Source: an uncultured virus (IMG/VR IMGVR_UViG_3300032288_003839) (taxonomy: Duplodnaviria; Heunggongvirae; Uroviricota; Caudoviricetes). From it: DNA of 64,000 bases. The stretch is from the IMG/VR virus record IMGVR_UViG_3300032288_003839. The stretch is one strand, 5' to 3'. The position numbers and the translations under genes are program-made. Below the pieces are notes generated by a model. That model saw only the letters and a list, made by a program, of their open reading frames with translations. It had not been told where the DNA came from and made no database searches. Positions within the stretch are counted from its first letter, which is position 1. Each line of letters starts with the position of its first letter. This document shows, one piece after another, positions 1 through 64,000 of the stretch.

Positions 1-890
1 AACCAGATGTTCCAGAAGAACCAGATGTTCCAGATGTACCAGATGAACCACTTGTACCAGAAGAACCAGAAGACCCAGAAGACCCAGAAGAACCAGATGT
101 TCCAGAAGATCCAGAAGATCCAGAAGATCCAGAAGATCCACTTGTACCACTAGAACCAGATGTACCAGAAGATCCAGAAGAACCAGATGTACCAGAAGAA
201 CCAGATGTACCAGAAGATCCACTTGTACCGGATGATCCAGAAGAACCAGAAGAACCAGATGTTCCAGAAGAACCAGATGTACCAGAAGAACCAGATGTAC
301 CAGATGTACCATTAGACCCATCTATACCATTAACACCACTGACACCGGAAGAACCACTTGTGCCACTAGAACCAGATGATCCAGATGATCCACTTGTACC
401 AGAAGAACCACTTGTACCAGAAGAACCAGATGATCCACTTGTACCAGAAGATCCAGAAGATCCAGATGAACCAGAAGATCCAGAAGATCCAGATGATCCA
501 CTTGTACCAGAAGATCCAGATGAACCAGAAGAACCAGAAGATCCAGATGATCCACTTGTACCTGATGATCCAGATGATCCACTTGTACCTGATGATCCAG
601 ATGATCCACTTGTACCTGATGATCCAGATGATCCACTTGTACCTGATGATCCAGAAGAACCAGATGTACCACTAGAACCAGATGTACCGGATGAACCAGA
701 AGAACCACTTGATCCACTTGTGCCAGAAGATCCACTTGTACCTGATGATCCAGATGATCCAGAAGAACCAGAAGAACCACTCGTGCCAGATGAACCACTC
801 GTACCAGAAGATCCAGATGTACCAGAAGAACCGCTTGTACCAGAAGATCCACTTGTACCCGATGAACCAGATGAACCAGAAGATCCATCA
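1..890. repeat. Degenerate 9-nt tandem repeat encoding GSS/GTS tripeptides
   Basis: Repeated units such as ccagaagaa, ccagatgat, ccacttgta and ccagatgta. Confidence 0.95.
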
Positions 891-1207
891 AGACCACCTA
901 TTAACCAATTAGAACCATTACTAGTTAGGTATAAACTATTATATTGTGAGAGTGTTTTTGTTAGAGAACCGTCAATTGTTTGAGATGATGTGGTATTAAC
1001 TGTGATTATACCAGATCCGCTATTTTTTATAATATAGAATTTACCAGATACACCAACAGCTGTTGGTAGTGTTACACTAAAAGTACCCGAACAATCTATA
1101 TAATGATCGTCAACACTTATTGTATAAGTTGTATTTGTTGAATAATAAGGAAATGTTATTCCCCCTAAAGATATAATACCGCGTCTAGTGACGAATTCAT
1201 TAGCCAT
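1..1207 (-). CDS. Virion/tail-fibre protein with long (Gly-Ser/Thr-Ser)n repeat; runs off the window start
   Basis: Not in the ORF track because it has no stop in the window. Manual translation from ATG at 1207 gives MANEFVTRRGIISLGGITFPYY...SNGSNWLIGGLDGSSGSSG..., which stays in frame to position 1. A TTTATATATAC motif lies upstream. Confidence 0.8.
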   Translation of the reverse strand, partial: MANEFVTRRGIISLGGITFPYYSTNTTYTISVDDHYIDCSGTFSVTLPTAVGVSGKFYIIKNSGSGIITVNTTSSQTIDGSLTKTLSQYNSLYLTSNGSNWLIGGLDGSSGSSGSSGTSGSSGTSGSSGTSGSSGTSGSSGTSGSSGSSGSSGSSGTSGSSGTSGSSGSSGSSGTSGSSGTSGSSGSSGTSGSSGSSGTSGSSGSSGTSGSSGSSGTSGSSGSSGSSGSSGSSGTSGSSGSSGSSGSSGSSGSSGTSGSSGSSGTSGSSGTSGSSGSSGSSGTSGSSGVSGVNGIDGSNGTSGTSGSSGTSGSSGTSGSSGSSGSSGTSGSSGTSGSSGTSGSSGSSGTSGSSGTSGSSGSSGSSGSSGTSGSSGSSGSSGSSGTSGSSGTSGTSGSSGTSG

Positions 1208-1339
1208 CTATCAATTTTTTTCTTTTTTCACTCTCCAAAAGAAAAGTTATTTAAGCAGAATAATTCCACTTGTAGTATATATAAAATTGTAAATGTTTAT
1301 TTCAGAAAAAGATTGATAAAAAGAGATAAAAATTAAATA

Positions 1340-4279
1340 TTATCCATCTATAATTCTTAGACCGGTTTTAATAGTCCAAGTTCCTGATGTTACATTAGAT
1401 TGTAATGTAACATTACCGGTAATAATAGAAACATTAAATTCTATACCAGTTGTAGACCCATTCAAATCGGGAGTAGAAGTATCAGTAAACTGAACATTTG
1501 TGCCATCCCAAACAGCCATTACAGTACCACTTCTTCTTTGATTAGTAACACCTAAAACATTATAATCAAAATAACAACTATTTCCAGCAGAAGCAGTAAA
1601 TGATATTAATGATGATGTTCCTGTTGTAATACCAGTTGATTGACTGGTATTCATAATAAGTGGACCAACCATAGTCACTTTACCATCACCTTGAACCTTA
1701 AATGTATCTGTACCTGAACCATTTTGAACAGTTAAAACATTATCAGTATCAGAGACAGAACCTCTACGGATATTAACAGCACCTAAAGTAGAATTTGTTA
1801 ATATTTCTGGATTAGAAGCAGAGTTATCATAAGCACCTTGTAATGTAGTAGTAGAAACACCACCAGCAGATCCACCTAACAATTCACCAAACTTAGATAC
1901 AGCAGTAAATTGAACATCATTTGTATTATTTAAATCAGAAGCACCATTCTTAATAGTAATGATTCCAATAAGAATACCATTATCTCTGTTATTGGTATAT
2001 TCTTGGAAAGATTCTGCTAATATACCAGTAACTGCCTTTGATAATGTTGTATAAGTTTGTTGACCATATTGCACACGAACAACACCTGTAGGGAATAAGA
2101 AAACTCTTTGGTTAGTATATTGAGCACCACCAACAGAAGAAACGGTACCACCAATATCATAATTTGTAGCATCAATAAATGTAGTATTTGAGAACGAACC
2201 ACCTGTTTGAGTTCTATATTGAAAAGTAACCGGATTCTGTCCACCAATAGAAACACTATCTGGATTTAATTGGTCATTTACCCAATTAATACCATTACCC
2301 CAAAGTGAACCACCAGACATTTGAAATGATAAGTTAGTACCATTAGGTCTTATTGCAATCCCATCATTAATCAACTTAATAGGTGTCCACAGGTCACGAA
2401 GTGCTGAATATGGAGAAACATCAAAGTCTGGTGTATTATTAATATTCTGAATGATTGTTTTATCAGGATGCACTACTTTACCTAAGTAAATATTTTGTCT
2501 TCTTTCTTGAGGAGTAGGAAAAGTAGGTTGTAATATAAGAGAGGAAGTCGGACTTAATAAAACATAAGTAGCTGGATCCGAATTCAAATAAGGAGTAGAT
2601 AAACCGGTAGCACCAGCAAATTGAACATTAACAACATCTGGAGCGGTTGAGTAAGTATAAGTATTATAGACAATCCAACCTTTAGCAGCAGAAACACTGA
2701 ATGTTGTATTAGATATTTTTGTAATACCTGGACTATATTCATAAACTCCAGTTGAAATAACATTACCTTCTAAGATATTTCTTTCACTATTAGTTATAGA
2801 TAAATTTAAATCTTCATTATTAATATTAACATATAATCTACCTGTTGTAATTCCATTATCCACAACATAACCTATCTCATTTCTTCTTGAACTAAATGTT
2901 AGACCAGTAGGTAGTATATAACCACCAGGAGTAGTATCTGATAAATATAATAAATCACCAACTGAGTAAGAACTTAAATTAATATCTGTTAATAAACCAT
3001 TTGTTAAAACTAAACCCACACCACCATTTGGAATGACATCAGCTGCTAAACCAACCACTCTATTATCACCACTATGTGTAGATATAGCTAAAGAAACATT
3101 AGGTAAACCACCAGAAGCACTTAATATCTTAACTGCTGACCCTCTAGCAATTGCGAAACCACTTATGTTATTAACTCTTAAATATAATTGCTGACCAACT
3201 CTTACTACAACACTTTGATTGGTATCTGGGTAATAAGAAAGAGAACTCTCATTGTGATCAAAGTAAACTCTACCCGACTGAGTAGCAGGAACTGAATATG
3301 AACCAAAGTCCATGTAGTTAACACCTGCAATAACACCACCATTAACAGAAAATGTAAATCCGTCATATGTTAATCCAGAGTTAGCTAATGCTGAATTGGT
3401 AGAAGATCCTGTGGCTGTTAATATTCTATAGTTAGCCGGATTAATAATAGTATTAAATCCAGTACCGGATGTTCCACTTGTACCATTAGTTCCATCAGTA
3501 CCATTTACACCTGATAATCCACTTGTACCACTTGATCCACTTGTACCACTTGAACCAGATGTACCAGATGATCCAGATGTACCAGATGATCCAGATGTAC
3601 CAGATGATCCAGATGTACCAGATGATCCAGATGTACCACTTGATCCACTTGTACCACTTGATCCACTTGTACCACTTGATCCACTTGTACCACTTGATCC
3701 AGATGTACCAGAAGATCCAGATGATCCAGATGATCCACTTGTACCAGAAGATCCACTAGATCCACTTGTACCTGATGATCCGGAAGTACCAGAAGATCCA
3801 GATGTACCCGATGATCCACTAGATCCACTTGTACCAGAAGATCCAGATGTACCCGATGATCCACTAGATCCACTTGTACCTGATGATCCACTAGATCCAC
3901 TTGTACCTGATGATCCACTAGATCCACTTGTACCTGATGATCCAGATGTACCAGAAGATCCGGAAGTACCTGATGATCCACTTGTTCCTGATGTTCCCGA
4001 TGTTCCAGGTATAGAGGCTGTCCAAGTGGCAACACCATTAGAATCACTGATTAAAATATAATTAGGACCTTGAGTACCATCTTGTAATTGAAAAGCACCA
4101 GATTGAGTTGAATATATATGAAATTTTGTATTAGGAGAAGCAGTTCCAATACCTAATCTGTTATTAGTAAAATCCCAATGCAATTGATTAAAATTCTCAC
4201 TTACAGTGCTATTAGTTCCTAAGAATAAAATAGATCCTTGTGTGCCTCCTCTAATTTGTTTGATATTCAGTTGACTCAT
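1340..4279 (-). CDS. Tail-fibre/virion protein with a GSS/GTS repeat segment
   Basis: 979 aa; NRLGIGTASP fibre-type motif; about 185 aa of G-X-S repeats; Gly/Ser/Thr-rich beta-type body. Confidence 0.75.
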   Translation of the reverse strand: MSQLNIKQIRGGTQGSILFLGTNSTVSENFNQLHWDFTNNRLGIGTASPNTKFHIYSTQSGAFQLQDGTQGPNYILISDSNGVATWTASIPGTSGTSGTSGSSGTSGSSGTSGSSGTSGSSGSSGTSGSSGSSGTSGSSGSSGTSGSSGTSGSSGSSGTSGSSGTSGSSGTSGSSGSSGTSGSSGSSGSSGTSGSSGTSGSSGTSGSSGTSGSSGTSGSSGTSGSSGTSGSSGTSGSSGTSGSSGTSGSSGTSGLSGVNGTDGTNGTSGTSGTGFNTIINPANYRILTATGSSTNSALANSGLTYDGFTFSVNGGVIAGVNYMDFGSYSVPATQSGRVYFDHNESSLSYYPDTNQSVVVRVGQQLYLRVNNISGFAIARGSAVKILSASGGLPNVSLAISTHSGDNRVVGLAADVIPNGGVGLVLTNGLLTDINLSSYSVGDLLYLSDTTPGGYILPTGLTFSSRRNEIGYVVDNGITTGRLYVNINNEDLNLSITNSERNILEGNVISTGVYEYSPGITKISNTTFSVSAAKGWIVYNTYTYSTAPDVVNVQFAGATGLSTPYLNSDPATYVLLSPTSSLILQPTFPTPQERRQNIYLGKVVHPDKTIIQNINNTPDFDVSPYSALRDLWTPIKLINDGIAIRPNGTNLSFQMSGGSLWGNGINWVNDQLNPDSVSIGGQNPVTFQYRTQTGGSFSNTTFIDATNYDIGGTVSSVGGAQYTNQRVFLFPTGVVRVQYGQQTYTTLSKAVTGILAESFQEYTNNRDNGILIGIITIKNGASDLNNTNDVQFTAVSKFGELLGGSAGGVSTTTLQGAYDNSASNPEILTNSTLGAVNIRRGSVSDTDNVLTVQNGSGTDTFKVQGDGKVTMVGPLIMNTSQSTGITTGTSSLISFTASAGNSCYFDYNVLGVTNQRRSGTVMAVWDGTNVQFTDTSTPDLNGSTTGIEFNVSIITGNVTLQSNVTSGTWTIKTGLRIIDG
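3460..4010. repeat. Second GSS/GTS-coding tandem repeat
   Basis: Same 9-nt unit family as at 1-890. Confidence 0.95.
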
Positions 4280-4346
4280 TAATTAGCATAATTATATTTT
4301 ATCTTGTATATATTAATTAACTATAATGCTTTTTAATAAAAGAAAT

Positions 4347-4373
4347 AAAAAAAGGGAAGAAAACTTCCCTTTT
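4347..4373 (-). terminator. Intrinsic terminator
   Basis: aaaagggaag-aaaa-cttccctttt hairpin with a U-tract on the minus strand. Confidence 0.75.
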
Positions 4374-4394
4374 GAATTATAAAAATTTTATTTA

Positions 4395-5486
4395 TTAATA
4401 TTCGTAAATAATATCTACTTTATCAATTGTTTCTAAATTAAATCCAGATGTAGCAGCATTCCAGTAAAGTTCATCACCAGATGTAATAGCACTGAATGTT
4501 CTTACTATAATACTATCAGGACTAAAGTAACAATCAACCGATGAATATGTGCCATCACCTATTCTTTGTAGTTGACCATTAATAAAAACTTGAACTCTAG
4601 AATAATCAGTAGGAGTATAACTAATTGTTATTCCAGTTGGTGAATATTCATATAAACAAGATGCTGGTGTACCATATTGATAATAAGGTGTTCCACCACC
4701 ACCGATAGCTTGTAATTGACCTAAGTTATTAATTGTGATTGTAGTATTGTCTACAGAAACACTTAAAGTACCACCACTAAGAGTTAAACCAGGACCAGCA
4801 GTAAAACCAGCACCAATTGAATAATTAGATAATTTTTGACCGGTGTATTGAAAAGCAATAGCTCTTGGTCCACCAGTTGTTGGACTTTGTATATAAGCTT
4901 GTTTAGAAGGATTACTTAATGCACCAAAAGTAACAGAGTCAAATTGAAAACCCATACCATTGGATCCTGATGTATCAGCTGGTGTTTTATTTATTTCCCA
5001 TCTTATCAAACCAGCGAAATAGTCAACCTCAAAAAAGGCATTTCCATAGGAAATAACAGTTGTACCATCAGGTCTATACATACTAAGCTCATATCCTAAA
5101 GCAGGAAAACCATCACTTCTAACAACATCAGCTGGACTAATAAGTGGTTTAACCCATCCAGTAGATGGCTCAAAACCATCAGGTTGAGGGGTTGGTGTTC
5201 CAATATCTAAAAACCAGGTTTGATAATTGGTTTGTGTTAATGGATAAAGATATAAAGGATTTGAAGGAGTACCGTGTTGAGTAACTATAACATTATCAGC
5301 ATATTGAGAAGCAGATGCAAAGCTACCAGCATATTGAACTATATCCATCCAAACCTCATTCGATCTGACATTATGTGCACTTTTATATTTCTCAGCACCC
5401 GGTGAGTTTGAATTCTCTGTTAATACTTTTCCAAGTGAGTGGAAGAATCCAGCATTTGTTCTTAATGTACTACTATTATTAGGCAT
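4395..5486 (-). CDS. Putative virion structural protein
   Basis: 363 aa in the structural block; C-terminal domain resembles that of 8291..9298. Confidence 0.65.
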   Translation of the reverse strand: MPNNSSTLRTNAGFFHSLGKVLTENSNSPGAEKYKSAHNVRSNEVWMDIVQYAGSFASASQYADNVIVTQHGTPSNPLYLYPLTQTNYQTWFLDIGTPTPQPDGFEPSTGWVKPLISPADVVRSDGFPALGYELSMYRPDGTTVISYGNAFFEVDYFAGLIRWEINKTPADTSGSNGMGFQFDSVTFGALSNPSKQAYIQSPTTGGPRAIAFQYTGQKLSNYSIGAGFTAGPGLTLSGGTLSVSVDNTTITINNLGQLQAIGGGGTPYYQYGTPASCLYEYSPTGITISYTPTDYSRVQVFINGQLQRIGDGTYSSVDCYFSPDSIIVRTFSAITSGDELYWNAATSGFNLETIDKVDIIYEY

Positions 5487-5503
5487 TTCCTTTTAATTAT
5501 TTT

Positions 5504-5668
5504 TTAAATTTCACCATTACTTATAGATCTTAATCTATCGCACATTTTTTTAAATTCATCCTTTGTAAGGTTAAGATTGTAAAATTTGTTTCCAAATTGC
5601 ATAGAGACAACATAGATTTCATTACCATCCAGGTCTACAAATTGTTTATTAATTCTTATATCAAACAT
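5504..5668 (-). CDS. Small hypothetical protein (54 aa)
   Basis: Manual ORF MFDIRINKQFVDLDGNEIYVVSMQFGNK...SNGEI* fills the gap between two co-oriented genes. Confidence 0.6.
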   Translation of the reverse strand: MFDIRINKQFVDLDGNEIYVVSMQFGNKFYNLNLTKDEFKKMCDRLRSISNGEI

Positions 5669-5685
5669 ATTATTTAATTATTTTT

Positions 5686-8226
5686 TTATGAAAGGTCAAT
5701 ATTAGTAACCCAAAGCCCTCTACCTTTATCTGTATTTCTATATCCTATATATAACCAAACCTTAGTAGTGTAAGCAGTATAAGCTCCCTTATCGAATTGA
5801 ATTCTCTTAGAAGCTGATGGATTAGGATTATTTACATCTAAATTATATAAAGTAGCATTTGTTCTTCCTGGATTATCAGAAGTATTATAGTTACCAGTAA
5901 GCCAGAAGAATTTATCCGGAGTAGCATTTGATCCGGTAGAGTCATGTCCGACTAAAATTTCTAAATCACCTGAACCGGAACCATTGTTGAGAACACCATT
6001 ATAAGTCAAGAATTCTTCTCTAAAATTACTATAGAATGTAAATATACCATTTGTGAATGAAGAACCACCTTTTGTATATGAAGTAACAAACCATCTATGA
6101 TCTGTAAATGTCTTAGTTGATGTTGTAGGAGGATTTCCTAAACTACTATAAATAGTAAAGTTCTTACTAGCACCTGATAAGTTAGAATAGTTAACTGATA
6201 AAGTTGAGTTTATATATGGTAAAAAGCTAGTGTAATCTCTATTTGGGTAAACTACTCTACCCCAAATATATTGTAATTCATCGTTTGGTAGAGAAGCATT
6301 TGATGTAAATGTAGATGATCCATTAGTGAATACACCGGTAGCTGATAATCTACCAATCTCACCATCTATATAATTATTATTATAACTAGGTGTGGAAGGT
6401 GAAGAAGTATCAAATAACATCTTTTTAGCTGATGAATTTTGAGTAGTAACTAATGACCAGTCATAAATTCTAGAAGTAACATAAGACGCTGCTGTAGTTG
6501 AAATATCATTAGATGCTGTAAATGTACCCGGAGGAGAAGCTATAGGGTAGATAAAATCTGGTATATAAGCCCCAGCTGCAGTTGTTGTAGCTGTTCTTGA
6601 ATATGTTAATCCTGATTTATCCCAATTAATATTCCATCCAGTTATAGCTGAATATCCTTTAGTGCCATCAGAGTGACCACTTAAAGTTGTAGGTGAAGCC
6701 ATATTAGTAGTAATAAAATCAATCTGTGGAGTACTTGGAAATGTTATATCATTTAATAAATCAACAGTAGATGCGGTTAGAGCAAAAGTAGAACCTAAAT
6801 CATAAAAAGCAACGCCTGAGTAATAAACAACAGTTGCTGATAGTTCATCAAATATAGTAGTTCCGTTCAATCCAGCACTAGATGGAGTTAAATCATTATC
6901 CCAAAAATAACCATTAAGTGTAGAGAATGTATATTCACCAGGAACTAAAGGAGAACCAGCACCTGGTCCAAACCCACTATTATAATGTGTAACTTTCCAC
7001 CCAAGGAATTTACCACCATTTGGGAAAACTGTTGATAGATTGATAGAACCAGAAGCAGCAGCCTTATATCTATCACTATCAGGTCCAAAACTACTAACAT
7101 TTATTGACAACCCAGATGGACTACTATTAAAAGTACCTGTACCGGTTAATGATATTGTCATACCTCTAATCTCAACACCTGTAGAATCAAATAATTGAAA
7201 TTGTAAAGTTGTATTTAAGTCATAACAAGAAAACTCAGCCTCACTAAAAGCTGCTGATATTGTACTTGTTGCATTTCCTATAACAGGTCTTGTTGTACTA
7301 GCAGTAAAATCAGTAGATGGAACCCAAGTACCAGTATCATAAGATCCAGTACTACCAGGAGTAGAAACATAAGTATTTGATGTAGGATCAGCAATATATC
7401 TAGATGTCGCTGAAGTGTTCAAACTAGGTGAGAAATATCCAACATAATCTGGTTGAGGTATCCAAACTGTTACCGTAACTGGAGTATCTTGTGTAACTAA
7501 AACTGCTGATGCTGTACCAGGAGCCGCAGGTTTTGTAATAACACCACCTCTAAATATAATGTTTTCAACATTACTATAAGTCATACCAGTATTATAATCA
7601 GCAACAGATAAGTTAAATGATCCACCTAATGATGTAAATTGAACCCAAATAATAGGAGTAGTACCAATAATAGCAGTAGTATCAGGAGATGAAACAACCC
7701 AACCTTGGTCAGCGTAACTATTACCCTCTTTAATAAAACAATATTCTCCACCATCTACTTCAGAAGATGGATTACCATCAAAGTCAGTAGATCTAGTTAA
7801 TAAATTAGTAGTTGTATAATCATAAATACCATTTACCCAAGCGTCGGTTGATGAGTTAACAACAATTCTATCACCTGTACTAAATGATGCTGAACTTATA
7901 CCATCAATTGCTGAGAAAGAAAATGAAAGTGTAGCACCCACACCGGAAATACCATTACTATAAGTATATCCTACTTCAGTTGTTATATCACCTATATAAA
8001 TAACTCTAGCAGCCTCTTTTGGATTTAAACCAACAGCAACAGCATCAACATATTCTTTATTAACAACATCATTACCAACTAAAATATCAGCGGTTTCTCT
8101 TCTCAAGAATGAACCCGAAGAAAAACTCATAGTAGCAGAAGCAGTGAATGTTACTAAACCCGAACCACTTAATTTATCTAAAGATGTCGATGTATCTCTA
8201 ATTTGTTTACCATCCAATAAACCCAT
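5686..8226 (-). CDS. Tail-fibre/virion structural protein
   Basis: 846 aa; N-terminal VNKEYVD...GL..K..A and NGIY...LTRSTDFD motifs typical of fibre attachment regions. Confidence 0.7.
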   Translation of the reverse strand: MGLLDGKQIRDTSTSLDKLSGSGLVTFTASATMSFSSGSFLRRETADILVGNDVVNKEYVDAVAVGLNPKEAARVIYIGDITTEVGYTYSNGISGVGATLSFSFSAIDGISSASFSTGDRIVVNSSTDAWVNGIYDYTTTNLLTRSTDFDGNPSSEVDGGEYCFIKEGNSYADQGWVVSSPDTTAIIGTTPIIWVQFTSLGGSFNLSVADYNTGMTYSNVENIIFRGGVITKPAAPGTASAVLVTQDTPVTVTVWIPQPDYVGYFSPSLNTSATSRYIADPTSNTYVSTPGSTGSYDTGTWVPSTDFTASTTRPVIGNATSTISAAFSEAEFSCYDLNTTLQFQLFDSTGVEIRGMTISLTGTGTFNSSPSGLSINVSSFGPDSDRYKAAASGSINLSTVFPNGGKFLGWKVTHYNSGFGPGAGSPLVPGEYTFSTLNGYFWDNDLTPSSAGLNGTTIFDELSATVVYYSGVAFYDLGSTFALTASTVDLLNDITFPSTPQIDFITTNMASPTTLSGHSDGTKGYSAITGWNINWDKSGLTYSRTATTTAAGAYIPDFIYPIASPPGTFTASNDISTTAASYVTSRIYDWSLVTTQNSSAKKMLFDTSSPSTPSYNNNYIDGEIGRLSATGVFTNGSSTFTSNASLPNDELQYIWGRVVYPNRDYTSFLPYINSTLSVNYSNLSGASKNFTIYSSLGNPPTTSTKTFTDHRWFVTSYTKGGSSFTNGIFTFYSNFREEFLTYNGVLNNGSGSGDLEILVGHDSTGSNATPDKFFWLTGNYNTSDNPGRTNATLYNLDVNNPNPSASKRIQFDKGAYTAYTTKVWLYIGYRNTDKGRGLWVTNIDLS

Positions 8227-8290
8227 AATTTATTATTTATTTTTTAATTTATAGTGTATATATTATTTAAAAAATGTCTGTTTTTATTTT

Positions 8291-9298
8291 TTATACTAAA
8301 TAATGAACTGATATTCTCCAAGTTGTATACAAATCTATTCCTGCTATAGAACCGTTCCAATAAAGACCATCACCAGCTTGAACCGAATTAATTCCAACAA
8401 AATCTTTAGCAGTAGAGCCAGAGTCATTACTGAAATAACAAGAATTACTCATAGTGGATCCATCACCAACTTCAAATTCTTGACCATTAACATAAACTGA
8501 AATATAAGATTTATTAATAGGAACATTTGATAGTGTCAATCCTGTAAATTGACCATCACCAGTTGTATCATATGTCATAATAAAATTCTTATCAGCATTA
8601 CTCATTAATCCACCATTTATTGGATTAACCCAATTAAATATACCATTACTATCAACAGATAAAAGATATCCAGCAGTTGGACCACTAAGAGAACTAAGAA
8701 CGCTTGCTGTTAAACTATTTGGTAGAACAAATGATGAAACTGAAGGTCCAAAAATTGTATTTTGAACAGTATATCCAATTGTGTCACTATTGTTAAAACT
8801 AGGAGTAGCACCAGCTACAAAACTAACAAAGGCTAGAGCCCCATAATTAGAGAAAGATCCACCACTCAAAACAAGGCCACCATTTGCAATAACAACTTGA
8901 CCATAATTAACAAAATTTCCAGCTATGGTTAAATCACCATATACCCAATATTGATAATATTGAGGAACTAATATATTATCACTTGGCTCAATATAATACT
9001 TAACACTAAGTCCACCACCACCAGATCCACTAAATACTTCCCAGTTATTATTATTCATAATATTAGTACCACCTGGATTTAATGGATTATATTGAAGTTG
9101 ATATGTCTGATAGTCATTAATGACATAACACATCATACCCCACTCTCTTCTTTCTTGAATGATAGCATCTCTATCAGTACTAGATGTAGCGAAATGCAAA
9201 CCCCCCTTTATCTCAGTTGCGTAAGCAGATGCTATCGGCATTGTGTCCGTTAGTGGTCTAATCGCTGCTCCTACAAGTGTACCTACATTTTGAGCCAT
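8291..9298 (-). CDS. Putative virion structural protein
   Basis: 335 aa; RDAI..ERREWGMMCYV..D..TYQL module; structural block. Confidence 0.65.
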   Translation of the reverse strand: MAQNVGTLVGAAIRPLTDTMPIASAYATEIKGGLHFATSSTDRDAIIQERREWGMMCYVINDYQTYQLQYNPLNPGGTNIMNNNNWEVFSGSGGGGLSVKYYIEPSDNILVPQYYQYWVYGDLTIAGNFVNYGQVVIANGGLVLSGGSFSNYGALAFVSFVAGATPSFNNSDTIGYTVQNTIFGPSVSSFVLPNSLTASVLSSLSGPTAGYLLSVDSNGIFNWVNPINGGLMSNADKNFIMTYDTTGDGQFTGLTLSNVPINKSYISVYVNGQEFEVGDGSTMSNSCYFSNDSGSTAKDFVGINSVQAGDGLYWNGSIAGIDLYTTWRISVHYLV

Positions 9299-9315
9299 TT
9301 TTTAATTTTTATTTT

Positions 9316-10338
9316 TTAACTTATAGTGAATGCTGAAGCAGCACCATAAGTAGTATTACTTACCCAAACTTCATAATTCACAGTGATACCATACTGATTA
9401 ACAAATGGTGAATTTGTTCTAACATTAGTAAAAGCAGTATTTGGTAAATTATTTACAGTAAAGATAGGTGTAGTTGAACCAGCAAAGCTACTAGGCCAAG
9501 CAAATATTAAATACCAACCATTACCATCTATACCATCATATGTTTTAGTTTTTGATGTAGCCAATTCACTACCGTATAACTGACCATTAGCACCAGCCCC
9601 TGTTAATGATCTTATAACAGAATCTGTTGTTACAGTAGAGACTAGTGGTGCTAAACCTGGATTAGTAGTAAGATTTGGATTACCTATACTACTCAGGTTT
9701 ACTCTACCCCAATACCTTTTATTTTGCCAATATAAAGTTGCACTGGTTGAAGGAGTTGAAATTCCATCACCAGCTGACATATAAAATGTATTTGTTTGTT
9801 GAACTGATGAGTTTATACTAGCAACACTATATGTTCCAGGTACATTTGATTTTGTTCCGGCTTGTGAGTTACCAGTGGGAACCACACCACTACCATCTAC
9901 TGTTATAGTAGTAATTGAGGTATTTCCATTTTTTGTAACTGACCAGTTCAAATTTAATAAAGTACTATAACCAAACTCTCTTGGATTAGGAGCAGAAACT
10001 GATAAGGAAACCGATGGGGATACATATGGATAAAATATTCTATCTAAAACATCTTGAACAGATCCACTAAATGTAGAACCGGTAGGAACTCCACCAACAG
10101 CCACCGCTGTAGAAGGAAGTGTTCTATTATATGCAAAATTACCAGTTCCTATACTAGCACTAAGTCCAGATATTCTTTCCCATAAAGTAAATACAGAATC
10201 TCTAACATCCTTTGCTTGAATCTGATTAGCAGTATTATCAGGGAGTTTAACTAATAACTCCTGAATAGTACTATAACTATTAGCAGATGAACTACCACCA
10301 GTTGGTGCTGGAGGACCAGAATAGGTTCCTATTAACAT
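9316..10338 (-). CDS. Putative virion structural protein
   Basis: 340 aa Ser/Thr/Gly-rich; first gene of the block, after TTAATATATAA. Confidence 0.65.
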   Translation of the reverse strand: MLIGTYSGPPAPTGGSSSANSYSTIQELLVKLPDNTANQIQAKDVRDSVFTLWERISGLSASIGTGNFAYNRTLPSTAVAVGGVPTGSTFSGSVQDVLDRIFYPYVSPSVSLSVSAPNPREFGYSTLLNLNWSVTKNGNTSITTITVDGSGVVPTGNSQAGTKSNVPGTYSVASINSSVQQTNTFYMSAGDGISTPSTSATLYWQNKRYWGRVNLSSIGNPNLTTNPGLAPLVSTVTTDSVIRSLTGAGANGQLYGSELATSKTKTYDGIDGNGWYLIFAWPSSFAGSTTPIFTVNNLPNTAFTNVRTNSPFVNQYGITVNYEVWVSNTTYGAASAFTIS

Positions 10339-10411
10339 ATTTTAAAACGCATTTTCTTATATATTAAAAATATAAAATCTATAATCATTTTAGTTTCTAA
10401 TTATTTTTATC

Positions 10412-10419
10412 TATATTTG
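10412..10419 (+). promoter_or_regulatory. Bacteroidota-type -7 promoter element TATATTTG
   Basis: Matches TAnnTTTG, 4 nt before the ATG; recurs at 14343, 24489, 26824, 30527 and 39141. Confidence 0.65.
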
Positions 10420-10423
10420 TAAT

Positions 10424-11620
10424 ATGAAAGAAAATCTAATTAATTTTATTCAACAAAAGTCACCAGGTGCTATTCCACTACTTATTGTAATAAGAGGATC
10501 ACATGCTTATGGAACTAATGTTGAAACTTCAGATACTGATTACTCTGGTATATTTGTTCAATCAGAAGATGATATACTGGGAAACAAATATCTTGAACAA
10601 ATAAATGATGATAAGAATGATACTGTTATTTATGAAGTCCGTAGATTTCTAGAACTTGTTTCTAAAAATAATCCAACTGTTCTTGAACTACTTAATACAC
10701 CAGAAGATTGTATTCTATATAAAGATCCTGCTTTTGATATAATTCTAAAGAATAGAGATAAATTTATTACTAAAATTTGTGCTAATTCTTTTGGAGGGTA
10801 TGCTAAAATGCAAATTCAAAAAGCTAAAGGACAAAATAAAAAACAAAACTGGGAAAAAGATAAAGTAACTCGTAAAGATGTACTTGACTTTGTTTATGTC
10901 ATTGAAGGTGAAAAGTCTATTCCTTGGAAAGTTTGGAACACAAGTGAAAATGAAACTGTTTATGAGGAAAAATTCTGTGGTATTGTAAATGTTCCAAATG
11001 CTAGAGATGTTTATGCTGTTTATTATGATGGTATTGCTAGGAATATGTTTTCTGAGAATGTTTCAGAATCTACTAGAATTACTCTGATTAATTTTCAAAA
11101 AGAATCTGGAAAACCGATGGGATTTGGTTACAAAGGATTAGTTAAATCTGGAGAAGGTGTTAGTTCATCAGAGTCAAATGCTCTTAGACTTTCTTCTATT
11201 CCAAAAGGAGAAACTCCAATTTGTAATATTGTTTACAACAAAGATGGATACACTCAACATTGTAATGATTATAAATCTTATCAAACTTGGATAAATGAAA
11301 GAAATGAAGCTCGTTGGGTAGATGTAAAATCTCACGGTCAAAAAATTGACGGTAAGAATATGATGCACTGTAAAAGACTAATGGAAATGTCTAGGGAAAT
11401 TGCAGAAGGAAAAGGAATTATTGTTCGTAGACCAAATGCTAAAGAACTTATTTCTATTAGAAAAGGTGAAATTGATCTACAAACTCTGATTGATTCAGTT
11501 GAATCAGAAATTGTAGAAATTGATAAACTTTTTGCTAATTCATCACTACCAGATAGTGTAGATAACAATTATATACACGAATTAATTGTTAAAATAAGAA
11601 AACAATTATATAATAAATAA
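10424..11620 (+). CDS. Pol-beta superfamily nucleotidyltransferase (RlaP/YcgL-like)
   Basis: GSHAYG...SDTDY motif; C-terminal KNMMHC.RL...ELISIRKG. Confidence 0.8.
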   Translation: MKENLINFIQQKSPGAIPLLIVIRGSHAYGTNVETSDTDYSGIFVQSEDDILGNKYLEQINDDKNDTVIYEVRRFLELVSKNNPTVLELLNTPEDCILYKDPAFDIILKNRDKFITKICANSFGGYAKMQIQKAKGQNKKQNWEKDKVTRKDVLDFVYVIEGEKSIPWKVWNTSENETVYEEKFCGIVNVPNARDVYAVYYDGIARNMFSENVSESTRITLINFQKESGKPMGFGYKGLVKSGEGVSSSESNALRLSSIPKGETPICNIVYNKDGYTQHCNDYKSYQTWINERNEARWVDVKSHGQKIDGKNMMHCKRLMEMSREIAEGKGIIVRRPNAKELISIRKGEIDLQTLIDSVESEIVEIDKLFANSSLPDSVDNNYIHELIVKIRKQLYNK

Positions 11621-11623
11621 ATT

Positions 11624-12238
11624 ATGGGAAAAATAGGAATAGAAGGAATATTATTTATAAGTGGATTATTAATTGGTGGTCTTATAACCTATGTATTTTT
11701 ACATTTAATCAATAGATCTAAAAATAAAAGTATATTAGAAGATAATAAAAATCAATTTATACAAATACTTAAGAATATAAAATCAGGTAAAACCAAATTC
11801 AAGAGTAGAGTAAATAACACAATCTATATAGAAACTAGCTTAAATGATTATGGTAATGTGGGTCTTGTTTATCTAATGGATAGACAAGACATTGCCATTT
11901 TTAAAGATGAAAAGTGTATTTATACATCTAATCTAATAGACAGTAGTTTAGTAAATGAAATAACTAAAGCTATTGATACTAAACATAATAAGGATATAAA
12001 TGATGTAATTGAAGTATTAGGATTTGTTTTTTCAAGAGAAGACTTTGAAAAATCATTTAATGTTAATATTAAAGAGTTAAAAAATAATATTAAAAAAGAA
12101 GAATCTGATATTGAAAGAATTGTTAACAAAAACAAGAAAAAATTTGATATTGACGAGATTTTAGATAAAATAAGTAAAGTTGGTATTGAAAATCTAACAG
12201 AAGAAGAAAAACAATTTTTAAAAAATTATAACAAATAA
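11624..12238 (+). CDS. Membrane-anchored hypothetical protein with C-terminal DUF6576-like motif
   Basis: N-terminal TM helix; C-terminal IDEILDKISKVGIENLTEEEKQFL. Confidence 0.6.
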   Translation: MGKIGIEGILFISGLLIGGLITYVFLHLINRSKNKSILEDNKNQFIQILKNIKSGKTKFKSRVNNTIYIETSLNDYGNVGLVYLMDRQDIAIFKDEKCIYTSNLIDSSLVNEITKAIDTKHNKDINDVIEVLGFVFSREDFEKSFNVNIKELKNNIKKEESDIERIVNKNKKKFDIDEILDKISKVGIENLTEEEKQFLKNYNK

Positions 12239-12242
12239 ATAT

Positions 12243-12470
12243 ATGGTAAAAGAACTAACATTGAAAAGTTACGAGTATCTAATGATAGAAACTTACAAAA
12301 GAATAGAAGAAAATAAACACTATGATGTAAACTTCAAGCCTTATAGTAAAGAACTACTCACAAATCTAATTAAATTTTTTGAACAAAGAGAAGAATATGA
12401 AAAGTGTCAGATACTACATGACTTTATGAATGTAAGATATAATCATGAATTAAACTATAAAACAATATAA
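12243..12470 (+). CDS. Hypothetical protein with UVR-like motif
   Basis: FEQREEYEKCQIL. Confidence 0.55.
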   Translation: MVKELTLKSYEYLMIETYKRIEENKHYDVNFKPYSKELLTNLIKFFEQREEYEKCQILHDFMNVRYNHELNYKTI

Positions 12471-12471
12471 T

Positions 12472-12789
12472 ATGATAGAAGGATCAACAATGAAAGTAGG
12501 TGGTAGGCCTCTAAAACACTGGATTGGGACAAAGTTACAATCTTGGGGAACAAAAATTGTAAATAAGAATAAACATTTGGTAGTAACTAATCCATCTTGT
12601 AAACTATTTAATCCGTTTACATTAGTAGTCAATTTTACAGTAGATAACATTGATAAATATCAACTTATTATACAAGGAGATTATAAAAAAATCTACAAAG
12701 AGGTTGGTGATAATATACCTGAACTAACCGAAAGAGAATTATTTATTATCATATCTGAAAATAAAAAAGATTGGTTCAAAAAAGAGTAA
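12472..12789 (+). CDS. Hypothetical protein
   Basis: Tightly packed co-oriented ORF. Confidence 0.6.
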   Translation: MIEGSTMKVGGRPLKHWIGTKLQSWGTKIVNKNKHLVVTNPSCKLFNPFTLVVNFTVDNIDKYQLIIQGDYKKIYKEVGDNIPELTERELFIIISENKKDWFKKE

Positions 12790-12790
12790 T

Positions 12791-13465
12791 ATGAATATAG
12801 TTCAAAATCCAGATGGTACAATTTCGATTGTAGATGATGAAATTGATAAAGTATCAGATATATCTAATTTAACATATGAAAGATCTGAAGTTCCTCAAAG
12901 TCTAATTGATGAATGTAATAGTTTATCAGAAATCAATGATAAGACATATTTTATATTTGATAGGTCAGTTTCATCTTCTATTAAATTAAAATATAATCCA
13001 AATAAGGAAACGACTAGAGATATTAAAATTGACCAGATTTTAGAAGATGAAAGTAGATATCATATTGATGATGAATTAGGATTCAAAGATTTACCATCTA
13101 GATTTTCTTACTATGATACAGAAACAAAACTAACTGACAGATATGTTAGATATAATTTTGTATTAGACTTTATAAAAAAATTAGGATTCATTCCATCTGA
13201 ATTTAATTTTGGACCAGAATATGAGCAAAGTTATACATTAGAAGTAAATTATACATTAAATACAAATCTAGCGGTAGGTGAGTATGTACATAAATATATT
13301 TTAAGATTAAGACCTAATTTATTTATATCTATAGTCTCGGGTGACTCTTATGTATATAATACATTTTTTAATAAAAATAAAATTATTAAAGTTCTAAGTG
13401 ATACTTGTCCAATTGAATTTAAATCGGTAATAAGAGATATAAAAATAGAAGAAATTATTAAATAA
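12791..13465 (+). CDS. Hypothetical protein with two RDIKI motifs
   Basis: RDIKIDQIL internally and RDIKIEEII at the C-terminus. Confidence 0.65.
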   Translation: MNIVQNPDGTISIVDDEIDKVSDISNLTYERSEVPQSLIDECNSLSEINDKTYFIFDRSVSSSIKLKYNPNKETTRDIKIDQILEDESRYHIDDELGFKDLPSRFSYYDTETKLTDRYVRYNFVLDFIKKLGFIPSEFNFGPEYEQSYTLEVNYTLNTNLAVGEYVHKYILRLRPNLFISIVSGDSYVYNTFFNKNKIIKVLSDTCPIEFKSVIRDIKIEEIIK

Positions 13466-13497
13466 AAAAAGAGGAAGTAAATCTTCCTCTTTTTTTT
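13464..13497. terminator. Bidirectional intrinsic terminator
   Basis: A7-gaggaag-taaat-cttcctc-T8 between convergent genes. Confidence 0.85.
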
Positions 13498-14323
13498 ATT
13501 TTAGTAAATTGTAATACTCATTAAAGTGTTTAATGCGATCCGGCAGTCCAATTATTCCACCATTAACTCTCTTAGTTACTGCAGTCACAGTAGCATCATC
13601 AGCACCTTTATCACAAATAGACCAAAGTTTATTTGAGTCGAAGAAAAAAGCAGCTGAAGCCAAAGGGTACTTAGTAGCTACTAAATCTGGATTAGAAACA
13701 GTATCTTCTCCAATAAATTTAGCAAAATTTGTATAGTTATTTTTACCGGTTAATTGGATATATCCTCTTCCTCTAAATTTATAACCTTCTTTTGTAGACT
13801 CATCACCATTACCCATTCTACTACCATAAACTCTTGAAGCTATCATTTCTGGTTTTCTTTCATATTGAGCAGCAGTGGTAGCATTAAAATATTTAGGAAA
13901 AGTACCAACTAGTCCTTTTGCACTATAGTTTAGATTCTCATTAACCGCCTTAAATCCACCACTTTCATGTCCACACTGAGCTAAGAAGTGAGCCAATCTT
14001 AATGGGTTAGTAATATTAAATTTAGCAGCGGTATCAGGTATTTGAGCAATAACTGAGTCGGGAACATGTCCTTTTAGGTTTTCCAATCTAAAATCACTTG
14101 GTGGAATAACAACATTAGAAACTGGTTGACTTGGAGTTTCCGATCCAAATAATTTAGACCAAGAAGCATCACCAATTATACCATCAGATGTTAATCCATT
14201 TTTTGATTGCCATTCTTTTACTAACTTTTCAGTACCTGGTCCAAATGAACCATCAGCAGTAGTTCCTAACTTTTCTTGGAGTTTTTTTACATCTTCTCCT
14301 TTAGATCCAACTTTTAATAACAT
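13496..14323 (-). CDS. Endolysin: PG-binding domain plus glycoside hydrolase family 19
   Basis: LLKVGSKGEDVKKLQ..L...ADGSFGPGT PG-binding domain; HFLAQCGHES, FRGRGYIQLTG and TKRVNGG GH19 motifs. Confidence 0.9.
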   Translation of the reverse strand: MLLKVGSKGEDVKKLQEKLGTTADGSFGPGTEKLVKEWQSKNGLTSDGIIGDASWSKLFGSETPSQPVSNVVIPPSDFRLENLKGHVPDSVIAQIPDTAAKFNITNPLRLAHFLAQCGHESGGFKAVNENLNYSAKGLVGTFPKYFNATTAAQYERKPEMIASRVYGSRMGNGDESTKEGYKFRGRGYIQLTGKNNYTNFAKFIGEDTVSNPDLVATKYPLASAAFFFDSNKLWSICDKGADDATVTAVTKRVNGGIIGLPDRIKHFNEYYNLLK

Positions 14324-14386
14324 ATTTTATAATTTTTTTTTGTATATTTGTATATATTGATTATTAAAAAAATAAAAATTCCAATT

Positions 14387-14623
14387 ATGGATGAAGAAAT
14401 AAATAAAGTCACACCATATCAAAGATTACAGGCGGTTCTATCAGATGGAAAATCTTCAAAAGATTTAAAACTAACTGATAGGGGATTATCTATAATAGAT
14501 GATATCTTAGGGAAAGAAGAAGAAAAACAAAATACTTGGACTAAGATTAAAAATTTTTTCCTAAAGGTAGATTCTAAATTATTTGCTAAACAAAAGATAA
14601 CCAACCGATTTCAAAAAAGATGA
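14387..14623 (+). CDS. Hypothetical protein
   Basis: Probable start is ATG 14387 (MDEEINK); ATGA overlap with the next gene. Confidence 0.55.
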   Translation: MDEEINKVTPYQRLQAVLSDGKSSKDLKLTDRGLSIIDDILGKEEEKQNTWTKIKNFFLKVDSKLFAKQKITNRFQKR

Positions 14624-15159
14624 GTAAATTTAAAAACAAACCAAATTCAAGTGTGATTGTAGATGGTGAAGAAAAATGGTTATCAAGATCTACCGCAGTT
14701 GTTGTAACAGTTATACTCAATGATGAAAAAGTTTTAATACTTAAAAGAGGTAAAATAGTATCTAATAGTGGTAAATGGTGTAATCCTTGTGGATACTTAG
14801 ACTGGAATGAAAGTGGATATCAATGCGCTATAAGAGAATGTTGGGAAGAAACCGGATTAGACTTAAAAGATATTATTGAAAATAACCCAGATTCTGTAAA
14901 GTTTCAATCTATGATTTATCCTTGGGATATTGTTACAAACCCTGAGTTAAATTATAACCAAGACATTGCTTTATATTATGGAATAAATATTCACTTAGAT
15001 GAAGAACCTCTTGTTCATAATAAAAATGCAGAAGAAGGAGAAGTAGATGAAGTAAAATGGGTAACCTTTGATGAATTAAAGAATTATGAATTTACTTTTA
15101 ATCATGATAAAAGAATTCTAAAGTATCTTAAACATATCTCAGAAAATCAAATGTCATAA
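14620..15159 (+). CDS. Nudix hydrolase
   Basis: Nudix box GYLDWNESGYQCAIRECWEETG. Confidence 0.9.
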   Translation: MSKFKNKPNSSVIVDGEEKWLSRSTAVVVTVILNDEKVLILKRGKIVSNSGKWCNPCGYLDWNESGYQCAIRECWEETGLDLKDIIENNPDSVKFQSMIYPWDIVTNPELNYNQDIALYYGINIHLDEEPLVHNKNAEEGEVDEVKWVTFDELKNYEFTFNHDKRILKYLKHISENQMS

Positions 15160-15737
15160 ACACCATTAAATTGATGAAAGTCTTCAAATCCATTAAGTGA
15201 ATCTCTATGTCTTTGCCAATTTTCCCACATATTTAATATAGGAGGTTTAGGAGGTAAGTATTGAGCCATTTGTCTTATTCTTTGATAATAAATCATATCA
15301 TCACCTTTGAATATGTTATTCATTCTTTCTAAGGCAAATTTATTAGCATCTTTTTCCAATTCAATATAAGACTTAAAGAATTCTTCTTTATCTGTATTTC
15401 TAAATATTTCAGCATGGACATCATGTCCAGTTTTTCTATATTGCATAACATGACCCATTTCGTGAAATATTAAAAAGATAACCATTGGGAATGTCTGTTC
15501 GGTTAAGAATTGATTATTAACTACAACTGATTGATCTCTAAAATAATATCCAAAGAAGTTTCTATTAAGTTGTCTAAATTCAATTTTTACATCAGGATAT
15601 TTAGATAGTTCTTCTAAAAAAGAAGGAACAAGTGTAGGGTATTTATTTGATATCCTACTTAAATAAACTTCTAACTCTTGAGGTATTTGGTTATTGTTCT
15701 CGTTTTCAAAGATTTTATATGGTTTTAAGTACTTCAT
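15147..15737 (-). CDS. Putative zincin metallopeptidase (HExxH)
   Basis: IFHEMGHVMQ plus downstream LEKDA; N-terminus MKYLKPYKIFE. Confidence 0.65.
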   Translation of the reverse strand: MKYLKPYKIFENENNNQIPQELEVYLSRISNKYPTLVPSFLEELSKYPDVKIEFRQLNRNFFGYYFRDQSVVVNNQFLTEQTFPMVIFLIFHEMGHVMQYRKTGHDVHAEIFRNTDKEEFFKSYIELEKDANKFALERMNNIFKGDDMIYYQRIRQMAQYLPPKPPILNMWENWQRHRDSLNGFEDFHQFNGVYDI

Positions 15738-15778
15738 TTTAATTAATAATATTAGAATATATCATGATGTTACATGAT

Positions 15779-16489
15779 TTAAGAAATCCATATAAAATGA
15801 TCATTTGATTCTTTTTCAAATCTATAATCACTTCCTAAGCAATCTGTTATTGTTTTAATTAGTTTTTCTTCGGTAAAAATATCAGATAATTTAGATTCAA
15901 AAATTTGTTTATCTATTAATCTTGATAACTCAATAGAAATACCAGTAACTATTTCAAATTTACTTTTAGATATTTCATCATAAAGATGATCAAACATATT
16001 GTACTTAATTACACCCATTTCTTCCTTAGAATAAATAATAACATTACAATCTTGTTTTTCCCAATCAGAAATTTTGAATATGTGTTTATTAGAATCAACT
16101 GAATCAATATGACCTAAATTAGTATCAAAATAATCAGCTAAAACTTTTTCCATTTTTTGAGTTGATTTCTCAATACCTTTATATAAACACTCTTTCATAG
16201 AATGAATTTTAAACTCTTCAGATTCAAATAATTTAAATGATTCAAAAGTTATAACGCCATCTTTTTCCATAGCTTCTCTATCATCTAAAATATCTTTTAG
16301 GATAACATCAGCCTTTTTAATATCTTTCATCTTGTTCTTTTCTAAAAATCTATTAAATCTTTCAGAACCAGGTTGTAAATATCTTTTAAGATTAGATGGT
16401 CTTATTTTATGTTGTTCTGTATATTCATCAAGTAACTCATTTATTATTTGATAATATTTATTAACATCTTCTCTACTATTAATCGACAT
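15779..16489 (-). CDS. Hypothetical protein
   Basis: Long ORF, probable start MSINSRED, overlapping the upstream gene. Confidence 0.65.
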   Translation of the reverse strand: MSINSREDVNKYYQIINELLDEYTEQHKIRPSNLKRYLQPGSERFNRFLEKNKMKDIKKADVILKDILDDREAMEKDGVITFESFKLFESEEFKIHSMKECLYKGIEKSTQKMEKVLADYFDTNLGHIDSVDSNKHIFKISDWEKQDCNVIIYSKEEMGVIKYNMFDHLYDEISKSKFEIVTGISIELSRLIDKQIFESKLSDIFTEEKLIKTITDCLGSDYRFEKESNDHFIWIS

Positions 16490-16778
16490 CTTCATTGTTA
16501 TCTTTTTTCAGATTAAGTAAGTTAACCGCTTCTTTATCACTCATCTTTTCATCTTCTGTGTTGATACCTCTAACCTCAGCAATTTCATACCATTCATCTT
16601 CAGGTAGTTCTTCAATTTCAGTTGATCCACATTTACAAGATTTAGATTCTTTATTAAATTCTTTCCAAAGATTATCACACTCATCACATGAATAGTAACT
16701 AGTTAAAAAGTTTTTAGTAGTAACTGGAATTGTTTGTGAGAAGTCAAAAGTTTCAAATTTTCTCAAATGTTTCATCAT
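16479..16778 (-). CDS. Small zinc-ribbon protein
   Basis: CDEC...CKCG; N-terminus MKHLRKFETF. Confidence 0.6.
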   Translation of the reverse strand: MMKHLRKFETFDFSQTIPVTTKNFLTSYYSCDECDNLWKEFNKESKSCKCGSTEIEELPEDEWYEIAEVRGINTEDEKMSDKEAVNLLNLKKDNNEDVD

Positions 16779-16913
16779 TGTAAATATTATGTTTCATGTA
16801 TATATTAAATAAATTTTACTCTTTTTTTAAAAAAATATAGGAAATTTTAAAACAAAGATGGATATATTTTATATATAATACTCAAATACAAAAAAACAAA
16901 AAATAAAATATCT

Positions 16914-17102
16914 ATGAAAAAAATCGCAATCGTATTATTCGCAGCAATCGCTCTAACATCATGTGGTGGTGGAGAAGCTAAGTGTGAAGGTGGTAACTGT
17001 GACTCAACAGCAGTTGTAGCACCAGTAGCTGACTCTTTAGCTCCAGTAGCAGATACATTAGCAGTGGATACTACAGCAGTAGTTACTCCAACTGTAAAGT
17101 AA
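16914..17102 (+). CDS. Small lipoprotein
   Basis: Signal peptide with lipobox LTS-C and a low-complexity APVADS/T tail. Confidence 0.75.
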   Translation: MKKIAIVLFAAIALTSCGGGEAKCEGGNCDSTAVVAPVADSLAPVADTLAVDTTAVVTPTVK

Positions 17103-17122
17103 TTAACTACACGAATGAGACT

Positions 17123-17155
17123 AAAAGAGAGGATTTTTAATTCTCTCTTTTTTTT
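17123..17155 (+). terminator. Intrinsic terminator
   Basis: aaaagagagga...ttctctctttt followed by a T-run. Confidence 0.75.
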
Positions 17156-17191
17156 ATTTTAAACTTATCCAAATAATTATGAATAATTAAT

Positions 17192-17932
17192 ATGAGAATT
17201 GAATGCCAAGATAATCTAGAGTTCATGAAATCAATAGAAGATAATTCTATTGATATTATTTATTGCGATATCCTATACGGAACTGGTAGAAAATTTTCAG
17301 ACTACCAAGATCTTAAACCGATTAAATCAGATATTGAAGAACATTATATACCAAGGATAAAAGAAATGTACCGTGTTTTAAAAGAAACAGGAACTATTTA
17401 TCTTCAAATGGACACTAAAATAAATCATTGGATCCGTTGTATTATGGATGATATCTTTGGATATGAAATGATGAGAAATGAAATCATTTGGTTTTATAAT
17501 ACAGCTCCAAGAAAGAAAATGGACTTTGGTAAAAGACATGATATTATTCTAAGATATACAAAATCAGATAATTATAAATTTAACCCGCCAAGAGAACCTT
17601 ATTCTCTATCAGCACCTAGAGGATATGAAAAGGAAAAGTATTATCACCCAGAAGGTAAGGTTATTGGTGATGTTTGGCAAATGAATATATTAGGTCAAAA
17701 TGATAAAAAAGAAAGAGTAGGATATGATACTCAAAAACCTAAACAACTTATAGAAAGAATTATTTCATCATCTTCTGATGAAGGAGACTTAGTGGCGGAT
17801 TTCTACTTGGGAAGTGGAACAACAGCTGTCGTTTCAAAAGAATTAAACAGAAGATTTATTGGATGTGATATAAATCCAAATGCAATTGAAATAACCAATA
17901 AAAGATTATCACTTACTGAAATAATCCCATAA
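17192..17932 (+). CDS. DNA methyltransferase (N6A/N4C, beta-type order)
   Basis: Motif IV position reads DILY; YDTQKP..L; DFYLGSGTT SAM-binding motif. Confidence 0.85.
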   Translation: MRIECQDNLEFMKSIEDNSIDIIYCDILYGTGRKFSDYQDLKPIKSDIEEHYIPRIKEMYRVLKETGTIYLQMDTKINHWIRCIMDDIFGYEMMRNEIIWFYNTAPRKKMDFGKRHDIILRYTKSDNYKFNPPREPYSLSAPRGYEKEKYYHPEGKVIGDVWQMNILGQNDKKERVGYDTQKPKQLIERIISSSSDEGDLVADFYLGSGTTAVVSKELNRRFIGCDINPNAIEITNKRLSLTEIIP

Positions 17933-18190
17933 ATAAGGAAAGTATTTATCATCCTTATTTATGGAGAATATTTGAGTCGATTTATTATCCGAAAAGGGAG
18001 TGTTTTGGTCAGACTCAATAGTGACAGATTCATCAGATACTTTTACCACTTTATATTCTTTACCTTCTTCAAAATCATAAAGACGAGGTAAATTCTTATA
18101 GGCTGAATTAAATCCAAATTCCTTTTTACAAAACAGATTATCACCTACCTTAGGATTAAAGAAAAAGTAAAACTCTTTTATATACTTCAT
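17909..18190 (-). CDS. Hypothetical protein
   Basis: Own TTAATATATA motif 4 nt before the ATG; N-terminus MKYIKEF. Confidence 0.6.
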   Translation of the reverse strand: MKYIKEFYFFFNPKVGDNLFCKKEFGFNSAYKNLPRLYDFEEGKEYKVVKVSDESVTIESDQNTPFSDNKSTQIFSINKDDKYFPYLWDYFSK

Positions 18191-18232
18191 AATTTATATA
18201 TTAATTTATTTTTTTTAATTTATATATAGATT

Positions 18233-18631
18233 ATGAAAAAATTCTCAAAGATATCAGAAGGTGTTAAATTTGGAAGTCATCTTCTAGATGATGATAGAAT
18301 TCTATACAAAGACAATGATTTCTTTATAGTATATGATGGATTTCCAGTAAGTCCAGGTCACATACTAATAATAACAAACGGAAACGAACAAGATTATTTT
18401 CAGTTGAGTGATTCTAAAAAGAATAGACTATCAGAGATGATATTAAAATCAAAGGAAATAATTGAAAAGGAATATAGTCCAGATGGATATAATATTGGAA
18501 TGAATTGTGGAATAGCAGCAGGTCAGTCAGTAATGCAATTTCACTGTCATTTAATACCAAGATACTCTGGAGATGTTGATAATCCAAAGGGTGGAGTTAG
18601 ACATTCGGTTATTGGAAAGGGTTACTACTAA
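18233..18631 (+). CDS. HIT family hydrolase
   Basis: PVSPGHILII; GYNIGMNCG.AAGQSV.QFHCHLIPR. Confidence 0.9.
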   Translation: MKKFSKISEGVKFGSHLLDDDRILYKDNDFFIVYDGFPVSPGHILIITNGNEQDYFQLSDSKKNRLSEMILKSKEIIEKEYSPDGYNIGMNCGIAAGQSVMQFHCHLIPRYSGDVDNPKGGVRHSVIGKGYY

Positions 18632-18645
18632 TTAATATATACTCT

Positions 18646-19548
18646 ATGAATTTGAAACAAACAAGAGATTACTATAATAATAAACCCATTGAATATGTGG
18701 TAAAGGAACACTATGAACTAATTGAAGACAATGAGTATGTTCCAAGATTTTCTCTTAAAAATGTTAAAGACATTGCTGATATTCCAATCAATGAACCTAT
18801 TAAATATTCAGAAGAGGTTATAAAGAAGTGTATTAAATATGGTATGGTTTTATTAATAAACTATAAAGGAGAAAAAGATAATCACTTTGCTGGACATGAA
18901 AGAGTTGTTTATCCTATGGTTCTTGGTAAATCAACACAAGGTAAAGTTCTTTTAAGGGGATGGCACTTAAATGGTTGGTCTGTTTCAAATAAAAGACATA
19001 TTAATAAAATCTGGCGTTTATTTAGAGCTGATAGAATTTTATCCGTTACTTTCACAGGTTCTTTTTACCGTTTACCACCCACTGGTTATAATATGAATGA
19101 TAAAGGCATGAGAGGTGGTATTATAGCAAAAGCAGATTTTACTCAGATTAGAAAAAATCAACAAGATTTAGTTAATAAGAACAAAATTCAGAATAGAGAA
19201 GAAGTCACTTTAGGTGATGAACAAAGAAAATTCATAACTATTAGAGTAAAAGAAACAGATACTAAATTAGATTTAATAAAACCATTTGAGAATGCTTATA
19301 TCAATAATTCTAAAGATATGGCAAATGTTAGATTATCATTTCTTAAAAGTGTTTATGGAAATAAGTATGTTGCTATTTTAGGGGCACTTGGTCAACCAGG
19401 CAATACTGTTAAAATCTTAACAGATAAAGGTTCTCAATTAGGAGTTTATAAAGTATTGGATTCTATTACAGGAGAAGTATTGAAAAGTATTAAAAATGTA
19501 AAAGGAAATACTATCTATGATCTTTATCTATTTGATAAAAAAGTTTAA
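18646..19548 (+). CDS. WYL-like domain protein
   Basis: INYKG...ERVVYP..LG...LLRGW...WRLFRADRI pattern. Confidence 0.6.
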   Translation: MNLKQTRDYYNNKPIEYVVKEHYELIEDNEYVPRFSLKNVKDIADIPINEPIKYSEEVIKKCIKYGMVLLINYKGEKDNHFAGHERVVYPMVLGKSTQGKVLLRGWHLNGWSVSNKRHINKIWRLFRADRILSVTFTGSFYRLPPTGYNMNDKGMRGGIIAKADFTQIRKNQQDLVNKNKIQNREEVTLGDEQRKFITIRVKETDTKLDLIKPFENAYINNSKDMANVRLSFLKSVYGNKYVAILGALGQPGNTVKILTDKGSQLGVYKVLDSITGEVLKSIKNVKGNTIYDLYLFDKKV

Positions 19549-19570
19549 AATAGAATTTTATATATAGTTT

Positions 19571-20725
19571 ATGATACATAATTTTAATAAGTTTATTAAT
19601 GAAGAATTGAGACTGGATAAGTTAGATGATAAATCTCTTAATCAGTTAAAGCTAAATTTAATGGATAGATTATCAGAATACAGAACTTATATTCTAAATA
19701 ATATAGTCTATAACATGTCTACTAATAAAGTAGAATATAAAGACTTTGAAAATGTAGATATCACAACAATTTTAAGAGAACTTAAAAATGAATTTACAGA
19801 TGAGGTTGTTCAAGATATGAACATAGAAACATTTTTAAGAAAGTTAAATCAAATATTAGATCTTAAAAAGAGAAATACAAAGCGTAGAGTAAGAGAAGAG
19901 TTTGATGAATATTATAATTCAATTGAACAAAGAATTTCTAAAATCTCAAGAGGAGAAGCTGAAGAACATTTTGATGCTATTGAAGGAGAAGATTCTTTAA
20001 TTACAAGAAAACAATATGAAACTGAAAAGTTTGGACTACAAGTTGAATTATTAAAACTACAAGAATGGGTAGTTAAGAATAAAAAGAAAGTAGCTATTGT
20101 ATTTGAAGGAAGAGATGCTGCTGGTAAAGGATCAACTATTAAAAGATTTACAGAATATTTAAATCCAAGAGGATTTAAGATTGTTGCACTTGGATTACCA
20201 ACTGATGAAGAAAAGAAAAACTGGTTTGCTAGATATGAAAAACACATGCCTCAACCAGGTGAAATAGTTTTCTTTGACCGTTCTTGGTATAATAGAGCTG
20301 TTGTGGAACCAGCTATGGGTTACTGCACAGAAGAACAATATAATGATTTTATGGAGAATGTTCTAGATTGGGAAGAACACTTAATGAATGATGAAGATAT
20401 TATTTTAATTAAGTTTTGGTTCTCTATTACTAAAGAAAAACAAGCTTTAAGATTTGATTTAAGAAAATCTAGTCCATTAAAGTATTGGAAGTTTTCTCCA
20501 AATGATGCCAAAGTAATTGACAAATGGGATATTATTGGAAAATATAAAAACCAAATGTTTAGTAAAACTGCCAATTCAAATTCACCTTGGGTTATAGTTA
20601 ATTCAAATGATAAAAAGATAGGTAGATTAAATGCTATTAGATATGTTTTATCACAAATTGGTTATGATGGTAAAAATGAAGAAGCTGGAAACTATTATCC
20701 AGAGGTAATAAATGTAATAAAGTAA
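19571..20725 (+). CDS. ppk2: Polyphosphate kinase 2 with N-terminal extension
   Basis: FEGRDAAGKGSTIKR; FDRSWYNRAVVEP; KFWFSI; WKFSPND. Confidence 0.92.
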   Translation: MIHNFNKFINEELRLDKLDDKSLNQLKLNLMDRLSEYRTYILNNIVYNMSTNKVEYKDFENVDITTILRELKNEFTDEVVQDMNIETFLRKLNQILDLKKRNTKRRVREEFDEYYNSIEQRISKISRGEAEEHFDAIEGEDSLITRKQYETEKFGLQVELLKLQEWVVKNKKKVAIVFEGRDAAGKGSTIKRFTEYLNPRGFKIVALGLPTDEEKKNWFARYEKHMPQPGEIVFFDRSWYNRAVVEPAMGYCTEEQYNDFMENVLDWEEHLMNDEDIILIKFWFSITKEKQALRFDLRKSSPLKYWKFSPNDAKVIDKWDIIGKYKNQMFSKTANSNSPWVIVNSNDKKIGRLNAIRYVLSQIGYDGKNEEAGNYYPEVINVIK

Positions 20726-20759
20726 AGGTTATTTAACCTATAAAAATAAATAAAACAAA

Positions 20760-21323
20760 ATGAGTATTAAATCATTCGATTCATTTAATGAGAAAAAATG
20801 GATACAAGACGCGATTAAAAATCCAGGAGCTTTAAAGAAGTCAATGGGTAAAGGTGAAGATGACAAACTTACTAAAACTGAAATAGAAGCTGAGTTAAAA
20901 GAACTTAAAGCTAAAGATAAAGATCCTAAAAAACCAGGAGCTCAATTAAATAAAAAAGATGCTACTAAAAAAAGAAGATTAGAGTTAGCTAAGACTTTAA
21001 GATCATTCAAAGAGCACCAAGAAACTGATAACTATATGTTCTTTGGTAATTTAGAAACTATGAAAAGATTAGTTGATGAATTATTAACTATGGATCAATC
21101 ACAAATTGATGCTATCTTAAATGAACATGATTGGGCATCTGACCACATTTCAGTAGCTACTGAAAACTTAGAACAAGTATTTGATTTCTTAGCTGGTCAT
21201 AATTCACTAGAAGGTGAAATGGAACACGAAATGGACCATGAAATGGAAGAAGAGGAAGAACATGAAGAAGAAGAGGAAGAAGTAAATGGTGGAGTAATGA
21301 AATTTGGAGAATTCGGATCTTAA
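20760..21323 (+). CDS. Hypothetical (possible internal head) protein
   Basis: N-terminus MSIKSFDSFNE; WIQDAIKNPGAL; acidic C-terminus. Confidence 0.6.
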   Translation: MSIKSFDSFNEKKWIQDAIKNPGALKKSMGKGEDDKLTKTEIEAELKELKAKDKDPKKPGAQLNKKDATKKRRLELAKTLRSFKEHQETDNYMFFGNLETMKRLVDELLTMDQSQIDAILNEHDWASDHISVATENLEQVFDFLAGHNSLEGEMEHEMDHEMEEEEEHEEEEEEVNGGVMKFGEFGS

Positions 21324-21338
21324 AAAATAATTAAAAAA

Positions 21339-21926
21339 ATGTCATACACAAGAGAACAAATACAAGCAGCTGTATTATCTAAAGGATATCTTTGGTTTGA
21401 AGATGATTCAAAGGGACCAAACATTGTTGGTGTTAGAAACTCAGCAACTGGTCAATTAGTAACAAATGCGTTTGATGATACTTTAACAATATCCTATAAG
21501 GAAAATGGGGAATGGAAATTTCATTCTTGGCCAGCAACTACTGACCCTGGTAAAAAAGGAGTTTTAGAATACCATAATGCTGCAGGTGTTGCTAGATTAG
21601 TTGAAGGACAATATATTGGTTCTCATGGTGTTGGATTACACCAAGGAAAATATGAGGCTCTTAAACAAGCAAAGAATGTTAAAGTTTATAGAGACGCTAA
21701 TAAAGATTTAACTTACAATGAGGATAAAATTCAAGAAGGTGTATTTGGTATCAATATTCACAAAGCTGGTGCTGATTCTACTTATGTGGAAAACTGGTCA
21801 GAAGGATGTCAAGTATTCAAAAAGTCTGCTGACTTTGATGCATTTATGGTTATCTGTAATAAGTTTAAATCTAAAAATGGTAATTCATTTACTTACACTT
21901 TAATAGAATCATCTGATATAAAATAA
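21339..21926 (+). CDS. YkuD/L,D-transpeptidase-like cell-wall enzyme
   Basis: GINIHKAG...NWSEGCQV His/Cys motif; same domain at the C-terminus of 47330..48934. Confidence 0.65.
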   Translation: MSYTREQIQAAVLSKGYLWFEDDSKGPNIVGVRNSATGQLVTNAFDDTLTISYKENGEWKFHSWPATTDPGKKGVLEYHNAAGVARLVEGQYIGSHGVGLHQGKYEALKQAKNVKVYRDANKDLTYNEDKIQEGVFGINIHKAGADSTYVENWSEGCQVFKKSADFDAFMVICNKFKSKNGNSFTYTLIESSDIK

Positions 21927-21940
21927 TTAAAAGATAATTA

Positions 21941-21971
21941 AAAAAGACCTCTCAAATTGAGAGGTCTTTTT
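21941..21971 (+). terminator. Intrinsic terminator
   Basis: aaaaagacctctcaa-a-ttgagaggtcttttt. Confidence 0.85.
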
Positions 21972-22016
21972 GTTTTTAAATACTAAACAAAATTAGTTAT
22001 TTAAGATACAAATTAA

Positions 22017-22442
22017 ATGGAAGAACTAGATAAATTTTTACACTTTTTATTAGAAAATATAGATGATAAAAGAATATATATTTCTAAGAAAATGAAGTAT
22101 GGATTCCAACACTTTTATATATCATTCAATATAGACCAATTAGACAAAGATGGAACATATGGAAAACAAAATTCTATTTTTCATAGAAACTCTTTATCTA
22201 TCATAATAGATAATAGAAACCTTTGCGTTGAAATAGACTCTGAGATAGATAATAATTCATTGGTAATAGAAGATGAAGAATTTGTTAAAAAATGGTCTAC
22301 TATCTTAGATGAATTTTTAAGTAGAGAGATTACTCAAAAAATATCTGGTATTATAGACATAACTCTAAGCTCTTGTGAGAATAAGAATCTACATAGAGAT
22401 TATAAAATGAAAAAAATATTTAAAGACGATGAACCTATATAA
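22017..22442 (+). CDS. Hypothetical protein
   Basis: 141 aa; C-terminal RDYKMKKIF. Confidence 0.6.
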   Translation: MEELDKFLHFLLENIDDKRIYISKKMKYGFQHFYISFNIDQLDKDGTYGKQNSIFHRNSLSIIIDNRNLCVEIDSEIDNNSLVIEDEEFVKKWSTILDEFLSREITQKISGIIDITLSSCENKNLHRDYKMKKIFKDDEPI

Positions 22443-22923
22443 TCAAGAAGAAGTAGATAGAATTAATAAAGTTAAAGATACTAATGATAAGTTGGAAGAT
22501 TTCTTTAACGGTAAAAGATATGAATGGAATAAAATTGTTGAGCCACTTTTCAAGGTTCTAACTACTGATTTATCTAACCCTTCAAATTCTAAACACATAT
22601 TAGAAGCTCAGTCTTTAGCTCTAACACATAGACAACAGATTAATGAACAGATTAACTTCTTCTTAAATAAAAGAAGTAAGGAGACTACTAAGATTAAGAA
22701 ATTAAGACAAGATAAGTTTGTATTTTACGCCACTGGATTTGGAATCAAAACAAATTTAGGAGAAAAAGGAATTCTTATTGATGGTCACTTAGCAGAAAAT
22801 GATAGATCATTAGAACTAATAGAATCTTATATTGAATTTTTACGAGACACTGTAAGAAATTTAGAAAGTTTATCATATTCAATTAAGAATATGATTGAGT
22901 TATTGAATTACTTAGGTAAGTAA
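22429..22923 (+). CDS. Helical protein, possibly UvsY-like recombination mediator
   Basis: Size and coiled-coil pattern only; function uncertain. Confidence 0.35.
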   Translation: MNLYNQEEVDRINKVKDTNDKLEDFFNGKRYEWNKIVEPLFKVLTTDLSNPSNSKHILEAQSLALTHRQQINEQINFFLNKRSKETTKIKKLRQDKFVFYATGFGIKTNLGEKGILIDGHLAENDRSLELIESYIEFLRDTVRNLESLSYSIKNMIELLNYLGK

Positions 22924-24050
22924 TACTTAACTTCTATTCCAAGCTTTTTAAGTTCTTCATGTCCTTGGCAACAATCATCACAAAGTTCATCTTTACCATA
23001 TGAACCAGGATAAACTAAATTCATGTATAATTTACCGTTGCAACGATCACAATGTTCACATTCACCTGTTACAGAATGTAACATATAATCACCCTCACTT
23101 GGTAAGTTAGAAAGTAGTTTTTTCTTTTCATCTAAGAAACACATAGTATCAATAAATGGATAATGTCCGAAGTCACCATCTAATTTAACAGTTACCTCAC
23201 CAAAGACATCTTTGCCCTTATATACAAATAAAACATTGTTTTCAATATATGAGTTCATTTTCTTTTTATATAGGAACCCATTATCTTCAGCGAATTTCTT
23301 AAATCTTAATTCATCGGAATCACGATTAACATAAACTCTGTCCATGAAATACTTAGCCTCACAAGGAGAACTTTTTAATTTCCAAACAATAGCTCTTCCG
23401 TGTATACGATCATCTTTATCCACATAAATAAGTAGTTGGACCTTTGATTCATTTTCTGTATAAATATCAAATATCTTCTTCTTTTCATCAGCCATACAAG
23501 AACCACCTAAACTACCAGATCTACTAAAGTATTTTTTCTCATTATAATATTTTGCAATATCAGACCCTTTAACTAATTTGAATTCCATTGAAGTATCTAC
23601 TTTAGATGCTTTGAAAGCATTAACAAAGCTTTCTATATCTTTATCTTTAACATCACCAAGATCACCACTATCATCATTGATTAAATCAACAAGATATTTA
23701 ATTATCTTTCCAATTTTAACCTCGTTTCTACCTTTCATTGTATATGGTAGAGAAGCATCATCATCCGGATCCCAATCTTCAGGAACCTTAGTATTCATTA
23801 TAAATGATAACTTATCATTTGCATCAGTTAGATCAAAATAGTTTTGTTTAACATCAGAATCATCAAAATAATTCTGATTATCAATAATATCAATAATAGC
23901 TTGTGCTATTTCACCTACTTTACCTTTTTCTTTTGAAAGGTTTTGTAACTTAAACATGAAATCGGATGACCCATAAATTTCAGCTTCTAAAAGTAATAAT
24001 AAATTACTTTTGAAACTCTCTAACAAAAAACTATTGTATTTCTTAATCAT
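22908..24050 (-). CDS. Hypothetical protein, paralog of 39386..41278
   Basis: LGGSCM, GRAIVW, MDRVY and YPFIDT motifs shared with the paralog. Confidence 0.7.
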   Translation of the reverse strand: MIKKYNSFLLESFKSNLLLLLEAEIYGSSDFMFKLQNLSKEKGKVGEIAQAIIDIIDNQNYFDDSDVKQNYFDLTDANDKLSFIMNTKVPEDWDPDDDASLPYTMKGRNEVKIGKIIKYLVDLINDDSGDLGDVKDKDIESFVNAFKASKVDTSMEFKLVKGSDIAKYYNEKKYFSRSGSLGGSCMADEKKKIFDIYTENESKVQLLIYVDKDDRIHGRAIVWKLKSSPCEAKYFMDRVYVNRDSDELRFKKFAEDNGFLYKKKMNSYIENNVLFVYKGKDVFGEVTVKLDGDFGHYPFIDTMCFLDEKKKLLSNLPSEGDYMLHSVTGECEHCDRCNGKLYMNLVYPGSYGKDELCDDCCQGHEELKKLGIEVKYYLPK

Positions 24051-24099
24051 ATAACTAAATAATTTTGATTACATATATATAAAAATTTAAATACCATAA

Positions 24100-24480
24100 A
24101 TGAAATTACAAAAATTTATCCTTAGAAAGGATTGGAATATAGAAACCGAATTCGCTGGAATAAAAAATAAAATACTAATTTTTAATAAAGGTAAAGTATT
24201 TGAGGCTGATGATAATGGAAGTTACATTATTGAGTGGATTGGTGGTAGAATGGTATTGGATTTTGATGGTATGAGGTTGGCAATTGATCCAAGTAATGGT
24301 GATACTCTTTTTGATATAATAGAAGAAAAGAAAGATATTGAAATTAAAGTTGAAGAAGTATCTGATAATGACGAAGAAATAGTTAAAAACTGGAGAATCC
24401 AATTAGATGTTAAAACATCAAGAAAGAAACTGAAGGAAATTGAAAAGATCATTAATGAAAAAGTAAAAGAAATATTATAA
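24100..24480 (+). CDS. Hypothetical protein
   Basis: 126 aa ORF with typical composition. Confidence 0.6.
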   Translation: MKLQKFILRKDWNIETEFAGIKNKILIFNKGKVFEADDNGSYIIEWIGGRMVLDFDGMRLAIDPSNGDTLFDIIEEKKDIEIKVEEVSDNDEEIVKNWRIQLDVKTSRKKLKEIEKIINEKVKEIL

Positions 24481-24499
24481 TTTATCCGTATATTTGTAT

Positions 24500-24847
24500 A
24501 TGAATTTGTCCTTTATATTTATAAGCATAATACCAATATCAATAGTTGTCTATCTATTTGTTAAAAAGTATCTAAATAACAGAAAGAGAGAAGAACAATT
24601 AGATATAATAGACCACTGGTCTGAATTTAGTCAAACACTAGTAAACTGGGGAGAAGAAATATCAGATATACATGTAAAACATGAGTATATACACTTTTGT
24701 GCATCTGAAATGTCAAAAAAATTTAGTTATAATAATGAACACCGTGAAAATAAAATAAGACAAGAAGTGATTGATAAGTTTATCAATTATATACCTTCAC
24801 TTAGACAAGAAGTAAGAGAAGAAAAAATAAACAAAATATTAAAATAA
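24500..24847 (+). CDS. Membrane-anchored hypothetical protein
   Basis: ATG 24500 lies 3 nt after TATATTTG; N-terminal TM; C-terminal REEKINKILK. Confidence 0.6.
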   Translation: MNLSFIFISIIPISIVVYLFVKKYLNNRKREEQLDIIDHWSEFSQTLVNWGEEISDIHVKHEYIHFCASEMSKKFSYNNEHRENKIRQEVIDKFINYIPSLRQEVREEKINKILK

Positions 24848-25740
24848 TGGAAAATAACTATCCTATCGGTGCCCTTTGTGGAAGATTTCAAGTTCATGAA
24901 TTGCACCAAGCACATCGTTACATCATTGACCAAGTAGTTGATAACCACAAAAAAGTTATTTTATTCCTTGGTGTTACTAAAACAGCAGGTACTAAAAAGA
25001 ATCCTCTTGATTTTGAAACAAGAAAAAGAATGATTCAAAAACACTACCCTGATATTACAATTATATCACTACCAGACTTCGGTGATGATAAAAGATGGTC
25101 ACAAGAAATGGATAAAAGAATCAGGGAGATATATCCAGTTGGTGATGTTTTAATGTATGGTGGTAGAGATTCATTTATTCCTTATTATAAAAACGGTGGT
25201 GGTCAATTTCATTGTAAGGAATTAGAACAACACACCTTTGTTTCAGGAACTGAGGTTAGAAAAATTGTTTCTGAGCAAGTAAAAGATTCATCAGACTTTA
25301 GAGCTGGTGTTATTTATCAATCATATAATCAATTTCCTAAAGTACATCCTTGTGTAGATATTGTTCCATTTAATGAAGATGGTACTAAAATTCTTCTAGC
25401 TAGAAAACCTAATGAAGACGGATGGAGATTTATTGGTGGATTTGCTAATCCAAATGACCAATCATATGAAATGACTGCTAAAAGAAAACTTAGAGAAGAA
25501 GCAGGACCAATTGAAGTTGGTGATGTTAGATATGTTACATCACTTAAAGTAGATGATTGGAGATACCGTTCAGAAGAAGATAAAATACTTACAATACTAT
25601 TTAAGTGTAAATATGTATTTGGATCCATAGAACCATCACAAGAAATATCAGAGTTAAAATGGTTTGATTTAAAATTATTTAATAAAAATGATATGGTTAT
25701 TGAACACAAAGAATTAATTGAAATATTAAAAAATATATGA
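24847..25740 (+). CDS. nadM: Bifunctional NMN adenylyltransferase / Nudix (NadM-Nudix, NatV-like)
   Basis: GRFQ..LHQAH, KNPLDFETR and SGTEVR in the N-domain; GGF...LREEAG Nudix C-domain. Confidence 0.88.
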   Translation: MENNYPIGALCGRFQVHELHQAHRYIIDQVVDNHKKVILFLGVTKTAGTKKNPLDFETRKRMIQKHYPDITIISLPDFGDDKRWSQEMDKRIREIYPVGDVLMYGGRDSFIPYYKNGGGQFHCKELEQHTFVSGTEVRKIVSEQVKDSSDFRAGVIYQSYNQFPKVHPCVDIVPFNEDGTKILLARKPNEDGWRFIGGFANPNDQSYEMTAKRKLREEAGPIEVGDVRYVTSLKVDDWRYRSEEDKILTILFKCKYVFGSIEPSQEISELKWFDLKLFNKNDMVIEHKELIEILKNI

Positions 25741-26819
25741 ATATAAACACATCCCCTGTTACATACTCTTCCATTGTTCAAATTGGAGAGATGGCTACAA
25801 AATTAGAAAAAGAAACCAGTGACAAATATCTAAAACTTCATAGAGGAGTTATGGATGTCACAACAATTGAATTAAATACAATCTCTCAAAAGATTGATTT
25901 TAATAGTAAAAAAATACAACAATATGGTGGAAATGATGGCGACACACAACTAGTGGAAACTATAAAAGATAAGTTCCATCTTAAAGACCATTATGTAATG
26001 ACTGTTCCAGGTGGGATGGCTGCTCTTGATTTAGTAATAAACTCACTATCAGATAAAACATTTTGGATTCCTAAATACCATTGGGGTTCTTGGAATAAAA
26101 TTCTCACCATTCACGGTAAAGAAATCAAAACATTTAATGACTTTGATATCAGAAATGTTGAAGTTGGTGAGGGTGTTGTAATGTTATGTTATCCTTCAAA
26201 TCCCACAGGATATGCTCCTAAATTTGAAGACTTAAAAGCATTTGCTGATGTTTGTAGAGAAAGAGGGCAAACTCTTATCTTAGACTTGCCTTACTACTAT
26301 CTATTCAATGATATGTCTAATAACATATATGAACTTTATTCAGATAATGTAATAATTATCTCATCATTTTCTAAATCAATTGGACTATCCGGATTAAGAA
26401 TTGGATACATTGGGACTAAAAATAAAGAGTTATATGACACTATGAAGATTAGATCTTTATATAAGTATAATTCTATATCAACCGTACCACAAAGTATCAT
26501 AAATGACCTATTAACAACAAATGAGGGTATTGAATCACTTAATGATTATAAGAAAGTAACGAAGGATCACATAACAAAAAATATTCAATACTTATCTGAG
26601 AATGGATTACTATTTGATGAATATACAGATATTCCAGTAGGACCATTTGCAATTGTTAATAAAAACTTTGATGAATTATTGAAATATAAGATAACAAGTG
26701 TTCCCCTAAATAAATTCACTTTTAATAATAAGGAAGAAAAGTTAAAAGATGTATCAAGAATTTCAGTGGCGGTAGACCACAATTTATTTGTAGAATATTT
26801 CAATAGAATTGAAAAATAG
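25737..26819 (+). CDS. PLP-dependent aminotransferase class I/II
   Basis: PSNPTG; ILDLPY; SFSKSIGLSGLRIGY containing the PLP lysine. Confidence 0.85.
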   Translation: MNINTSPVTYSSIVQIGEMATKLEKETSDKYLKLHRGVMDVTTIELNTISQKIDFNSKKIQQYGGNDGDTQLVETIKDKFHLKDHYVMTVPGGMAALDLVINSLSDKTFWIPKYHWGSWNKILTIHGKEIKTFNDFDIRNVEVGEGVVMLCYPSNPTGYAPKFEDLKAFADVCRERGQTLILDLPYYYLFNDMSNNIYELYSDNVIIISSFSKSIGLSGLRIGYIGTKNKELYDTMKIRSLYKYNSISTVPQSIINDLLTTNEGIESLNDYKKVTKDHITKNIQYLSENGLLFDEYTDIPVGPFAIVNKNFDELLKYKITSVPLNKFTFNNKEEKLKDVSRISVAVDHNLFVEYFNRIEK

Positions 26820-26856
26820 TCCGTATATTTGTATATTAAAATAAAAAATAAATAAT

Positions 26857-28287
26857 ATGTTTAACGACAACATTTTAACACTGACTGACAGTTACAAATC
26901 CACACACTGGAAGCAGTATCCGAAAGGAACGACAAAAGTTTACTCTTATCTTGAATCAAGAGGTGGTAAATTTGATAACACAATGTTTTATGGTTTACAA
27001 TACTTCATTAAAAACTACTTAACTGGTAGAGTTGTTACTGAAGAAAAAATTACAAAAGCAAAAAAGTTCTGGGACGCACATCTTGGTCACGGCTACTTTA
27101 ATGAAGAAGGATGGCGACATATACTAATCGCACACAACGGACACCTACCCGTTAGGATTAAAGCAGTTCCAGAAGGAACAGTTGTTAAAACAGGAAATGT
27201 TTTAGTTACAGTTGAAAACACTGACCCAGAAGTTCCTTGGTTAACTAACTTTTTAGAAAGTATTTTACTCCAAGTATGGTACCCAATTACAGTTGGTACT
27301 CTTTCAAGAGAAGTTAAGAAAAATCTTATCAACTATCTTAAAAAAACAACCTCTTACAACCCAGAAGAAATTAGTGGCGTAGTGGCTTTCATGTTACATG
27401 ATTTCGGTTTCCGTGGTGTAAGTTCTGTTGAATCATCTGGTTTAGGTGGGTCTGCTCACATCATCAACTTTATGGGAACTGATACAGTACCGGCTATTTT
27501 ATTCGCTCAAGAATATTATAACACTCAAAACACACTGGCCTTCTCAATTCCAGCATCTGAACACTCTACAATCACTTCTTGGGGAGAACCATTTGAAGTT
27601 AAAGCAATGGAAAATATGTTAGACTCATATCCTACCGGTTTAGTGGCTTGTGTATCTGACTCATTTGATATTATCAGAGCTTGTAGAGATTATTGGGGAA
27701 CTACTTTAAGAGATAAGATTTTATCTCGTGATGGTCGTTTAGTAATCCGTCCTGATAGTGGAGATCCAGTTCAAACACTTAAACAAATCTTCCATATCTT
27801 GTGGGATAAGTTTGGTGGAACAATCAATGATAAAGGATTCAAAGTTCTTGACTCTCATATTAGAGTAATTCAAGGTGATGGTGTAAACTTTGAATCAATT
27901 TCAGATATCTGTAATATGATGATTGAAGAAGGATTCTCAGTTGAGAATATCGCATTTGGTATGGGTGGTGCTCTTTTACAAAAAGTAGATAGAGATACTC
28001 AGAAATTCGCCTTCAAATGTTCTTCTATTACTATTAATGGTGAAGAAGCTGAAGTCCGTAAAAATCCAATTGAGATTAATGAGAAAGGTGAAAGAGTACA
28101 ATCTTTCAAAAAGTCAAAAGCTGGTCGTTTGAAGTTAGTAAATGGTCAAACCGTTGAACACTCACATGATGAAGTTGGCGATGAATTAGTTGAGGTATTC
28201 TTCAATGGTAAAATTACTAAAGAATGGTCATTTGAAGAGGTTAGAGAAAGAGCTCAAGTGAATATTCAAATTGAAGAAATGGTCTAA
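26857..28287 (+). CDS. nadV: Nicotinamide phosphoribosyltransferase
   Basis: TDSYK.TH..QYP; LHDFGFRG; PASEHS; RPDSGDP; IQGDG; FGMGG.LLQ..RDT. Confidence 0.95.
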   Translation: MFNDNILTLTDSYKSTHWKQYPKGTTKVYSYLESRGGKFDNTMFYGLQYFIKNYLTGRVVTEEKITKAKKFWDAHLGHGYFNEEGWRHILIAHNGHLPVRIKAVPEGTVVKTGNVLVTVENTDPEVPWLTNFLESILLQVWYPITVGTLSREVKKNLINYLKKTTSYNPEEISGVVAFMLHDFGFRGVSSVESSGLGGSAHIINFMGTDTVPAILFAQEYYNTQNTLAFSIPASEHSTITSWGEPFEVKAMENMLDSYPTGLVACVSDSFDIIRACRDYWGTTLRDKILSRDGRLVIRPDSGDPVQTLKQIFHILWDKFGGTINDKGFKVLDSHIRVIQGDGVNFESISDICNMMIEEGFSVENIAFGMGGALLQKVDRDTQKFAFKCSSITINGEEAEVRKNPIEINEKGERVQSFKKSKAGRLKLVNGQTVEHSHDEVGDELVEVFFNGKITKEWSFEEVRERAQVNIQIEEMV

Positions 28288-28290
28288 ACT

Positions 28291-28322
28291 AAAAACCCTC
28301 TGAAAAATCAGAGGGTTTTTTT
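28291..28322. terminator. Bidirectional intrinsic terminator
   Basis: aaaaaccctctga-aaaa-tcagagggttttt between convergent genes. Confidence 0.85.
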
Positions 28323-28710
28323 ATTTCTTTTTCTTTTTAGCTTTTGCTGCTTTAGCTTTAGCCCATAAGTCAGCATCAGCTTTTCTAGCACCACCAGCAC
28401 CAGTGATAAATGAGTTTACTCTACCCATTCCCCATTGATGTTGAGCTACACCTGGTCTGTGACCAGCATTCCAAGCTTGCATTCCTTTAGCAAATACTTT
28501 TCTTAAAATACCCATTGGTATTCCAGATGCTTTAGATTTTTTACGAAGAGATTCAGTAACTCCTGATTTCTTCTCTTCATATAGCTCATCATCTTCATCT
28601 AAATCATCAACCATTTCATTTGTGAAATTATTTTCTAGTTCAAAATCTTCAGATTCTAAGTAAACCGAAAAATCTTCAGTTAAGTCTGTAAAGTTTAGTA
28701 AGTGTTTCAT
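28321..28710 (-). CDS. Hypothetical protein (possible DUF5824-like domain)
   Basis: SGIP.GIL.KVF.KG..AW..GHRPG..QHQW...RVNSF; family name recalled, not verified. Confidence 0.55.
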   Translation of the reverse strand: MKHLLNFTDLTEDFSVYLESEDFELENNFTNEMVDDLDEDDELYEEKKSGVTESLRKKSKASGIPMGILRKVFAKGMQAWNAGHRPGVAQHQWGMGRVNSFITGAGGARKADADLWAKAKAAKAKKKKK

Positions 28711-28713
28711 ATT

Positions 28714-29628
28714 TTATTTTTCTTTTTTCCCAAACATTCTTTGGTATGCTTTAGTTGCTGCTGATTTCTTAGTTTTAACTCTTTTACCCTCACCACCTTT
28801 TCCAGATTTGTAATCAGCATCCCAGTCCTTTTTATATTCTTTCTTACCAACAAATCTATCAATTTCCTTTTTCATCTTTCCAGGGTTTGCAGTTAAATAT
28901 TTACCAGGTATCTTTCTACCCTTATATCTTTGAGATTTTGCTCTCTCATTTAAATCCTCTTCCCAGTTAAAATTTCTTTTTAAGTAATTAAATGCTGTAT
29001 CATATGCGTTTAAAACTTGCATAGGTTCAGTTCCATACTTACTCATAATTTTATCACCAACTCTTATTATCTCCTTAGATGTCCATTCCTTCCAAGATTC
29101 GGAATCATCACCAAATAAAATAGTATCAACTACTAAATCTATTGTTTCTTTATCATATGGTGAAAGTACTTTCTCCATATCTTCTACAATACCATCAGTA
29201 TCAGCAGTATTATCCATAACACCAATTTTATAAAAATTCAAAATTCTTTTAATGACATCTTCAGTCTCTGATTCTTTTATAGAAGAACTATATTCACCTG
29301 ATTCAGAAACACCTAGTATCATTTGAATATCTTTTTCAATCATATCTAACCCTTCATCAATTGATTCAACATTTTCTGTAAAGTCCACAGTCTCACCAAC
29401 TACTTTTGTTAGTATTAAATCATCTATATCAAACTCATATCTAACTGATAATTCGCCTGTTGAAAAATTAACTAGCAACTGATGGTCATTTTTATTTTCC
29501 CATTCATAGATAAAATTCTGACCAGATGAAATGCCATCAACTAAGTCTTTTAATTCCTGCATCTTAATATCTATGATGCTATCATTTTCTACAAACTCTC
29601 TTATAAACTGATTCCACTTTTTTATCAT
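28714..29628 (-). CDS. Hypothetical (possible internal head) protein
   Basis: Probable start MIKKWNQFIREFVE at 29628 after TTAATATATA; acidic body with basic tail. Confidence 0.65.
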   Translation of the reverse strand: MIKKWNQFIREFVENDSIIDIKMQELKDLVDGISSGQNFIYEWENKNDHQLLVNFSTGELSVRYEFDIDDLILTKVVGETVDFTENVESIDEGLDMIEKDIQMILGVSESGEYSSSIKESETEDVIKRILNFYKIGVMDNTADTDGIVEDMEKVLSPYDKETIDLVVDTILFGDDSESWKEWTSKEIIRVGDKIMSKYGTEPMQVLNAYDTAFNYLKRNFNWEEDLNERAKSQRYKGRKIPGKYLTANPGKMKKEIDRFVGKKEYKKDWDADYKSGKGGEGKRVKTKKSAATKAYQRMFGKKEK

Positions 29629-29696
29629 AGGTTTATATATTAAATAAACAAAATCTATTTTTTTCAATATATCATGTAGTAAAAACTATACCAAAA

Positions 29697-30479
29697 ATGG
29701 CAAATAAAGTTAAGTTCAAAATAAAATCAGAAAAATTCGCAGACTTCATCAGTAAGTTAGATGACCTAACCAAAATAGAAGACACTATCAAATTAAAAAT
29801 TGATAATGATAATATCTTAATGTATTCTATGATGGGTGGTAATGTGATGTTAGCATTCAAAAACTATTTAATCAATACAAAAGATTACTTAGACTATAGT
29901 GATGACTTAGAATATTCAATTGATATTATTATTGCTAATGCTAAAAAATTTGTAAAGAATCTTAATTTCATTAAAGACTCTGATAAAGTTACAATGGAAA
30001 TCAGTTACAAAGAATCATCTGATGATGATACTATCATGAATGGTAGATCCTTACAAGTTGTAGGTGGTAAATTAAAAGTAAACTGGGTAGCAGCTGAACA
30101 TTTTGAAATGAGAGATATCAACAAATTAGCTCTTAAACAAAGATTAGACTTAAAAGGTAGAAAATGGAATTTCTCTATTAATAAATCAGACTTTTCAGAT
30201 GTTAAAAAACTATCTAATATCAATAGTGAAAGAATTATTAATATCAATATTATAAATGGTAAAGTACTACTATCAGAGAATGCTGCTTGGGAATTAGAGA
30301 TAGATTCTATTGATATGGAGAGAAACGCCAATCTAATGTTAAATAAGAAATTCCTTTCTTGTATTAATGATGATATGGAAAATATAGAATTTAATATATT
30401 TGAAACCTTTATGTTGATTAAAGATGATATATCAAATTTAATGCTTTCATTTGAGCAAAATTTCGAAAACGAGGATTAA
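29697..30479 (+). CDS. Putative sliding clamp (gp45/PCNA-like)
   Basis: 260 aa, acidic, with a two-fold beta-alpha-beta pattern (FKIKSEKFADFI / FSINKSDFSDVK); near replication genes. Confidence 0.45.
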   Translation: MANKVKFKIKSEKFADFISKLDDLTKIEDTIKLKIDNDNILMYSMMGGNVMLAFKNYLINTKDYLDYSDDLEYSIDIIIANAKKFVKNLNFIKDSDKVTMEISYKESSDDDTIMNGRSLQVVGGKLKVNWVAAEHFEMRDINKLALKQRLDLKGRKWNFSINKSDFSDVKKLSNINSERIININIINGKVLLSENAAWELEIDSIDMERNANLMLNKKFLSCINDDMENIEFNIFETFMLIKDDISNLMLSFEQNFENED

Positions 30480-30538
30480 CCAATTACTTTTGAGCAAGAT
30501 TTTTCCGAAGATGAATAATTTTTCCTTATATTTGTATA

Positions 30539-30928
30539 ATGAGTTATGCAAATAAATTTCTATTAGTAAAATACAACGCTCAATTATTATATGATAATTC
30601 AAAATCTTTAGTTAAAGATGTTAGAAAAATAATGGTGATACATGATAATAAAATGTGTATCATGCATCTTGATGAAAGGTTTAATGATTTAGAATTTCGG
30701 GGATTTGATAATATAACAGGTCAGATATTTTATAAAAATAAAGAAGCATTAAATCAGGTTATTGATTATCTAAAAGATAAATATCAAGAATTAAAAAATT
30801 CAGACTTTAGATATAAAAGAGGTGATGGGTATGAGGGTAATAAAACATTATACTTAGAAGACTTTATAGAATATCTAAAAATAGAAAACAGAGATAAAAC
30901 AATTGAAAAAATATTAGAAAATGAATAG
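30539..30928 (+). CDS. Hypothetical protein
   Basis: TATATTTG 4 nt upstream; C-terminal RDKTIEKILE. Confidence 0.65.
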   Translation: MSYANKFLLVKYNAQLLYDNSKSLVKDVRKIMVIHDNKMCIMHLDERFNDLEFRGFDNITGQIFYKNKEALNQVIDYLKDKYQELKNSDFRYKRGDGYEGNKTLYLEDFIEYLKIENRDKTIEKILENE

Positions 30929-31274
30929 AAAAGAAAGAGTAAGTTTAAATAGAGCTAAAAGAAGATCAGTTTGGTTATTTTTATTTTTAATGTTCTCACT
31001 TTACTGGATTAAAAATTTATATGAAGATATAGACTATATTAGAATAGATAAGTCATTCACACAGATTTCAATTAATGCTAAAGATAGCATTATAAATACC
31101 TTACATAAAAAGATAGATTCTCTTAAATTAGAACTAAGTAAACCTGTAGAAGTTGTTCCTCCTCCAAAACCAAAATGGGTTAAAAAGGACACATCACATG
31201 TTGATACTTTGAAAGTCAAATTAAAAGTAGATACTGTTGAATTAAAAACAGATACTTTAAATCCCTCAAATTAG
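30921..31274 (+). CDS. Membrane-anchored protein
   Basis: Basic N-terminus, TM helix, short coiled coil, PPPKP and repeated DS/DT motifs. Confidence 0.6.
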   Translation: MNRKERVSLNRAKRRSVWLFLFLMFSLYWIKNLYEDIDYIRIDKSFTQISINAKDSIINTLHKKIDSLKLELSKPVEVVPPPKPKWVKKDTSHVDTLKVKLKVDTVELKTDTLNPSN

Positions 31275-31285
31275 AGGGATTTTTT
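31261..31285 (+). terminator. Intrinsic terminator
   Basis: atccctc-aaatta-gagggat followed by a T-run. Confidence 0.75.
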
Positions 31286-31348
31286 ATTTTAAATCATTAA
31301 ACTTTTTTAAATGAGTGATATACAAATCATGATTTTTGTTAAATTTAA

Positions 31349-31861
31349 ATGAAAGAAAAAAGAAAACACAGAATAAACGGAGAAGTCCGCTTTCCTCAAG
31401 TTAGAGTTATTGGTGACGGTGAACCAAAATTAATGAGTTCATATGACGCTTTTCAATTAGCACAATCCCAAAATAAAGATCTCATTTTGATAAATGAGAA
31501 TCAAACAATACCTATTGTTAAAATTGAAGAGTATAATAAGTTTCTTTATACCTTAGAAAAATCTGAGAAGGAAAAGAAAAAGAACTCATCTAAGTCAGTT
31601 ACTAAAGAAATTCAATTAAGTCCCGAAATATCTGACCATGACCTCGGAACCAAATCTAGAAAAAGTAAAGAGTTTTTAGAAGATGGTAATAAGGTTAAAG
31701 TTGTCCTACAACTAAAAGGCAGACAGAAGGCAACTCCTGAAAGAGGTCAAATAGTTATGCTTAAATTTGTTACATTAGTTGAAGAACTTGGTGTCGCTGA
31801 AAGTCTTCCTAAATTAGAAGGAAGTAAATGGCATATGATTATAAAACCAAAGAAGAAGTAG
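31349..31861 (+). CDS. infC: Translation initiation factor IF-3
   Basis: HRINGEVRFPQVRVI; KEIQLSPEISDHDL.TK; FLEDGNKVKV.L..KGRQ. Confidence 0.92.
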   Translation: MKEKRKHRINGEVRFPQVRVIGDGEPKLMSSYDAFQLAQSQNKDLILINENQTIPIVKIEEYNKFLYTLEKSEKEKKKNSSKSVTKEIQLSPEISDHDLGTKSRKSKEFLEDGNKVKVVLQLKGRQKATPERGQIVMLKFVTLVEELGVAESLPKLEGSKWHMIIKPKKK

Positions 31862-32624
31862 ATTTTATAAAAGTCCAATAGTAGTCTTTTGATTCTCCCT
31901 TTTCAAAATATATCATAATCATCCTATGTGTTTTATTGGTAAATAAAATAACTTCATTTGTGTTGTTAAATTCAAAGACCTCTCCAGTCTTTTTAGAAAT
32001 AGCTTTTATATACTTATATTTAATCTTCTTCTCACTTAACTTTTTTATTACATCATCTCTTACCTCTTTTTTTCCTTTATTCCACGGATCTCTTCCTATA
32101 TTTTTTAATCTAACCTTTTCAGAAACATCTGGATTGTGCATTGGATTATTCAATTTAAGTCTATCTGATATTTTTTTCTTAGTGGATTCTTTTAATTTTT
32201 TCCCCCAATTTGGATGTCTATCTCCTTTAAGTGACATCTTATATCTTGATTTTTTAGAATGAACTAATCCAGTTACTCCCTCTCCACCATTAACTAAGTT
32301 AACAAGAGGTCCTTTACTATCAATTCTTTTACCTATCTTATTAATTAATAGTATTTCTTTATCAAATGACTCTTGTTCAGTTAGATTTTCATATAATTTA
32401 AAAACAATAGGATCATATCCTGATTTTATAATTTTATTTATCCTATTTGACATAAAGTTTTTTTTCTTTAATTTATAATCTTTCATGTGAATAGTATCTC
32501 TACTGTTATGTCCCTTTTCTATATAGAAAGGCTCATATAAAAAAGAAAAATTCAAACCATCATAATAATATGAACCTTTCTTTGATGGGTCCATATAAAC
32601 ATATACATAAAATTTATTTTCCAT
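31839..32624 (-). mobile_element. Free-standing GIY-YIG homing endonuclease with NUMOD3-like repeats
   Basis: FYVYVY...PFYIEKG..R; E..LI..IG....GPLVN...GGEG; HSKKSRYKMS, HPNWGKKLKESTKKKIS and PWNKGK motifs. Confidence 0.8.
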
Positions 32625-32720
32625 ATATTATATATTAAATTATCATAACTCCCTACAACTAATAAGTTATTTTTATAAACTTTTAATAAATAAAATGATA
32701 AAACAATTAATATAGCAAAC

Positions 32721-34188
32721 ATGACAAAACAAGAAAAAATAGAAAAAATAGAGTCATTAAAAAAAAGAGCTAGTGAGCTGAAGAAGGAAGTTGATTATTT
32801 CAACGCTCTTCAGCTTGCTGGATAACCCCCTCTGATTTATCAGAGGGGGTAAATGAGCACTTAAATTAGTACTTAATGGTTCTTATGGAGCATTCGCTAC
32901 GTCCTACTTCATATTATATAATAACCATGTAGCAGGAACAATCACTGCTCAAGGCCGTGACCTTACAAAAACAATGGATAAGGTTAATGAAGACTATTGG
33001 TATAACCAATGGCAGAATGACCACGAGCTTCATTATAAAATGGGTATTAAGAACATAACACCTATTTCAAAAGATGAACCAGTTTCTATTTATGCTGACA
33101 CCGATTCATTATTTGTTTCATTCAAACCAGCAGTAGACCATTGTGATTGGTTGAATTTAGTATTCAATGATGAATTTCTTAATTCAATGGATAAAAAGTT
33201 TATTATACTTTCTAAAGAACTTCCAAAGTTCAATAATACTAACTGTGTAGGAACTGCACATAATATTAAAGAGTTTACCGACTTATTGAGTACAGAACAT
33301 GAATTGGTTTTAATATGTGGTAACTTTGTTAAAGATAGAGAGTTAGTAAAGATGATTAAGTCTGGTTCTGTAAAGAATGAGATAAAATGGAACTGGTCTA
33401 ATGAAATAGATTTCATACAAGGATTAGACCATTATAGATATGGTGGTTACTTTAAAAAGTGTTTAGAGGATTATGCTGGATCATTTGGTGTGGAAAACAA
33501 AGAAGACTTTGAGTTAGAAAGAATATCAGAATCTATTATCAATATTGCTAAAAAGAAATACATTCAACATATTTTATTTGAAGATGGTATTCCGTATGAT
33601 AGATTGAGTTATATTTATCCTAAAGGTGTAGAACTTGTTAGGTCATCTACTCCAGCATTTGCTAGAGATAAAATTGTAGGAATTGTTAAATATCTATTTA
33701 CACATCCAGATACTTTTAATATCAAAGACTTACTAAAATTAGTAAAAGGTTTAAGAAAAGAATTTGAATTGGCTGATATAGATGATATTTGTATGCAATC
33801 TTCTGTTTCTAATTATGAAACAAAAGTTCTTAATGACAAATCATTGCCTTTAGGATTTATAAGTGGTGCTCACTTCGCGGTTAAGTCAGCTGCACATCAC
33901 AACTTTCTTTTATCAAAAAGTAAAGAGTATCAACAAAAATATGAATTCATTAAATCAGGTCACAAGATTAAATACTATTGTTGTAAAGATAAATCAGTAA
34001 CTGATATGTTTGCTTATACACGCGGCTCTTTTCCAGTAGAGTTTGCTCCTCCTATAGACTATGATGAACAGTTCGCTAAATCTATCTTGTCTCCTATCAA
34101 TTCAATTATTGAACCATTAGGAATGCCTGAGATTACTAAAAGGTTGTCAGTTGTGATGGATATTTTTGGGGGTAAAGGAGGTTTCTAA
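32721..34188 (+). CDS. Family B DNA polymerase, C-terminal subunit (fingers-palm-thumb), interrupted by a 40-nt insert; predicted 475 aa if the insert is skipped
   Basis: 32721-32819 encodes MTKQ...YFNALQLA. 32860 onward (+1 frame) encodes LKLVLNGSYGAF...ITAQGR...YADTDS...KKKY...KGVELVRSSTP. No exonuclease domain or motif A. Confidence 0.85.
32820..32859 (+). other. 40-nt non-coding insert with a perfect hairpin inside polymerase motif B (candidate ribosomal bypass element)
   Basis: GGA TAA, then accccctctga-ttta-tcagagggggt, then AAATGA GCA; both relevant frames are blocked by stops. Confidence 0.7.
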
Positions 34189-34991
34189 TCCTCTTTATAA
34201 ACAAAATTCTTATCAGGTATTAAATAGTAATTAACACCATTCTCATCTAATTGAGTTTTAATATCTTTTCCTTTGAATATCCAATTACCTAATTTCTTAT
34301 TTGTATCAGATATTAAAACTAAATAATGTGTTTTGATTTCTGTGAAATATCCACTTATATAAACTTTATAAAAATCATCTTCTTTAGTAATTGAAGAAAG
34401 TGTTTTTGTTTGTATAGTATAAGTACTTCCTTTATAATTAAAAGTACCATCAATACCAGCAATATCAACTTTATGAGAAGATGGTTTATCAATTGATATA
34501 TCTGTTTTAAGTATTTGAGATGCAAATTTAGAGAAGAATGTATTTGCTATTTCTTCTTGTGATTGACCTTTATCTGAAGCTCCTTCTAAAATTTTATAGA
34601 TTCTTTCAAACCACTTACCACCAGGTTCAAATAGTTTGAACTTATTAGTCTCGATCCAATCAATCATACCATCAGGTGTTGAGAATGTAGGTCTACCATT
34701 ATCTATTTCATTAGCAATTCTAATCATCTCCCAAAGTATTGCAATATTCTTTTGGGCTTTTGTTAATAACTCAGCTCTAACTTCTCTTCCTTTATGAATT
34801 AGAATTTCATTACCTCTGAAATTACCATAGATTTCTTTTAATATTCTTCTAATAGCTAACTCTTTTTTCTCTGCTTTTTCTTCAGTGAATAAGATAGGTT
34901 TACCAGCTATAAACAACTTAACTGGTTTATATGAAGCTTTATATTTATCATTATAAGCTTCTTTTATAAAGTTTGAGTAATTTTTAATCAT
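34185..34991 (-). CDS. Hypothetical protein with possible PD-(D/E)xK-like C-domain
   Basis: DIAGIDG...IQTK; N-terminus MIKNYSNFIKE. Confidence 0.55.
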   Translation of the reverse strand: MIKNYSNFIKEAYNDKYKASYKPVKLFIAGKPILFTEEKAEKKELAIRRILKEIYGNFRGNEILIHKGREVRAELLTKAQKNIAILWEMIRIANEIDNGRPTFSTPDGMIDWIETNKFKLFEPGGKWFERIYKILEGASDKGQSQEEIANTFFSKFASQILKTDISIDKPSSHKVDIAGIDGTFNYKGSTYTIQTKTLSSITKEDDFYKVYISGYFTEIKTHYLVLISDTNKKLGNWIFKGKDIKTQLDENGVNYYLIPDKNFVYKED

Positions 34992-35022
34992 AATGTATAT
35001 ATAAAATCAGGATATATAAATT

Positions 35023-35253
35023 ATGAAAAATGATGAATTATATCCAGAATTTATTACTTATTTAGATAGTCAGGTAAATGAGGGAAGAATTAGTAAAAAT
35101 AAATTCGCTCTTTTGAAAATTAGCCATTCTTATTTTCAGACATTTAAAACAAAGTTTGAAATAGATGAACTTTTTAGGGAAAGAGTTATAAAACTACGTA
35201 AGTCTGAAATAAGAGACAAAAAAATTGATGATATATTTGATGACCTTGATTGA
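35023..35253 (+). CDS. Hypothetical protein
   Basis: C-terminal IRDKKIDDIF; TATATA 4 nt before the ATG. Confidence 0.6.
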   Translation: MKNDELYPEFITYLDSQVNEGRISKNKFALLKISHSYFQTFKTKFEIDELFRERVIKLRKSEIRDKKIDDIFDDLD

Positions 35254-35653
35254 TAAAATGACTTTAGGTGATATAAATGTTAAATTCTATAAAGGAATAG
35301 ACTTTGATATTTTACTAAATCATCCAAAAGACGGTTCTAATGGTTTTATTTATTGTTTTATAGATAACTGGGTAAGTGAAATTAAGGTTTACAATAGACA
35401 AAGAAAAATATTATCTGTGATTGATGATGTTAAATACAAAGAGTTTGATTGGAGTAATATAGATAACAAATACATATGTATTTATCAAACTGATGGAATT
35501 GGTATAGATATATTATATCAAGCTATTAGAGAGAAAGTTATAAGCAATCATATACCAACCTCATCATATTTACATTTAACAGAGTATAATGATAAAGGAA
35601 TTGTGAAATCAGGAGGAGCTATTAAGATAGAAAATAGAAAAATAGATGATTAG
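35225..35653 (+). CDS. Hypothetical protein (start uncertain)
   Basis: ORF in a co-oriented run. Confidence 0.55.
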   Translation: MMIYLMTLIDKMTLGDINVKFYKGIDFDILLNHPKDGSNGFIYCFIDNWVSEIKVYNRQRKILSVIDDVKYKEFDWSNIDNKYICIYQTDGIGIDILYQAIREKVISNHIPTSSYLHLTEYNDKGIVKSGGAIKIENRKIDD

Positions 35654-35671
35654 GAATAAATATATATCATA

Positions 35672-36148
35672 ATGATTATGAAACATCTAATGAGATATGA
35701 GGGATATACTTCCAAAGAAAGAACTGATGATATTTTAGATAAAATATCTAAGTATGGTATTGGATCATTGACACAAGATGAATTAGATTTTTTAAATTCA
35801 CACAAGACTGGTAAGGAAGAAGAGTTTCATGATAAAATAGCAAAGAAAGAACAAGAAACAGTATTTGAAGATGATAGTGGATATTTCAAATTTGAACACA
35901 AGGAAACTGAAGTATTTGATGATGAGATACATTATATAGGAACTATTTATGTTCCAGATTTAGAACTACCAAATGGTAAAAGAATTGAAGGTAGATTAGA
36001 TGGTAAGATAATAGTTTATAAGAATGGGCAAAACTCACCAGAGTTTGAGAAAGATGACTATGATATATTTGAATTTTGTAATGGATTAGAATATGAACTT
36101 GATAATTTTGTTGACTATGTTGTTGGTGAATTAGAGGAAAAAAACTAA
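35672..36148 (+). CDS. Hypothetical protein with DUF6576-like motif
   Basis: DDILDKISKYGIGSLTQDELDFL near the N-terminus. Confidence 0.6.
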   Translation: MIMKHLMRYEGYTSKERTDDILDKISKYGIGSLTQDELDFLNSHKTGKEEEFHDKIAKKEQETVFEDDSGYFKFEHKETEVFDDEIHYIGTIYVPDLELPNGKRIEGRLDGKIIVYKNGQNSPEFEKDDYDIFEFCNGLEYELDNFVDYVVGELEEKN

Positions 36149-36199
36149 TATTTCAATTTTAATATATATAATCTATAATATAAAAAATAATTTAATATC

Positions 36200-36793
36200 A
36201 TGATTAAAAGATATGACGCTTTTGTTAAAGGTAAAGTAAATGAAGAGTTCATAATGGCTGAACCTAAAACAAGTCCAAGTACTCCTGAGGTTGCACCAGG
36301 AACAACTGAGAAACCAGGCACAATGCCTCAACCTCCAAGTCCAATTAGAAGAGAAAGAATTTCTCCAGTTCCAGCTCCAGCTAAAATGGAAGTTGAAATG
36401 GAAAATGAACCAATGGAAGAAGAAGGTAGTGAATATATGGGTGGACAAATGTTACAAAATTTAGCTGATGCTTTAGGAACAGAAGTTGTTGATAACTCAG
36501 TTGAATATAATGGTAAAAAGATTAACTTCTACTCAGAAACAGAAATGTTTCACGTTGATAAAAAGAAATTCAAAACTGTTGAAGAAGTTGTTGATTACTT
36601 AGAATCTAGTGCACCTGCTGAAGAAACTGAAGTAAAAGATCATTCTCCTTCAAAAGAAGACATGGATGAATTAATGGCAGCTCATGATGAAGATGATTTC
36701 ATTAAAGATGAAGAAGAGGAAGAAGAAAAATTTGAATCTAAGAGTTACAAATCAACAAGAAAGTTTGAAAGTTTTAAGAATAAAAAGAAATAA
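36200..36793 (+). CDS. Acidic/Pro-rich protein (possible head scaffold or internal protein)
   Basis: MIKRYDAF..KVNEE start; KFES repeats at the C-terminus. Confidence 0.55.
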   Translation: MIKRYDAFVKGKVNEEFIMAEPKTSPSTPEVAPGTTEKPGTMPQPPSPIRRERISPVPAPAKMEVEMENEPMEEEGSEYMGGQMLQNLADALGTEVVDNSVEYNGKKINFYSETEMFHVDKKKFKTVEEVVDYLESSAPAEETEVKDHSPSKEDMDELMAAHDEDDFIKDEEEEEEKFESKSYKSTRKFESFKNKKK

Positions 36794-36826
36794 AAAAAAC
36801 CCACTCAATTGAGTGGGTTTTTTTTT
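36793..36826. terminator. Bidirectional intrinsic terminator
   Basis: A-run, cccactcaattgagtggg palindrome, T-run. Confidence 0.85.
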
Positions 36827-36832
36827 GATAGA

Positions 36833-37129
36833 TTATTTAGTTTGTTCAGTCGACTCTGCGTTGTGTTTAGCAACAGATACTTTACTTCCTGTAAAGTTCT
36901 TATAACCAATTAAAGCAGCACCAATCATTGTAAAAGCCACAGCTTGATTAATTACATCCATACTTTTATCAATAAACATTTTATCAACCACACCAAGTAA
37001 AAATGATAAGCAACCAATAGTTACAATCATAAATCCAGCAGTGGATGTTACAGATGTTTTTCCATCAGGATTAGAAGTCATTTCACCAAATGACCACTTT
37101 TTAATGTCTCCAATTTTAGGTAAATTCAT
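36833..37129 (-). CDS. Small two-TM membrane protein (holin candidate)
   Basis: 98 aa with two hydrophobic helices. Confidence 0.5.
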   Translation of the reverse strand: MNLPKIGDIKKWSFGEMTSNPDGKTSVTSTAGFMIVTIGCLSFLLGVVDKMFIDKSMDVINQAVAFTMIGAALIGYKNFTGSKVSVAKHNAESTEQTK

Positions 37130-37209
37130 AGTGATATTATTATTTTTTATAAGATATATATAATTTTAGGAAAGTAACATTTTTCAATATATAACTTATT
37201 GAAAAAATT

Positions 37210-37683
37210 ATGACATTAATAAGAATACTAAAATTTCTATATACATCAGAACATTCACACTTCTTATCAGTAGATAAGGACTTTTACTCCAGGTGGAAAT
37301 TGATTATCAAAGGAGCAGTAGCACTAAATAAAAACTATAAATCATGTGAGATTTATAGAAAGAAATACAAAATGATGGAAGATTTTGTAGTTATTGGGCT
37401 TAAATACAATGGTAAAAATGTTAAAAGAAGAACTAGCGGATACGCTAAAGAATTTATAGAACAACACAAAGATGCAAAATGTCTTTACTGTGAAACTAAA
37501 CTAAATGATAGAAATGCTACAGCAGATCATATAGTTCCGATATCTGACGGTGGTAATAACTGTCAAGTTAACTTAATAGTTTGTTGTAAAGATTGTAATA
37601 ATGAAAGAGGTAATATAGATTTTAAAACTTATATTTCAATGAAAAATAAGAAATATAAAAATATAAATAAATTGTTTATTTAA
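37210..37683 (+). CDS. HNH endonuclease
   Basis: CLYC...TADHIVP.S.GG.N...NLIVCC..CN..RG. Confidence 0.88.
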   Translation: MTLIRILKFLYTSEHSHFLSVDKDFYSRWKLIIKGAVALNKNYKSCEIYRKKYKMMEDFVVIGLKYNGKNVKRRTSGYAKEFIEQHKDAKCLYCETKLNDRNATADHIVPISDGGNNCQVNLIVCCKDCNNERGNIDFKTYISMKNKKYKNINKLFI

Positions 37684-37878
37684 TTATCTCCAAGTGAGAT
37701 GTTTATACTTATCTCTGAATGTATCTGAAGTAGTTACAGTTGTTAATCTTTTATATTCTTTTTCAGAATAAATTCTATTAGCACCTTTTAACTTATAGTA
37801 GATTCTACCATTTGATCCTTCTCTATATAACCAACGGCCATCTATGTTTGTCCAACCTATATCTGGTAAAATTATCAT
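37684..37878 (-). CDS. Small hypothetical protein
   Basis: TTAATATATA 4 nt before the ATG. Confidence 0.55.
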   Translation of the reverse strand: MIILPDIGWTNIDGRWLYREGSNGRIYYKLKGANRIYSEKEYKRLTTVTTSDTFRDKYKHLTWR

Positions 37879-37898
37879 AATCTATATATTAATATAAA

Positions 37899-39092
37899 TT
37901 AAAGATTTTTTATTGAATCAAACTTTTTATTGTAATCTGCAGCTTCTACATCTCTTTTCTTTTTCCTAAACTTTGGAATCCATTTGATGTCTAATACATC
38001 TTTACTGAAGAAGTCTTCTAAATTCAATTTTTTATAGGGATTTGGTACTAATTCTGCTAACTTATTAATATCTTTTACTTTACTTATTCTATGTAATAAT
38101 CTAAAAGGATCTTCTACATTCTTTTTATCAACAATATCTTCAAATAACTTTTTCCATAAAAAAACAGGAAATCCTTCTTTTATTTTTTCTTCTGACTTTT
38201 TATAACCAGCTTCATCATTATCAAAAAAATACTGGATATCCAAGTTATTGTCTTCTAAAAATCTATAATCAGTATTAACACCAACTAATCCAATAGAATT
38301 TGGAAAGAATAGAGAATCTAAATAACCTTCAAATACTGTTATCCTTTCACCTAAATCAACATTTAAAATATTAAAGTAGTAAGATAACTTATTATAAATA
38401 ACTAATTCACTAATATCTGGTTCGGGTAAGTCTTTACCAAGACTAACCCATTCAAGTAAGTTTTCATAGTTATAAATTTTAAAGCTACGACGCTTACCTT
38501 CTTTTAGATTGCGAGTTTGCATTCCTAAAACTTTATTACCTCTTCTATTCAATGAAACTATAATCCATTCAGATTCGTCTTCATTCTTCCAGTATTTAGC
38601 TTGATAGATATTAGTATGATATTCAGGTGGTATTCCTCTTCCGACTAAATATTTATAAACACCACCATTTACTTGTATAGGTTTGAAGTCTGATATAGGT
38701 GTTAAGTCAGCACTAAAAACTCTTTCTAGTTCGGTCAAATCAATTAGATTTTCAAACTTAGCATCAACGAAGTCACCTTGATAGTCTGAATAATTCATAA
38801 CACTATTTAAGTGTTCAATCATTTCTAACTTTTTATCAGGGTCTAGTTGCTCATTGAAATCCTTGCACATTCTATCAAATGTGGTTTTCTTATCACAGTT
38901 GAAGCAAATAAAGATTAAACGGTTGTAATAAAGGTTACCTCTTTTAGCATGATTATTTTTATGACTATCTCCACAATAAGGACAAGCCATATTGATCCTA
39001 TCTACATAGTCAACCGCCTTTCTCTTACTTTGATTAGAAAATTCTTTGTTAAGAATATTCTGAATCATATTTCTGATATAAACCTTATCCAT
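37899..39092 (-). CDS. DNA primase (T4 gp61-like)
   Basis: CPYCGDS...CFNC zinc finger; TOPRIM VFEGYLDSLF and FDNDEAG; KDIN. Confidence 0.88.
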   Translation of the reverse strand: MDKVYIRNMIQNILNKEFSNQSKRKAVDYVDRINMACPYCGDSHKNNHAKRGNLYYNRLIFICFNCDKKTTFDRMCKDFNEQLDPDKKLEMIEHLNSVMNYSDYQGDFVDAKFENLIDLTELERVFSADLTPISDFKPIQVNGGVYKYLVGRGIPPEYHTNIYQAKYWKNEDESEWIIVSLNRRGNKVLGMQTRNLKEGKRRSFKIYNYENLLEWVSLGKDLPEPDISELVIYNKLSYYFNILNVDLGERITVFEGYLDSLFFPNSIGLVGVNTDYRFLEDNNLDIQYFFDNDEAGYKKSEEKIKEGFPVFLWKKLFEDIVDKKNVEDPFRLLHRISKVKDINKLAELVPNPYKKLNLEDFFSKDVLDIKWIPKFRKKKRDVEAADYNKKFDSIKNL

Positions 39093-39152
39093 AATACATG
39101 ATATTAAATAAACTTATTTAAGTTTTAAGTTATAATTTAGTATATTTGTATT

Positions 39153-39389
39153 ATGAATTTAAAAGAACTATATGAAAGCAGGAGAGATGTTAGAGAATCT
39201 GATATTCCAAATGAATGGAAAGAAAGCTTTAATCAATTTATGATGGGTCAGACTTGTCAAGCAGAAACTAATGAAGATGGTTCCGTAAAAGAATTTATTT
39301 ATTACTTTCACGACTTCAGTAGATGGTATTATATGAATCAACAAACAATAGAAAGAGATATTAAAATTGATGATATATTAGAAAATTAA
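39153..39389 (+). CDS. Hypothetical protein
   Basis: TATATTTG 4 nt upstream; C-terminal RDIKIDDILEN. Confidence 0.65.
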   Translation: MNLKELYESRRDVRESDIPNEWKESFNQFMMGQTCQAETNEDGSVKEFIYYFHDFSRWYYMNQQTIERDIKIDDILEN

Positions 39390-41278
39390 AGGTTAAGAAA
39401 CAAGTATCTTTTATAAACTTCCTTACCAAATGATTCATAATCAAATGAGTTGCATATTCTAGCTATAGTATTAATCATTCTTGTATCTGTACCATACCAA
39501 AGAAAATACTTTTTTTCTAACTCACTATTTATATTATCTCCACTAACACAAAATGTTTTAATGTTACCCATAAAACTACTAAGTGTAAGACTACTAGCAC
39601 GTATGTTAGGATTAAATTTATTTTTCTCAACACACCAAGCAAAAAGAGCAGGTATGATGTCTTCAGCTTCTGGTGTTTTATCCTTAGAAACTCCCCAATA
39701 AACACCTCTTAGTTGTTTTCTAAAAATATCATTAGATTCTATTTCTCTTATAACATCTTCTTTGTTGAATTTACCTTCTCTATTAATTGTTCTTATTTGT
39801 TCTACAACAATAGGTCTTACTATACTTCTATAGTCTAAACCTCTTTTTTCTTTTTCAATTAAATCTTCCTCTAATCTATCATAAAGATCGTCAGAATAAC
39901 TACTATCGCTTAAAAAATGATATTCATCTGTAAATGGGTCTTTTATATAATTTTTTCTACTATAATACTTACCATCTATTTCAATATAAAGATCTTTTTT
40001 ATTCTTTACACAATGGTCAATATCATCATCAGATATCTTAACTCTAATAACTGACTCATCTTTGAGATATAACCAATCATTCATCATCTCTGAATAAACA
40101 GCATCTTCTGAAAAAAAGTTTTCATTATGATATTCTGAATAAATAACATCATCAGTCGGAGCAGCCCACTCATCTTTGTATGCTAGATACTTAGCATCAT
40201 CTTTATATAACCAATCATCCACATTTACACAATAAACAGCACCTTCCTTTGATATGTATTCACTATACCATTCTGACCAAATAACATTATCTGATATATA
40301 ACCACCATCAGTTTCTTGTATCTTTATATAACCACCCTCAGGCCAAAGAGATTCATCATTACACAGAAGTAAACTTTCATTATCATAACACATAAATGTA
40401 TCCATATAAGGATAATATTCAAAATCATTACTATCTAATCTAACATACATAATCCAATCTGTTTTAGATTGCCCATAATATCTCATTCCTTTTTTATCAG
40501 CCCATTCTTGAAATAATATTTTATCAGAATCATTATTTGTATAGATTCTATCCATATAGTAATCTTCCTTACAAAATTGTCTACCTTCTTTGTGATGATA
40601 TAGTTTCCAAATAAGAGCTCTTCCAGTTATCTTATCATCATCTCCTTTTAGAATTAATAATTGGCAAACTTTAGGATTTTTAACATAGATATCTAAGTAG
40701 TTTTGACAACTCTTATATCTCATACAAGAAGAACCTAATTGTCCTTTTCTAGTTTCATAATTATCTTCTAAATACCAGTGTCTAATATCTTCTCCAGATA
40801 CTAATTGTAAATTAGAATTGTCTTCATCTTTACTATCAAATGCTGCTTTATATAAATTAACAAATTTTTCAATTTCTGAATCTGGTGCAGACTTACCAAT
40901 AGACTCTGAGAATGTTCTTCTGGTCCATCTACCAATACCCATCTCGGTTCTAGATTCTTTCCAAAATTCATCGCCGTCCATTCTTATGTGATCGCCCTTT
41001 GTAAATAACTCTCTATCAATTTCCATCTCTGGATATTTTCTTAATATTCTATTTACTTGAACAAATGAGATTGTATCATTTTTATCGGTAATATCTATTA
41101 GGGTGTATTGTGTAAGAACTTGATTAGATCTTTCAGCTAGAAGAAGGAATTTAGCTACTCCTGATTTATTTTCTATTTTTTTAAGTAAACTTCTGAATTT
41201 TTCAGAATAATATAATTGAGCGGTATTATTTTTAACAGTCTCTAAAATATAGTCTAAATAATCTGATAAATATCTCAT
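39386..41278 (-). CDS. Hypothetical protein, paralog of 22908..24050, with added short aromatic/acidic repeats
   Basis: Probable start MRYLSDYLDYILE at 41278; LGSSCM, GRALIW, MDRIY and YPYMDT; WSEWYSEYI/YSEYHNE/YSEMMNDW repeats. Confidence 0.7.
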   Translation of the reverse strand: MRYLSDYLDYILETVKNNTAQLYYSEKFRSLLKKIENKSGVAKFLLLAERSNQVLTQYTLIDITDKNDTISFVQVNRILRKYPEMEIDRELFTKGDHIRMDGDEFWKESRTEMGIGRWTRRTFSESIGKSAPDSEIEKFVNLYKAAFDSKDEDNSNLQLVSGEDIRHWYLEDNYETRKGQLGSSCMRYKSCQNYLDIYVKNPKVCQLLILKGDDDKITGRALIWKLYHHKEGRQFCKEDYYMDRIYTNNDSDKILFQEWADKKGMRYYGQSKTDWIMYVRLDSNDFEYYPYMDTFMCYDNESLLLCNDESLWPEGGYIKIQETDGGYISDNVIWSEWYSEYISKEGAVYCVNVDDWLYKDDAKYLAYKDEWAAPTDDVIYSEYHNENFFSEDAVYSEMMNDWLYLKDESVIRVKISDDDIDHCVKNKKDLYIEIDGKYYSRKNYIKDPFTDEYHFLSDSSYSDDLYDRLEEDLIEKEKRGLDYRSIVRPIVVEQIRTINREGKFNKEDVIREIESNDIFRKQLRGVYWGVSKDKTPEAEDIIPALFAWCVEKNKFNPNIRASSLTLSSFMGNIKTFCVSGDNINSELEKKYFLWYGTDTRMINTIARICNSFDYESFGKEVYKRYLFLNL

Positions 41279-41299
41279 AAAAGTATATATAAAAAAATC

Positions 41300-41491
41300 A
41301 TGGAAGAAATGCAGGCATTTGATAAAAAAATTAAAATAGTAAAGTGTAATAATGACAAGTCTTGGTATAAAGACCTTATAGGCCAAACTTTTAGTTTTGA
41401 AGACCATTCTGTAAGAGATTACTATGTTAGAACATCTGATGGTGTATTAAGAATTATACTAGCAGTTGATGTAGAATTGGTAGATAGATAA
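41300..41491 (+). CDS. Small hypothetical protein
   Basis: 63 aa, followed directly by a terminator. Confidence 0.5.
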   Translation: MEEMQAFDKKIKIVKCNNDKSWYKDLIGQTFSFEDHSVRDYYVRTSDGVLRIILAVDVELVDR

Positions 41492-41518
41492 AAAGTCCTC
41501 TTATTTAGAGGACTTTTT
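41490..41518. terminator. Bidirectional intrinsic terminator
   Basis: aaaaagtcctct-tattt-agaggacttttt. Confidence 0.85.
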
Positions 41519-41520
41519 AT

Positions 41521-42600
41521 TTAATCTTTTTTTTTACGATTCTTAAAAATTTCTTTTGTTGTTTTTGTTAAAAATCTTGTTTGAGCTTTTAATCTATCTC
41601 TAAAAGGATTGTTTTCGGCCCCTCCTTGTAAAAGGTTGTTAGAAAGTTCTCCAGTTGCTAGTGTATTAAAATTAGTGAAAGGCATTATAGATGATGACAT
41701 TGGGTCACCCGCTCCTCCACCAAAACTAGATTGTGTTTCAAATGTTCTAACTTTCTTAGTTATATTTAAAGGATCTTTAGTTCCTTTAACAACAATTTCT
41801 TTAATATTTGGAAATCTTTCATTATGTAGACCATCAACTAAATCTTCAATGTGTTTAACATTTTTAAGATCATCATCAGAGAAACCAATTTTAGCACTCA
41901 TTCCAACTTGCTCAGCAAATTTATTAACTTTAGATTTAAATTCTAAAAGAGCTTCTTCTTTTGCCTTTTCAGGGTTTGAAGGTGATCCACCTCTTGATGG
42001 TGATGAAACACCAACAAAATCACAACTATCTAAATACATTTTAACTAACTCATTCTTAGAAGGTTGTCCTTTTAATATTCTTGGTTGTTCACCACTGTCT
42101 ATATTAAAAATATAAGCAAATTTCAAAAGATTATTATACATAGAGTATAATTGTTCTTCTGTTAAAATATTATCAATTATCCAATCAATACCTAATCTCA
42201 TACCTTCAGATTCATGTCCTCTAGCTGTTATAATTGCAAATATACATCCATTACTTAGACACTCCATAAAGTCATTCCAAGCTGGGCCAAATCTTTTCAT
42301 AGATATTGACTTTTTAACATCATCTAAAAAGGCATTAATGCCTTTAGGTCCGTTATCTCTAAAGTCTGAAAAGGCAGCTTCTGGATTATTATTTAAAACT
42401 CTCCAGTTTTCCTTATCACCTCTAACTTCAGCAAACTCAGCCGTAGAAACATCAGTAGGTACCCACTCACCGTTTACTTTTTTATCCATGTGTATAACAG
42501 TTGTCATATTAAGGATATTATCATCCCAATCAAAGGCATAATAAAGTAGATGATCAGAATCTTTATTTTCTGAGATGTATTGATTAAATCTTTTAATCAT
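41521..42600 (-). CDS. HAD-superfamily-like protein
   Basis: AFDWDDN (motif I), IITARGH (II), K (III), GFSDDD (IV). Confidence 0.7.
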   Translation of the reverse strand: MIKRFNQYISENKDSDHLLYYAFDWDDNILNMTTVIHMDKKVNGEWVPTDVSTAEFAEVRGDKENWRVLNNNPEAAFSDFRDNGPKGINAFLDDVKKSISMKRFGPAWNDFMECLSNGCIFAIITARGHESEGMRLGIDWIIDNILTEEQLYSMYNNLLKFAYIFNIDSGEQPRILKGQPSKNELVKMYLDSCDFVGVSSPSRGGSPSNPEKAKEEALLEFKSKVNKFAEQVGMSAKIGFSDDDLKNVKHIEDLVDGLHNERFPNIKEIVVKGTKDPLNITKKVRTFETQSSFGGGAGDPMSSSIMPFTNFNTLATGELSNNLLQGGAENNPFRDRLKAQTRFLTKTTKEIFKNRKKKD

Positions 42601-42605
42601 ATAAA

Positions 42606-42956
42606 TTATTTCTTTTTAGTGATGAAAGATTCGAAAGTCTTTAATGATTCCATTTTTTCTTCCTCTTCTTCCTCTTCTTCCTCTTGTGATTCTTCTTCTT
42701 GAGCTTCTTCCATTTCGTCTTCTAAATCTTCAGATCCTTCTTCACCACCGAAATCTTCTTCTTCTCCACCAAAATCACCAAATGATTTTACTTCTTCTCC
42801 ACCTTCTTCAGTTTCACTTTCTTCAGCTCCTTGAGCTTCAGTTTCAAGAGAAAATTCTTCAACAGTTTCACCGTCTTTCATAGCAGTAACTGATAACATA
42901 CCAGCTTTCTCTTCAATAACGATTTCGTAACCGTTCATTTCTATTGTAGTTTTCAT
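42606..42956 (-). CDS. Highly acidic protein
   Basis: Probable start MKTTIEM; Glu-rich; ends LKTFESFITKKK. Confidence 0.6.
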   Translation of the reverse strand: MKTTIEMNGYEIVIEEKAGMLSVTAMKDGETVEEFSLETEAQGAEESETEEGGEEVKSFGDFGGEEEDFGGEEGSEDLEDEMEEAQEEESQEEEEEEEEEKMESLKTFESFITKKK

Positions 42957-43075
42957 ATAAATAGTTATTTTTTTGTATATATTAATTATCAAATATTAAA
43001 ATTCGACAGTACTAATATCTTTTATATATTAAACTTTTACTCCTATTATTTATAAAAAATAAAAACAATCCAAGG

Positions 43076-43738
43076 ATGAACAAAGATTTTAGAAAATTTG
43101 CAAATGATAAAATGGTAAGCACTACTTACCTTAATGACTATTTTAGAAAACTAAATATAAGAAATAACACAACCCAATTACTTGAAAGCAATGGAATGCC
43201 AGTAGATATATTCTCAAAGCTTTTAGATGATAGAATAATATTTCTATGCACTGAAATAGACTCTGATATTTGTAATATCATCAAAGCTCAGTTAATGTAT
43301 CTCGAAACTCAAAATGATGAGGATATTAAAATTTATATTGATTCACCAGGTGGATCTGTTTATAGTGGATTAGGTCTATTAGATGTTATGGATTATGTTA
43401 GTCCTGACATCATTACAGTCAATACGGGACTAGCTGCATCAATGGCTGCTGTTATACTATGTTCAGGTTCAAAAGGTAAAAGAAGAGCTCTTAAAAGAAG
43501 TAGAACAATGATTCACCAACCAATGAGTTATGGTGGATATGTTCAACAAGCATCAGATATGGAAATTGAAGCTAAAGAAATGAATTCTATTAAGAAAGAA
43601 CTTTATGAAATCATTTCAGAAAGAACTGGTCAAAACTATGATAGAGTTCACAAAGATGGTGATAGAGATTATTGGATGAGCGCACAAGACGCTAAGAAAT
43701 ATGGTATGATAGATGATATCATATTAAAGAGAAAGTAA
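43076..43738 (+). CDS. clpP: ClpP protease proteolytic subunit
   Basis: DIFSKLLDDRIIFL; YIDSPGGSV; GLAASMA; MIHQP; DRDYWMSA..AKKYGMID. Confidence 0.95.
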   Translation: MNKDFRKFANDKMVSTTYLNDYFRKLNIRNNTTQLLESNGMPVDIFSKLLDDRIIFLCTEIDSDICNIIKAQLMYLETQNDEDIKIYIDSPGGSVYSGLGLLDVMDYVSPDIITVNTGLAASMAAVILCSGSKGKRRALKRSRTMIHQPMSYGGYVQQASDMEIEAKEMNSIKKELYEIISERTGQNYDRVHKDGDRDYWMSAQDAKKYGMIDDIILKRK

Positions 43739-43751
43739 AATTAAATCTTAG

Positions 43752-44489
43752 ATGAAGAACAAGATATTTAATGAAAATAATATAGTGACCATGAGCAGAC
43801 TATCAGATGGTTCTATATCTGGTATCATAACTTCACCACCCTATAACATCACATCTAAAAGAAAGGATGTTTATTATAATAACGGATATTCTGATATTGA
43901 TGGATTATCAGAAGATGAGTATTTAAAAGTTAGAGTAAATGAGTTTATTCAATTTTCAAGAATATTAGAGAACACTGGAGTTATTTGTTATAATATTTCA
44001 TATCACAATGAAAATCCTATACTACCCACTCTTCTAATGGCTAAGATACATAAAGAAACCGATTTAACTGTTGCTGATATTATAACTTGGAAAAAATCAA
44101 CATCTATTCCATTTCAAACAAGTTCTACCAAACTTTCAAGAATATGTGAATTGGTTTATATAATTGTTAAAAAAGACTTTTTACATCAGTTCAAAACAAA
44201 TAAAGAAGTTAGTAAGATAAATGAAAAAACTGGACAAAAATTTTATAAAAACTATACTAATTTAATAGAGGCTAAAAATAATGATGGTATTAAATGTAAA
44301 CTAAAAGCTTCTTTCTCTGAAGACTTAGTAATTAAATTATTAGATATTTATTTTCCAGAAGATTCTTTAATTTATGACCCATTCATGGGTATTGGAACAA
44401 CAGCAAGAGCTTGTAAAAAATCAGGAAGAAATTTTATAGGATCTGAATTAGATAAAGAACATTTTGATATTTCTATTTCACTTCTTTAA
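43752..44489 (+). CDS. DNA methyltransferase (SPPY, likely N4-cytosine)
   Basis: ITSPPYN; DPFMGIGTT. Confidence 0.88.
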   Translation: MKNKIFNENNIVTMSRLSDGSISGIITSPPYNITSKRKDVYYNNGYSDIDGLSEDEYLKVRVNEFIQFSRILENTGVICYNISYHNENPILPTLLMAKIHKETDLTVADIITWKKSTSIPFQTSSTKLSRICELVYIIVKKDFLHQFKTNKEVSKINEKTGQKFYKNYTNLIEAKNNDGIKCKLKASFSEDLVIKLLDIYFPEDSLIYDPFMGIGTTARACKKSGRNFIGSELDKEHFDISISLL

Positions 44490-44499
44490 TATATAAGAA

Positions 44500-45165
44500 A
44501 TGAAAAAGTTTTCTAAATTAATAACCGAATCAAAAAAAGAATTATGGACTAAACACCCATTAGTCAATCCTGTTGACTGGGAAGAAATATTCAAACCTCT
44601 TATTGAACATATTGATTCTAACTTAAAGACAAATGTTCCACCACCAGGTGAGGGTATATTTAGTAGTAATACAAAAGTCGCACTGGATGAGTTAATAGAT
44701 GCAATGACAGAAGATTATGTTGAGTATTATACTAATGTGATTGATGATGGTTCACAGGAATCATTCTTTAGTGCGTATGATATAAAAGTATCTTATAATG
44801 ATATTATGGATTGCATTCAACCTATTTTAGACCAAACAAATGAGGTTGAGGATTATCCACAATGGGATGGTGGCTATCTTTACCTAAGTGCTAAAAAATT
44901 GAACTATAGAAGTTTAGAAGAATTTATAGAAGATATAGAGGATATTCATCTAAAGTTAAAAATGTTGAATGTAGACTACACAATAAGAATACATACTGAT
45001 AATACAGATGTGAATCTAATAAAAACATCTACAGGTATAACTAAGAAGATAAAAGATGTAACTGATTTACCTGGATCATCTTCCGAGAAGGCGGTTAAAT
45101 CAATTAAGTCAGTTTCAATTTTCATTTATAATAAAGATACTGTTCAAGTCGGAGACTTAGACTAA
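44500..45165 (+). CDS. Hypothetical protein
   Basis: Start MKKFSKLITE; TATATA 4 nt upstream. Confidence 0.65.
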   Translation: MKKFSKLITESKKELWTKHPLVNPVDWEEIFKPLIEHIDSNLKTNVPPPGEGIFSSNTKVALDELIDAMTEDYVEYYTNVIDDGSQESFFSAYDIKVSYNDIMDCIQPILDQTNEVEDYPQWDGGYLYLSAKKLNYRSLEEFIEDIEDIHLKLKMLNVDYTIRIHTDNTDVNLIKTSTGITKKIKDVTDLPGSSSEKAVKSIKSVSIFIYNKDTVQVGDLD

Positions 45166-45166
45166 T

Positions 45167-45192
45167 AAAAAAACCCACTAAAAAGTGGGTTT
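45167..45192. terminator. Intrinsic terminator
   Basis: aaacccact-aaaa-agtgggttt between convergent genes. Confidence 0.7.
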
Positions 45193-45214
45193 AATTTTTT
45201 GCAGAAAAATCTAA

Positions 45215-45607
45215 TTACTTCTTTTCAGAAGGTTTAGTCTTTTTCACAGCTGGTTTAGCAGAAGGTTTAGCCGTCTTAGCAGCAGGTTTCGCTTGTTTTG
45301 CAGCTGGTTTTGCAGCTGGTTTAGCAACAACTTTTTCAGCCTTAGGCTCAGTCTTTGCCTTAGACTTAATATCTTTAGCAGTAACTTTTTTCTCTTCTTT
45401 TTTCTCAGCAGCTACTTCAGCTAATCTGTTTTCAATTACTTTAGTTGGTTCTTCAACTTTAGCTTTCTCAACTTTAGGAGCCTCAACTTTAGGAGCCTCA
45501 ACTTTAGGAGCCTCAGTTTTTGCAACTGGTGCAACCGTTGGTTCAGCTATTACAATAGCTTCTTCTTTCTTCCCAAATAGATTTTTAAAGAATGATAATA
45601 TACTCAT
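45215..45607 (-). CDS. Lys/Ala/Pro-rich histone-H1-like protein
   Basis: EAPKV x3 (15-nt tandem at about 45470-45515) and KPAA repeats; amphipathic N-terminus. Confidence 0.6.
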   Translation of the reverse strand: MSILSFFKNLFGKKEEAIVIAEPTVAPVAKTEAPKVEAPKVEAPKVEKAKVEEPTKVIENRLAEVAAEKKEEKKVTAKDIKSKAKTEPKAEKVVAKPAAKPAAKQAKPAAKTAKPSAKPAVKKTKPSEKK

Positions 45608-45717
45608 AATTTAGTTTATTTTTTATTATATATATAGTTCCTTATCTTCCCTCTATAAAAAACCTCAAAAATTCCACAAATTTAAACACTTAGTATTATT
45701 TTATATATAACAATGAG

Positions 45718-47328
45718 ATGAAATTTAGATATGATAAAGAAACCGAAGAAATAGTTGTTACATCAGCAACTAGAATTGAATACCACCAAGTTGGTCTTTG
45801 GTTAACTCGTCATGTTAAGGGTTATAGATATATGCCAGCATTCAAGATGGGAGTGTGGAATGGTCAACAATCATATTTCAAAAATGGTAGAGTAAATCTA
45901 GGTCTTTGGAAAGAAACTATGAGAGGTTGTAAAGAAATTGATGCTTCTTTTATTTTAGAAAATAAAGAAGACTTTCCTCTAAATAGAGACGTGACATTAG
46001 ATAAAGTCAAAGACTTTTGTAAAGAATTCTTTAAAGATCATAAAGTTAAAACTAAAGATGGTCAGTGGGTTCCTTTTACACCATATGACCATCAAATTGA
46101 ATCAGCTTATAAAATTCTAAAAAATAGATATTGTATGGCTGAAGTAGCAACTTCAGGTGGTAAATCATTAATCATATCTATAGTAATGTTTTATACACTA
46201 AAGAACATGGATCCGGATGCTAAGTTTCTAATCATAGTTCCATCAATTACTTTAGTTACTCAGTTTTATGATAATATAGTAGAATATAATTTTGGTATCA
46301 ATAACTTAATTGAAATGAGAGAGAAAAATAGCGAAACTATATTAAGTAAAACTCATAAGCCGTGTGATGTTAGAGTAGAAGAAGTTATGTCTGATAGACC
46401 AAGAAAGTTCTCAGGTACACAAAATCCTAATGTTTATATTGGTACTTATCAATCTTTAGAAAAGTGGCCAAAAGAATTCTTTCAACAGTTTCATACCGTT
46501 GTCACCGATGAGGCACATGGGGCTAAAGCAAAAACTATAAATACTATTCTACATAAAACATTTGGATATGCTTATTCAAGATTTGGTGTATCAGGTACTT
46601 TTCCAGAAGATGATACTTGTGAAATATTAAATATACAATCAGTACTAGGACCAAAGATAACCGAAGTCTCAGCCAATGAATTAAAAGAAAAAGGAATCAT
46701 TACTCCAATGGATATTAAAGTTGTTATAATGAATCATAATGACTCTGAATTCGCTGAAAGAATTAATATAATAAAGAAAAGTGGTAATGGTAAAGACGCA
46801 TTTGACTTAGAAAAAGATTACATTCATATTTCTGAAAGAAGATTAGAATTTATTAAAAAGATAGTAGATAAATGTGATTCAAATACTCTGTTACTTTTTC
46901 ATACAATTGAATATGGTCAAAGTATATTTAATAAGTTACAGAAAGAATGTGTAGATAAAGAATTTTATTATATTGATGGTGAGATATCTGGTAAGAAAAG
47001 AGAGGTTATTAAAAAAGAAATGGAAAACACAGATGGTAAAGTAAGAGTTCTTGTTGCTTCTTATGGTACTTTATCAACAGGTGTCTCTATTAATGCTATC
47101 TTTAATGTTATATTTGCGGATTCATTCAAGTCTGAACAAATTATTATTCAATCAATAGGTAGAGCTCTCCGTTTACATGATGATAAAAAGAAAGCAAATA
47201 TATTTGATTTAGTTGATGTTTTCTCATCAGGTGAGATGTCTAATATTTTATATAGACATTATAAAGAAAGAGAGAAGTTCTATATTAAAAGACAATATCC
47301 TTATAAAGTAACTAAGATTAATCTATAA
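45718..47328 (+). CDS. uvsW: UvsW-like SF2 DNA helicase
   Basis: PYDHQ; ATSGGKS; DEAH; GVSGT; STGVSI; QSIGRALR. Confidence 0.9.
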   Translation: MKFRYDKETEEIVVTSATRIEYHQVGLWLTRHVKGYRYMPAFKMGVWNGQQSYFKNGRVNLGLWKETMRGCKEIDASFILENKEDFPLNRDVTLDKVKDFCKEFFKDHKVKTKDGQWVPFTPYDHQIESAYKILKNRYCMAEVATSGGKSLIISIVMFYTLKNMDPDAKFLIIVPSITLVTQFYDNIVEYNFGINNLIEMREKNSETILSKTHKPCDVRVEEVMSDRPRKFSGTQNPNVYIGTYQSLEKWPKEFFQQFHTVVTDEAHGAKAKTINTILHKTFGYAYSRFGVSGTFPEDDTCEILNIQSVLGPKITEVSANELKEKGIITPMDIKVVIMNHNDSEFAERINIIKKSGNGKDAFDLEKDYIHISERRLEFIKKIVDKCDSNTLLLFHTIEYGQSIFNKLQKECVDKEFYYIDGEISGKKREVIKKEMENTDGKVRVLVASYGTLSTGVSINAIFNVIFADSFKSEQIIIQSIGRALRLHDDKKKANIFDLVDVFSSGEMSNILYRHYKEREKFYIKRQYPYKVTKINL

Positions 47329-47329
47329 T

Positions 47330-48934
47330 TTATTTACTAGATTGAGCATCTTCAACATCCTTAGATGTTATTAAAGTATAAGTAAATTTATTACCATATT
47401 TAGCTTTGTGTTTATCTAATAATCCAAATAGTTGGTCTAAATGAGATGGATCTGGTATAACCTGACAACCTTCAGACCAGTTGTAAACACCGTATGTATT
47501 TTTACCCTGAGCTCTATTAAATGCTTTATGTATTAACATACCAGCTGCTCCAGAACCTTCTTTACTAAATGTTAATTTATCATCACCATTTGCGGCATCT
47601 CTATAGAAATTTTGAACACCCGGTCTTAAACACTTTTCACCGTGATATTCACCTATTTGCCAAGAATCAACATACTGAGCTGGCTTTAAAATTCCTAAAC
47701 CACCTCTTTGTTTAATTTTAGGTATGTCTTTGTGTAGAATGGAATACTTACCACCTACTTGAGAGTCTCCTTTACTTCCGTATTTGCCAGGTATAGTAGA
47801 AATAGGAAACCAAGTACATTTTGTAGCACCGTCATCATTTTTATAAACTAAATAAAGTCTATCTTTAAATTGATTTGAATATCCCTGACCAGGATATTGA
47901 TATCTAACACCAACTATATTCATCTGCCATGCTTTATCATAAACAACATACCCTTTCTTTCTAAGAGCTTTTAGAATTGTTTCAGCGTCAGCATTTACTT
48001 CTTTTGATGCTGGTGGTATATTATCAGCGGTTATAGGTGGTCCACCAGGAGTACCTGGCTCTGTACTAGGTTGATTTGTATTACCATTTGTATCACCAGC
48101 AGCTGTGGTTAAATTACCATCAATTGGAGTAGCGGATTTAGGAGTAAAGTTAATAGGTTCTTTTGTAACCAATTCATTTTTCTTAACTGTGGATTTCCAA
48201 GTATCACCAACTTGACCATCTGTTATTCTACTATCTTGTGTTGGTATAATAGATGCATCAATATAACCATTATCATTTAGATTAACATTCTTAGAAAGAA
48301 ATTTTGGATCCTTAAGAGCTTTATATTTAGCAAGAACATCTATAAATGAAGAGTTAGCAATAACAGGTGCTAATAGATTACCAAGATATGGACCATTCAA
48401 TAGGTTATCGACAAACTCATCAAACCAATTTAGAAAGTTAGTACCAAGTATAGCTTGTTGATTGGCATTACCAGAACCAATATTAATAGTACCCATATTA
48501 TCTTTTAGATTCATATCAATACCACCATCTCTTAGATTTATTTGAGTTATCTTATAATCCAAAACAACGCCATCTTTATCATTAACAAAAAATTGAGTTT
48601 TGTGATCAAAGAAAATAGACTTCATTGAAGTATAATCTTTACCTTCTAACTTTTGTAATTTTTTCTCAAGATTAATATTATAATGCTCGGAATATAAAAA
48701 CTCAGGTTTGTATATATTTCCTTGGTCAAAAACAATAGTAACTATTTTACCCTTTTCAGGAACATTAAATCCATTACCATTTAAGTCTTTCCAAGGGTTA
48801 GCCCAAGGTATATCTTCAACAGGAATTTCATCAAATATATCTAATGCCCTAACTCTAACTCTTCCAAGTTTTTTAGGATCATCATTGTCTTCTACTACAC
48901 CAATATATGTTTTATTAGCTTCAACTTGAATCAT
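47330..48934 (-). CDS. Baseplate spike (gp5-like OB fold) fused to a YkuD-like cell-wall domain
   Basis: YIGVVEDNDDPKKLGRVRVR...PWA.P; C-terminal MLIHKA...NWSEGCQV. Confidence 0.8.
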   Translation of the reverse strand: MIQVEANKTYIGVVEDNDDPKKLGRVRVRALDIFDEIPVEDIPWANPWKDLNGNGFNVPEKGKIVTIVFDQGNIYKPEFLYSEHYNINLEKKLQKLEGKDYTSMKSIFFDHKTQFFVNDKDGVVLDYKITQINLRDGGIDMNLKDNMGTINIGSGNANQQAILGTNFLNWFDEFVDNLLNGPYLGNLLAPVIANSSFIDVLAKYKALKDPKFLSKNVNLNDNGYIDASIIPTQDSRITDGQVGDTWKSTVKKNELVTKEPINFTPKSATPIDGNLTTAAGDTNGNTNQPSTEPGTPGGPPITADNIPPASKEVNADAETILKALRKKGYVVYDKAWQMNIVGVRYQYPGQGYSNQFKDRLYLVYKNDDGATKCTWFPISTIPGKYGSKGDSQVGGKYSILHKDIPKIKQRGGLGILKPAQYVDSWQIGEYHGEKCLRPGVQNFYRDAANGDDKLTFSKEGSGAAGMLIHKAFNRAQGKNTYGVYNWSEGCQVIPDPSHLDQLFGLLDKHKAKYGNKFTYTLITSKDVEDAQSSK

Positions 48935-48964
48935 AAAATTATATATTAATAAAAAGGTTTCTTA

Positions 48965-50980
48965 TTAAAATTTTAAAGGTCTCTTACCTTTATTGAATAA
49001 ATCTGAAATTGACTCACCGACAAAGTTTTCAAAAGCATCTCTAACTAATTTAGATGATAGATATAATTCGCCACTAAATTGTGAGTCATATATATTCTTC
49101 GGTGGTAACATAGTGCTATACCCAACATTAGTAGCCATAGTATTTAATGTTTTAGTTAAAAGAGCTGTTCTTTTCGCTATAACTTGATTAACAGCAGCTA
49201 TACCAGTATTAACAATTCTTTTAGCAAATCTAGCACCTGCACTATCAGAGTTTAACCAAGATTCTTTTGGTGATCCAGATTTTTCAGAATCTAGTTCTTT
49301 CTTACTTAATTCATCATTCTTTTTCTTAAACTCAGTAGTAACTGAGTTATCATAAATAAGTTTAAGATTATCCTCTTCTTCCTTACTCATAGAAGAATTC
49401 TTTTCTTTGAATGTCTCACCAGCTGGAACAGGCTCATATTCTAGAGACGAAGAGTCTAACGCATTATCACTACTGGCTGATTTTATTCTTGCTATATTAA
49501 TAGACTTCTTTTCTGTAGAGTTTTTGTCTAGTTCCATTTGAGATTTTTCAGAATCAAAAAAAGATTTTTTCATATCTTCAACAGATCCAACATTACTAAG
49601 TGATGAATATTTTGGATTATTTGACAAATTGGGAGTATCTTGTCCTGCTAACTTAACAGAGTTAATATCATTCTCATTATTTGGTGGACCAGATGGTTCA
49701 CCATCAGCAGCACCAGTTGCTGATGTTTTTGATTTAGGAGCACCATTAGAATCAGTACCCATACCATCTGATGTTTGTTCACCTGATTGTTGAACATTTG
49801 AGTTATTTTGAGTTGTTGGATCATTTGATGTGGTTTGAACATCATTATATCTAATAACATCAATAATTGCCTGTGGTATACTACTAACAACACCTTCTCC
49901 AATTGTTGAATTAGTTGAACTAATAGGAACTGTATAGTTTAAAAATCTATCAAATGTAGTTATTGTGAATGGATCATAAGAACCATTATTTAAACTACCA
50001 TATGCTTCAGATACTGGATCAAAAGCATCAACTCTTAAAGTTGAATGTTTATAGGTAAATCCTATACTATACCCCTCATATGCTGTTGGTTGTGTTGCTA
50101 AATCAATAACATCACCATGCGGCATTTTATCAAAAAATAATTGACAGTCATATAAAGTATAAACATACCTATTGACATTATCTCTTATAGTTTGTAAACC
50201 AGATAAAGCATCACCATCTAAAACATTTTTTAACTTCACAAAGTTTCTAACCTCTGAGACTATTATATCACAATCAAACCTTAATAGATTTTCAGGAATC
50301 ATAGTTTTACCAGACATTCTAGACCAATAAAGTGACTTATAAAGAGCAGCCATTCTACCAACTCTCAATGTAACATCTTCTGCAAAATCTAATTTAATCA
50401 TATCTTTACCGTAATCAACAAATGAGTTTGCTGTCTCCATAGTGTTAGCTTCGACCAACCCATCTAAACCAGTAACTTTAGTTAGATAATAATAAAATCT
50501 AGAATTAACTGGATTATCAGGATCTGCTGATTGACCAAGTGGTTGAGTATCATAACTAGACCTGAAAAATTGAAAAAATGTTTTCTTAAAACTATTCCAA
50601 ACTAACTCTCTAGATGCCATTTCATCACTCGGAACAATATTACTAGCAAAGAAATTTTGAACACTTTCTTCCATAACAGAAGAGAAAAGAGGAGATTCCT
50701 GAGTTCTGATTATTAAATCAAATCCAAACATTACAGGATCCTCTTTGGCTGCTCTATTGCCAGTATCTGGGCCAAATGGTGAATAGTCTACGGTATTCTT
50801 AAATAAATCTAATGGAACTTGACTAACTTCGGATAAACCATGTCTAAAAAGGTCTTGACCACCATCATTAAAAAGAGCATATAAATTTCTAGTTGGTAAT
50901 GGTCTAGGTCCATTACTCTCAAATGGTGATGTTGTTAGATTCTTATCAAATCTTTCTTTGGTTGTTAGAAATTTTGCCAT
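48965..50980 (-). CDS. Putative baseplate/tail structural protein
   Basis: 671 aa within the baseplate cluster; IPENLLRFDCDI..SEVRNF. Confidence 0.55.
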   Translation of the reverse strand: MAKFLTTKERFDKNLTTSPFESNGPRPLPTRNLYALFNDGGQDLFRHGLSEVSQVPLDLFKNTVDYSPFGPDTGNRAAKEDPVMFGFDLIIRTQESPLFSSVMEESVQNFFASNIVPSDEMASRELVWNSFKKTFFQFFRSSYDTQPLGQSADPDNPVNSRFYYYLTKVTGLDGLVEANTMETANSFVDYGKDMIKLDFAEDVTLRVGRMAALYKSLYWSRMSGKTMIPENLLRFDCDIIVSEVRNFVKLKNVLDGDALSGLQTIRDNVNRYVYTLYDCQLFFDKMPHGDVIDLATQPTAYEGYSIGFTYKHSTLRVDAFDPVSEAYGSLNNGSYDPFTITTFDRFLNYTVPISSTNSTIGEGVVSSIPQAIIDVIRYNDVQTTSNDPTTQNNSNVQQSGEQTSDGMGTDSNGAPKSKTSATGAADGEPSGPPNNENDINSVKLAGQDTPNLSNNPKYSSLSNVGSVEDMKKSFFDSEKSQMELDKNSTEKKSINIARIKSASSDNALDSSSLEYEPVPAGETFKEKNSSMSKEEEDNLKLIYDNSVTTEFKKKNDELSKKELDSEKSGSPKESWLNSDSAGARFAKRIVNTGIAAVNQVIAKRTALLTKTLNTMATNVGYSTMLPPKNIYDSQFSGELYLSSKLVRDAFENFVGESISDLFNKGKRPLKF

Positions 50981-50999
50981 AGTGTTCTATATATTAATT

Positions 51000-53900
51000 T
51001 TATGCAGTACTATTCAACTTAGCATAGAGTTTACCGAGCTCTGTAGTAGTAACTAAATTTTTAGATTCAAATCCTAAATTAGCCAACTCACTATTAAACG
51101 GAGACCAATAATTAGGTATAAAACTTTTCTTAATTTCAAAGTGATGATATTCTACAATACCATGTCCTTTAACGATTCCGTTTTCCGGATCACTTCCACC
51201 CCACTCAGCTCCCCAAGTTATATCACCCTGAGATTTAACCCATGCCCATATAGCCTTGGTTAATTGAGGATCAGCCGCTAAGTTTTTATTATCTCCTATT
51301 CCTAACCAATTAAATTTAACACCTTGTTTGTTATAAACATAATAATCCTTTTTGTAAGCAGGTCCAAATAATATATCTATAGCTAATCCAGAACCGTGTA
51401 ATGAACCAGCAGCTCTTGCTCCACCACCCTTTGAAGAGGCAGCTAAGTCTCTACAAATACCATTATTTCCTAATTTAGTTTTAAATCCTTGTGTAGTTAG
51501 ATAAGCCCCTAAGTCATCAACTATTTTTATTAATCTATGACCAGCAACTCCTTTTCCTGTACTAGCTATATACTTTAATGTGCCTGATTTAACCAAAAGT
51601 TTTCCTCCCTTAATTGGTTCAGTAGTCTGAGGAGCAACTACAGTGGGTTGAGGTGTAGAGGCCGTACTAGATATTGGCTCAACTAAAGGAGCAGCATCAG
51701 TATTTGTTAAATCAGTTGGATTAGTTGTTTTTTCAACAGGATTATTATTTTTAGGTGGTTCAGTCTCATTAGCTGATGTAGGTGCCGTTTGTTCTTCTTC
51801 AAGTTCTTCTTTTGAAACTTCAAGTTCTCTCTTAATTAAAGAAACTTCTTGGTGATAAGATCCACCACTATAAATAAATTTTATTTCAGTTATAAACCAA
51901 TCACCTGATATTCTTTCATTTTTAATTTTAGCAGAAGGTGAAGATCCTTTAGTGGTAATTAACAATATTACTTTTTGAAATCTATATAAATTATAATTTG
52001 GATTTGGTAATGTTAATTTAATACCAATTTTTTGCAAGTCATCTATGTTTTGTGAGTTATGTACATATGAATAATTATAATTAGTATGTGCGTTATCCGG
52101 GTCCAATTTACCAACATAAGTAGTATTAACATTCTCTTTGTAGAAGTTTTCATCTTGTGGGGAACCTTTCATAATGATTGTTTTACTACCCTCTGATGTT
52201 ATGGAATCAACATCAAATACTAAATACTCTTTTTTAAATGAGTCATAATATTTTGAGACATTTAAATAACCCTTTTCTAAGGAAACAGATGTTGAGTTAT
52301 TTAAAATCTTGTATTCACTTATAAAAGAATCTGTTTCTTGTAAAGATCTATCATTACTCAGTGATATTTTCTGAACTCTCTTATCATCACCAGTAACATC
52401 TTTACCTAATCCAGAAGAATCAACTCCTTTATCATCACTAGCATCTCTTGATAATTCTTTTTCTATATCTACATAATTAAAATTATAGAAAAAGTCAACA
52501 TATCCATAAGAGAATCCTTCATCAGAAATATAAGAGTAGGATAGAATCTCATCCATGAAATCGTACACTTTCTTACCAGTATTAATCCAGGTCATCTGGT
52601 CTTTTGAATCAGTTATATTTGAATTAAATCCTAATCCAACTTCTTTACAAATATCTTGAAGAGCGAAAAAACTGGTCTTTTTACTATATGACTTGAACTT
52701 ACGCAAATGTAACCCATTAACATTCAAAACTCCCTTAACTGTATATACTTCACCATTTACAGAAAAGTTTGCTATTTTGAATTCTAATAAAATATGTCTA
52801 ATATTTTTTGTTCTAGAAGATAAGAATATCTTAATTTTAGTATCATCTAAAGGAAATGCTTTGTCCTTCATCATATTCATACTATCTTTGAATGTTATAG
52901 TAACTACAGGTAAAAGACCATCATGATAAAGTGCAAAATACTGTATATCTCTATCATCAATTTGATAAGCGTTGTACCAAATAAAAGGTCTAGTTCCAAT
53001 ATTAGATGACCATTCTTTTAGATATTTTTCAGACTCATTTTTTCTTTCTATTTTAATTGGTTCTACTTTAATAGTTGGTGGAAATATATTACTCAGACCT
53101 GGTGTTATTTGGTCAACTTCTTTAGCATTATCTTCATTTGTAGCATCATTATTACCCTTTGAACTTTCCTGTGCAATTGGTTCATTTGTAGGTGTTGTTG
53201 TCTCCGTAGATGAAGCAGTTGCTGTTTGAACACCCGTAGTAGCTGGTGGAGTAGTAGGAGTTGGGGGTACATCTGGGTTAGGAGGTAAACTACCACCAGT
53301 TATCATCTTATAAAAAAGAGGAGCTCTATTTCTGGCTTTTGTAAAACCACCTATAGTATCTTTTGGAAAAACTAAATCACCATCACCACCAGTATAGACA
53401 CCTTCTTCATAGTGAAGCGCCACCGGTTTACCACCCTCTGTTTTACCAGGACCAGCAGTTGATTGATATAAAATCCTAACAGCGGTAGCTATATCTTTTA
53501 TACTATTCATTGTATCAACAGAGCTATTACCTTTGGTGATACCATATTGACTAAATAAAGAAGCCTTCATAGAACTAAAGCTATTAACATAATATTGAAC
53601 AAGTGCTTTAGCCGCAATATCTAACTTTTCCATCAACTCTGGTTTAGCGTTTAAATCTAAATTTAATCCCTTGCCTATATTTTGATAGTTTCCTCTAAAG
53701 GTTAATTGATTAAATCCTCTTCCTCTGAATGTCCAACCATCTTCAGTTGGGGGAGCACCATTACCATAATTATCCCCATAAACAATACTAAAAAATTGCT
53801 TTTGATCTTTTTTAATAACATCTATCTGAGCATCTGTATAAGACTTAAATCTCGATCCAAAAATGGTTCTAATTCTTGCGGCTGTTGTACTTGCGTAAGA

Positions 53901-54071
53901 TCCTTCTCCCTTTGGAACAAAGTCTGACTCTTTAGAAACTATACCACATAAACCAGCTTGAAATATAGCATTAGTAATACCTTTTTCCTTGCACGCATTA
54001 ACTACAAGAGAAATGGTATTTTTCTTAGTAGGTGATATGTTATTAAAGTATTGTTGAGACTTAGATGCCAT
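51000..54071 (-). CDS. Baseplate-hub-like protein with N-terminal GH19-like and C-terminal M15-like peptidase domains
   Basis: KES...FRGRGFNQLTFRGNY; central domain ending ISGDWFITEI; SLHGSGLAIDI...WG.EW...EYHHFE. Confidence 0.7.
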   Translation of the reverse strand: MASKSQQYFNNISPTKKNTISLVVNACKEKGITNAIFQAGLCGIVSKESDFVPKGEGSYASTTAARIRTIFGSRFKSYTDAQIDVIKKDQKQFFSIVYGDNYGNGAPPTEDGWTFRGRGFNQLTFRGNYQNIGKGLNLDLNAKPELMEKLDIAAKALVQYYVNSFSSMKASLFSQYGITKGNSSVDTMNSIKDIATAVRILYQSTAGPGKTEGGKPVALHYEEGVYTGGDGDLVFPKDTIGGFTKARNRAPLFYKMITGGSLPPNPDVPPTPTTPPATTGVQTATASSTETTTPTNEPIAQESSKGNNDATNEDNAKEVDQITPGLSNIFPPTIKVEPIKIERKNESEKYLKEWSSNIGTRPFIWYNAYQIDDRDIQYFALYHDGLLPVVTITFKDSMNMMKDKAFPLDDTKIKIFLSSRTKNIRHILLEFKIANFSVNGEVYTVKGVLNVNGLHLRKFKSYSKKTSFFALQDICKEVGLGFNSNITDSKDQMTWINTGKKVYDFMDEILSYSYISDEGFSYGYVDFFYNFNYVDIEKELSRDASDDKGVDSSGLGKDVTGDDKRVQKISLSNDRSLQETDSFISEYKILNNSTSVSLEKGYLNVSKYYDSFKKEYLVFDVDSITSEGSKTIIMKGSPQDENFYKENVNTTYVGKLDPDNAHTNYNYSYVHNSQNIDDLQKIGIKLTLPNPNYNLYRFQKVILLITTKGSSPSAKIKNERISGDWFITEIKFIYSGGSYHQEVSLIKRELEVSKEELEEEQTAPTSANETEPPKNNNPVEKTTNPTDLTNTDAAPLVEPISSTASTPQPTVVAPQTTEPIKGGKLLVKSGTLKYIASTGKGVAGHRLIKIVDDLGAYLTTQGFKTKLGNNGICRDLAASSKGGGARAAGSLHGSGLAIDILFGPAYKKDYYVYNKQGVKFNWLGIGDNKNLAADPQLTKAIWAWVKSQGDITWGAEWGGSDPENGIVKGHGIVEYHHFEIKKSFIPNYWSPFNSELANLGFESKNLVTTTELGKLYAKLNSTA

Positions 54072-54108
54072 GAATTATATATAATATTTTGAATAACCTA
54101 TTGATATA

Positions 54109-54609
54109 TTATGATGGAAGTAATCCACCACCTATAACAATATCTTTACCAGAGATAGTAACCGGTTCAACAGGTGTTGATAAAACGGTTGGTGGTAATG
54201 AATAGTTCTGTTCAATATAATTCTTTCTATTAGAATCTTTTCTAGGTGCTTTATTTCTATTGAGTAATCTTTGAACTACTTGCTTTTGAGTTTCCTCTAC
54301 TCTAAATAAACTAATATCATTCTTGTTAGGGTATTTAATAATATCACCATTTTTTATATTTAAAGGATTATCAATTCTATTGACATTTAATAAAATATCA
54401 ACAAACTCGGTAGTTCCGTATATTCTATAACAAAGAATATCTATTCTCATTTCTTCATCTGGTTGAACATACCAATAGTTAAGAGCAACATCTCTTCTAC
54501 TAATAAAAGTACTTTGAGTTAAATCAAAGAAATAAGATTGACCTAATTCTTTGTCTAACTTTTGCTTGACTCTTCTTACATTATCTAAATCATAAATATT
54601 CATATTCAA
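54109..54609 (-). CDS. Baseplate wedge gp53/LysM-like protein
   Basis: YVQPDEEMRIDILCYRIYG...DILLNVNRIDNPLNIKNGDII.YP. Confidence 0.7.
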   Translation of the reverse strand: MNMNIYDLDNVRRVKQKLDKELGQSYFFDLTQSTFISRRDVALNYWYVQPDEEMRIDILCYRIYGTTEFVDILLNVNRIDNPLNIKNGDIIKYPNKNDISLFRVEETQKQVVQRLLNRNKAPRKDSNRKNYIEQNYSLPPTVLSTPVEPVTISGKDIVIGGGLLPS

Positions 54610-54621
54610 AAAATTATTTTA

Positions 54622-56652
54622 TTAGACAAAACCTAAATCTTCTCTATCTTGTAACTCATTATCAATAGAATCCTTCTCATCCTTAAGAGATGTATATTTT
54701 GGATTAATTGTAGAGTACTCATATGTGGATCCATTAGCATTTGTTCCTTTATTTGTAATTGTCTCTGGTGTGTTTTTTAATTCCTCATCTATTTTAGTAC
54801 TTCTATATTTTAGATCTTCATTTGATGCACTACTTATTTGACTGCTTGTTAAAGGTGTAGACTGACCTGTTTTACCAGAGTCAGGTAAACCACCGGTAGT
54901 AGGTATATTACCTTGTTGTTGAGGACCAATAACTGGGTTAGGTTTAACATCATTAACTGCTGGTATGTTAGGTGCACTTAATTCTGTAGTATTTTTAACC
55001 TTATCAGGATCAATTTTAGGATTATTATTTGACTCTTGACCAGACCCAACCGCAAATGTCTGATTGGACTGAGTACCACCAATATTTTGCTTTCCATCAG
55101 CTGTACTACCAGCATCAGGATCACCACCAATTGGGGTACTAGGTGCAATAGTAGTTGTAGTTGTAGTTGTATCTGTATTATCAAGTGCAGAAGCTGTGAA
55201 ATCACCACCAGATGCTTCTTGCCAAGAGGAAGGACCTGGTTTATAAGATCTTCCCTGTCCTTGTGCAAATCTAGCCATTATCTCCTGAAGACCTATAGCT
55301 CTAGCATTAGTCATAGTAAACTCAGCAGTTATTCTAGATGGTAAATCATTGAATGCTAAAGTCTCTCCAAACTTCAAAGAAACTTCTTTTACTATCATGT
55401 CACCAGAACAAAAAAGAGGTCTTTTTGGATTACCTATAGTAACATGATAGTTACCAGATGGTTCACCAGTTAAGGCATTAATAATACCTAATATTCTAGT
55501 TTCAAACTTTTTAACAATACCGGTAATAGCACTTAATAGTGTATCGATAAACTTATCAAACATACTTGAACTTTCTTCTGCTGGATCTTTTTCTTCGTCC
55601 TCTCCATCATCCTCTTTCTTATCAAGACCAAGAGCTTTTAATATCTTATCCTTCAAGGCTTTAAGTGACTCAACAACACCTTTTATAAAATCACCTATAG
55701 CACCTCTTGGATCGGTTTTCAATTTAGATAATAGCTTCTTAGCCTCATCAGATGCTTTACCTCCACCATTTAAATAAAATACAGAATTTTGTGTTCCAAA
55801 TTTAGCTATATTTCCAATAATATCATAAAAAGCTTTAGTCGGGTCTAACCCACCTATAAATTTTTGCTCATATTCAGCAACAACTTTAACAGATATAGTA
55901 CAGTTTAGACCAGCTCCAGCTTCATCATCTCCAATAGTAGATCTCATTTTAGCTTCCTTAATTAAATTTGGATTACCAGATGGTATAATATCGGCACCTG
56001 TATCATCAACAATACCCAATGATTTCATTATCTGCCTTTGCCAAATTTCAGTAAAACCCGGAAGAGGAACAACTCCAAATCCACCTTCCGCTCCATCACC
56101 AATGCCTGGTGCTCTGAATTGATCACCTATATCATTTAAAACTTTCTTAAAAGAAGCCTCAGCTTCTTTCCATTCTTCACCAAAGGAAATATCAAAAAAA
56201 TCTTCACCCGGTAATCTCCAAGTTAATATAGTTGAAACAGGATTAATATTAGCAGTTGATAAATCATTACCAATTGGTGCTCCAAACTTTCTACAAACTA
56301 TAAGTCTATTATTCGGATATACACCTAAGAATCTTAGATAAGCAAAATCAGCAGATTTTAATTTAAGAGCAGCAGACTGACGTGTAGACCAATCAATAAT
56401 TGCTTGAGTTCTAACATCATAAATATCATTTTCATGTGGTTTTGGATTAGTCCCAGATATTTCTTTTTCAAGTTGAGCATCATCTATGTCAGATTTAGTA
56501 GGAAAATAAGCAACAGAATCATTACCATACATAGATTGTTCATAATTACTGTTACTAGTGGGCTCATTTTTTTTAGTAATTCTGTTATACTGAGTGGTAG
56601 CTTTAGTCTTTTTAAAGTTGGGACTTGATACTAATCCAAGAGGTGATGACAT
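54622..56652 (-). CDS. Putative baseplate/tail-tube-associated protein
   Basis: 676 aa in the baseplate cluster; YHVTIGNP..P....GDM...FNDLP. Confidence 0.55.
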   Translation of the reverse strand: MSSPLGLVSSPNFKKTKATTQYNRITKKNEPTSNSNYEQSMYGNDSVAYFPTKSDIDDAQLEKEISGTNPKPHENDIYDVRTQAIIDWSTRQSAALKLKSADFAYLRFLGVYPNNRLIVCRKFGAPIGNDLSTANINPVSTILTWRLPGEDFFDISFGEEWKEAEASFKKVLNDIGDQFRAPGIGDGAEGGFGVVPLPGFTEIWQRQIMKSLGIVDDTGADIIPSGNPNLIKEAKMRSTIGDDEAGAGLNCTISVKVVAEYEQKFIGGLDPTKAFYDIIGNIAKFGTQNSVFYLNGGGKASDEAKKLLSKLKTDPRGAIGDFIKGVVESLKALKDKILKALGLDKKEDDGEDEEKDPAEESSSMFDKFIDTLLSAITGIVKKFETRILGIINALTGEPSGNYHVTIGNPKRPLFCSGDMIVKEVSLKFGETLAFNDLPSRITAEFTMTNARAIGLQEIMARFAQGQGRSYKPGPSSWQEASGGDFTASALDNTDTTTTTTTIAPSTPIGGDPDAGSTADGKQNIGGTQSNQTFAVGSGQESNNNPKIDPDKVKNTTELSAPNIPAVNDVKPNPVIGPQQQGNIPTTGGLPDSGKTGQSTPLTSSQISSASNEDLKYRSTKIDEELKNTPETITNKGTNANGSTYEYSTINPKYTSLKDEKDSIDNELQDREDLGFV

Positions 56653-56686
56653 TCTTATTAATTAATTTTTATTATATATTAATTAA

Positions 56687-57076
56687 TTAGTAATCTCTTA
56701 TTATTTGGCTGTTGGAAAATTTTGATAGGTTACCAAATACATCATCTATGTATTCTGGATTTTTTCTAAATTCATTATAAAATATCAAAACATTGAAATT
56801 ATTTTGACCGAGAATCTTTTTAAGATTGAGAAGTTTTTCTATTGAGAATTCATTATCAAAGTCGGGTATGTAATAAATATCTTTCTTTTTGTCTATGGCT
56901 TGTTGTATCTTTTGAAATATTAAAATTTTAAGATATGTTCTATCATTGGAAAAGTCTACCTGTTCCTCATCTATAATCTTTTTAATATCAATTATATACT
57001 TGTTCTTTACTCTATTAATTTTAATATATTTATCAAACTTCTTTCGAGTCTTACAATACACACAGAAAAATTCCAT
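56687..57076 (-). CDS. Hypothetical protein
   Basis: Probable start MEFFCVYC at 57076. Confidence 0.55.
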   Translation of the reverse strand: MEFFCVYCKTRKKFDKYIKINRVKNKYIIDIKKIIDEEQVDFSNDRTYLKILIFQKIQQAIDKKKDIYYIPDFDNEFSIEKLLNLKKILGQNNFNVLIFYNEFRKNPEYIDDVFGNLSKFSNSQIIRDY

Positions 57077-57185
57077 TAATACCCATATTTTTTGTATAAT
57101 TAAAAATATATATAAAAATAAAATCCTCTCCTGTGCATTTTTATTATAATTTGATTTTGATAAAAGGATTTTAATATATACAAAC

Positions 57186-58565
57186 ATGAAGAAGTACTCA
57201 GATAAGTTTCTAAGTCAAACAAATAAACTAAAGAATGCAAAGGTTGGCTTTGAGTTTGAATTTTACATGAAAGATATATCTTTCTATAAGACTTTAGAAC
57301 TATTAAATCAAGAATTATCTCCTGTTAAAGTTTGGGGATTCAGACAATATCACTCTGATTTCACACCAGATGAAAAAAACTTTAAAATAGAACCAGATTT
57401 ATCAGGTGGTTCTAACATGGTTGAATTAGTTACAGGACCATTAGATTATTATGATGCTAAATATTATTTAATCAAAATAGCTAAATTCATTCAAAATTAT
57501 GGATATACAAATGAAAAATCATCCGTTCATTTTAACTTATCATTTAATGGTGATAAAAATCTTAATGATTTAAATACTCTTAAATTGATATTAAATACAG
57601 ATGAAGATGAAATATACAGAGTTTATCCATCTAGAAAAGATAATGTTTATGCAAAGTCAGTTAAAAAAATGATACCATTCAAAGAATATGATTTCTTCAA
57701 TATATCAATTGATGTTGTTAAAAACAATTTAAGATTACCAAATGATAAATATTATGGTATAAACTTCTTACATATTAATAATGAAAAAGAATCTCAAAGA
57801 TTAGAGTTAAGATATATTGGTGGTAAAGATTATGAAAAGAATATAGGTAATTTAATTTACTTCATGGATAGATTTATTATAAATGTCTATGATTCAATTG
57901 ATGTTGGTTTTAACTCAGAAGATGCTATCAAATTAGAAGAACATTTAGAAAAAAATATTTCTCAATTTAAAAACTTTTCTAAGTATGATAACTTCATAGT
58001 AGATTTTCCAACTATTCAAATTCAAATAGATCAAAGTAATAACTATGACATGGTATCTGCCTATTATAACAAAATATTTAATAAGATATTTAATTTAGTA
58101 GATGGATGTGATAATCTAAAAGAATGTATAATCAATTATGTAACAACCACACAAGTTATGGAAGTGGTAGATGCTAATATCAAATCAACCTCTATAATTA
58201 AAAATTATGATTTATTAAATTGTAGAGTAGAAGGAATATTTGAAGACTGTTTATTAGTTGGTACTGAAATAATAAATTCTCAACTAACTAAATGTAAATT
58301 ACAATATGCTGATGCTACTAAAACTAAAGTTTTAAATTGTAAAGTAGAAGGTAGTCAACTAACAGATTGTTATTTCCAAGATGGATATTTAAATGGTGAT
58401 ATGTTTGGTGGTGTTTACCGTTCTGGAAAATTAGGACCTTATGCTACTATGGACTCTGATGTTAAAGTTGTAACTGACACAGAAAACTTCTTTGCTACTA
58501 AGTATGAGGAAGAAGGTCAGAAAGGAACTGATAAGGGTGTAATGAAAAATTATGGTAAAAAGTAA
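57186..58565 (+). CDS. Putative amidoligase (COOH-NH2 ligase-like) with C-terminal beta-helix-like repeats
   Basis: VGFEFEF; EPDLS...VELVT.P; SSVHFN; KYYGIN; LELRY. Confidence 0.65.
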   Translation: MKKYSDKFLSQTNKLKNAKVGFEFEFYMKDISFYKTLELLNQELSPVKVWGFRQYHSDFTPDEKNFKIEPDLSGGSNMVELVTGPLDYYDAKYYLIKIAKFIQNYGYTNEKSSVHFNLSFNGDKNLNDLNTLKLILNTDEDEIYRVYPSRKDNVYAKSVKKMIPFKEYDFFNISIDVVKNNLRLPNDKYYGINFLHINNEKESQRLELRYIGGKDYEKNIGNLIYFMDRFIINVYDSIDVGFNSEDAIKLEEHLEKNISQFKNFSKYDNFIVDFPTIQIQIDQSNNYDMVSAYYNKIFNKIFNLVDGCDNLKECIINYVTTTQVMEVVDANIKSTSIIKNYDLLNCRVEGIFEDCLLVGTEIINSQLTKCKLQYADATKTKVLNCKVEGSQLTDCYFQDGYLNGDMFGGVYRSGKLGPYATMDSDVKVVTDTENFFATKYEEEGQKGTDKGVMKNYGKK

Positions 58566-58978
58566 TGAAGTATCTTAAAAAATTCTTTGAGAATCAAGAA
58601 GAAGATTATATTAAACACTACGGTCTTTACCCAGAAGATATTAAAGATATGTTTATTGACCTAATACATGAAGGTTGGATAGTAAATATAGATTTTAAGA
58701 AAAAGTTATTTCAACATAGAGCAATTATAAATAGTCCTTTAGTAGATAAAGATATAACATTAAAACTTCAACCAGTTATAGAAGTTAAAATTAAAAAGAA
58801 TCTTTTTGGATTCATGACAAGAAGTGAAATAGAAAGTGAACTACATAGATTAATACAATCCGAAGAAATGAAAGAAATTATAGATGTGGCTAGTAGTAGA
58901 TTAAAAGACTATGGTTATAGAATAAGCATGTATAATATGGAATTGGATTACTTAAAAATATTGATTTGTAAAATATAA
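58565..58978 (+). CDS. Hypothetical protein
   Basis: Start MKYLKKFFEN; internal IKDMFIDL. Confidence 0.65.
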   Translation: MKYLKKFFENQEEDYIKHYGLYPEDIKDMFIDLIHEGWIVNIDFKKKLFQHRAIINSPLVDKDITLKLQPVIEVKIKKNLFGFMTRSEIESELHRLIQSEEMKEIIDVASSRLKDYGYRISMYNMELDYLKILICKI

Positions 58979-58989
58979 TATATACCATT

Positions 58990-60621
58990 ATGATAATTAA
59001 GAAATTTAACGATTGGTCGCCTATTAATGAAGAGGCATCTCCTAGACTCCCAGTTAGTGAAGAGTTCTGGACTAGAAAAGGTAAGAGTGGTAAGAAAGTT
59101 GCTCTATATACTCATGATGATATGGATGGAATATTCTGTGCTATCGAGATGAAAAAGTGGTTACTTAACAAAGGATTCACAATTGAAAAATATGGCATTC
59201 TTAATTACTCAGAAGGTTGGAAATATACAACTTTAGATCCTACTTTAATTAATATAGTATTAGACTTTGCAAATATGCCAGGAGATGAAAGAGATGAGTT
59301 AGTTGATTACTACTTAGACCATCATGGTTTATTTACAGCAGATGAATTAGAAAAATATAAAAGTTCTCCAGTTCAAAAGAAAAAAACAAACTCAGCTTAT
59401 GAAGCAGTTTGTCAAGCTTTAGGAGTACCACAAGATGAATTAACTTTATCAGTAATTGATATGATTGACTCAGCTAAATATCAAGATTATGGAGTTAGTT
59501 GGCAAAGACTACTTGACTTTAATCTATCAGATATTAAAAAGTCAGATAAAACAAGATTAGAATTTGCAGCAGCATTCAATCAATTCTTGAAAAGAGGAGA
59601 TACAAAAACTTTAATATCTGTTATACATAACTGTAAAGACGCTTCTATCTACTCAATATTTAATACAATGAAACAAGTTTATGGCGAACATAATGTTCAT
59701 ACCGGATATAGAAAAGGTCAACCTAAAGATTTTGAAGAAGATTCAAGATGGAGATTGGCTACAATGCAACAAAGAACAAGAGGAAGAGGAACTAAGAAGA
59801 TTTATAACACTCAAGAAGAATTTCTTAAAGATTTTCAATTTGGAGGATTAATTAGATTAGATGGTTATGTTTTAATTGGTGAATTAGCTTTCATACCAAC
59901 TGGAACTTGGGCGAATGCTTTAAGAGCAAGAACAATTATTGAAAAAGATTTCAATGATGGTTTAATATCTAAAGAACCTAAATTTATTCTATTACAATAC
60001 GGTGGGACTTTACAAGTATGTGCTTATAAAAAGATATCTGAAACGGAAGCACTTCCTACTTTAAAAGGAGGAGCTGTTGTGGATGACTTAGGTAAGTATA
60101 TGACTGGTCTATTAGATAATTTCAAATTACATTTAGGTTATTATGATCCAGATACATCAATTGGTCAAGATGAAATAACAGTTTCAGGTGGACATGGTGG
60201 TATTGGTTCTATTTCTAATGTTTTTGGAACTTGTGATATTGACCCTTATAAGGGAGCTAGATTTATAGACCTTTTCAAAAATAAGATTATTTCAGATTTA
60301 TCAGGTGTTAAAATAAACATGAGTGTAAAATGGAGTGAACCATCAGAAGGAAAACAAACAGAACCAGCAGTTGATAATAAAGTTATACCTACTGAAAATG
60401 TTACTAAATTAGATAAATATGGTAAGGTTATTAAAACAGATGAAACATATGAATATCAACTAGTTGGTAAAGATGGTAAGGCAAATACAGTATCTAAAGA
60501 AGATTTTGTAAAAGCTGGATCATCCAAAGCAATGAAAACTGATAGAAAAAGTTTGATGACTATTGATCACAATAATAAAAAAGTGATTGCTAAGTTTGAA
60601 GGATTTAAGTATAAAGATTAA
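58990..60621 (+). CDS. DHH-family phosphoesterase-like protein
   Basis: YTHDDMDG; VLDF; YLDHH; SGGH. Confidence 0.7.
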   Translation: MIIKKFNDWSPINEEASPRLPVSEEFWTRKGKSGKKVALYTHDDMDGIFCAIEMKKWLLNKGFTIEKYGILNYSEGWKYTTLDPTLINIVLDFANMPGDERDELVDYYLDHHGLFTADELEKYKSSPVQKKKTNSAYEAVCQALGVPQDELTLSVIDMIDSAKYQDYGVSWQRLLDFNLSDIKKSDKTRLEFAAAFNQFLKRGDTKTLISVIHNCKDASIYSIFNTMKQVYGEHNVHTGYRKGQPKDFEEDSRWRLATMQQRTRGRGTKKIYNTQEEFLKDFQFGGLIRLDGYVLIGELAFIPTGTWANALRARTIIEKDFNDGLISKEPKFILLQYGGTLQVCAYKKISETEALPTLKGGAVVDDLGKYMTGLLDNFKLHLGYYDPDTSIGQDEITVSGGHGGIGSISNVFGTCDIDPYKGARFIDLFKNKIISDLSGVKINMSVKWSEPSEGKQTEPAVDNKVIPTENVTKLDKYGKVIKTDETYEYQLVGKDGKANTVSKEDFVKAGSSKAMKTDRKSLMTIDHNNKKVIAKFEGFKYKD

Positions 60622-61006
60622 TAATTGTTATATCAACTTTGGTTTCTGGAATTACTCTCCCTTCTAATATAGAATCTATTTTTAGATCTCTAGCTATTTG
60701 TTTATTATAATAAACTGATATTTGATCAGGAGACATGTTCATGTCTAAATAACATTCATATCCAAAGATAGTTCCAACATTCCATAAACCATCAGGATCA
60801 GACTCTTTTATTTTTCTACTTAAAAATGATGGATGATGTTCAAGTATATTATAAACACCCATTGGGATAATCATATAGTTGTATTTAATCTCACAAGAGT
60901 AACTTAGTTTATTTATATCTCTCATTATATAACCAGCTTTCATTCTATCTAAATCATATAAACTATCTACCTGACCTAGTGGTATTTTACTTAAATCAAT
61001 TACCAT
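60605..61006 (-). CDS. Hypothetical protein
   Basis: ARDLKIDSILE near the C-terminus. Confidence 0.55.
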   Translation of the reverse strand: MVIDLSKIPLGQVDSLYDLDRMKAGYIMRDINKLSYSCEIKYNYMIIPMGVYNILEHHPSFLSRKIKESDPDGLWNVGTIFGYECYLDMNMSPDQISVYYNKQIARDLKIDSILEGRVIPETKVDITIINLYT

Positions 61007-61694
61007 CTAATATCTGATTAATTTTATCTTCTCTTATTTTTGAAACATTCTTTATAATAATTTTATATGAGTTGTAATTACAATCATATAATTTGTAATC
61101 TAAAGTATGTAACCACTCAATTTCATTATATGGTTTATTACCATTAATCTCATTCTGTGGATCTATTCTATATTCCATATTTTGAATTGAATAAACAAGA
61201 CTTTGAAATGACTTATCAGTTACATATAAAATACATTCACCATCTTCCTCTTCTATTAAAGGAGAATAGAATACATCTAAATTTAATCCTACAAATCTTT
61301 CTATATTATAGAAGTATCCGGGGAATGCTCTATTTACTTCTGGTTTCTTAGTAATTCCAAATAGTTTAGATCCTTTCTTAGATGCAAAAATGTAAAGAGG
61401 TTTAATACCCATATCAGTTATTTTATCTAAAATATTTCCACCAAAAACTGTGCTTTTTGATATAGATTCTTCAGGTATTATAATTTCCTTAGATTTAGAA
61501 ATCATACTTTTAATACTTTGATTGTATATCTTAATGACAGTAGTAATAATGAAAGTAGGTGATGTGAGAGGTGTTGTTTTTATTTCTGAGTAAGATTCAT
61601 CAATTGATGAAATAGCATCTCCATCATATAAATATGGAATACCCATTAGATTTTGCTCTAATGTTTTTTTATATTCATTAAAAGATTCCCTCAC
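60996..61694 (-). CDS. Hypothetical protein
   Basis: GTG start; C-terminal IREDKINQILDGN. Confidence 0.6.
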   Translation of the reverse strand: MRESFNEYKKTLEQNLMGIPYLYDGDAISSIDESYSEIKTTPLTSPTFIITTVIKIYNQSIKSMISKSKEIIIPEESISKSTVFGGNILDKITDMGIKPLYIFASKKGSKLFGITKKPEVNRAFPGYFYNIERFVGLNLDVFYSPLIEEEDGECILYVTDKSFQSLVYSIQNMEYRIDPQNEINGNKPYNEIEWLHTLDYKLYDCNYNSYKIIIKNVSKIREDKINQILDGN

Positions 61695-61737
61695 ATATAT
61701 TATTAATATTAATCATAAAAAGTTTAATATATAGAAT

Positions 61738-62331
61738 ATGAAATACATTAAAATATTTGAAGACTTTAATCCAGGCCTAATCAATACGGTTGAAGAACTA
61801 ACAAGTAAACTTAAAGAATACTCAGTTCCTGTTGAAGAATGGGGAACAGGTGAGGCAAAAACGGTTGAGCATCTTTTAGATGAGATAAAAAATGAAGAAT
61901 GTAATGTAGATGATAAAGGTGGTTTCTTGATTAGAAGTATAGAATTTGTCGGAGTTAGAATATATCATAAAGATAAAGATAATGTAACCTGGGTCTTAAA
62001 AGAAGATAAACAAGAGTTTAAGGATGGTAGAGTTAGAAGAAGAGATATGCCTTCATCTGTTTCTGAAAAAATGAAATTTGGAGAGGATCCTCTAATTTCA
62101 GCTATAAGAGGAATAAAAGAAGAATTAGGTGTTAATGTAGAAGGACATCAATTAATAAAAATGAGAGACTTATTCTATAATGGTGGTTCTCAATCTTACC
62201 CTGGTTTAAGAACAAGATATAAAGGACATCAATTTACTTGTTTCCTAAATGATGACCAATTTGATGCAAATGGTTATATAGAAGTTCAAAAAGATAAGAG
62301 CACATTCTTTAAATGGTTTAAGAAAGATTAA
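61738..62331 (+). CDS. Nudix-like protein
   Basis: SEKMKFGEDPLISAIRGIKEELG is a degenerate Nudix box; start MKYIKIFEDF. Confidence 0.6.
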   Translation: MKYIKIFEDFNPGLINTVEELTSKLKEYSVPVEEWGTGEAKTVEHLLDEIKNEECNVDDKGGFLIRSIEFVGVRIYHKDKDNVTWVLKEDKQEFKDGRVRRRDMPSSVSEKMKFGEDPLISAIRGIKEELGVNVEGHQLIKMRDLFYNGGSQSYPGLRTRYKGHQFTCFLNDDQFDANGYIEVQKDKSTFFKWFKKD

Positions 62332-62376
62332 AACTTTTAACTTTATAGTCATATAAATTAAAAATATAAATTAATC

Positions 62377-62799
62377 ATGATTATAAAAGGAAGTACCGTG
62401 GATGTACATTACATTGGTAAATTAACAACAGGAGAGGTTTTTGATTCCTCGGAAGGTAGAGAACCTTTGAAATTTCAAGTAGGTTCAGGTCAAATAATTC
62501 CTGGATTTGAAGAAGCGGTACTTGGTAAACAACCAGGTGATAAAGTAACAATAAACATTCAACCAGAAAATGCTTATGGTCCAGTTAGAGAAGATCTTTT
62601 TGTTAAAGTACCAATGGATAAAATGCCAGGTGAAGTTCAAGTAGGTCAATCATTACAAGCAGTTGGTGATGATAATAGACCAGTACAAGTTGTTGTAAAA
62701 GAAGTTAATGAAGACCATGTTGTAATTGATGGTAACCATCCGTTAGCTGGTAAAGAATTAGTATTTGATATTGAAGTTGTTGATGTTCAATTCGCGTAA
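62377..62799 (+). CDS. FKBP-type peptidyl-prolyl isomerase (SlyD/SlpA-like, no His tail)
   Basis: VHY.GKL..GEVFDSS..REPL.F.VG.GQIIPGFE; IDGNHPLAGKEL.F. Confidence 0.93.
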   Translation: MIIKGSTVDVHYIGKLTTGEVFDSSEGREPLKFQVGSGQIIPGFEEAVLGKQPGDKVTINIQPENAYGPVREDLFVKVPMDKMPGEVQVGQSLQAVGDDNRPVQVVVKEVNEDHVVIDGNHPLAGKELVFDIEVVDVQFA

Positions 62800-62821
62800 T
62801 TTTTTCATAGAATTAAAAATT

Positions 62822-62852
62822 AAACCCATTAGATTAGTCTGATGGGTTTTTT
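62822..62852 (+). terminator. Intrinsic terminator
   Basis: aaacccattaga-ttag-tctgatgggttt followed by a T-run. Confidence 0.75.
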
Positions 62853-62866
62853 ATTATATATAACTT

Positions 62867-63403
62867 ATGTCAAGAAAATCATCAATTAAAAAAATCAAGA
62901 GAAATAACTCTCAATCTAAAAATATAGAAGCTGCTCTTTCTATGCATCTCTATGAAAAACAACACTCACCAATAACAACAAGATTCACAGGATATGGATT
63001 ATCAGAATGTGATGTTATCTCAATTAGTAAATCAGATTATATCTATGAATATGAAATTAAAATATCAAGATCTGATTTCAAGGCAGATTTCAATAAAGAG
63101 AAACACAAACTAATGTTGGAAAGAAAATGCACTAAAGAAAGAATGATTAAAGAAAATAATCAAATGATTAAAGATACTTTATATCTAACTTCAAATTACT
63201 TTCACTTTGTAACACCAACAGGATTAGTTAGTATAGATGAGATACCAGAGTATGCTGGACTAGTTTATATGGATGAAAATTTGAACTTTGAAGTAATAAA
63301 AAAAGCCCCTCTTTTACATAAAGAGAAGGCTAGTTATAATTTCATTAGACAGTTATCACATAATCTAACTTGTAAATTGGTATTCAATAAAGTTAGTACT
63401 TAA
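62867..63403 (+). CDS. PD-(D/E)xK nuclease-like protein (MmcB-like)
   Basis: ECDVISI...YEYEIKISRSDF.AD; FHFVTP.GL...EIP.YAGL. Confidence 0.7.
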   Translation: MSRKSSIKKIKRNNSQSKNIEAALSMHLYEKQHSPITTRFTGYGLSECDVISISKSDYIYEYEIKISRSDFKADFNKEKHKLMLERKCTKERMIKENNQMIKDTLYLTSNYFHFVTPTGLVSIDEIPEYAGLVYMDENLNFEVIKKAPLLHKEKASYNFIRQLSHNLTCKLVFNKVST

Positions 63404-63690
63404 GATTCTAGGTTATTATTAAATATAATATCAGAACATTGAAATTCATTTTTTAATAATTCAACAGTTTCGGTATTATTTTTTAAAGTATTATATTCTT
63501 TATTCATAGAAGGTAAGTGAATATTATCGTCACATCTACAACCATTTACATATCTATCAACTATATACATAAACATATTAATATTTGGTTTTGGTTGGTA
63601 AAATTCTTCTTTATTTTTAAGTAAAGTCCATAGATGTACTGGTGAGTTAATCATCATTGTTCTGGATATTTGTGCTTTATTAATAGACAT
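63400..63690 (-). CDS. Hypothetical protein
   Basis: 96 aa ORF overlapping the upstream partial gene. Confidence 0.5.
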   Translation of the reverse strand: MSINKAQISRTMMINSPVHLWTLLKNKEEFYQPKPNINMFMYIVDRYVNGCRCDDNIHLPSMNKEYNTLKNNTETVELLKNEFQCSDIIFNNNLES

Positions 63691-64000
63691 ATTTATTTAA
63701 TATTTTATATGATATGTATGATAGAAGGTAAACTGTGGCAAAATTGACTAAACTATTAAATAATAATACATCAATTAAAACAACCCAAAAACAAAAACAA
63801 GGCTTACAAGTAAATAGTTCTACTATAAAACTAGGATGTTTTATTCTTAGAAAATTTAAATAGTCAGCCTTAGGGTTTTCTACCTTATAATCATCAAAAT
63901 CATTTATTCTGAATATCTTTAATTTAAGAAGTTTACAGTAACTTATAAAAGCATCTGTGTTAAACCATAAAAATAAAATTAGATTTATCCAAAAAATTTG
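63680..64000 (-). CDS. Partial membrane protein with CxxCxxFW motif (DUF1360-like)
   Basis: Manual translation is open from the window end: ...ELFTCKPCFCFWVVL...KYVY*. Confidence 0.55.
   Translation of the reverse strand, partial: QIFWINLILFLWFNTDAFISYCKLLKLKIFRINDFDDYKVENPKADYLNFLRIKHPSFIVELFTCKPCFCFWVVLIDVLLFNSLVNFATVYLLSYISYKILNKYVY

Follow-up and report, generated by a model that had tools for sequence, protein, structure and literature searches.

To our knowledge, T4 gene 60 is the only case in bacteria and phages for which bench work has demonstrated programmed hopping across tens of nucleotides; the T4 gene 39/mobA/gene 60 cassette was reportedly the subject of work by Bonocora et al. 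in 2011. The Seg GIY-YIG endonucleases of T-even phages are free-standing enzymes, for which cleavage of an adjacent gene and co-conversion of the flanks are expected. In the mitochondria of Magnusiomyces capitatus, byps are short GC-rich hairpin inserts in the AT-rich coding DNA of many genes; they possess matched take-off and landing triplets, with deviations tolerated, and non-decodable codons after the take-off. T4-like Aeromonas phages are said, by Petrov et al., to carry a polymerase split into gp43A and gp43B.

Here we analysed a 64,000-nucleotide stretch of DNA from an uncultured virus of the Caudoviricetes (the window). It contains polB-C, the back half of a split family B polymerase gene, in which a 40-nt untranslatable insert interrupts motif B. 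We regard a selfish three-part cassette at the polB-C 5' end, composed of an endonuclease slot, a stem-loop tract and the motif-B gap, as the best explanation of this locus and as a somewhat probable one.

The T4 cassette contains a 50-nt translational bypass and has homologues (Manning and Atkins, 10.1101/2022.08.31.505936). Set against the available part of that preprint, the present locus resembles it in several ways: a homing endonuclease adjoins a short gap that cannot be translated, close to the 5' end of a gene essential for replication; the codons for take-off and landing form a matched pair (GCT/GCA in the window); a 5' stem-loop lies upstream of the take-off; the coding tract between nuclease and gap is diverged; and in many cases the gap persists where the nuclease has been lost, broken or swapped for another family. 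A stop or poorly decoded codon tends to come soon after the take-off, though here it is mostly the second codon and not the first. Unlike the T4 cassette, for which the same part of the preprint gives the large topoisomerase II subunit (Topo2L) as host gene, the interrupted sequence here is polB motif B. The nucleases, GIY-YIG here and HNH-like/DUF7487 in relatives, have no relationship to MobA; their genes are oriented divergently to the target gene instead of lying between split halves, the gap is 36-48 nt long with a 10-11-bp GC hairpin starting 6 nt past the take-off, and at least six insertion sites are used inside 12 codons.

As with the Seg endonucleases, an intron-less GIY-YIG gene with its own gene-start motif lies between conserved genes as a clean insertion/deletion missing from close relatives. 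Its product, too, would be expected to cut a gene next to it and co-convert the flanks. Unlike the Seg genes, it has a coding gap as its partner in the adjacent gene, shares its slot with an unrelated nuclease family, and has Glu in place of the YIG glycine. The short GC-rich hairpin insert within AT-rich coding DNA, the matched take-off and landing triplets (with some deviation) and the non-decodable codons after take-off are also features of byps, but in-gene hairpins are here confined to polB motif B and linked to endonuclease genes. As with gp43A/gp43B, the front and back parts of a family B polymerase have genes of their own, in a region that mobile elements have invaded; the halves differ in being about 100 kb apart in relatives, and the back half has the extra coding gap. 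A literature search found no motif-B polymerase gap in print, and when phage records were searched for distant DNA similarity to the region, only four uncultured-phage records matched.

Layout of the locus and its GIY-YIG enzyme

The original prediction described a GIY-YIG/NUMOD3 endonuclease gene 96 nt from the polymerase start and divergent from it, with a promoter of its own and an overlap with the infC 3' end, and a 40-nt insert about 200 nt away in a conserved polymerase motif. Our measurements agree with this layout. The phage-encoded infC gene for IF-3 (31349-31861, plus strand; Pfam IF3_N and IF3_C matches) bounds the endonuclease slot on the left and shares its final 23 nt with the 3' end of a free-standing homing-endonuclease gene of 261 aa (31839-32624, minus strand). 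This open reading frame matched both LEM-3_GIY-YIG (PF22945; E 5.7e-9, 36.6 bits, cut-off 27) and the DNA-binding module NUMOD3 (PF07460; E 5.3e-5, 23.5 bits, cut-off 20.4). Its ATG ends at 32624 and that of polB-C begins at 32721, so that 96 nt separate the two divergent genes. The insert (32820-32859, plus strand) starts 196 nt from the nuclease ATG and lies within motif B. The nuclease gene does not stand between the polymerase halves, the exonuclease half being about 100 kb distant in relatives. A tRNA scan of the window returned no tRNA genes.

The nuclease ATG is preceded, at a distance of 4 nt, by an exact copy of TTAATATATA (32629-32638, minus strand), and the nuclease gene of a relative (L003) also has this motif upstream. 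The window contains 17 exact copies against 2.13 expected, a number reached in 0 of 100 shuffles, and by our reading 14 of the 17 precede an ORF start of like orientation by no more than 40 nt. From this position, TTAATATATA reads as a recurrent gene-start motif with a putative promoter role.

Homologues of the GIY-YIG protein numbered 151 at E <= 1e-5, the closest (P0001-P0024) being 60-89% identical, and the family profile matched the solved GIY-YIG proteins 9u75 and 9u7u. Residues Y6, Y8, Y10, Y34, R42, H46, E90 and N109, each conserved in 41-42 of 42 sequences, are retained in the window; they comprise the tyrosines of the first motif and the catalytic Arg, His, Glu and Asn. By contrast, the YIG motif reads FYIEKG, the YIG glycine being replaced by E36 (codon GAA, 32517-32519, minus strand), exactly as had been predicted. 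All 41 aligned homologues have G at position 36, E being found solely in the window, and 9u75 has FYVGKG at the aligned position. The enzyme of the window is thus probably weakened or dead owing to G36E at a near-invariant glycine. The further suggestion of a decaying nuclease fits this substitution, and L155, a relative with 73% identity, appears frameshifted. Nothing useful was found when we looked for mutants of the YIG glycine in the literature; loss of nuclease activity is therefore something that we infer. Among 80 loci kept from a search of viral contigs with the GIY-YIG profile, only L075-77 were close (54-55%); these are the same contigs as L042, L043 and L047, and the other loci kept are distant GIY-YIG genes. 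A metagenome search with the protein gave five loci, of which L155 was the sole informative one.

Nuclease slot, 5' tract and gap among relatives

The comparison covered 70 viral-contig loci and 2 phage records, which fall into 51 groups. A GC hairpin of 36-48 nt was present in motif B in 33 groups, and 18 were insert-less. A divergent homing-endonuclease-like gene stood directly upstream of polB-C in 22/33 insert groups versus 1/18 insert-less groups (Fisher p 2.2e-5 over the 51 groups, ignoring phylogeny). A phylogenetically controlled test, underpowered at seven independent pairs, gave about three concordant pairs and no opposite one (median p 0.25). The 19 upstream genes that are not GIY-YIG constitute one family with invariant DHK...NLC...N residues and matches to a PHROG homing endonuclease (E 3.5e-13) and to endonuclease VII (E 7e-5); its profile found no credible match among solved structures. 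All 19 aligned members adjoin a gap. Two unrelated nuclease families use the slot that lies between infC and polB-C. A tblastn search restricted to the GIY-YIG protein had suggested no linkage of nuclease to insert, a reading that the other occupants of the slot overturned. Endonuclease subfamily also tracks insert site, as 12 of 13 long forms go with 5' sites and six of seven short forms with 3' sites (p 0.0012).

The co-occurrence of endonuclease and insert that the original prediction called for is found at the family level, and it is loose: 11 of the 33 gap groups are nuclease-free, and L042-44, which carry the GIY-YIG gene, are gap-free. These nuclease-free groups, the non-significant result with independent pairs and the sharing of one slot by two unrelated families would all be accommodated if nuclease and gap had no functional link, with the slot acting as a hot spot for endonucleases that cut elsewhere and the gap being kept otherwise, e.g. 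for throttling polymerase synthesis. We consider this unlikely. It is opposed by the strong association itself, by the agreement between subfamily and site, by the gap beside every aligned HNH-like gene, and by an excess of synonymous divergence that is centred on motif B solely in pairs involving a gap.

A cassette with a slot for endonucleases, the reading that we prefer, is consistent with how the nuclease module is replaced. The swappable module spans 31868-32705, its limits being set by the positions where blastn alignments break off (31867 and 32706). L003 and L005 are homologous to the window up to 31867; the segment beyond differs from L003 and L004 and is missing in L005. Judged against L003 and L005, the GIY-YIG gene is a clean insertion/deletion between conserved genes, and the HNH-like gene of L012 is likewise one when compared with L011 and L014. 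L003 and L004 possess an identical insert beside an unrelated 375-aa HNH-like/DUF7487 gene in the same slot. The swapped segment ends 15 nt before the polB-C ATG, so that the insert belongs to the flank that is shared. The window, L003 and L004 agree at all 40 of the 40 gap nucleotides, despite a backbone dS of 0.51-0.55.

What moves with the gap is the 5' end of the polymerase gene. The first 33 codons of polB-C (32721-32819, plus strand), ending in QLA, were delineated as such a tract by identity discordance: they are 95-97% identical to L003 and L004 versus 73% to L005, though the L005 backbone is equally close. Between L004 and L005, differing sites amount to 16/1165 in the backbone, 28/99 in the 5' tract and 6/36 in motif B (p 8e-24), whereas four insert-less pairs had no excess divergence in the 5' tract or motif B (p 0.28-1.0). 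Nearest neighbours by 5' tract also disagree with the backbone elsewhere (L014-L024, 95% vs 82%; L067-L051, 94% vs 72%). The 5' 99 nt and the gap behave as a recombining tract exchanged between polymerase backbones. For L067 and L051, the nuclease proteins are only 62% identical beside 5'-tract DNA of 94% identity; with nuclease proteins far more diverged than the adjoining cassettes, strict co-inheritance of nuclease and gap does not hold.

The 5' tract contains a stem-loop at 32770-32821 (plus strand), whose 15-bp outer stem pairs 32770-32784 with 32807-32821 and includes the take-off codon. Together with the gap hairpin it folds at -48.5 kcal/mol (z -7.6). Over 20 insert-bearing loci, 75.8% of cells were paired for helix 1 and 73.4% for the full set of 20 pairs, compared with 31-42% when slid; eight of the 20 pairs, seven of them in helix 1, change on both sides, which none of 500 shuffles reached. 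Helix 1 was paired in 43.3% across 18 insert-less loci. The 5' stem-loop covaries and is missing from insert-less loci, and it accompanies gaps at 5' sites, that of the window included.

Joint spread of nuclease and insert, as originally predicted, is in line with the association and with the exchange of 5' tract and gap, but for the pair seen in the window a fixed unit finds no support, given the swap in L003 and L004. It is accordingly very unlikely that the GIY-YIG enzyme is the gap's own partner, with a gap that protects specifically against it and the two inherited as one. Such a partnership would match the geometry of T4 mobA and gene 60 in the available part of the preprint (10.1101/2022.08.31.505936), and three of the four GIY-YIG contexts (window, L047 and L155) do carry gaps. 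Those gaps, however, occupy different sites (A/L, L/K, and A/L plus Y/G), L042-44 have the GIY-YIG gene and no gap at all, the gap lies outside the swap boundaries, and the identical gap adjoins an unrelated nuclease.

The insert and how it may be read

The 40-nt insert, missing from the 18 insert-less groups, lies between QLA and LKLVLNGSYG. It consists of GGA, a TAA stop (32823-32825), a 10-bp GC hairpin (32826-32849), TAAATGA and GCA (32857-32859). Relatives L001 and L002 have an uninterrupted YYNALQLALKLVLNGSYGAF, and removal of the insert in silico gives the same motif in the window. The 33-aa leader before it, in which a nascent-peptide signal like that of the T4 system might be sought, is conserved in insert-less relatives too. 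Downstream, the remainder of polB-C (32860-34188, plus strand) extends from motif B via YADTDS to the stop and matches Pfam DNA_pol_B (E 4.6e-15). Its dN/dS is 0.044-0.055 (about 0.05) against L003, L004 and L005, and this frame is under strong purifying selection.

The proposed take-off codon is GCT (32817-32819, plus strand), the last codon before the insert, and the last triplet of the insert, GCA, is a synonymous (Ala) landing codon. Reading on from the take-off gives GCT GGA TAA, the stop being the second codon after it, and a GGGGG that might resemble a Shine-Dalgarno element ends 7 nt before the landing codon but is part of the hairpin stem. Conventional routes to the downstream frame were considered. 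A single frameshift is excluded by the incoming-frame stop at 32823 and the outgoing-frame stop at 32833, the latter frame having another stop at 32854. Internal restart is ruled out as the outgoing frame has no start codon until ATG 32974, which falls beyond motif B, and stop-codon recoding is ruled out by the length of 40 nt, which shifts the reading frame. A dispersed mobile palindrome of the byp, GC-cluster or MITE type was also rejected: the C5...G5 hairpin is present once in the window, and in five related phage records such hairpins occur within genes only in polB, the others being two terminator-like sites at gene ends.

The comparative set reveals how regular these features are. The codons used for take-off and for landing are synonymous in 24 of the 33 gap groups, with a change from NNT to NNA in 17 and the reverse in none. 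A stop follows within two codons of the take-off in 27/33 groups (first codon in 4/33, second in 23/33). The 6-nt spacer before the hairpin is constant in nearly all gap groups, and the hairpin has 10-11 bp of GC. Insertions were found at at least six sites inside 12 codons, and one contig has two tandem gaps. The nine groups with gaps at the Y/G site have neither a matched landing codon nor a 5' stem (p 0.27). Given these groups, a single mechanism may not account for every gap.

The same nine groups would suit a removal of the gap at the RNA level, in which the 40 nt are cut at the hairpin base, the ends are ligated and ribosomes do not hop. So would the near-palindromic form of the insert with its paired ends (arms 32816-32836 and 32839-32859, 81% complementary), and the window encodes a protein of the RNA-repair-associated RlaP family. 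Nevertheless, we give this reading little credence. Codon pairs that are synonymous and non-identical, an early stop and a constant spacer fit decoding, not splicing, and therefore argue against it. An Rfam search of 31000-34500 gave only two chance-level matches, both away from the insert, and no known RNA family. A polymerase pseudogene or an assembly artefact, to which the impossibility of collinear translation (both frames stop inside the insert, with no start before ATG 32974) might point, has a negligible chance of being correct given the downstream dN/dS of 0.044-0.055 at a dS of about 0.5, the same 40 nt in two independent contigs, and such inserts above intact downstream frames in 33 groups from many samples.

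Proposed mechanism and its meaning

In the three-part cassette that we favour, the slot endonuclease would cut the conserved motif-B DNA of co-infecting gap-less relatives, and donor-templated repair would copy the gap along with the 5' tract and the nuclease gene. As the gap would disrupt the target site, its carrier would be immune. Ribosomes would hop the gap, with peptidyl-tRNA-Ala leaving GCU once the GC hairpin meets the mRNA entrance and re-pairing at GCA, and the hop would yield the junction peptide ...NALQLALKLVLNGSYG.... In the window, the family's usual HNH-like/DUF7487 occupant of the slot would have been replaced by the GIY-YIG/NUMOD3 enzyme carrying G36E.

On a wider view, which we hold at even odds, huge phages would possess a second family of endonuclease-linked hop cassettes, unlike T4 gene 60 and built from an interchangeable HNH-like/GIY-YIG slot, a drive stem-loop tract and a GC-hairpin gap. 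The position of the motif-B gap would co-vary with nuclease subfamily as the immunity determinant for the nuclease target, and the cassette would move horizontally between polymerase backbones. NNU-to-NNA codon pairs would exploit weak wobble for release and Watson-Crick capture by a single U34 tRNA.

In the available part of the preprint survey, the T4 cassette is described as unique and exclusive to topoisomerase genes (10.1101/2022.08.31.505936). The polB gap family is without a match to the T4 family and offers dozens of natural variants, which differ in insertion site and include two architectures, with and without the 5' stem and matched codons, as well as the tandem-gap contig. Gene callers will call such essential polymerases broken. 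With such variety among the gaps, comparison could put to the test the rules that govern take-off, landing and hairpin-driven hopping, as well as the idea that coding gaps evolve to confer immunity on their carriers against homing endonucleases.

The polB-C locus in the window

The window is AT-rich (~28% GC), and only four DNA matches to it were found in phage records, all from uncultured phages of 634-735 kb. A minus-strand gene for a 261-aa GIY-YIG/NUMOD3 protein (31839-32624) shares 23 nt with the 3' end of phage infC (31349-31861). It is divergent from polB-C, the back half of a split family B polymerase (ATG at 32721), with 96 nt between the two starts. In the related loci L001 and L002, polB-C is an unbroken 474-aa ORF reading ...YYNALQLALKLVLNGSYGAF.... 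In the window, a 40-nt insert (32820-32859) separates the QLA codons from the LKLV codons of motif B. The frame entering the insert stops at TAA 32823, and the frame leaving it meets stops at 32833 and 32854 and offers no start codon before ATG 32974, past motif B. The 10-bp GC hairpin inside the insert occurs once in the 64-kb window. This layout of nuclease, infC, polB-C and insert had been described in the original prediction, and ORF coordinates and relatives confirmed it at every point.

The exonuclease half of the polymerase had no match in the window; in L160 (LR745206, at ~233 kb) and in G002 (at ~172 kb), an ORF of its own, 515 aa long, encodes it roughly 100 kb away from polB-C. The phage IF-3 gene (infC) also lies directly upstream of polB-C in L005, L009-L011, L014, L015, L045 and L054. 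Auxiliary genes typical of huge phages, encoding an RlaP RNA-repair-associated nucleotidyltransferase, PPK2, NUDIX, an aminotransferase and NAMPT/NAPRTase, are found at 10424-11620, 19571-20725 and 24847-28287.

A family of motif-B inserts

Scanning viral contigs for polB-C yielded 70 loci with 55-96% amino-acid identity. L008, L018 and L033 were excluded (5' end missing) and loci with identical junctions were merged; adding L001, L002 and the window gave 51 groups. An insert of 36-48 nt within the 12 codons of motif B was present in 33 of them and absent from 18, and its removal restored the conserved peptide in every case. Six junctions, named by their flanking residues, were used: A|L, L|K, V|L, G|S, S|Y and Y|G. 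The codon before the insert (proposed take-off codon) was synonymous with the last triplet of the insert (proposed landing codon) in 24 of the 33 insert groups. These pairs were CTT/CTA (12 groups), GCT/GCA (3), GCT/GCT (3), GGT/GGT (2), and GTT/GTA, GTT/GTT, TCT/TCA and CTC/CTA (1 each), with the NNT to NNA direction in 17 of the 24 and the reverse in none. A stop followed within two codons of the take-off codon in 27/33 groups, and the hairpin began 6 nt past that codon in nearly all. Judged from sequence, the codon pairs, early stop and hairpin spacing appear easier to explain by ribosome hopping than by RNA excision.

After the gap, comparison of the window with L003, L004 and L005 gave dN/dS of 0.044-0.055 at dS ~0.5. 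This strong purifying selection argues that polB-C is expressed and excludes a pseudogene or an assembly artefact.

The nine Y|G groups (L005, L012-L014, L019, L024, L034, L039 and L064) had no matching triplet at the insert end: their landing triplets were TAA, AGC, AAC, CAA or GAC, none matching Tyr, and they lacked a 5' stem-loop. Gaps at Y|G may be decoded differently from those at the 5' sites.

Larger insertions break polB-C at motif C (YADTDS), about 82 residues into the 442-aa segment that follows the gap. They measure ~500 nt in L030-L032 and L050, and ~1.6 kb in L035, L046, L049 and L069-L071. The L050 ORF is open over 641 aa, suggesting that its insertion is an intein, and introns or nuclease genes may account for the other insertions. 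Terminator-like intergenic hairpins in the window (28291-28320, 21941-21971, 36792-36825 and 45164-45199), laid out as an A-run, CCCTCTGA...TCAGAGGG and a T-run, resemble the gap-hairpin stem, and gaps may derive from such hairpins.

Upstream nuclease genes and the recombining 5' tract

By tblastn, the GIY-YIG protein of the window was found only in L042-44 (insert-less) and L047 (insert-bearing). Independence of nuclease and insert, as read from this search alone, was overturned when the gene directly upstream of polB-C was listed for each group. A divergent minus-strand gene lay 10-97 nt ahead of polB-C in 22 of the 33 insert groups. Twenty of these genes form one HNH-like family of 269-389 aa (19 aligned, the L004 copy being partial), marked by a Cys cluster at the N terminus, DUF7487 repeats and, at the C terminus, an invariant DHK...NLC...N motif. 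It matched PHROG families of homing endonucleases (E 3.5e-13) and, less strongly, endonuclease VII (E 7e-5). The other two, in the window and L047, are GIY-YIG genes. L042 was the only one of the 18 insert-less groups with an endonuclease-like upstream gene; the divergent upstream ORFs of L001 and L050 were small, unrelated and without family match.

The co-occurrence that the original prediction proposed to check is evident across groups (22/33 versus 1/18; Fisher p 2.2e-5, with groups counted as independent and kinship ignored). The polymerase-backbone tree implied at least 14 changes of insert state and at least 15 of nuclease state, and seven well-supported independent pairs gave about three concordant, none opposite and four without difference, an underpowered comparison (median p 0.25). 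Long nuclease forms sat with A|L, L|K or V|L in 12 of 13 cases and short forms with G|S, S|Y or Y|G in 6 of 7 (p 0.0012). The nuclease-linked gap in motif B is real and not a product of chance.

The window and L003/L004 have the same insert (40/40 nt) and 95-97% identity over the first 99 nt of polB-C, while the backbones differ at 9-10% of sites. The infC-polB-C interval holds an HNH-like gene in L003 and L004 and the GIY-YIG gene in the window; homology is lost at 31867 and regained at 32706, 15 nt ahead of the polB-C ATG. The GIY-YIG module (31868-32705) includes its own TTAATATATA motif, and the gap lies outside it. L005, with an equally close backbone, is nuclease-free, and its insert is another one, at Y|G. 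Between L004 and L005, 16/1165 backbone sites differ, but 28/99 sites of the 5' tract and 6/36 of motif B do so (p 8e-24). The pattern recurred between L012 and L011 (p 1e-8), and in four insert-less pairs no excess was seen (p 0.28-1.0). Nearest neighbours of the 5' tract were discordant with those of the backbone. The cassette extends beyond the insert, and the nuclease is one swappable part of it.

Two unrelated nuclease ORFs (window 31839-31867; L003:154-180) end antisense to the 3' end of infC, with the final residues ...STSSLV in common; their last codons therefore come from the flank and not from the mobile module. TTAATATATA occurs 17 times in the window (2.13 expected), at 4307, 10358, 16799, 18195, 18632, 36159, 43023, 44486, 48940, 50988, 56673, 57171 and 61724, among others. 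Of the 17 copies, 14 precede a same-orientation ORF start by no more than 40 nt, which makes the motif a candidate for a phage promoter or start site.

The 5' tract would carry a working part, a predicted 15-bp stem (32770-32784 with 32807-32821) ending on the take-off codon. Across 20 loci with 5'-site inserts, 73.4% of cells were paired in the tested structure and 75.8% in the 15-bp stem, against 31-42% with a slid partner. Two-sided changes affected 8 of its 20 pairs (7 in the 15-bp stem), equalled by 0/500 shuffles. Pairing of the stem was 43.3% of cells in 18 insert-less loci, where the structure as a whole did no better than shuffles. Folding energies concurred (-22 kcal/mol for 5'-site insert versus -7 for insert-less; p 1.8e-4 and 1.5e-6), with no difference for Y|G groups.

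The GIY-YIG enzyme and the cassette

The suspicion of nuclease decay had rested on FYIEKG, and that reading held: residue 36 is E in the window and G in 41/41 aligned homologues. The remaining catalytic residues are intact; on sequence grounds, G36E suggests a weakened enzyme. A GIY-YIG gene 73% identical to it, in metagenome contig L155, has its frame broken in the catalytic domain near residues 24-28, although the contig is short and a sequencing error is possible. Beside it (L155:1-320, minus strand of the locus) are two tandem motif-B hairpin gaps, at A|L (GCG...GCT) and Y|G. The idea that nuclease and insert form one mobile cassette was right in spirit for the family, but too strong for the GIY-YIG/insert pair of the window. 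This enzyme is most likely a secondary occupant of the slot and only a putative partner of the gap.

The closest known system is the T4 gene 39/mobA/gene 60 cassette, which follows the same logic with other components. According to the one survey of it (10.1101/2022.08.31.505936), the T4 type consists of a nuclease, an N-terminal tract that has diverged and a bypass cassette with matched codons, and the nuclease may be lost or replaced by GIY-YIG or VSR enzymes. The survey states that the cassette occurs in topoisomerase genes only, and nowhere in its text is the word 'polymerase' used. Full-text literature, preprint supplements aside, yielded no report of bypassing in a phage polymerase. By homology and by host gene, the polB-C cassette is not a member of the T4 mobA/gene 60 type.

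Because independent insertions cluster within 36 nt, synonymous change is in excess there and nuclease genes flank the site, we infer that motif-B DNA is the nuclease target and the gap its carrier's protection. Repair would then co-convert nuclease, 5' tract and gap together.

Follow-up and report, generated by a model that had tools for sequence, protein, structure and literature searches.

A candidate translational bypass cassette in motif B of a huge-phage DNA polymerase gene

A 40-nt gap interrupts a phage polymerase gene

We analysed a stretch of 64,000 nucleotides from an uncultured virus of the Caudoviricetes (IMG/VR record IMGVR_UViG_3300032288_003839), hereafter the window. Its genes end in TAA (51), TAG (5) or TGA (3), and no tRNA genes were found within its 64 kb. 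The locus of interest holds a polymerase gene in two coding parts, separated by a gap and preceded by a divergent endonuclease gene:

31839..32624, minus strand: free-standing homing-endonuclease gene (GIY-YIG plus NUMOD3), next to the polymerase gene on its upstream side and divergent from it
32721..32819, plus strand: coding part 1, 33 codons, from Met to the proposed take-off Ala codon
32770..32821, plus strand: 5′ stem-loop, supported by folding and covariation, its 3′ arm covering the proposed take-off codon
32817..32819, plus strand: GCT (Ala33) as proposed take-off codon; collinearity with the insert-less relatives runs up to and includes it
32820..32856, plus strand: 37 gap bases, proposed to stay untranslated, comprising GGA, TAA, a hairpin, an A/U-rich spacer and TGA
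32823..32825, plus strand: stop codon TAA, one codon past the take-off codon, with GGA (32820..32822) between
32825..32850, plus strand: 11-bp gap hairpin with loop TTTA, the base of its stem made of five G-C pairs
32854..32856, plus strand: TGA in the landing frame, directly preceding GCA
32857..32859, plus strand: proposed landing codon GCA (Ala), 40 nt past GCT, which would be re-paired and not decoded again
32860..34188, plus strand: coding part 2, 442 codons plus stop, with the remainder of motif B (LKLVLNGSYG), motif C (YADTDS) and the thumb

The initial annotation of this DNA had described an open reading frame that runs into TAA, a hairpin behind it and a resumption of the polymerase in another frame; each of these elements was reconfirmed in the sequence. 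After GCA the landing frame reads LKLVLNGSYGAF and then the remaining polymerase up to the stop at 34186..34188. The insert-less relatives L001 and L002 run QLALKLVLNGSYG (..QLALKLVLNGSYGAF..) uninterrupted, and because both read across the site without a break, the insert measures exactly 40 nt. Skipping just these bases, as had been proposed, regains a motif B collinear with that of the insert-less relatives, and the contiguous QLALK predicted for such homologues is present in both. Summed, the two coding parts would give a product of 33 + 442 = 475 aa. An alternative genetic code was considered as an explanation and rejected: 40 is not a multiple of 3, several TGA codons lie in frame through the gap, and all three stop codons terminate genes in the window.

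Coding part 2 matches PF00136 (family-B DNA polymerase, 1e-15) from profile position 156, over positions 156–237 plus a second stretch, and shares 76.6% identity with LR756502/LR745206. KLVLNGSYG and YADTDS are legible within it; these are motif B (K-x3-N-S/G-x-Y-G) and motif C (Y-x-D-T-D-S) of family-B polymerases, and the presence of both motifs together with PF00136 places the product in that family. In relatives, PF00136 positions 17–151 and 156–452 are found on separate genes, about 96–130 kb apart. Judged by its sequence, the gene belongs to a huge phage and encodes the C-terminal half of a split family-B DNA polymerase. Gap-less relatives also have a split polymerase, and the split is therefore not caused by the gap-bearing cassette. 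Two 98%-complete relatives each carry one C-terminal polymerase gene, which is gap-bearing. A second copy of this gene, the finding that the initial annotation had named as damaging to its reading, was sought in these two genomes and not found.

Homologous gaps occur at six codons of motif B

The insert is not confined to one assembly. The same 40 nt are present in two other independent assemblies (L003 and L004), with gap bases identical in all three despite differences between the window and L003 at 111 of 432 downstream codons; the three assemblies differ from one another at about 25% of downstream codons. More broadly, 71 homologous genes could be classified (the window, two GenBank phage records and 68 IMG/VR loci), and 46 of them hold a gap of 36–48 nt with the same build; among the 68 classifiable viral contigs, the count is 45. 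The gaps are located at six different codons of motif B, and their lengths, taken modulo 3, include each of the three residues. Cutting out exactly the gap brings the reading back into frame in all of them, irrespective of length. On the tree of these genes, the gap must have been gained or lost at least 13 times. When viral contigs were scanned for the same element outside polB with narrow patterns, true matches were recovered only in polB: both loci found with the stricter pattern were polB (2/2), as were 7 of the 22 found with the looser one, the other 15 lying in unrelated contexts.

Where the initial annotation had allowed for relaxed selection on this copy, we observed the opposite. The amino-acid sequence of coding part 1 is conserved in all relatives, and between the window and L003 it differs by four synonymous and no non-synonymous codons; coding part 2 differs by 95 synonymous and 16 non-synonymous codons. 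Purifying selection acts on both coding parts. A broken gene (a pseudogene or an inactivating insertion) or an assembly artefact is extremely unlikely in view of this selection on either side of the gap, the recurrence of the same 40 nt in two other assemblies and of homologous gaps in the wider set of contigs, the covariation of the RNA structures described below, and the single copy in near-complete relatives.

The codons that flank the gap are related. In the window, the proposed take-off codon GCT is matched by GCA at the landing side, and the proposed pairing of UGCU on the take-off side with AGCA on the landing side is indeed possible. Across the homologues, the landing codon repeats bases 1 and 2 of the take-off codon in 24 of 31 distinct gaps, always in codon phase (GCT to GCA or GCT, CTT or CTC to CTA, GTT to GTA or GTT, TCT to TCA, and GGT to GGT). 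Outside the Tyr site these bases match in 22/22 gaps, where chance would give about 1 in 16. All seven mismatches among the 31 are at the Tyr site, where the landing codon differs from Tyr in bases 1 and 2 (AAC, AGC, GAC or CAA) in 7 of 9 distinct gaps, with L013 and L014 as examples; the matched-codon rule is therefore not universal. These unmatched gaps also have no 5′ stem-loop.

This pattern bears on where a ribosome would leave the message. It could instead hop from GGA with UAA in the A site, its peptidyl-tRNA-Gly landing non-cognately on UGA or GCA and so adding one or two residues to the product (QLAGALK or QLAGLK). Such a take-off would reproduce GGA followed by a stop, the arrangement described for gene 60. 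The stop is the second codon past the conserved sequence in most gaps, and the landing codons of the Tyr site indicate that an exact match is not always required. GGA is a common codon in the window (25.6 per 1000) and should decode readily, a property that can be counted in favour of this take-off as the codon directly before the stop. The pre-stop codon nevertheless varies among gaps (GGA, CGA, AGA, TTT, GTT, TGT, GCT, GTC) and is never matched at the landing side, while it is the codon one step earlier that matches in every gap outside the Tyr site. The stop directly follows the matched codon in 5 of the 31 distinct gaps (L020, L025, L027 and L035 among them, the window's relatives excluded), and none of 25 gap-less homologues has an extra residue in motif B. 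We consider a hop from GGA improbable. Rare CGA lies next to the take-off codon in L048 and L049, and L065 lacks a stop ahead of its hairpin.

The landing codons also speak to translation of the two parts as separate proteins, in which a mini-ORF would end at TAA and the downstream part would be made by re-initiation, leaving the enzyme additionally split. The enzyme is already encoded by N- and C-terminal genes, and many gaps contain an ATG in a TAAATGA spacer. That ATG is out of frame, though, and TGA directly precedes the landing codon. No in-frame start codon lies between the TGA at 32854 and motif B in the window sequence, and the next in-frame ATG of the landing frame, at 32974, is already beyond the motif. 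The landing codons GCA, GCT, CTA, GTA, TCA and GGT are not starts, and with re-initiation the motif B helix would be severed at six different positions. It appears very unlikely.

The gap and its 5′ flank form covarying RNA structures

The hairpin at 32825..32850 is a perfect 11-bp stem and the sole GC-rich one among 41 perfect hairpins of at least 8 bp in the 64-kb window. Its sequence is found at one locus in the window (on both strands, since it is a palindrome), against an expectation of 0 from shuffles. The region 32740..32875 folds at -51.3 kcal/mol (z -7.05), and 0/200 shuffles fold as well. All 31 distinct gaps form hairpins of 9–16 bp (-16.8 to -31.5 kcal/mol) whose inner stem sequences differ, and the gap stems covary among homologues. 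In the window, the stem begins at 32825, 5 nt past the take-off codon and at +9/+10 from the P-site codon; a stem that starts in the A-site codon is confined to Tyr-site variants, L014 and L024 among them. An intrinsic terminator was rejected as an identity for the hairpin: no T-run follows it, and a terminator scan does not call it.

A second structure lies upstream, within coding part 1. Its arms, 32770..32784 and 32807..32821, form 15 bp, three of them G-U, and enclose an inner 5-bp hairpin (32790..32794 with 32800..32804); in the window this 5′ stem-loop folds at -27 kcal/mol (z -5.4). Over 19 gap-bearing sequences the 5′ helix is 85% paired, with double changes in 7 of 14 pairs, and shuffles of the whole structure, both helices included, reached the observed values in 0/500 cases. 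In 18 gap-less sequences it is 46% paired, which is the shuffle level. Every gene with a gap at the Ala or Leu site has a strong 5′ stem-loop (-15 to -31 kcal/mol, z -3.8 to -7.9), and in gap-less genes it is weak (-2 to -13 kcal/mol). Minority codons fill the stem arms, for example CTG, which makes up 0.01 of Leu codons.

A hairpin between two halves of a coding sequence could also direct RNA-level excision, with an endonuclease and a ligase acting on it to remove the 40 nt and leave a contiguous message for translation. Exact removal would mend the frame for any gap length, and homing endonucleases usually accompany introns or inteins; inteins are present in motif C of some relatives. At 36–48 nt, however, the gaps are much shorter than self-splicing introns, and folding gives a simple hairpin with no bulge-helix-bulge geometry. 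No intron core or known RNA family in the gap came near an Rfam gathering score, the best matches being miRNA models at 14–19 bits against gathering scores of 55–97. Excision would also leave unexplained the in-phase repeated codon with its free third base, the stops right after the 5′ junction, and a 5′ stem-loop that ends at the take-off codon. We regard it as an unlikely account of the gap.

A proposed ribosome hop from GCT to GCA

In our reading, the 40 nt are probably skipped by programmed translational bypass, the ribosome hopping from GCT to GCA and producing a protein of 475 aa. The Ala-to-Ala hop, preferred already in the initial annotation, is favoured over take-off from GGA and over splicing because in-register matched codons recur at five further codons of the motif.

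In the sequence of events that we propose, the ribosome would translate 33 codons and stall with peptidyl-tRNA-Ala on GCU (32817..32819) at the time when the five basal G-C pairs of the gap hairpin meet the mouth of the mRNA channel. The anticodon would release, and the ribosome would slide past GGA, UAA and the gap hairpin. Behind it, the 15-bp 5′ stem-loop could re-form, burying the take-off codon and favouring forward motion. The tRNA would then re-pair with GCA (32857..32859) in the A/U-rich spacer, and decoding would restart at CUU. The expected product is a single 475-aa protein with QLALKLVLNGSYG intact and an Ala-to-Ala junction peptide ..EVDYFNALQLALK... Ribosomes that do not hop would be stopped by UAA just past the take-off codon and by UGA just before the landing codon.

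Stem-loops have been shown to block A-site tRNA binding at +11/+12 (PMC7282821). Since the stem in the window starts at +9/+10, the analogy is loose. The purine-rich GAGGGGG upstream of the landing codon could suggest a Shine-Dalgarno aid, like the mini Shine-Dalgarno that gene 60 has about 6 nt 5′ of its landing codon. Its run of GGGGG ends 7 nt before GCA and belongs to the 3′ arm of the hairpin, and an SD-like landing aid is unlikely because SD-like 4-mers precede only 2 of 60 genes in the window; a Shine-Dalgarno role for the G-run is doubtful.

On balance, we lean towards reading the gaps as a second, independently evolved family of ribosome-hop cassettes, non-homologous to that of gene 60, which would be found in huge phages whose translation is of the Bacteroidota type, free of Shine-Dalgarno sequences, and would move there among six or more codons of the polymerase's most conserved motif. 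As part of this same joint reading, the family would take two mechanistic forms: one combining a 5′ stem-loop that covaries, a hairpin at +9/+10 and a landing codon that matches, and another in which the hairpin follows the take-off codon at once and the landing codon does not match.

A homing-endonuclease gene adjoins the cassette

The endonuclease gene upstream of the polymerase (31839..32624) matches Pfam PF22945 (5.7e-09) and PF07460 (5.3e-05). In relatives, the same position holds a DUF7487/HNH-like or a GIY-YIG endonuclease gene. An upstream endonuclease accompanies 27 of 46 gap-bearing genes versus 3 of 24 gap-less genes, an association that is not significant in an independent-pairs test (6 pairs, median p 0.25). 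By analogy with mobA and gene 60, the cassette probably spreads with the neighbouring homing endonuclease and shields the gene from it.

Comparison with known bypass systems and split polymerases

To our knowledge, bypass decoding has been published only for phage T4 gene 60 and for some yeast mitochondria, and we know of one phage gene family, that of T4 gene 60, in which bypass of a coding gap has been proven at the bench, since 1988. Full-text literature searches turned up no account of bypass for any polymerase gene or any huge phage. The available text of the 'moraphage' paper (PMC12619734) contains none of the words 'split', 'intein', 'frameshift' and 'interrupted'.

Should our reading be correct, a non-homologous bypass family in another essential gene would mean that hopping is not a one-off, and bypass, again tied to homing-endonuclease traffic, would be a general and evolvable means by which homing endonucleases hide their targets. 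The 31 natural gap variants at six codons could then reveal the minimal rules of hopping, as they bear on the need for the 5′ stem, hairpin spacing, the stop codon, the codon match and the absence of a Shine-Dalgarno sequence. For annotation, the consequence is that gene callers give a truncated 404-aa polymerase without motif B and a 34-aa orphan ORF.

The closest parallel is the T4 gene 39/mobA/gene 60 arrangement, to which the proposed polB cassette is, in our best reading, analogous and not homologous. In both, an essential replication gene is split, and its downstream piece would hold a short untranslatable gap after a few dozen codons. As in gene 60, the gap opens with a stop; a stable hairpin comes next, then an A/U-rich 3′ part, and another stem-loop precedes the take-off site. 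The adjoining homing-endonuclease gene is free-standing, with its family exchangeable (GIY-YIG in the window, DUF7487/HNH-like in L003), and gain and loss of the gap are patchy and recent.

The two also differ. The host gene is polB rather than Topo2L, the large topoisomerase II subunit gene that hosts gene 60-type (MobA) cassettes, with their homologous N- and C-terminal extension sequences, in Myoviridae, and no sequence similarity was seen between the cassettes. The gaps are 36–48 nt here compared with 50 nt, at six codons compared with two. Apart from the Tyr-site variants, the hairpin, as in the window, begins 5–6 nt past the take-off codon and not in the A site. The window has a sense codon, GGA, before the stop, and neither a stop nor a hungry codon stands beside its take-off codon. 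Unlike in gene 60, the split of the polymerase is not due to the cassette, and this phage shows no use of Shine-Dalgarno sequences.

Split polymerases, gp43A and gp43B, were reportedly described by Petrov and Karam in some T4-related phages, with the two genes adjacent and without a coding gap. The polymerase considered here is likewise divided just before motif B, although in relatives its pieces lie about 96–130 kb apart, and the downstream piece bears the gap.

A 2022 survey of gene 60 homologues still calls that cassette unique and, in its available text, describes matched codons, an A/U-rich 3′ gap and endonuclease linkage (Manning and Atkins, bioRxiv 10.1101/2022.08.31.505936). In the same text, MobA elements occur exclusively in Topo2L, the word 'polymerase' appears 0 times, and the 5′ stem-loop is not conserved among gene 60 clades (bioRxiv 10.1101/2022.08.31.505936); by comparison with the clades as presented there, the polB 5′ stem-loop is conserved and covarying. 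The survey text also covers the 'byp' elements in mitochondria of Magnusiomyces capitatus, hairpin inserts that are GC-rich although their genome is AT-rich and that are skipped between matched codons, with wobble and larger deviations tolerated, no Shine-Dalgarno sequence and an A/U-rich 3′ part (bioRxiv 10.1101/2022.08.31.505936). On that description, the polB gap shares with 'byp' the GC-rich hairpin, the matched codons and their tolerance, the apparent lack of a Shine-Dalgarno sequence and the A/U-rich 3′ part. 'byp' elements, however, belong to a eukaryotic organelle and are spread in many copies over many genes, whereas the polB gap hairpin occurs once in the 64-kb window, the pattern scans of viral contigs recovered the element in a single gene, polB, and the polB gap, unlike 'byp' as described there, often has a homing-endonuclease gene as its neighbour.

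A 40-nt insert splits motif B of the polymerase gene

The initial annotation described an insert splitting motif B of a family-B DNA polymerase gene, and every detail of that observation (ORFs, codons and hairpin) is correct. The window is AT-rich (29.8% G+C). Across the polymerase piece, the records nearest to it, from uncultured huge phages of 634-642 kb, show 76.6% amino-acid identity. The locus reads as follows:

From ATG 32721, + strand: 34-codon ORF, MTKQEKIEKIESLKKRASELKKEVDYFNALQLAG then stop, read from the sequence
32817-19, 32820-22 and 32823-25, + strand: GCT, GGA and TAA, final triplets of this upstream ORF
32825-32850, + strand: gap hairpin, perfect 11 bp, loop TTTA
3′ of the hairpin, + strand: TAAA, then TGA (32854-56), then GCA (32857-59)
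After GCA, to the stop at 34186-88, + strand: second frame, LKLVLNGSYGAF...YADTDS...

The Pfam match of the downstream piece to PF00136 begins at profile position 156, and its first in-frame ATG (32974) lies 3′ of motif B. The window has 41 perfect hairpins that are 8 bp or longer, of which the gap hairpin alone is GC-rich, and no second copy of the gap hairpin was found there. A terminator-like 13-bp hairpin at 28291-28320, with A and T runs on its flanks, has the core CCCTCTGA / TCAGAGGG in common with the gap hairpin, which could be a hint of the latter's origin or chance.

As the initial annotation had expected of relatives lacking the insert, the two nearest GenBank sequences (L001 and L002) read ..QLALKLVLNGSYGAF contiguously, in a gene that starts M(N/T)... 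33 codons ahead of this stretch. Because their gene is contiguous, the window carries exactly 40 extra bases, which a repeated Ala codon bounds. Across a homologue set of 73 sequences (70 loci from an IMG/VR scan plus the window and both GenBank sequences), 46 have a gap of 36-48 nt and 25 have none; two loci truncated at the site (L018 and L033) were left out of these classes. The 37 inner gap bases are identical in the window and in loci L003 and L004, which are separate assemblies whose downstream codons differ from the window's at 111 and 110 of 432 positions, respectively. The insert is therefore no accident of assembly, and such identity amid diverged codons implies either constraint or very recent transfer.

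Among relatives, the gap falls after six different residues of A-L-K-L-V-L-N-G-S-Y-G:

Gap-bearing rows by the motif B residue after which the gap sits
Ala site: 6 rows
Leu site: 23 rows
Val site: 2 rows
Gly site: 4 rows
Ser site: 1 row
Tyr site: 10 rows

Gap lengths of 36, 38, 39, 40, 41, 42, 43, 44, 46 and 48 nt are seen, so all three modulo-3 classes are represented. A single G, within the G-run on the hairpin 3′ arm, is all that distinguishes the gap of L030 (42 nt) from that of L031 and L032 (41 nt), reflecting either free gap length or a homopolymer sequencing error.

Gaps share a common anatomy and matched codons

All 31 distinct gap sequences have their parts in the same order: last collinear codon, short stretch (usually stop-bearing), hairpin, A/U-rich spacer and resumption codon. 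Between the last collinear codon and the hairpin there are usually 5-6 nt with a stop, which is either the second triplet (NNN TAA/TAG/TGA), as in the window, or the first, in L020, L025, L027 and L035. Four gap types (L005, L028, L055 and L065) have no stop ahead of the hairpin, and L069-72 have it within the hairpin loop. Across the 31 gaps, hairpins span 9-16 bp (-16.8 to -31.5 kcal/mol), with a base that is C5:G5 in nearly every case (92.6% of its cells paired) and inner pairs that vary freely between gaps. The spacer is 78% A+U and measures 0-10 nt by the folds, or 4-10 nt where the fold leaves the stem unextended.

The first two bases of the landing codon match those of the take-off codon in 24 of the 31 distinct gaps, and in 22 of 22 outside the Tyr site (GCT>GCA or GCT, CTT or CTC>CTA, GTT>GTA or GTT, TCT>TCA, GGT>GGT). 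The repeated codon is always in codon phase with its third base free, which is the prediction if a peptidyl-tRNA is retained and pairs again; neither a target-site duplication nor a splice site would predict such a repeat. In L065, hairpin and spacer are almost the same as the window's, yet the whole unit is shifted one codon further along and the codon pair is CTT/CTA in place of GCT/GCA.

At the Tyr site, take-off is at TAT or TAC and landing at TAA in two distinct gaps and at AAC, AGC, GAC or CAA in seven. The unmatched gaps at this site (L012-L014, L019, L024, L034 and L064) have no 5′ stem-loop, and in L014, L019, L024 and L034 a longer hairpin begins directly after the take-off codon and takes in the stop. 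These unmatched, stemless gaps look like a second mechanistic form.

A conserved 5′ stem-loop accompanies Ala- and Leu-site gaps

Upstream of the gap in the window, 32770-32784 pairs with 32807-32821 over 15 bp, including three G-U pairs, with an additional inner 5-bp hairpin (-27 kcal/mol, z -5.4). The 3′ arm of this stem-loop spans the take-off codon plus two bases beyond it.

Folding of the last 62 nt before the gap and of the same stretch in other genes
Genes with the gap at the Ala or Leu site: between -15.4 and -30.6 kcal/mol; z between -3.8 and -7.9
Gap-less genes: between -2.2 and -12.8 kcal/mol; z between +0.8 and -3.3
Tyr-site genes: z close to 0 (between +1.4 and -1.9)

Stem columns were taken from a gap-free alignment anchored on the conserved protein, which is therefore not fitted to the structure. 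In 19 gap-bearing sequences (alignment A1), 85% of 5′ helix cells are paired and 7 of 14 pairs show double-sided changes. For the whole structure in this alignment, none of 500 shuffles reached the observed values, and slid controls were 39-52% paired, compared with 87% unslid. In 18 gap-less sequences (alignment A2), the same columns are 46% paired against a shuffle mean of 45.1%. The stem arms contain minority codons (share per amino acid: CTG 0.01, CAG 0.14, CTT 0.18, GAG 0.21, AAG 0.25).

In its downstream codons, locus L005, which has a Tyr-site gap without the 5′ stem, comes as near to the window as L003 does (106 and 111 differing, respectively), but upstream it has diverged (20 of 29 codons, versus 4 in L003); stem and gap therefore move together as a unit.

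The interrupted gene is the sole carrier of motifs B and C

Upstream of the gap, the window differs from L003 at 4 codons synonymously and at 0 non-synonymously; downstream of it, the counts are 95 and 16. No further polymerase domain was found within the window. Two relatives estimated to be 98% complete (483,262 and 464,605 bases) each have one C-terminal polymerase gene, gap-bearing at the Leu site in one and the Tyr site in the other, and one N-terminal gene, which encodes an exonuclease domain and PF00136 positions 17-151 and is located ~96 kb and ~130 kb away, respectively. In the window and these two relatives, the interrupted gene is the sole carrier of motifs B and C. The separate genes indicate that the enzyme is split before motif B clade-wide, gap or no gap.

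In L030-L032, L035, L046, L049 and L069-L071, motif C of the same polymerase gene also houses an intein (junction ..VHN|S). In L030 and L046 the frame stops inside the intein and a new ORF opens with its C-terminal part, a layout resembling either a split intein or one whose endonuclease has its own ORF.

Gap distribution and neighboring endonuclease genes

The surroundings of the polymerase gene include the following:

2-1207 and 1340-4279: two collagen-repeat proteins
19571-20725 and 24847-28287: NAD-salvage cluster (cytidylyltransferase-like + NUDIX protein, aminotransferase, nicotinamide phosphoribosyltransferase)
31349-31861, + strand: translation initiation factor IF-3 gene (PF05198 + PF00707), immediately ahead of the endonuclease gene and the polymerase gene
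31839-32624, - strand: GIY-YIG/NUMOD3 homing-endonuclease gene (Pfam), directly upstream of the polymerase gene and divergent
34185-34991, - strand: 268-aa ORF converging on the polymerase gene, stops overlapping (34185-88)
37210-37683, + strand: free-standing HNH endonuclease gene (PF14279, PF01844), ~3 kb downstream of the polymerase gene
43076-43738: ClpP

The 268-aa ORF has no match in Pfam or PHROG. A PPK2 polyphosphate kinase lies near the NAD-salvage cluster, and relatives (e.g. L005, L009, L015, L045 and L053) usually have IF-3 as the gene next upstream of the polymerase.

L003 and L004 share the window's gap but have a different gene at the endonuclease position, matching DUF7487 as well as PHROG families annotated 'homing endonuclease' and bearing a C-terminal HNH-like motif (read by eye); L005 has no endonuclease gene there. 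We surveyed 54 upstream ORFs by Pfam and 14 proteins by PHROGs (11 of which come from ORFs located upstream of the polymerase), assigning duplicates outside the survey from identical coordinates. An upstream endonuclease gene is found in 27 of 46 gap-bearing rows versus 3 of 24 gap-less rows (L042-44), with the truncated L008 dropped from the latter; a sign test on six phylogenetically independent pairs was not significant (median p 0.25). The downstream-protein tree requires at least 13 gap gains or losses (at least six on well-supported branches) and 24 site changes. No difference separates L004 (gap at the Ala site) from L005 (gap at the Tyr site) in the columns retained for this tree.

A ribosome hop best fits the gap

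A ribosome hop is the best fit to these observations, which show the gap's anatomy, how it is conserved and that a joined product is needed; the order of events that follows is our inference. The ribosome would stall with tRNA-Ala on GCU when the C5:G5 clamp meets the mRNA channel entrance; the channel is reported to hold 11 nt past the first P-site base (PMC7282821), and the gap hairpin stem begins at +9/+10. Codon and anticodon would then part and the ribosome slide across the hairpin while the 5′ stem re-forms behind it, a role that has also been proposed for exiting-mRNA pairing in phage T4 gene 60 (bioRxiv 10.1101/2024.12.09.627546). Finally, the tRNA would re-pair at GCA, which supplies the only GC dinucleotide of an unstructured A/U-rich stretch.

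The initial annotation also pointed to GAGGGGG ahead of the landing codon. A Shine-Dalgarno-like role for it is unlikely, since only 2 of the window's 60 long genes carry an SD-like 4-mer in the 20 nt before the start (versus 9.7% of random 20-mers). This near-absence points to a host translation system of Bacteroidota type. Weak points of the hop reading are GGA, a common codon, after the take-off codon, and the unmatched landing codons at the Tyr site.

Comparison with known bypass systems

A full-text literature search found no description of bypass in any polymerase gene or any huge phage. A 2022 survey places gene 60 homologues in topoisomerase genes only, calls the cassette unique and describes yeast mitochondrial bypass elements (byps) as working without a Shine-Dalgarno sequence (bioRxiv 10.1101/2022.08.31.505936). 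The patchy gap distribution and swapped endonuclease families parallel mobA/gene 60 as portrayed there (bioRxiv 10.1101/2022.08.31.505936). By analogy, the device here would work as the gene 60 cassette does. It is not a member of that cassette, however, because its host gene, its several insertion sites, its hairpin placement and its conserved 5′ stem all differ.

What the first reader, a model, noticed from the sequence alone, without database searches (positions are those of the whole stretch)
32770..32821. Long stem-loop encoded in the codons just 5' of the putative take-off site
Seen: ctagtgagctgaaga (32770-32784) pairs with tcttcagcttgctgg (32807-32821), giving 15 bp including 3 G-U. It is capped by gttga/tcaac (32790-94/32800-04) around a 5-nt loop. 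The segment uses G-ending codons (GAG CTG AAG AAG, CAG) that look uncommon in this AT-rich window, suggesting selection on RNA structure. Established: a 5' stem-loop and a basic nascent peptide promote T4 gene 60 bypassing, and the nascent peptide here contains LKKR..ELKK. Inference: this is a co-evolved part of the recoding signal, which argues against the insert being a recent inactivating accident.
Basis: partly seen in the sequence, partly recalled or inferred. Interest (0 to 1): 0.75.

Follow-up and report, generated by a model that had tools for sequence, protein, structure and literature searches.

The report
Stem-loop of a polymerase bypass cassette
A strong RNA stem-loop sits just before a 40-base hairpin insert that breaks an essential phage DNA polymerase gene, and comparison with relatives suggests the two belong to a mobile cassette that lets ribosomes skip the insert.

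Summary
32770-32784 pairs with 32807-32821 (15 bp, 3 G-U) around an inner 5-bp hairpin. MFE is -27 kcal/mol, z -5.75, and 0 of 2000 synonymous recodings fold as well.

The stem-loop lies in the C-terminal piece of a split family-B DNA polymerase gene of a huge phage. It ends on codon GCT 32817-19. A 40-nt insert follows (GGA, in-frame TAA, a 10-11 bp C5...G5 hairpin, then GCA) that insert-less relatives lack.

Of 65 classified loci (window included), 40 carry 36-48 nt inserts of this kind, at five sites inside motif B. Downstream frames are intact (dN/dS 0.02-0.11).

All 16 distinct inserts at the window's site have this 5' stem-loop, with compensatory changes. None of 18 distinct insert-less genes has it. 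The nine distinct inserts after Tyr lack both the stem-loop and a matching landing codon.

The stem-loop plus insert moves between polymerase lineages as a unit of about 150 nt and is linked to homing-endonuclease genes (24 of 40 loci against 4 of 25).

Best reading: a homing-endonuclease-linked translational bypass cassette, analogous to T4 gene 60 and showing no sign of homology, in which the refolding stem-loop pulls the mRNA forward. Bypassing itself is inferred, and RNA-level excision is not excluded. I found no published description.

The parts
31839..32624 (-). GIY-YIG / NUMOD3 homing-endonuclease gene, divergent from the interrupted polymerase gene and immediately upstream of it
   Evidence: Pfam LEM-3_GIY-YIG 5.7e-09 and NUMOD3 5.3e-05. 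Homologues sit at the same place in L049 (insert-bearing) and L044-46 (insert-less). Close relatives L005 and L006 carry a different endonuclease-like gene there (DUF7487; PHROG 'homing endonuclease').
32721..32819 (+). Exon 1 of the PolB C-terminal-piece gene: ATG plus 32 codons, ending ...YFNALQLA
   Evidence: ORF. Collinear with the uninterrupted ORFs of L001 and L002.
32770..32821 (+). The 5' stem-loop of the finding: 15-bp outer helix, 5x2 internal loop, 5-bp inner helix, 5-nt loop. Its 3' arm contains the take-off codon.
   Evidence: stability against shuffles and against synonymous recoding; present only in site-A insert-bearing genes; covariation.
32817..32819 (+). Proposed take-off codon GCT (Ala33)
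   Evidence: Last codon collinear with insert-less homologues. Pairs with landing GCA.
32820..32856 (+). 37-nt coding gap: GGA, in-frame stop TAA (32823-25), hairpin, then spacer TAAATGA. With the landing codon it makes up the 40 nt absent from insert-less relatives.
   Evidence: Alignment A1 shows a clean 40-column gap in L001 and L002. Identical gap in L005 and L006.
32826..32849 (+). Gap hairpin CCCCCTCTGA-TTTA-TCAGAGGGGG (10 bp, or 11 with 32825/32850), starting 6 nt after the take-off codon
   Evidence: It is the only such hairpin in the 64-kb window.
32857..32859 (+). Proposed landing codon GCA (Ala), 7 nt after the G-run
32860..34188 (+). Exon 2: 442 codons plus stop, with motif B KLVLNGSYG (32863-32889) and motif C YADTDS (33091-33108). 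There is no in-frame start codon before ATG 32974.
   Evidence: Pfam DNA_pol_B 1e-15; ORF table; 76.6% identity to LR756502 and LR745206; dN/dS 0.05-0.06 against L005, L006 and L007.

Best explanation
The stem-loop is a selected RNA structure. It belongs to a small mobile cassette of 5' stem-loop plus about 40 nt of hairpin insert that sits in the motif-B region of the split PolB gene of huge phages. The cassette is frequently linked to a homing-endonuclease gene. The proposed mechanism below is inferred. Ribosomes start at ATG 32721 and read 33 codons to GCU (32817-19). At that point the G/C-clamped gap hairpin begins 6 nt beyond the P-site codon, at the mouth of the mRNA entry channel. There it hinders decoding of the next codons. 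The in-frame UAA two codons on ends any ribosome that reads through. Peptidyl-tRNA(Ala) lets go of GCU. The 3' arm of the stem-loop (32807-21, positions -10 to +5 relative to the P site) is inside the ribosome at take-off. Its partner arm (32770-84) has already emerged. As the mRNA slips, the two arms zip up, reel the mRNA out of the exit side and make the movement one-directional. The tRNA re-pairs with GCA (32857-59) and translation resumes at CUU 32860. The product would be a 475-aa protein collinear with the 474-aa uninterrupted homologue. At the DNA level the insert probably protects this conserved site from the linked endonuclease.
For: (1) The structure is real and far beyond chance, also against a codon-usage null (0 of 2000). 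(2) It is specific to insert-bearing genes: 16 of 16 distinct site-A 63-nt segments fold at -15.4 to -30.6, below all 18 distinct insert-less ones (mean -7.3, minimum -12.8). Neighbours on the exon-2 tree differ the same way: L069 -24.0 against L060 -10.9, L038 -21.8 against L031 -9.9, L053 -24.0 against L009 -7.9, L022 -23.7 against L028 -12.7, and the window -27.0 against L008 -4.9. L043 encodes the same ASELKK peptide with A/T-ending codons and has no stem. (3) Covariation: 7 of 15 outer-helix pairs change on both sides, the covariation score is 0.230 against 0.130 shuffled (0 of 500), and slid controls give 0.03-0.11. RNAalifold independently finds a 9-bp core with 5 compensated pairs. (4) The 60 nt downstream of landing are no more structured than in insert-less genes (-8.1 against -7.7, p 0.55). 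(5) The interrupted gene is functional. All 40 insert-bearing loci keep an open exon 2, although some read shorter because of further changes downstream. dN/dS is 0.02-0.11 in the 8 pairs that gave a finite ratio. It is the only PolB C-piece in two 98%-complete genomes. Motif B has no start codon of its own. (6) Signs of a translation-level mechanism: an in-frame stop is the 1st or 2nd codon after take-off in 23 of 28 distinct cassettes, against 0 and 1 of 28 in the other two frames. The spacer to the hairpin is 6 nt in 23 of 28. Take-off and landing codons are synonymous and share their first two bases in 19 of 28, and 16 of those 19 go NNY to NNA. Insert lengths are multiples of 3 in only 8 of 28. 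L032 and L033 differ by one G in the gap with unchanged flanks. (7) Mobility and endonuclease linkage: L053 and L069 are 92-98% identical over stem-loop plus insert but 53-83% downstream. L006 and L007 are 97-100% identical downstream but carry different cassettes. Insert states are scattered over the exon-2 tree (22 changes). An endonuclease-like ORF is present in 24 of 40 insert-bearing loci and 4 of 25 insert-less loci. (8) Precedent from the literature: passages of PMC5462505 propose that folding of the gene 60 5' SL emerging from the 30S subunit pulls the mRNA and ensures forward sliding. Passages of PMC7282821 report that stem-loops at the channel entrance block A-site tRNA binding.
Against: There is no protein or RNA evidence. 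The nine distinct site-B cassettes (after Tyr) have neither a 5' stem-loop nor a matching landing codon: AAC in 4, TAA in 2, and AGC, CAA and GAC in 1 each. So neither feature is universally needed, and codon re-pairing may not be the rule. In the window the stop is not adjacent to the take-off codon, and the intervening GGA is not rare (34% of Gly). The G-run resembles a Shine-Dalgarno sequence 7 nt before landing, but 0 of 44 window genes have such a motif upstream. The site-A cassettes share ancestry and spread as a unit, so part of the association could be hitch-hiking, and shuffle controls do not remove relatedness (note). In the gene 60 family the 5' SL is reported as not conserved (section 19 of bioRxiv 10.1101/2022.08.31.505936). 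The tree is the quick one, not the finished careful search.
Confidence: 0.6

Rival explanations
1. RNA-level excision. The insert would be a mini-intron cut out and religated by phage or host RNA enzymes, with the 5' stem-loop and the gap hairpin serving as the recognition structure. The ribosome would then read a normal mRNA.
For: Precise restoration of the conserved protein at five sites, with random insert length modulo 3, fits excision as well as bypassing. In site-B genes the exon flanks (GCUCC and GGAGC) and the insert ends pair into one long helix, and there is no matching landing codon. The window encodes an RNA-repair-pathway nucleotidyltransferase, RlaP.
Against: The stop codons keep to the upstream reading frame (23 of 28 against 0 and 1 of 28 in the other frames), which splicing would not select. 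The distance from hairpin to the 3' junction varies from 5 to 14 nt, so there is no fixed ruler. No bulge-helix-bulge geometry was seen in the folds. No Rfam family matches at a meaningful score. From recall, no such mRNA splicing is known in bacteria or phages.
Confidence: 0.17
2. The stem-loop is a by-product or a regulator. Either the G/C-ending codons are recoding that makes the endonuclease target immune, or the structure tunes translation or stability of this near-leaderless mRNA. In both cases it would have no role in crossing the gap.
For: In MobA elements the region next to the bypass is element-encoded and diverged from the parental gene (passages of bioRxiv 10.1101/2022.08.31.505936). 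The stem-loop travels with the insert as one recombination unit. Site-B cassettes do without it.
Against: Immunity recoding does not predict 13-15 bp of complementarity or compensatory double changes such as GAGCUG/CAGCUC to GAGUUG/CAACUC, GAG/CUC to CAA/UUG, or GAGC/GCUC to AAGC/GCUU. The helix ends on the take-off codon in both site-A subtypes. Insert-less genes with the same start context lack it.
Confidence: 0.13
3. The gene is broken (a pseudogene or assembly artefact), or it makes two separate polypeptides, and the stem-loop arose by chance.
For: As annotated, the frame stops at TAA 32823-25 and exon 2 has no start codon before 32974.
Against: Forty independent contigs carry such inserts, with open exon 2 and dN/dS 0.02-0.11. 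Motif B upstream of the first ATG is fully conserved. The gene is single-copy in near-complete genomes. The stem-loop statistics argue against chance. ATG triplets in the gap are absent from many cassettes and are out of frame where present.
Confidence: 0.03

Closest known systems
T4 gene 60 / MobA translational bypass cassette (topoisomerase II large subunit of T4-like phages)
   Same: Both have a short non-coding gap (50 nt there, 37 nt between codons here) early in the downstream piece of a split essential replication gene: take-off at codon 46 there, codon 33 here. Both have synonymous take-off and landing codons, a nearby in-frame stop, a hairpin in the gap, a purine/G-rich element a few nt before landing, a 5' stem-loop, linkage to a homing endonuclease, horizontal spread as a unit, and endonuclease replacement or loss with the cassette retained (for gene 60; here).
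   Different: The host gene differs (PolB motif B, not Topo2L), and I saw no sign of homology. Here the hairpin starts 6 nt after the take-off codon instead of containing it. One sense codon usually lies between take-off and stop. Cassettes occupy five sites within 10 codons. The 5' stem-loop is strongly conserved and covaries, whereas it is reported as not conserved in the gene 60 family. The genes of this phage lack Shine-Dalgarno motifs. One subclass has no matching landing codon.
Magnusiomyces capitatus mitochondrial 'byps'
   Same: Both are 27-55 nt GC-rich inserts in an AT-rich genome, interrupting essential genes and bypassed without a Shine-Dalgarno sequence, with an AU-rich 3' part of the gap (passages of bioRxiv 10.1101/2022.08.31.505936). 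Here the inserts are 36-48 nt, sit in DNA of about 28% G+C, and have an A/U-rich 3' spacer.
   Different: Byps number 81 across 12 genes. Here there is one element per genome, always in PolB motif B: 1 in the window, 1 in 483 kb, and none in two insert-less genomes. Byps are not described there as linked to an endonuclease or to a conserved 5' stem-loop.
Frameshift-stimulating stem-loops (dnaX, HIV gag-pol)
   Same: A stable hairpin a few nt downstream of the decoding site, which blocks A-site tRNA binding when it reaches the channel entrance (PMC7282821).
   Different: Those act when 11-12 nt from the first P-site nucleotide and shift the frame by one base. Here the hairpin would begin at +10, and the two frames are 40 nt apart, with stops in all connecting frames.

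Membership tests
T4 gene 60-type programmed translational bypass | A non-coding gap inside an ORF whose removal restores a conserved, collinear protein | tested here: met
   A 40-nt gap relative to L001 and L002. Removal gives ...NALQLA-LKLVLNGSYG..., as in 25 insert-less loci.
T4 gene 60-type programmed translational bypass | Matched take-off and landing codons readable by one tRNA | tested here: met
   Window GCU to GCA. 19 of 28 distinct cassettes are matched and 9 of 28 (site B) are not.
T4 gene 60-type programmed translational bypass | [quoted passage not shown] | tested here: not met
   In the window GGA (34% of Gly codons) intervenes and TAA is the second codon. An immediate stop occurs in only 3 of 28 cassettes; the stop is the second codon in 20 of 28.
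T4 gene 60-type programmed translational bypass | A take-off stem-loop that includes the take-off codon | tested here: not met
   The gap hairpin starts 6 nt after the take-off codon in 23 of 28 cassettes. Only L016 and L026 extend the helix to the take-off codon. In the window the take-off codon lies in the 5' stem-loop instead.
T4 gene 60-type programmed translational bypass | A 5' stem-loop upstream of take-off | tested here: met
T4 gene 60-type programmed translational bypass | A Shine-Dalgarno-like element about 6 nt 5' of the landing codon that pairs with 16S rRNA | tested here: inconclusive
   GAGGGGG ends 7 nt before GCA, and the spacer is 5-9 nt in 26 of 28 cassettes. But 0 of 44 window genes carry such a motif upstream.
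T4 gene 60-type programmed translational bypass | A nascent-peptide signal in the exit tunnel | not testable with these tools
   The peptide is basic and helical-looking but largely shared with insert-less genes. One difference is a Ser in '(E/D)SLK', seen only in insert-bearing genes.
T4 gene 60-type programmed translational bypass | Part of a homing-endonuclease mobile element in a split gene | tested here: met
   GIY-YIG gene at 31839-32624. Endonuclease-like ORF in 24 of 40 insert-bearing loci against 4 of 25 insert-less. PolB is split, with the N piece more than 90 kb away in relatives. Mosaic transfer.
T4 gene 60-type programmed translational bypass | Homology to the gene 60 cassette, or location in Topo2L | tested here: not met
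   The location is PolB, not Topo2L. Sequence similarity to the T4 cassette was not tested, because no T4 sequence was fetched.
T4 gene 60-type programmed translational bypass | One polypeptide demonstrated from the two frames | not testable with these tools
Magnusiomyces byp elements | A short GC-rich hairpin insert in an AT-rich coding sequence | tested here: met
Magnusiomyces byp elements | Many dispersed copies in many genes | tested here: not met
   One copy in the window. One in G001. Two C5...G5 hairpins in G002, the second lying between convergent genes. None in W01 or G003.
Intrinsic transcription terminator | A G+C-rich hairpin followed by a U-run | tested here: not met
   0 terminator-like sites in 32400-33100.
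Known RNA families (Rfam 15) | A match at or near the gathering score | tested here: not met
   Only two miRNA-model hits of 18-19 bits, against gathering scores of 74-97.
Family B DNA polymerase (the host gene) | Motif B KxxxNSxYG and motif C YxDTDS; Pfam DNA_pol_B | tested here: met
   KLVLNGSYG at 32863-89 and YADTDS at 33091-108. PF00136 at 1e-15. The motif names are recalled.

The most novel reading that the evidence does not exclude
This would be a second, independently evolved family of homing-endonuclease-linked programmed translational bypass cassettes. It lives in motif B of the split PolB of huge phages whose genes lack Shine-Dalgarno sequences. A conserved, covarying 5' stem-loop would act as the motor at one site. 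One subclass (after Tyr) would resume without any matching landing codon, which would be a structure-guided hop not covered by the gene 60 re-pairing model.
Probability: 0.45. Interest if true: 0.95.

Novelty: new variant of a known kind. Interest (0 to 1): 0.85.

Why it matters
From what I read, programmed bypassing of tens of nucleotides is established only for the T4 gene 60 family (all in one topoisomerase gene) and for yeast mitochondrial byps. A non-homologous family in another essential gene, with 28 distinct natural variants at five sites, would supply natural mutagenesis data on what a ribosome needs in order to hop. It includes matched insert-less controls and near-identical phages that carry different cassettes.

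Here the 5' stem-loop is conserved with compensatory changes. In the gene 60 family its role is disputed because it is not conserved. That makes the 'mRNA refolding behind the ribosome drives forward sliding' idea directly testable.

The result also matters for annotation. The replicative polymerase of many huge phages is called as broken or truncated, and insert-bearing genes would be missed or mis-scored in completeness and phylogeny pipelines. Finally, it gives a second example of homing endonucleases using a translationally invisible insert, probably as self-immunity.

Tried and rejected
There is therefore no RNA or read evidence.
- Alternative genetic code: rejected. Long ORFs read normally under table 11, and the two exons lie in different frames with stops in every connecting frame.
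- Readthrough or in-frame translation of the insert: rejected. Only 8 of 28 insert lengths are multiples of 3.
- Re-initiation at the ATG in the gap (GGGGG-TAA-ATG-A): rejected. That ATG is out of frame with exon 2, at different offsets in the window and L050, and it is missing from cassettes such as L038, L049, L053, L056, L057 and L069.
- Take-off at GGA as in T4: rejected. The only in-frame GGA downstream (32887-89) would delete LKLVLNGSY.
- A 3' stem-loop ('forward slippage barrier'): none found.
- A genome-wide mobile hairpin: rejected.
- Terminator: rejected. Known RNA family: none. tRNA genes in the window: none.
- Site B: I tried take-off at the following Ala, Val or Phe codon, and landing on downstream GCA, TTT or TTC. 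Each version deletes invariant Gly (or Gly-Ala) or fails for the GTT and GTC cases, so site B remains unexplained.
- Strict linkage to the window's GIY-YIG gene: rejected. Only L044-46 and L049 carry that homologue. Linkage holds for endonuclease-like genes in general.
- The dN/dS pair L029/L049 gave 1.09. This is evidently an out-of-register ungapped comparison (pN 0.60, although the tree puts the two 0.1 apart), and I disregard it. Two pairs were saturated and one had no synonymous differences.
Full report
**Observation.** The described pairing is in the sequence. 32770-32784 pairs with 32807-32821 (15 bp, 3 G-U). It encloses a 5x2 internal loop and the inner hairpin 32790-94/32800-04. RNAfold gives exactly this structure at -27.0 kcal/mol (z -5.75, 0 of 200 shuffles). 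It persists in a 201-nt context, followed by a second hairpin at 32825-32850. I also kept the peptide fixed and drew synonymous codons from the usage of 44 window ORFs. That null has a mean of -6.5 (sd 2.2) and a best of -16.7, and 0 of 2000 samples reach -27. The arms use codons that are rare here: CTG is 1.3% of Leu, CAG 14% of Gln, GAG 21% of Glu and AAG 26% of Lys.

**Setting.**
- The window is AT-rich (27-37% G+C) and phage-like. It encodes collagen-repeat fibre proteins, a baseplate protein, NAMPT, PPK2, ClpP and IF3.
- Its closest GenBank relatives are uncultured phage genomes of 635-735 kb.
- The stem-loop lies in a gene that starts at ATG 32721 and stops at TAA 32823-25 after MTKQEKIEKIESLKKRASELKKEVDYFNALQLAG.
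- From 32857, in another frame, an open frame encodes ALKLVLNGSYGAF...YADTDS..., the palm and thumb part of a family-B DNA polymerase (Pfam 1e-15). It has no in-frame start before 32974.
- In LR756502 and LR745206 one ORF of 474 aa reads ...NAMQLALKLVLNGSYG... without interruption.
- The alignment shows a clean 40-nt insertion in the window: GGA TAA CCCCCTCTGA TTTA TCAGAGGGGG TAAATGA GCA.
- In relatives PolB is split. The N-terminal piece lies more than 90 kb away, and there is a single C-terminal piece per genome, including two 98%-complete genomes whose only copy carries an insert.

**A family of inserts.**
- A scan of IMG/VR gave 70 loci. With L001-L004 and the window, 65 could be classified. 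Of these, 25 are uninterrupted and 40 carry a 36-48 nt insert.
- Ten loci could not be classified by the script (L003, L004, L020, L035, L037, L048, L051, L071-73), because of contig ends, divergent motifs or matches that start further downstream. L003 reads through uninterrupted.
- There are 28 distinct cassettes at five positions within ten codons of motif B: after QLA or QLAL (site A, 16 cassettes, the window's type), after KLV (1), after LNG (1), after LNGS (1) and after LNGSY (site B, 9).
- All 27 distinct gaps contain an 8-12 bp hairpin, always with the C-run 5' and the G-run 3', in 26 different sequences.
- The hairpin starts 6 nt after the last collinear codon in 23 of 28. The G-run ends 5-9 nt before the codon preceding resumption in 26 of 28.
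- An in-frame stop is the first or second codon after that last codon in 23 of 28. The other two frames show 0 and 1 of 28 at the equivalent positions.
- Insert length is a multiple of three in only 8 of 28.
- At sites other than B, the last upstream codon and the last insert codon are synonymous (19 of 28): GCT/GCA, GCT/GCT, CTT or CTC/CTA, GTT/GTA, TCT/TCA, GGT/GGT. Sixteen of the 19 go from NNY to NNA.
- Exon 2 is open in all 40 loci. Some read shorter because of further changes downstream. dN/dS between insert-bearing pairs is 0.02-0.11 in the 8 pairs that gave a finite ratio. Of the other four pairs, one had no synonymous differences, two were saturated, and one was evidently out of register.
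- The inserts are therefore tolerated in an essential gene under purifying selection, and both flanks must end up in one protein.

**The stem-loop across the family.**
- In 63-nt segments ending at the take-off codon, all 16 distinct site-A sequences fold at -15.4 to -30.6 into the same long helix. The 18 distinct insert-less sequences average -7.2 to -7.4 (minimum -12.8) in the same register.
- The 60 nt after landing show no difference (-8.1 against -7.7, p 0.55).
- On an alignment of 18 site-A sequences (17 distinct), 7 of 15 outer-helix pairs change on both sides. The covariation score is 0.230 against 0.130 shuffled (0 of 500), and slid controls give 0.03-0.11.
- RNAalifold on its own finds a 9-bp core with 5 compensated pairs.
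- The changes are mostly synonymous pairs (CUG/CAG to UUG/CAA). Some are coupled amino-acid changes (GAG...CUC to CAA...UUG in L050, GAG...CUC to AAG...CUU in L032).
- L043, which is insert-less, encodes the same ASELKK peptide with A/T-ending codons and has no helix.
- The single site-C cassette has its own helix ending on its own take-off codon in the longer fold. The site-C and site-E cassettes fold only weakly better than insert-less genes in the 63-nt test (z about -2.4 and -2.5).
- Site D and eight of the nine site-B cassettes are not distinguishable from insert-less genes. In several site-B cassettes the exon flanks and insert ends pair into one extended helix instead.

**Mobility.**
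- On a quick maximum-likelihood tree of exon 2, insert states are scattered: 22 changes against a minimum of 6 and a shuffled mean of 24.9. The careful search did not finish.
- L006 (site A) and L007 (site B) have identical first 340 residues of exon 2 and 97-100% identical DNA downstream. They are 25-73% identical from -64 to +86 around the cassette.
- L053 and L069 are 92-98% identical across stem-loop plus insert and 53-83% downstream.
- The window and L006 differ at 1 of 78 positions in the stem-loop segment, although exon-2 dS is 0.45.
- The unit that moves is therefore about 150 nt: stem-loop, gap and landing site.
- Immediately upstream, on the other strand, the window has a GIY-YIG/NUMOD3 endonuclease gene.
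- L005 and L006 share the window's cassette but carry a different gene there. It has DUF7487 and matches PHROGs annotated as homing endonuclease.
- An endonuclease-like ORF is found in 24 of 40 insert-bearing loci; in three of these it is only a 62-aa remnant. It is found in 4 of 25 insert-less loci; three of these are one GIY-YIG clade, and in the fourth (L043) the hit lies downstream of the gene.

**Mechanism (inferred).** The anatomy parallels T4 gene 60.
- Passages of Agirrezabala et al. (PMC5462505) describe a take-off codon followed by a stop, a hairpin in the A site, a nascent-peptide anchor and a 5' SL. Folding of that SL on emergence from the 30S subunit is proposed to pull the mRNA and ensure forward sliding.
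- The abstract, section 19 and passages of Manning and Atkins (bioRxiv 10.1101/2022.08.31.505936) describe the cassette as part of the MobA homing-endonuclease element. That element splits the topoisomerase gene, and the insert protects the DNA from the endonuclease.
- In the window, with GCU 32817-19 in the P site, the gap hairpin begins at +10. The channel holds about 11 nt from +1, and stem-loops at its entrance block A-site tRNA binding (passages of PMC7282821).
- At that moment the 3' arm of the stem-loop spans -10 to +5, inside the ribosome. The 5' arm (-47 to -33) and the inner hairpin are already outside.
- Once the tRNA unpairs, zipping of 15 bp would draw the mRNA through. Landing on GCA, with resumption at CUU 32860, gives a 475-aa product.
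- The NNY-to-NNA pattern would fit a U34 tRNA leaving a wobble pair for a Watson-Crick pair. This point is inference.
- The clustering of five insertion sites in the most conserved DNA of the gene fits protection of an endonuclease target. This is also inference.

**What does not fit.**
- Site-B cassettes have no matching landing codon (AAC, TAA, AGC, CAA or GAC after TAT or TAC) and no 5' stem-loop.
- The stop is usually one codon removed from take-off, and GGA is not rare.
- The G-run looks like a Shine-Dalgarno element, but 0 of 44 genes here use one.
- No RNA or protein data could be obtained. Excision of the insert from the mRNA therefore remains possible. The frame-locked stops and the variable 3' distance argue against it.

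**Novelty.** Seven full-text searches found bypass literature only for gene 60 and Topo2L, yeast byps and a Streptomyces phage candidate. Nothing concerned PolB or huge phages. The Manning and Atkins preprint has no occurrence of 'polymerase'. bioRxiv supplements are closed, so its metagenomic tables could not be checked. Rfam has no matching family.

**Verdict.** The element is best described as a new, non-homologous variant of homing-endonuclease-linked translational bypassing, pending RNA and protein evidence.

Noticed in passing
window 31349-31861 (+): A phage-encoded translation initiation factor IF-3 (both Pfam domains) lies just upstream of the polymerase piece. The synteny is conserved in many relatives, and the endonuclease genes are inserted between IF-3 and the polymerase piece.
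   Followed up: partly
window, upstream of most start codons (for example 32707-32715 TTAATATAG): 0 of 44 genes have a Shine-Dalgarno-like motif. Many instead have a TAATATATA-like motif 5-10 nt before the ATG. This suggests very short leaders, a phage-specific promoter, and a host that does not use Shine-Dalgarno sequences.
   Followed up: no
L032-L034, L052 (about 500 nt inserted after residue 114); L037 and L048 (match starts at residue 115): A second interruption or split of the same polymerase piece falls right at motif C (YADTDS). It may be an intron, an endonuclease insertion or a further gene split.
   Followed up: no
L056, L057, L066-L068, L071, L074: These polymerase pieces lack about 60-70 residues (query residues roughly 133/145 to 205) in frame. 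This looks like a dispensable variable region.
   Followed up: no
L083 1501-1520 (G002:147775-147794): The only other C5...G5 hairpin in that 465-kb genome sits between two convergent genes, like a bidirectional terminator. This is a possible source for the polymerase inserts.
   Followed up: partly
window 32751-32756 (GAGTCA; peptide IESLK): A Ser in '(E/D/N/Q/M)-S-L-(K/R)', about 22 codons before take-off, is present in all site-A cassettes, 5 of 9 site-B cassettes and the site-D and site-E cassettes. It is in none of the 18 insert-less genes. It could be a marker of cassette ancestry or part of a nascent-peptide or nucleotide signal.
   Followed up: no
L032 against L033/L034: These cassettes differ only by one G in the G-run (42 against 41 nt), with unchanged flanks. 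This is a natural length polymorphism inside the skipped region.
   Followed up: no
L005, L006, L014, L027, L030, L053, L056, L057, L063, L066, L069 (upstream minus-strand ORFs): Pfam DUF7487 proteins of 290-395 aa match PHROGs annotated as homing endonuclease (phrog_3339, phrog_12131) plus phrog_5104. DUF7487 may mark a homing-endonuclease family, but no solved structure was found by sequence.
   Followed up: partly
window 2-1207 and 1340-4279 (-): Two large proteins carry collagen triple-helix repeats, probably fibres. The window also carries NAMPT, PPK2, two NUDIX genes, HIT, ClpP, FKBP, two DNA methylases and an RlaP RNA-repair nucleotidyltransferase.
   Followed up: no
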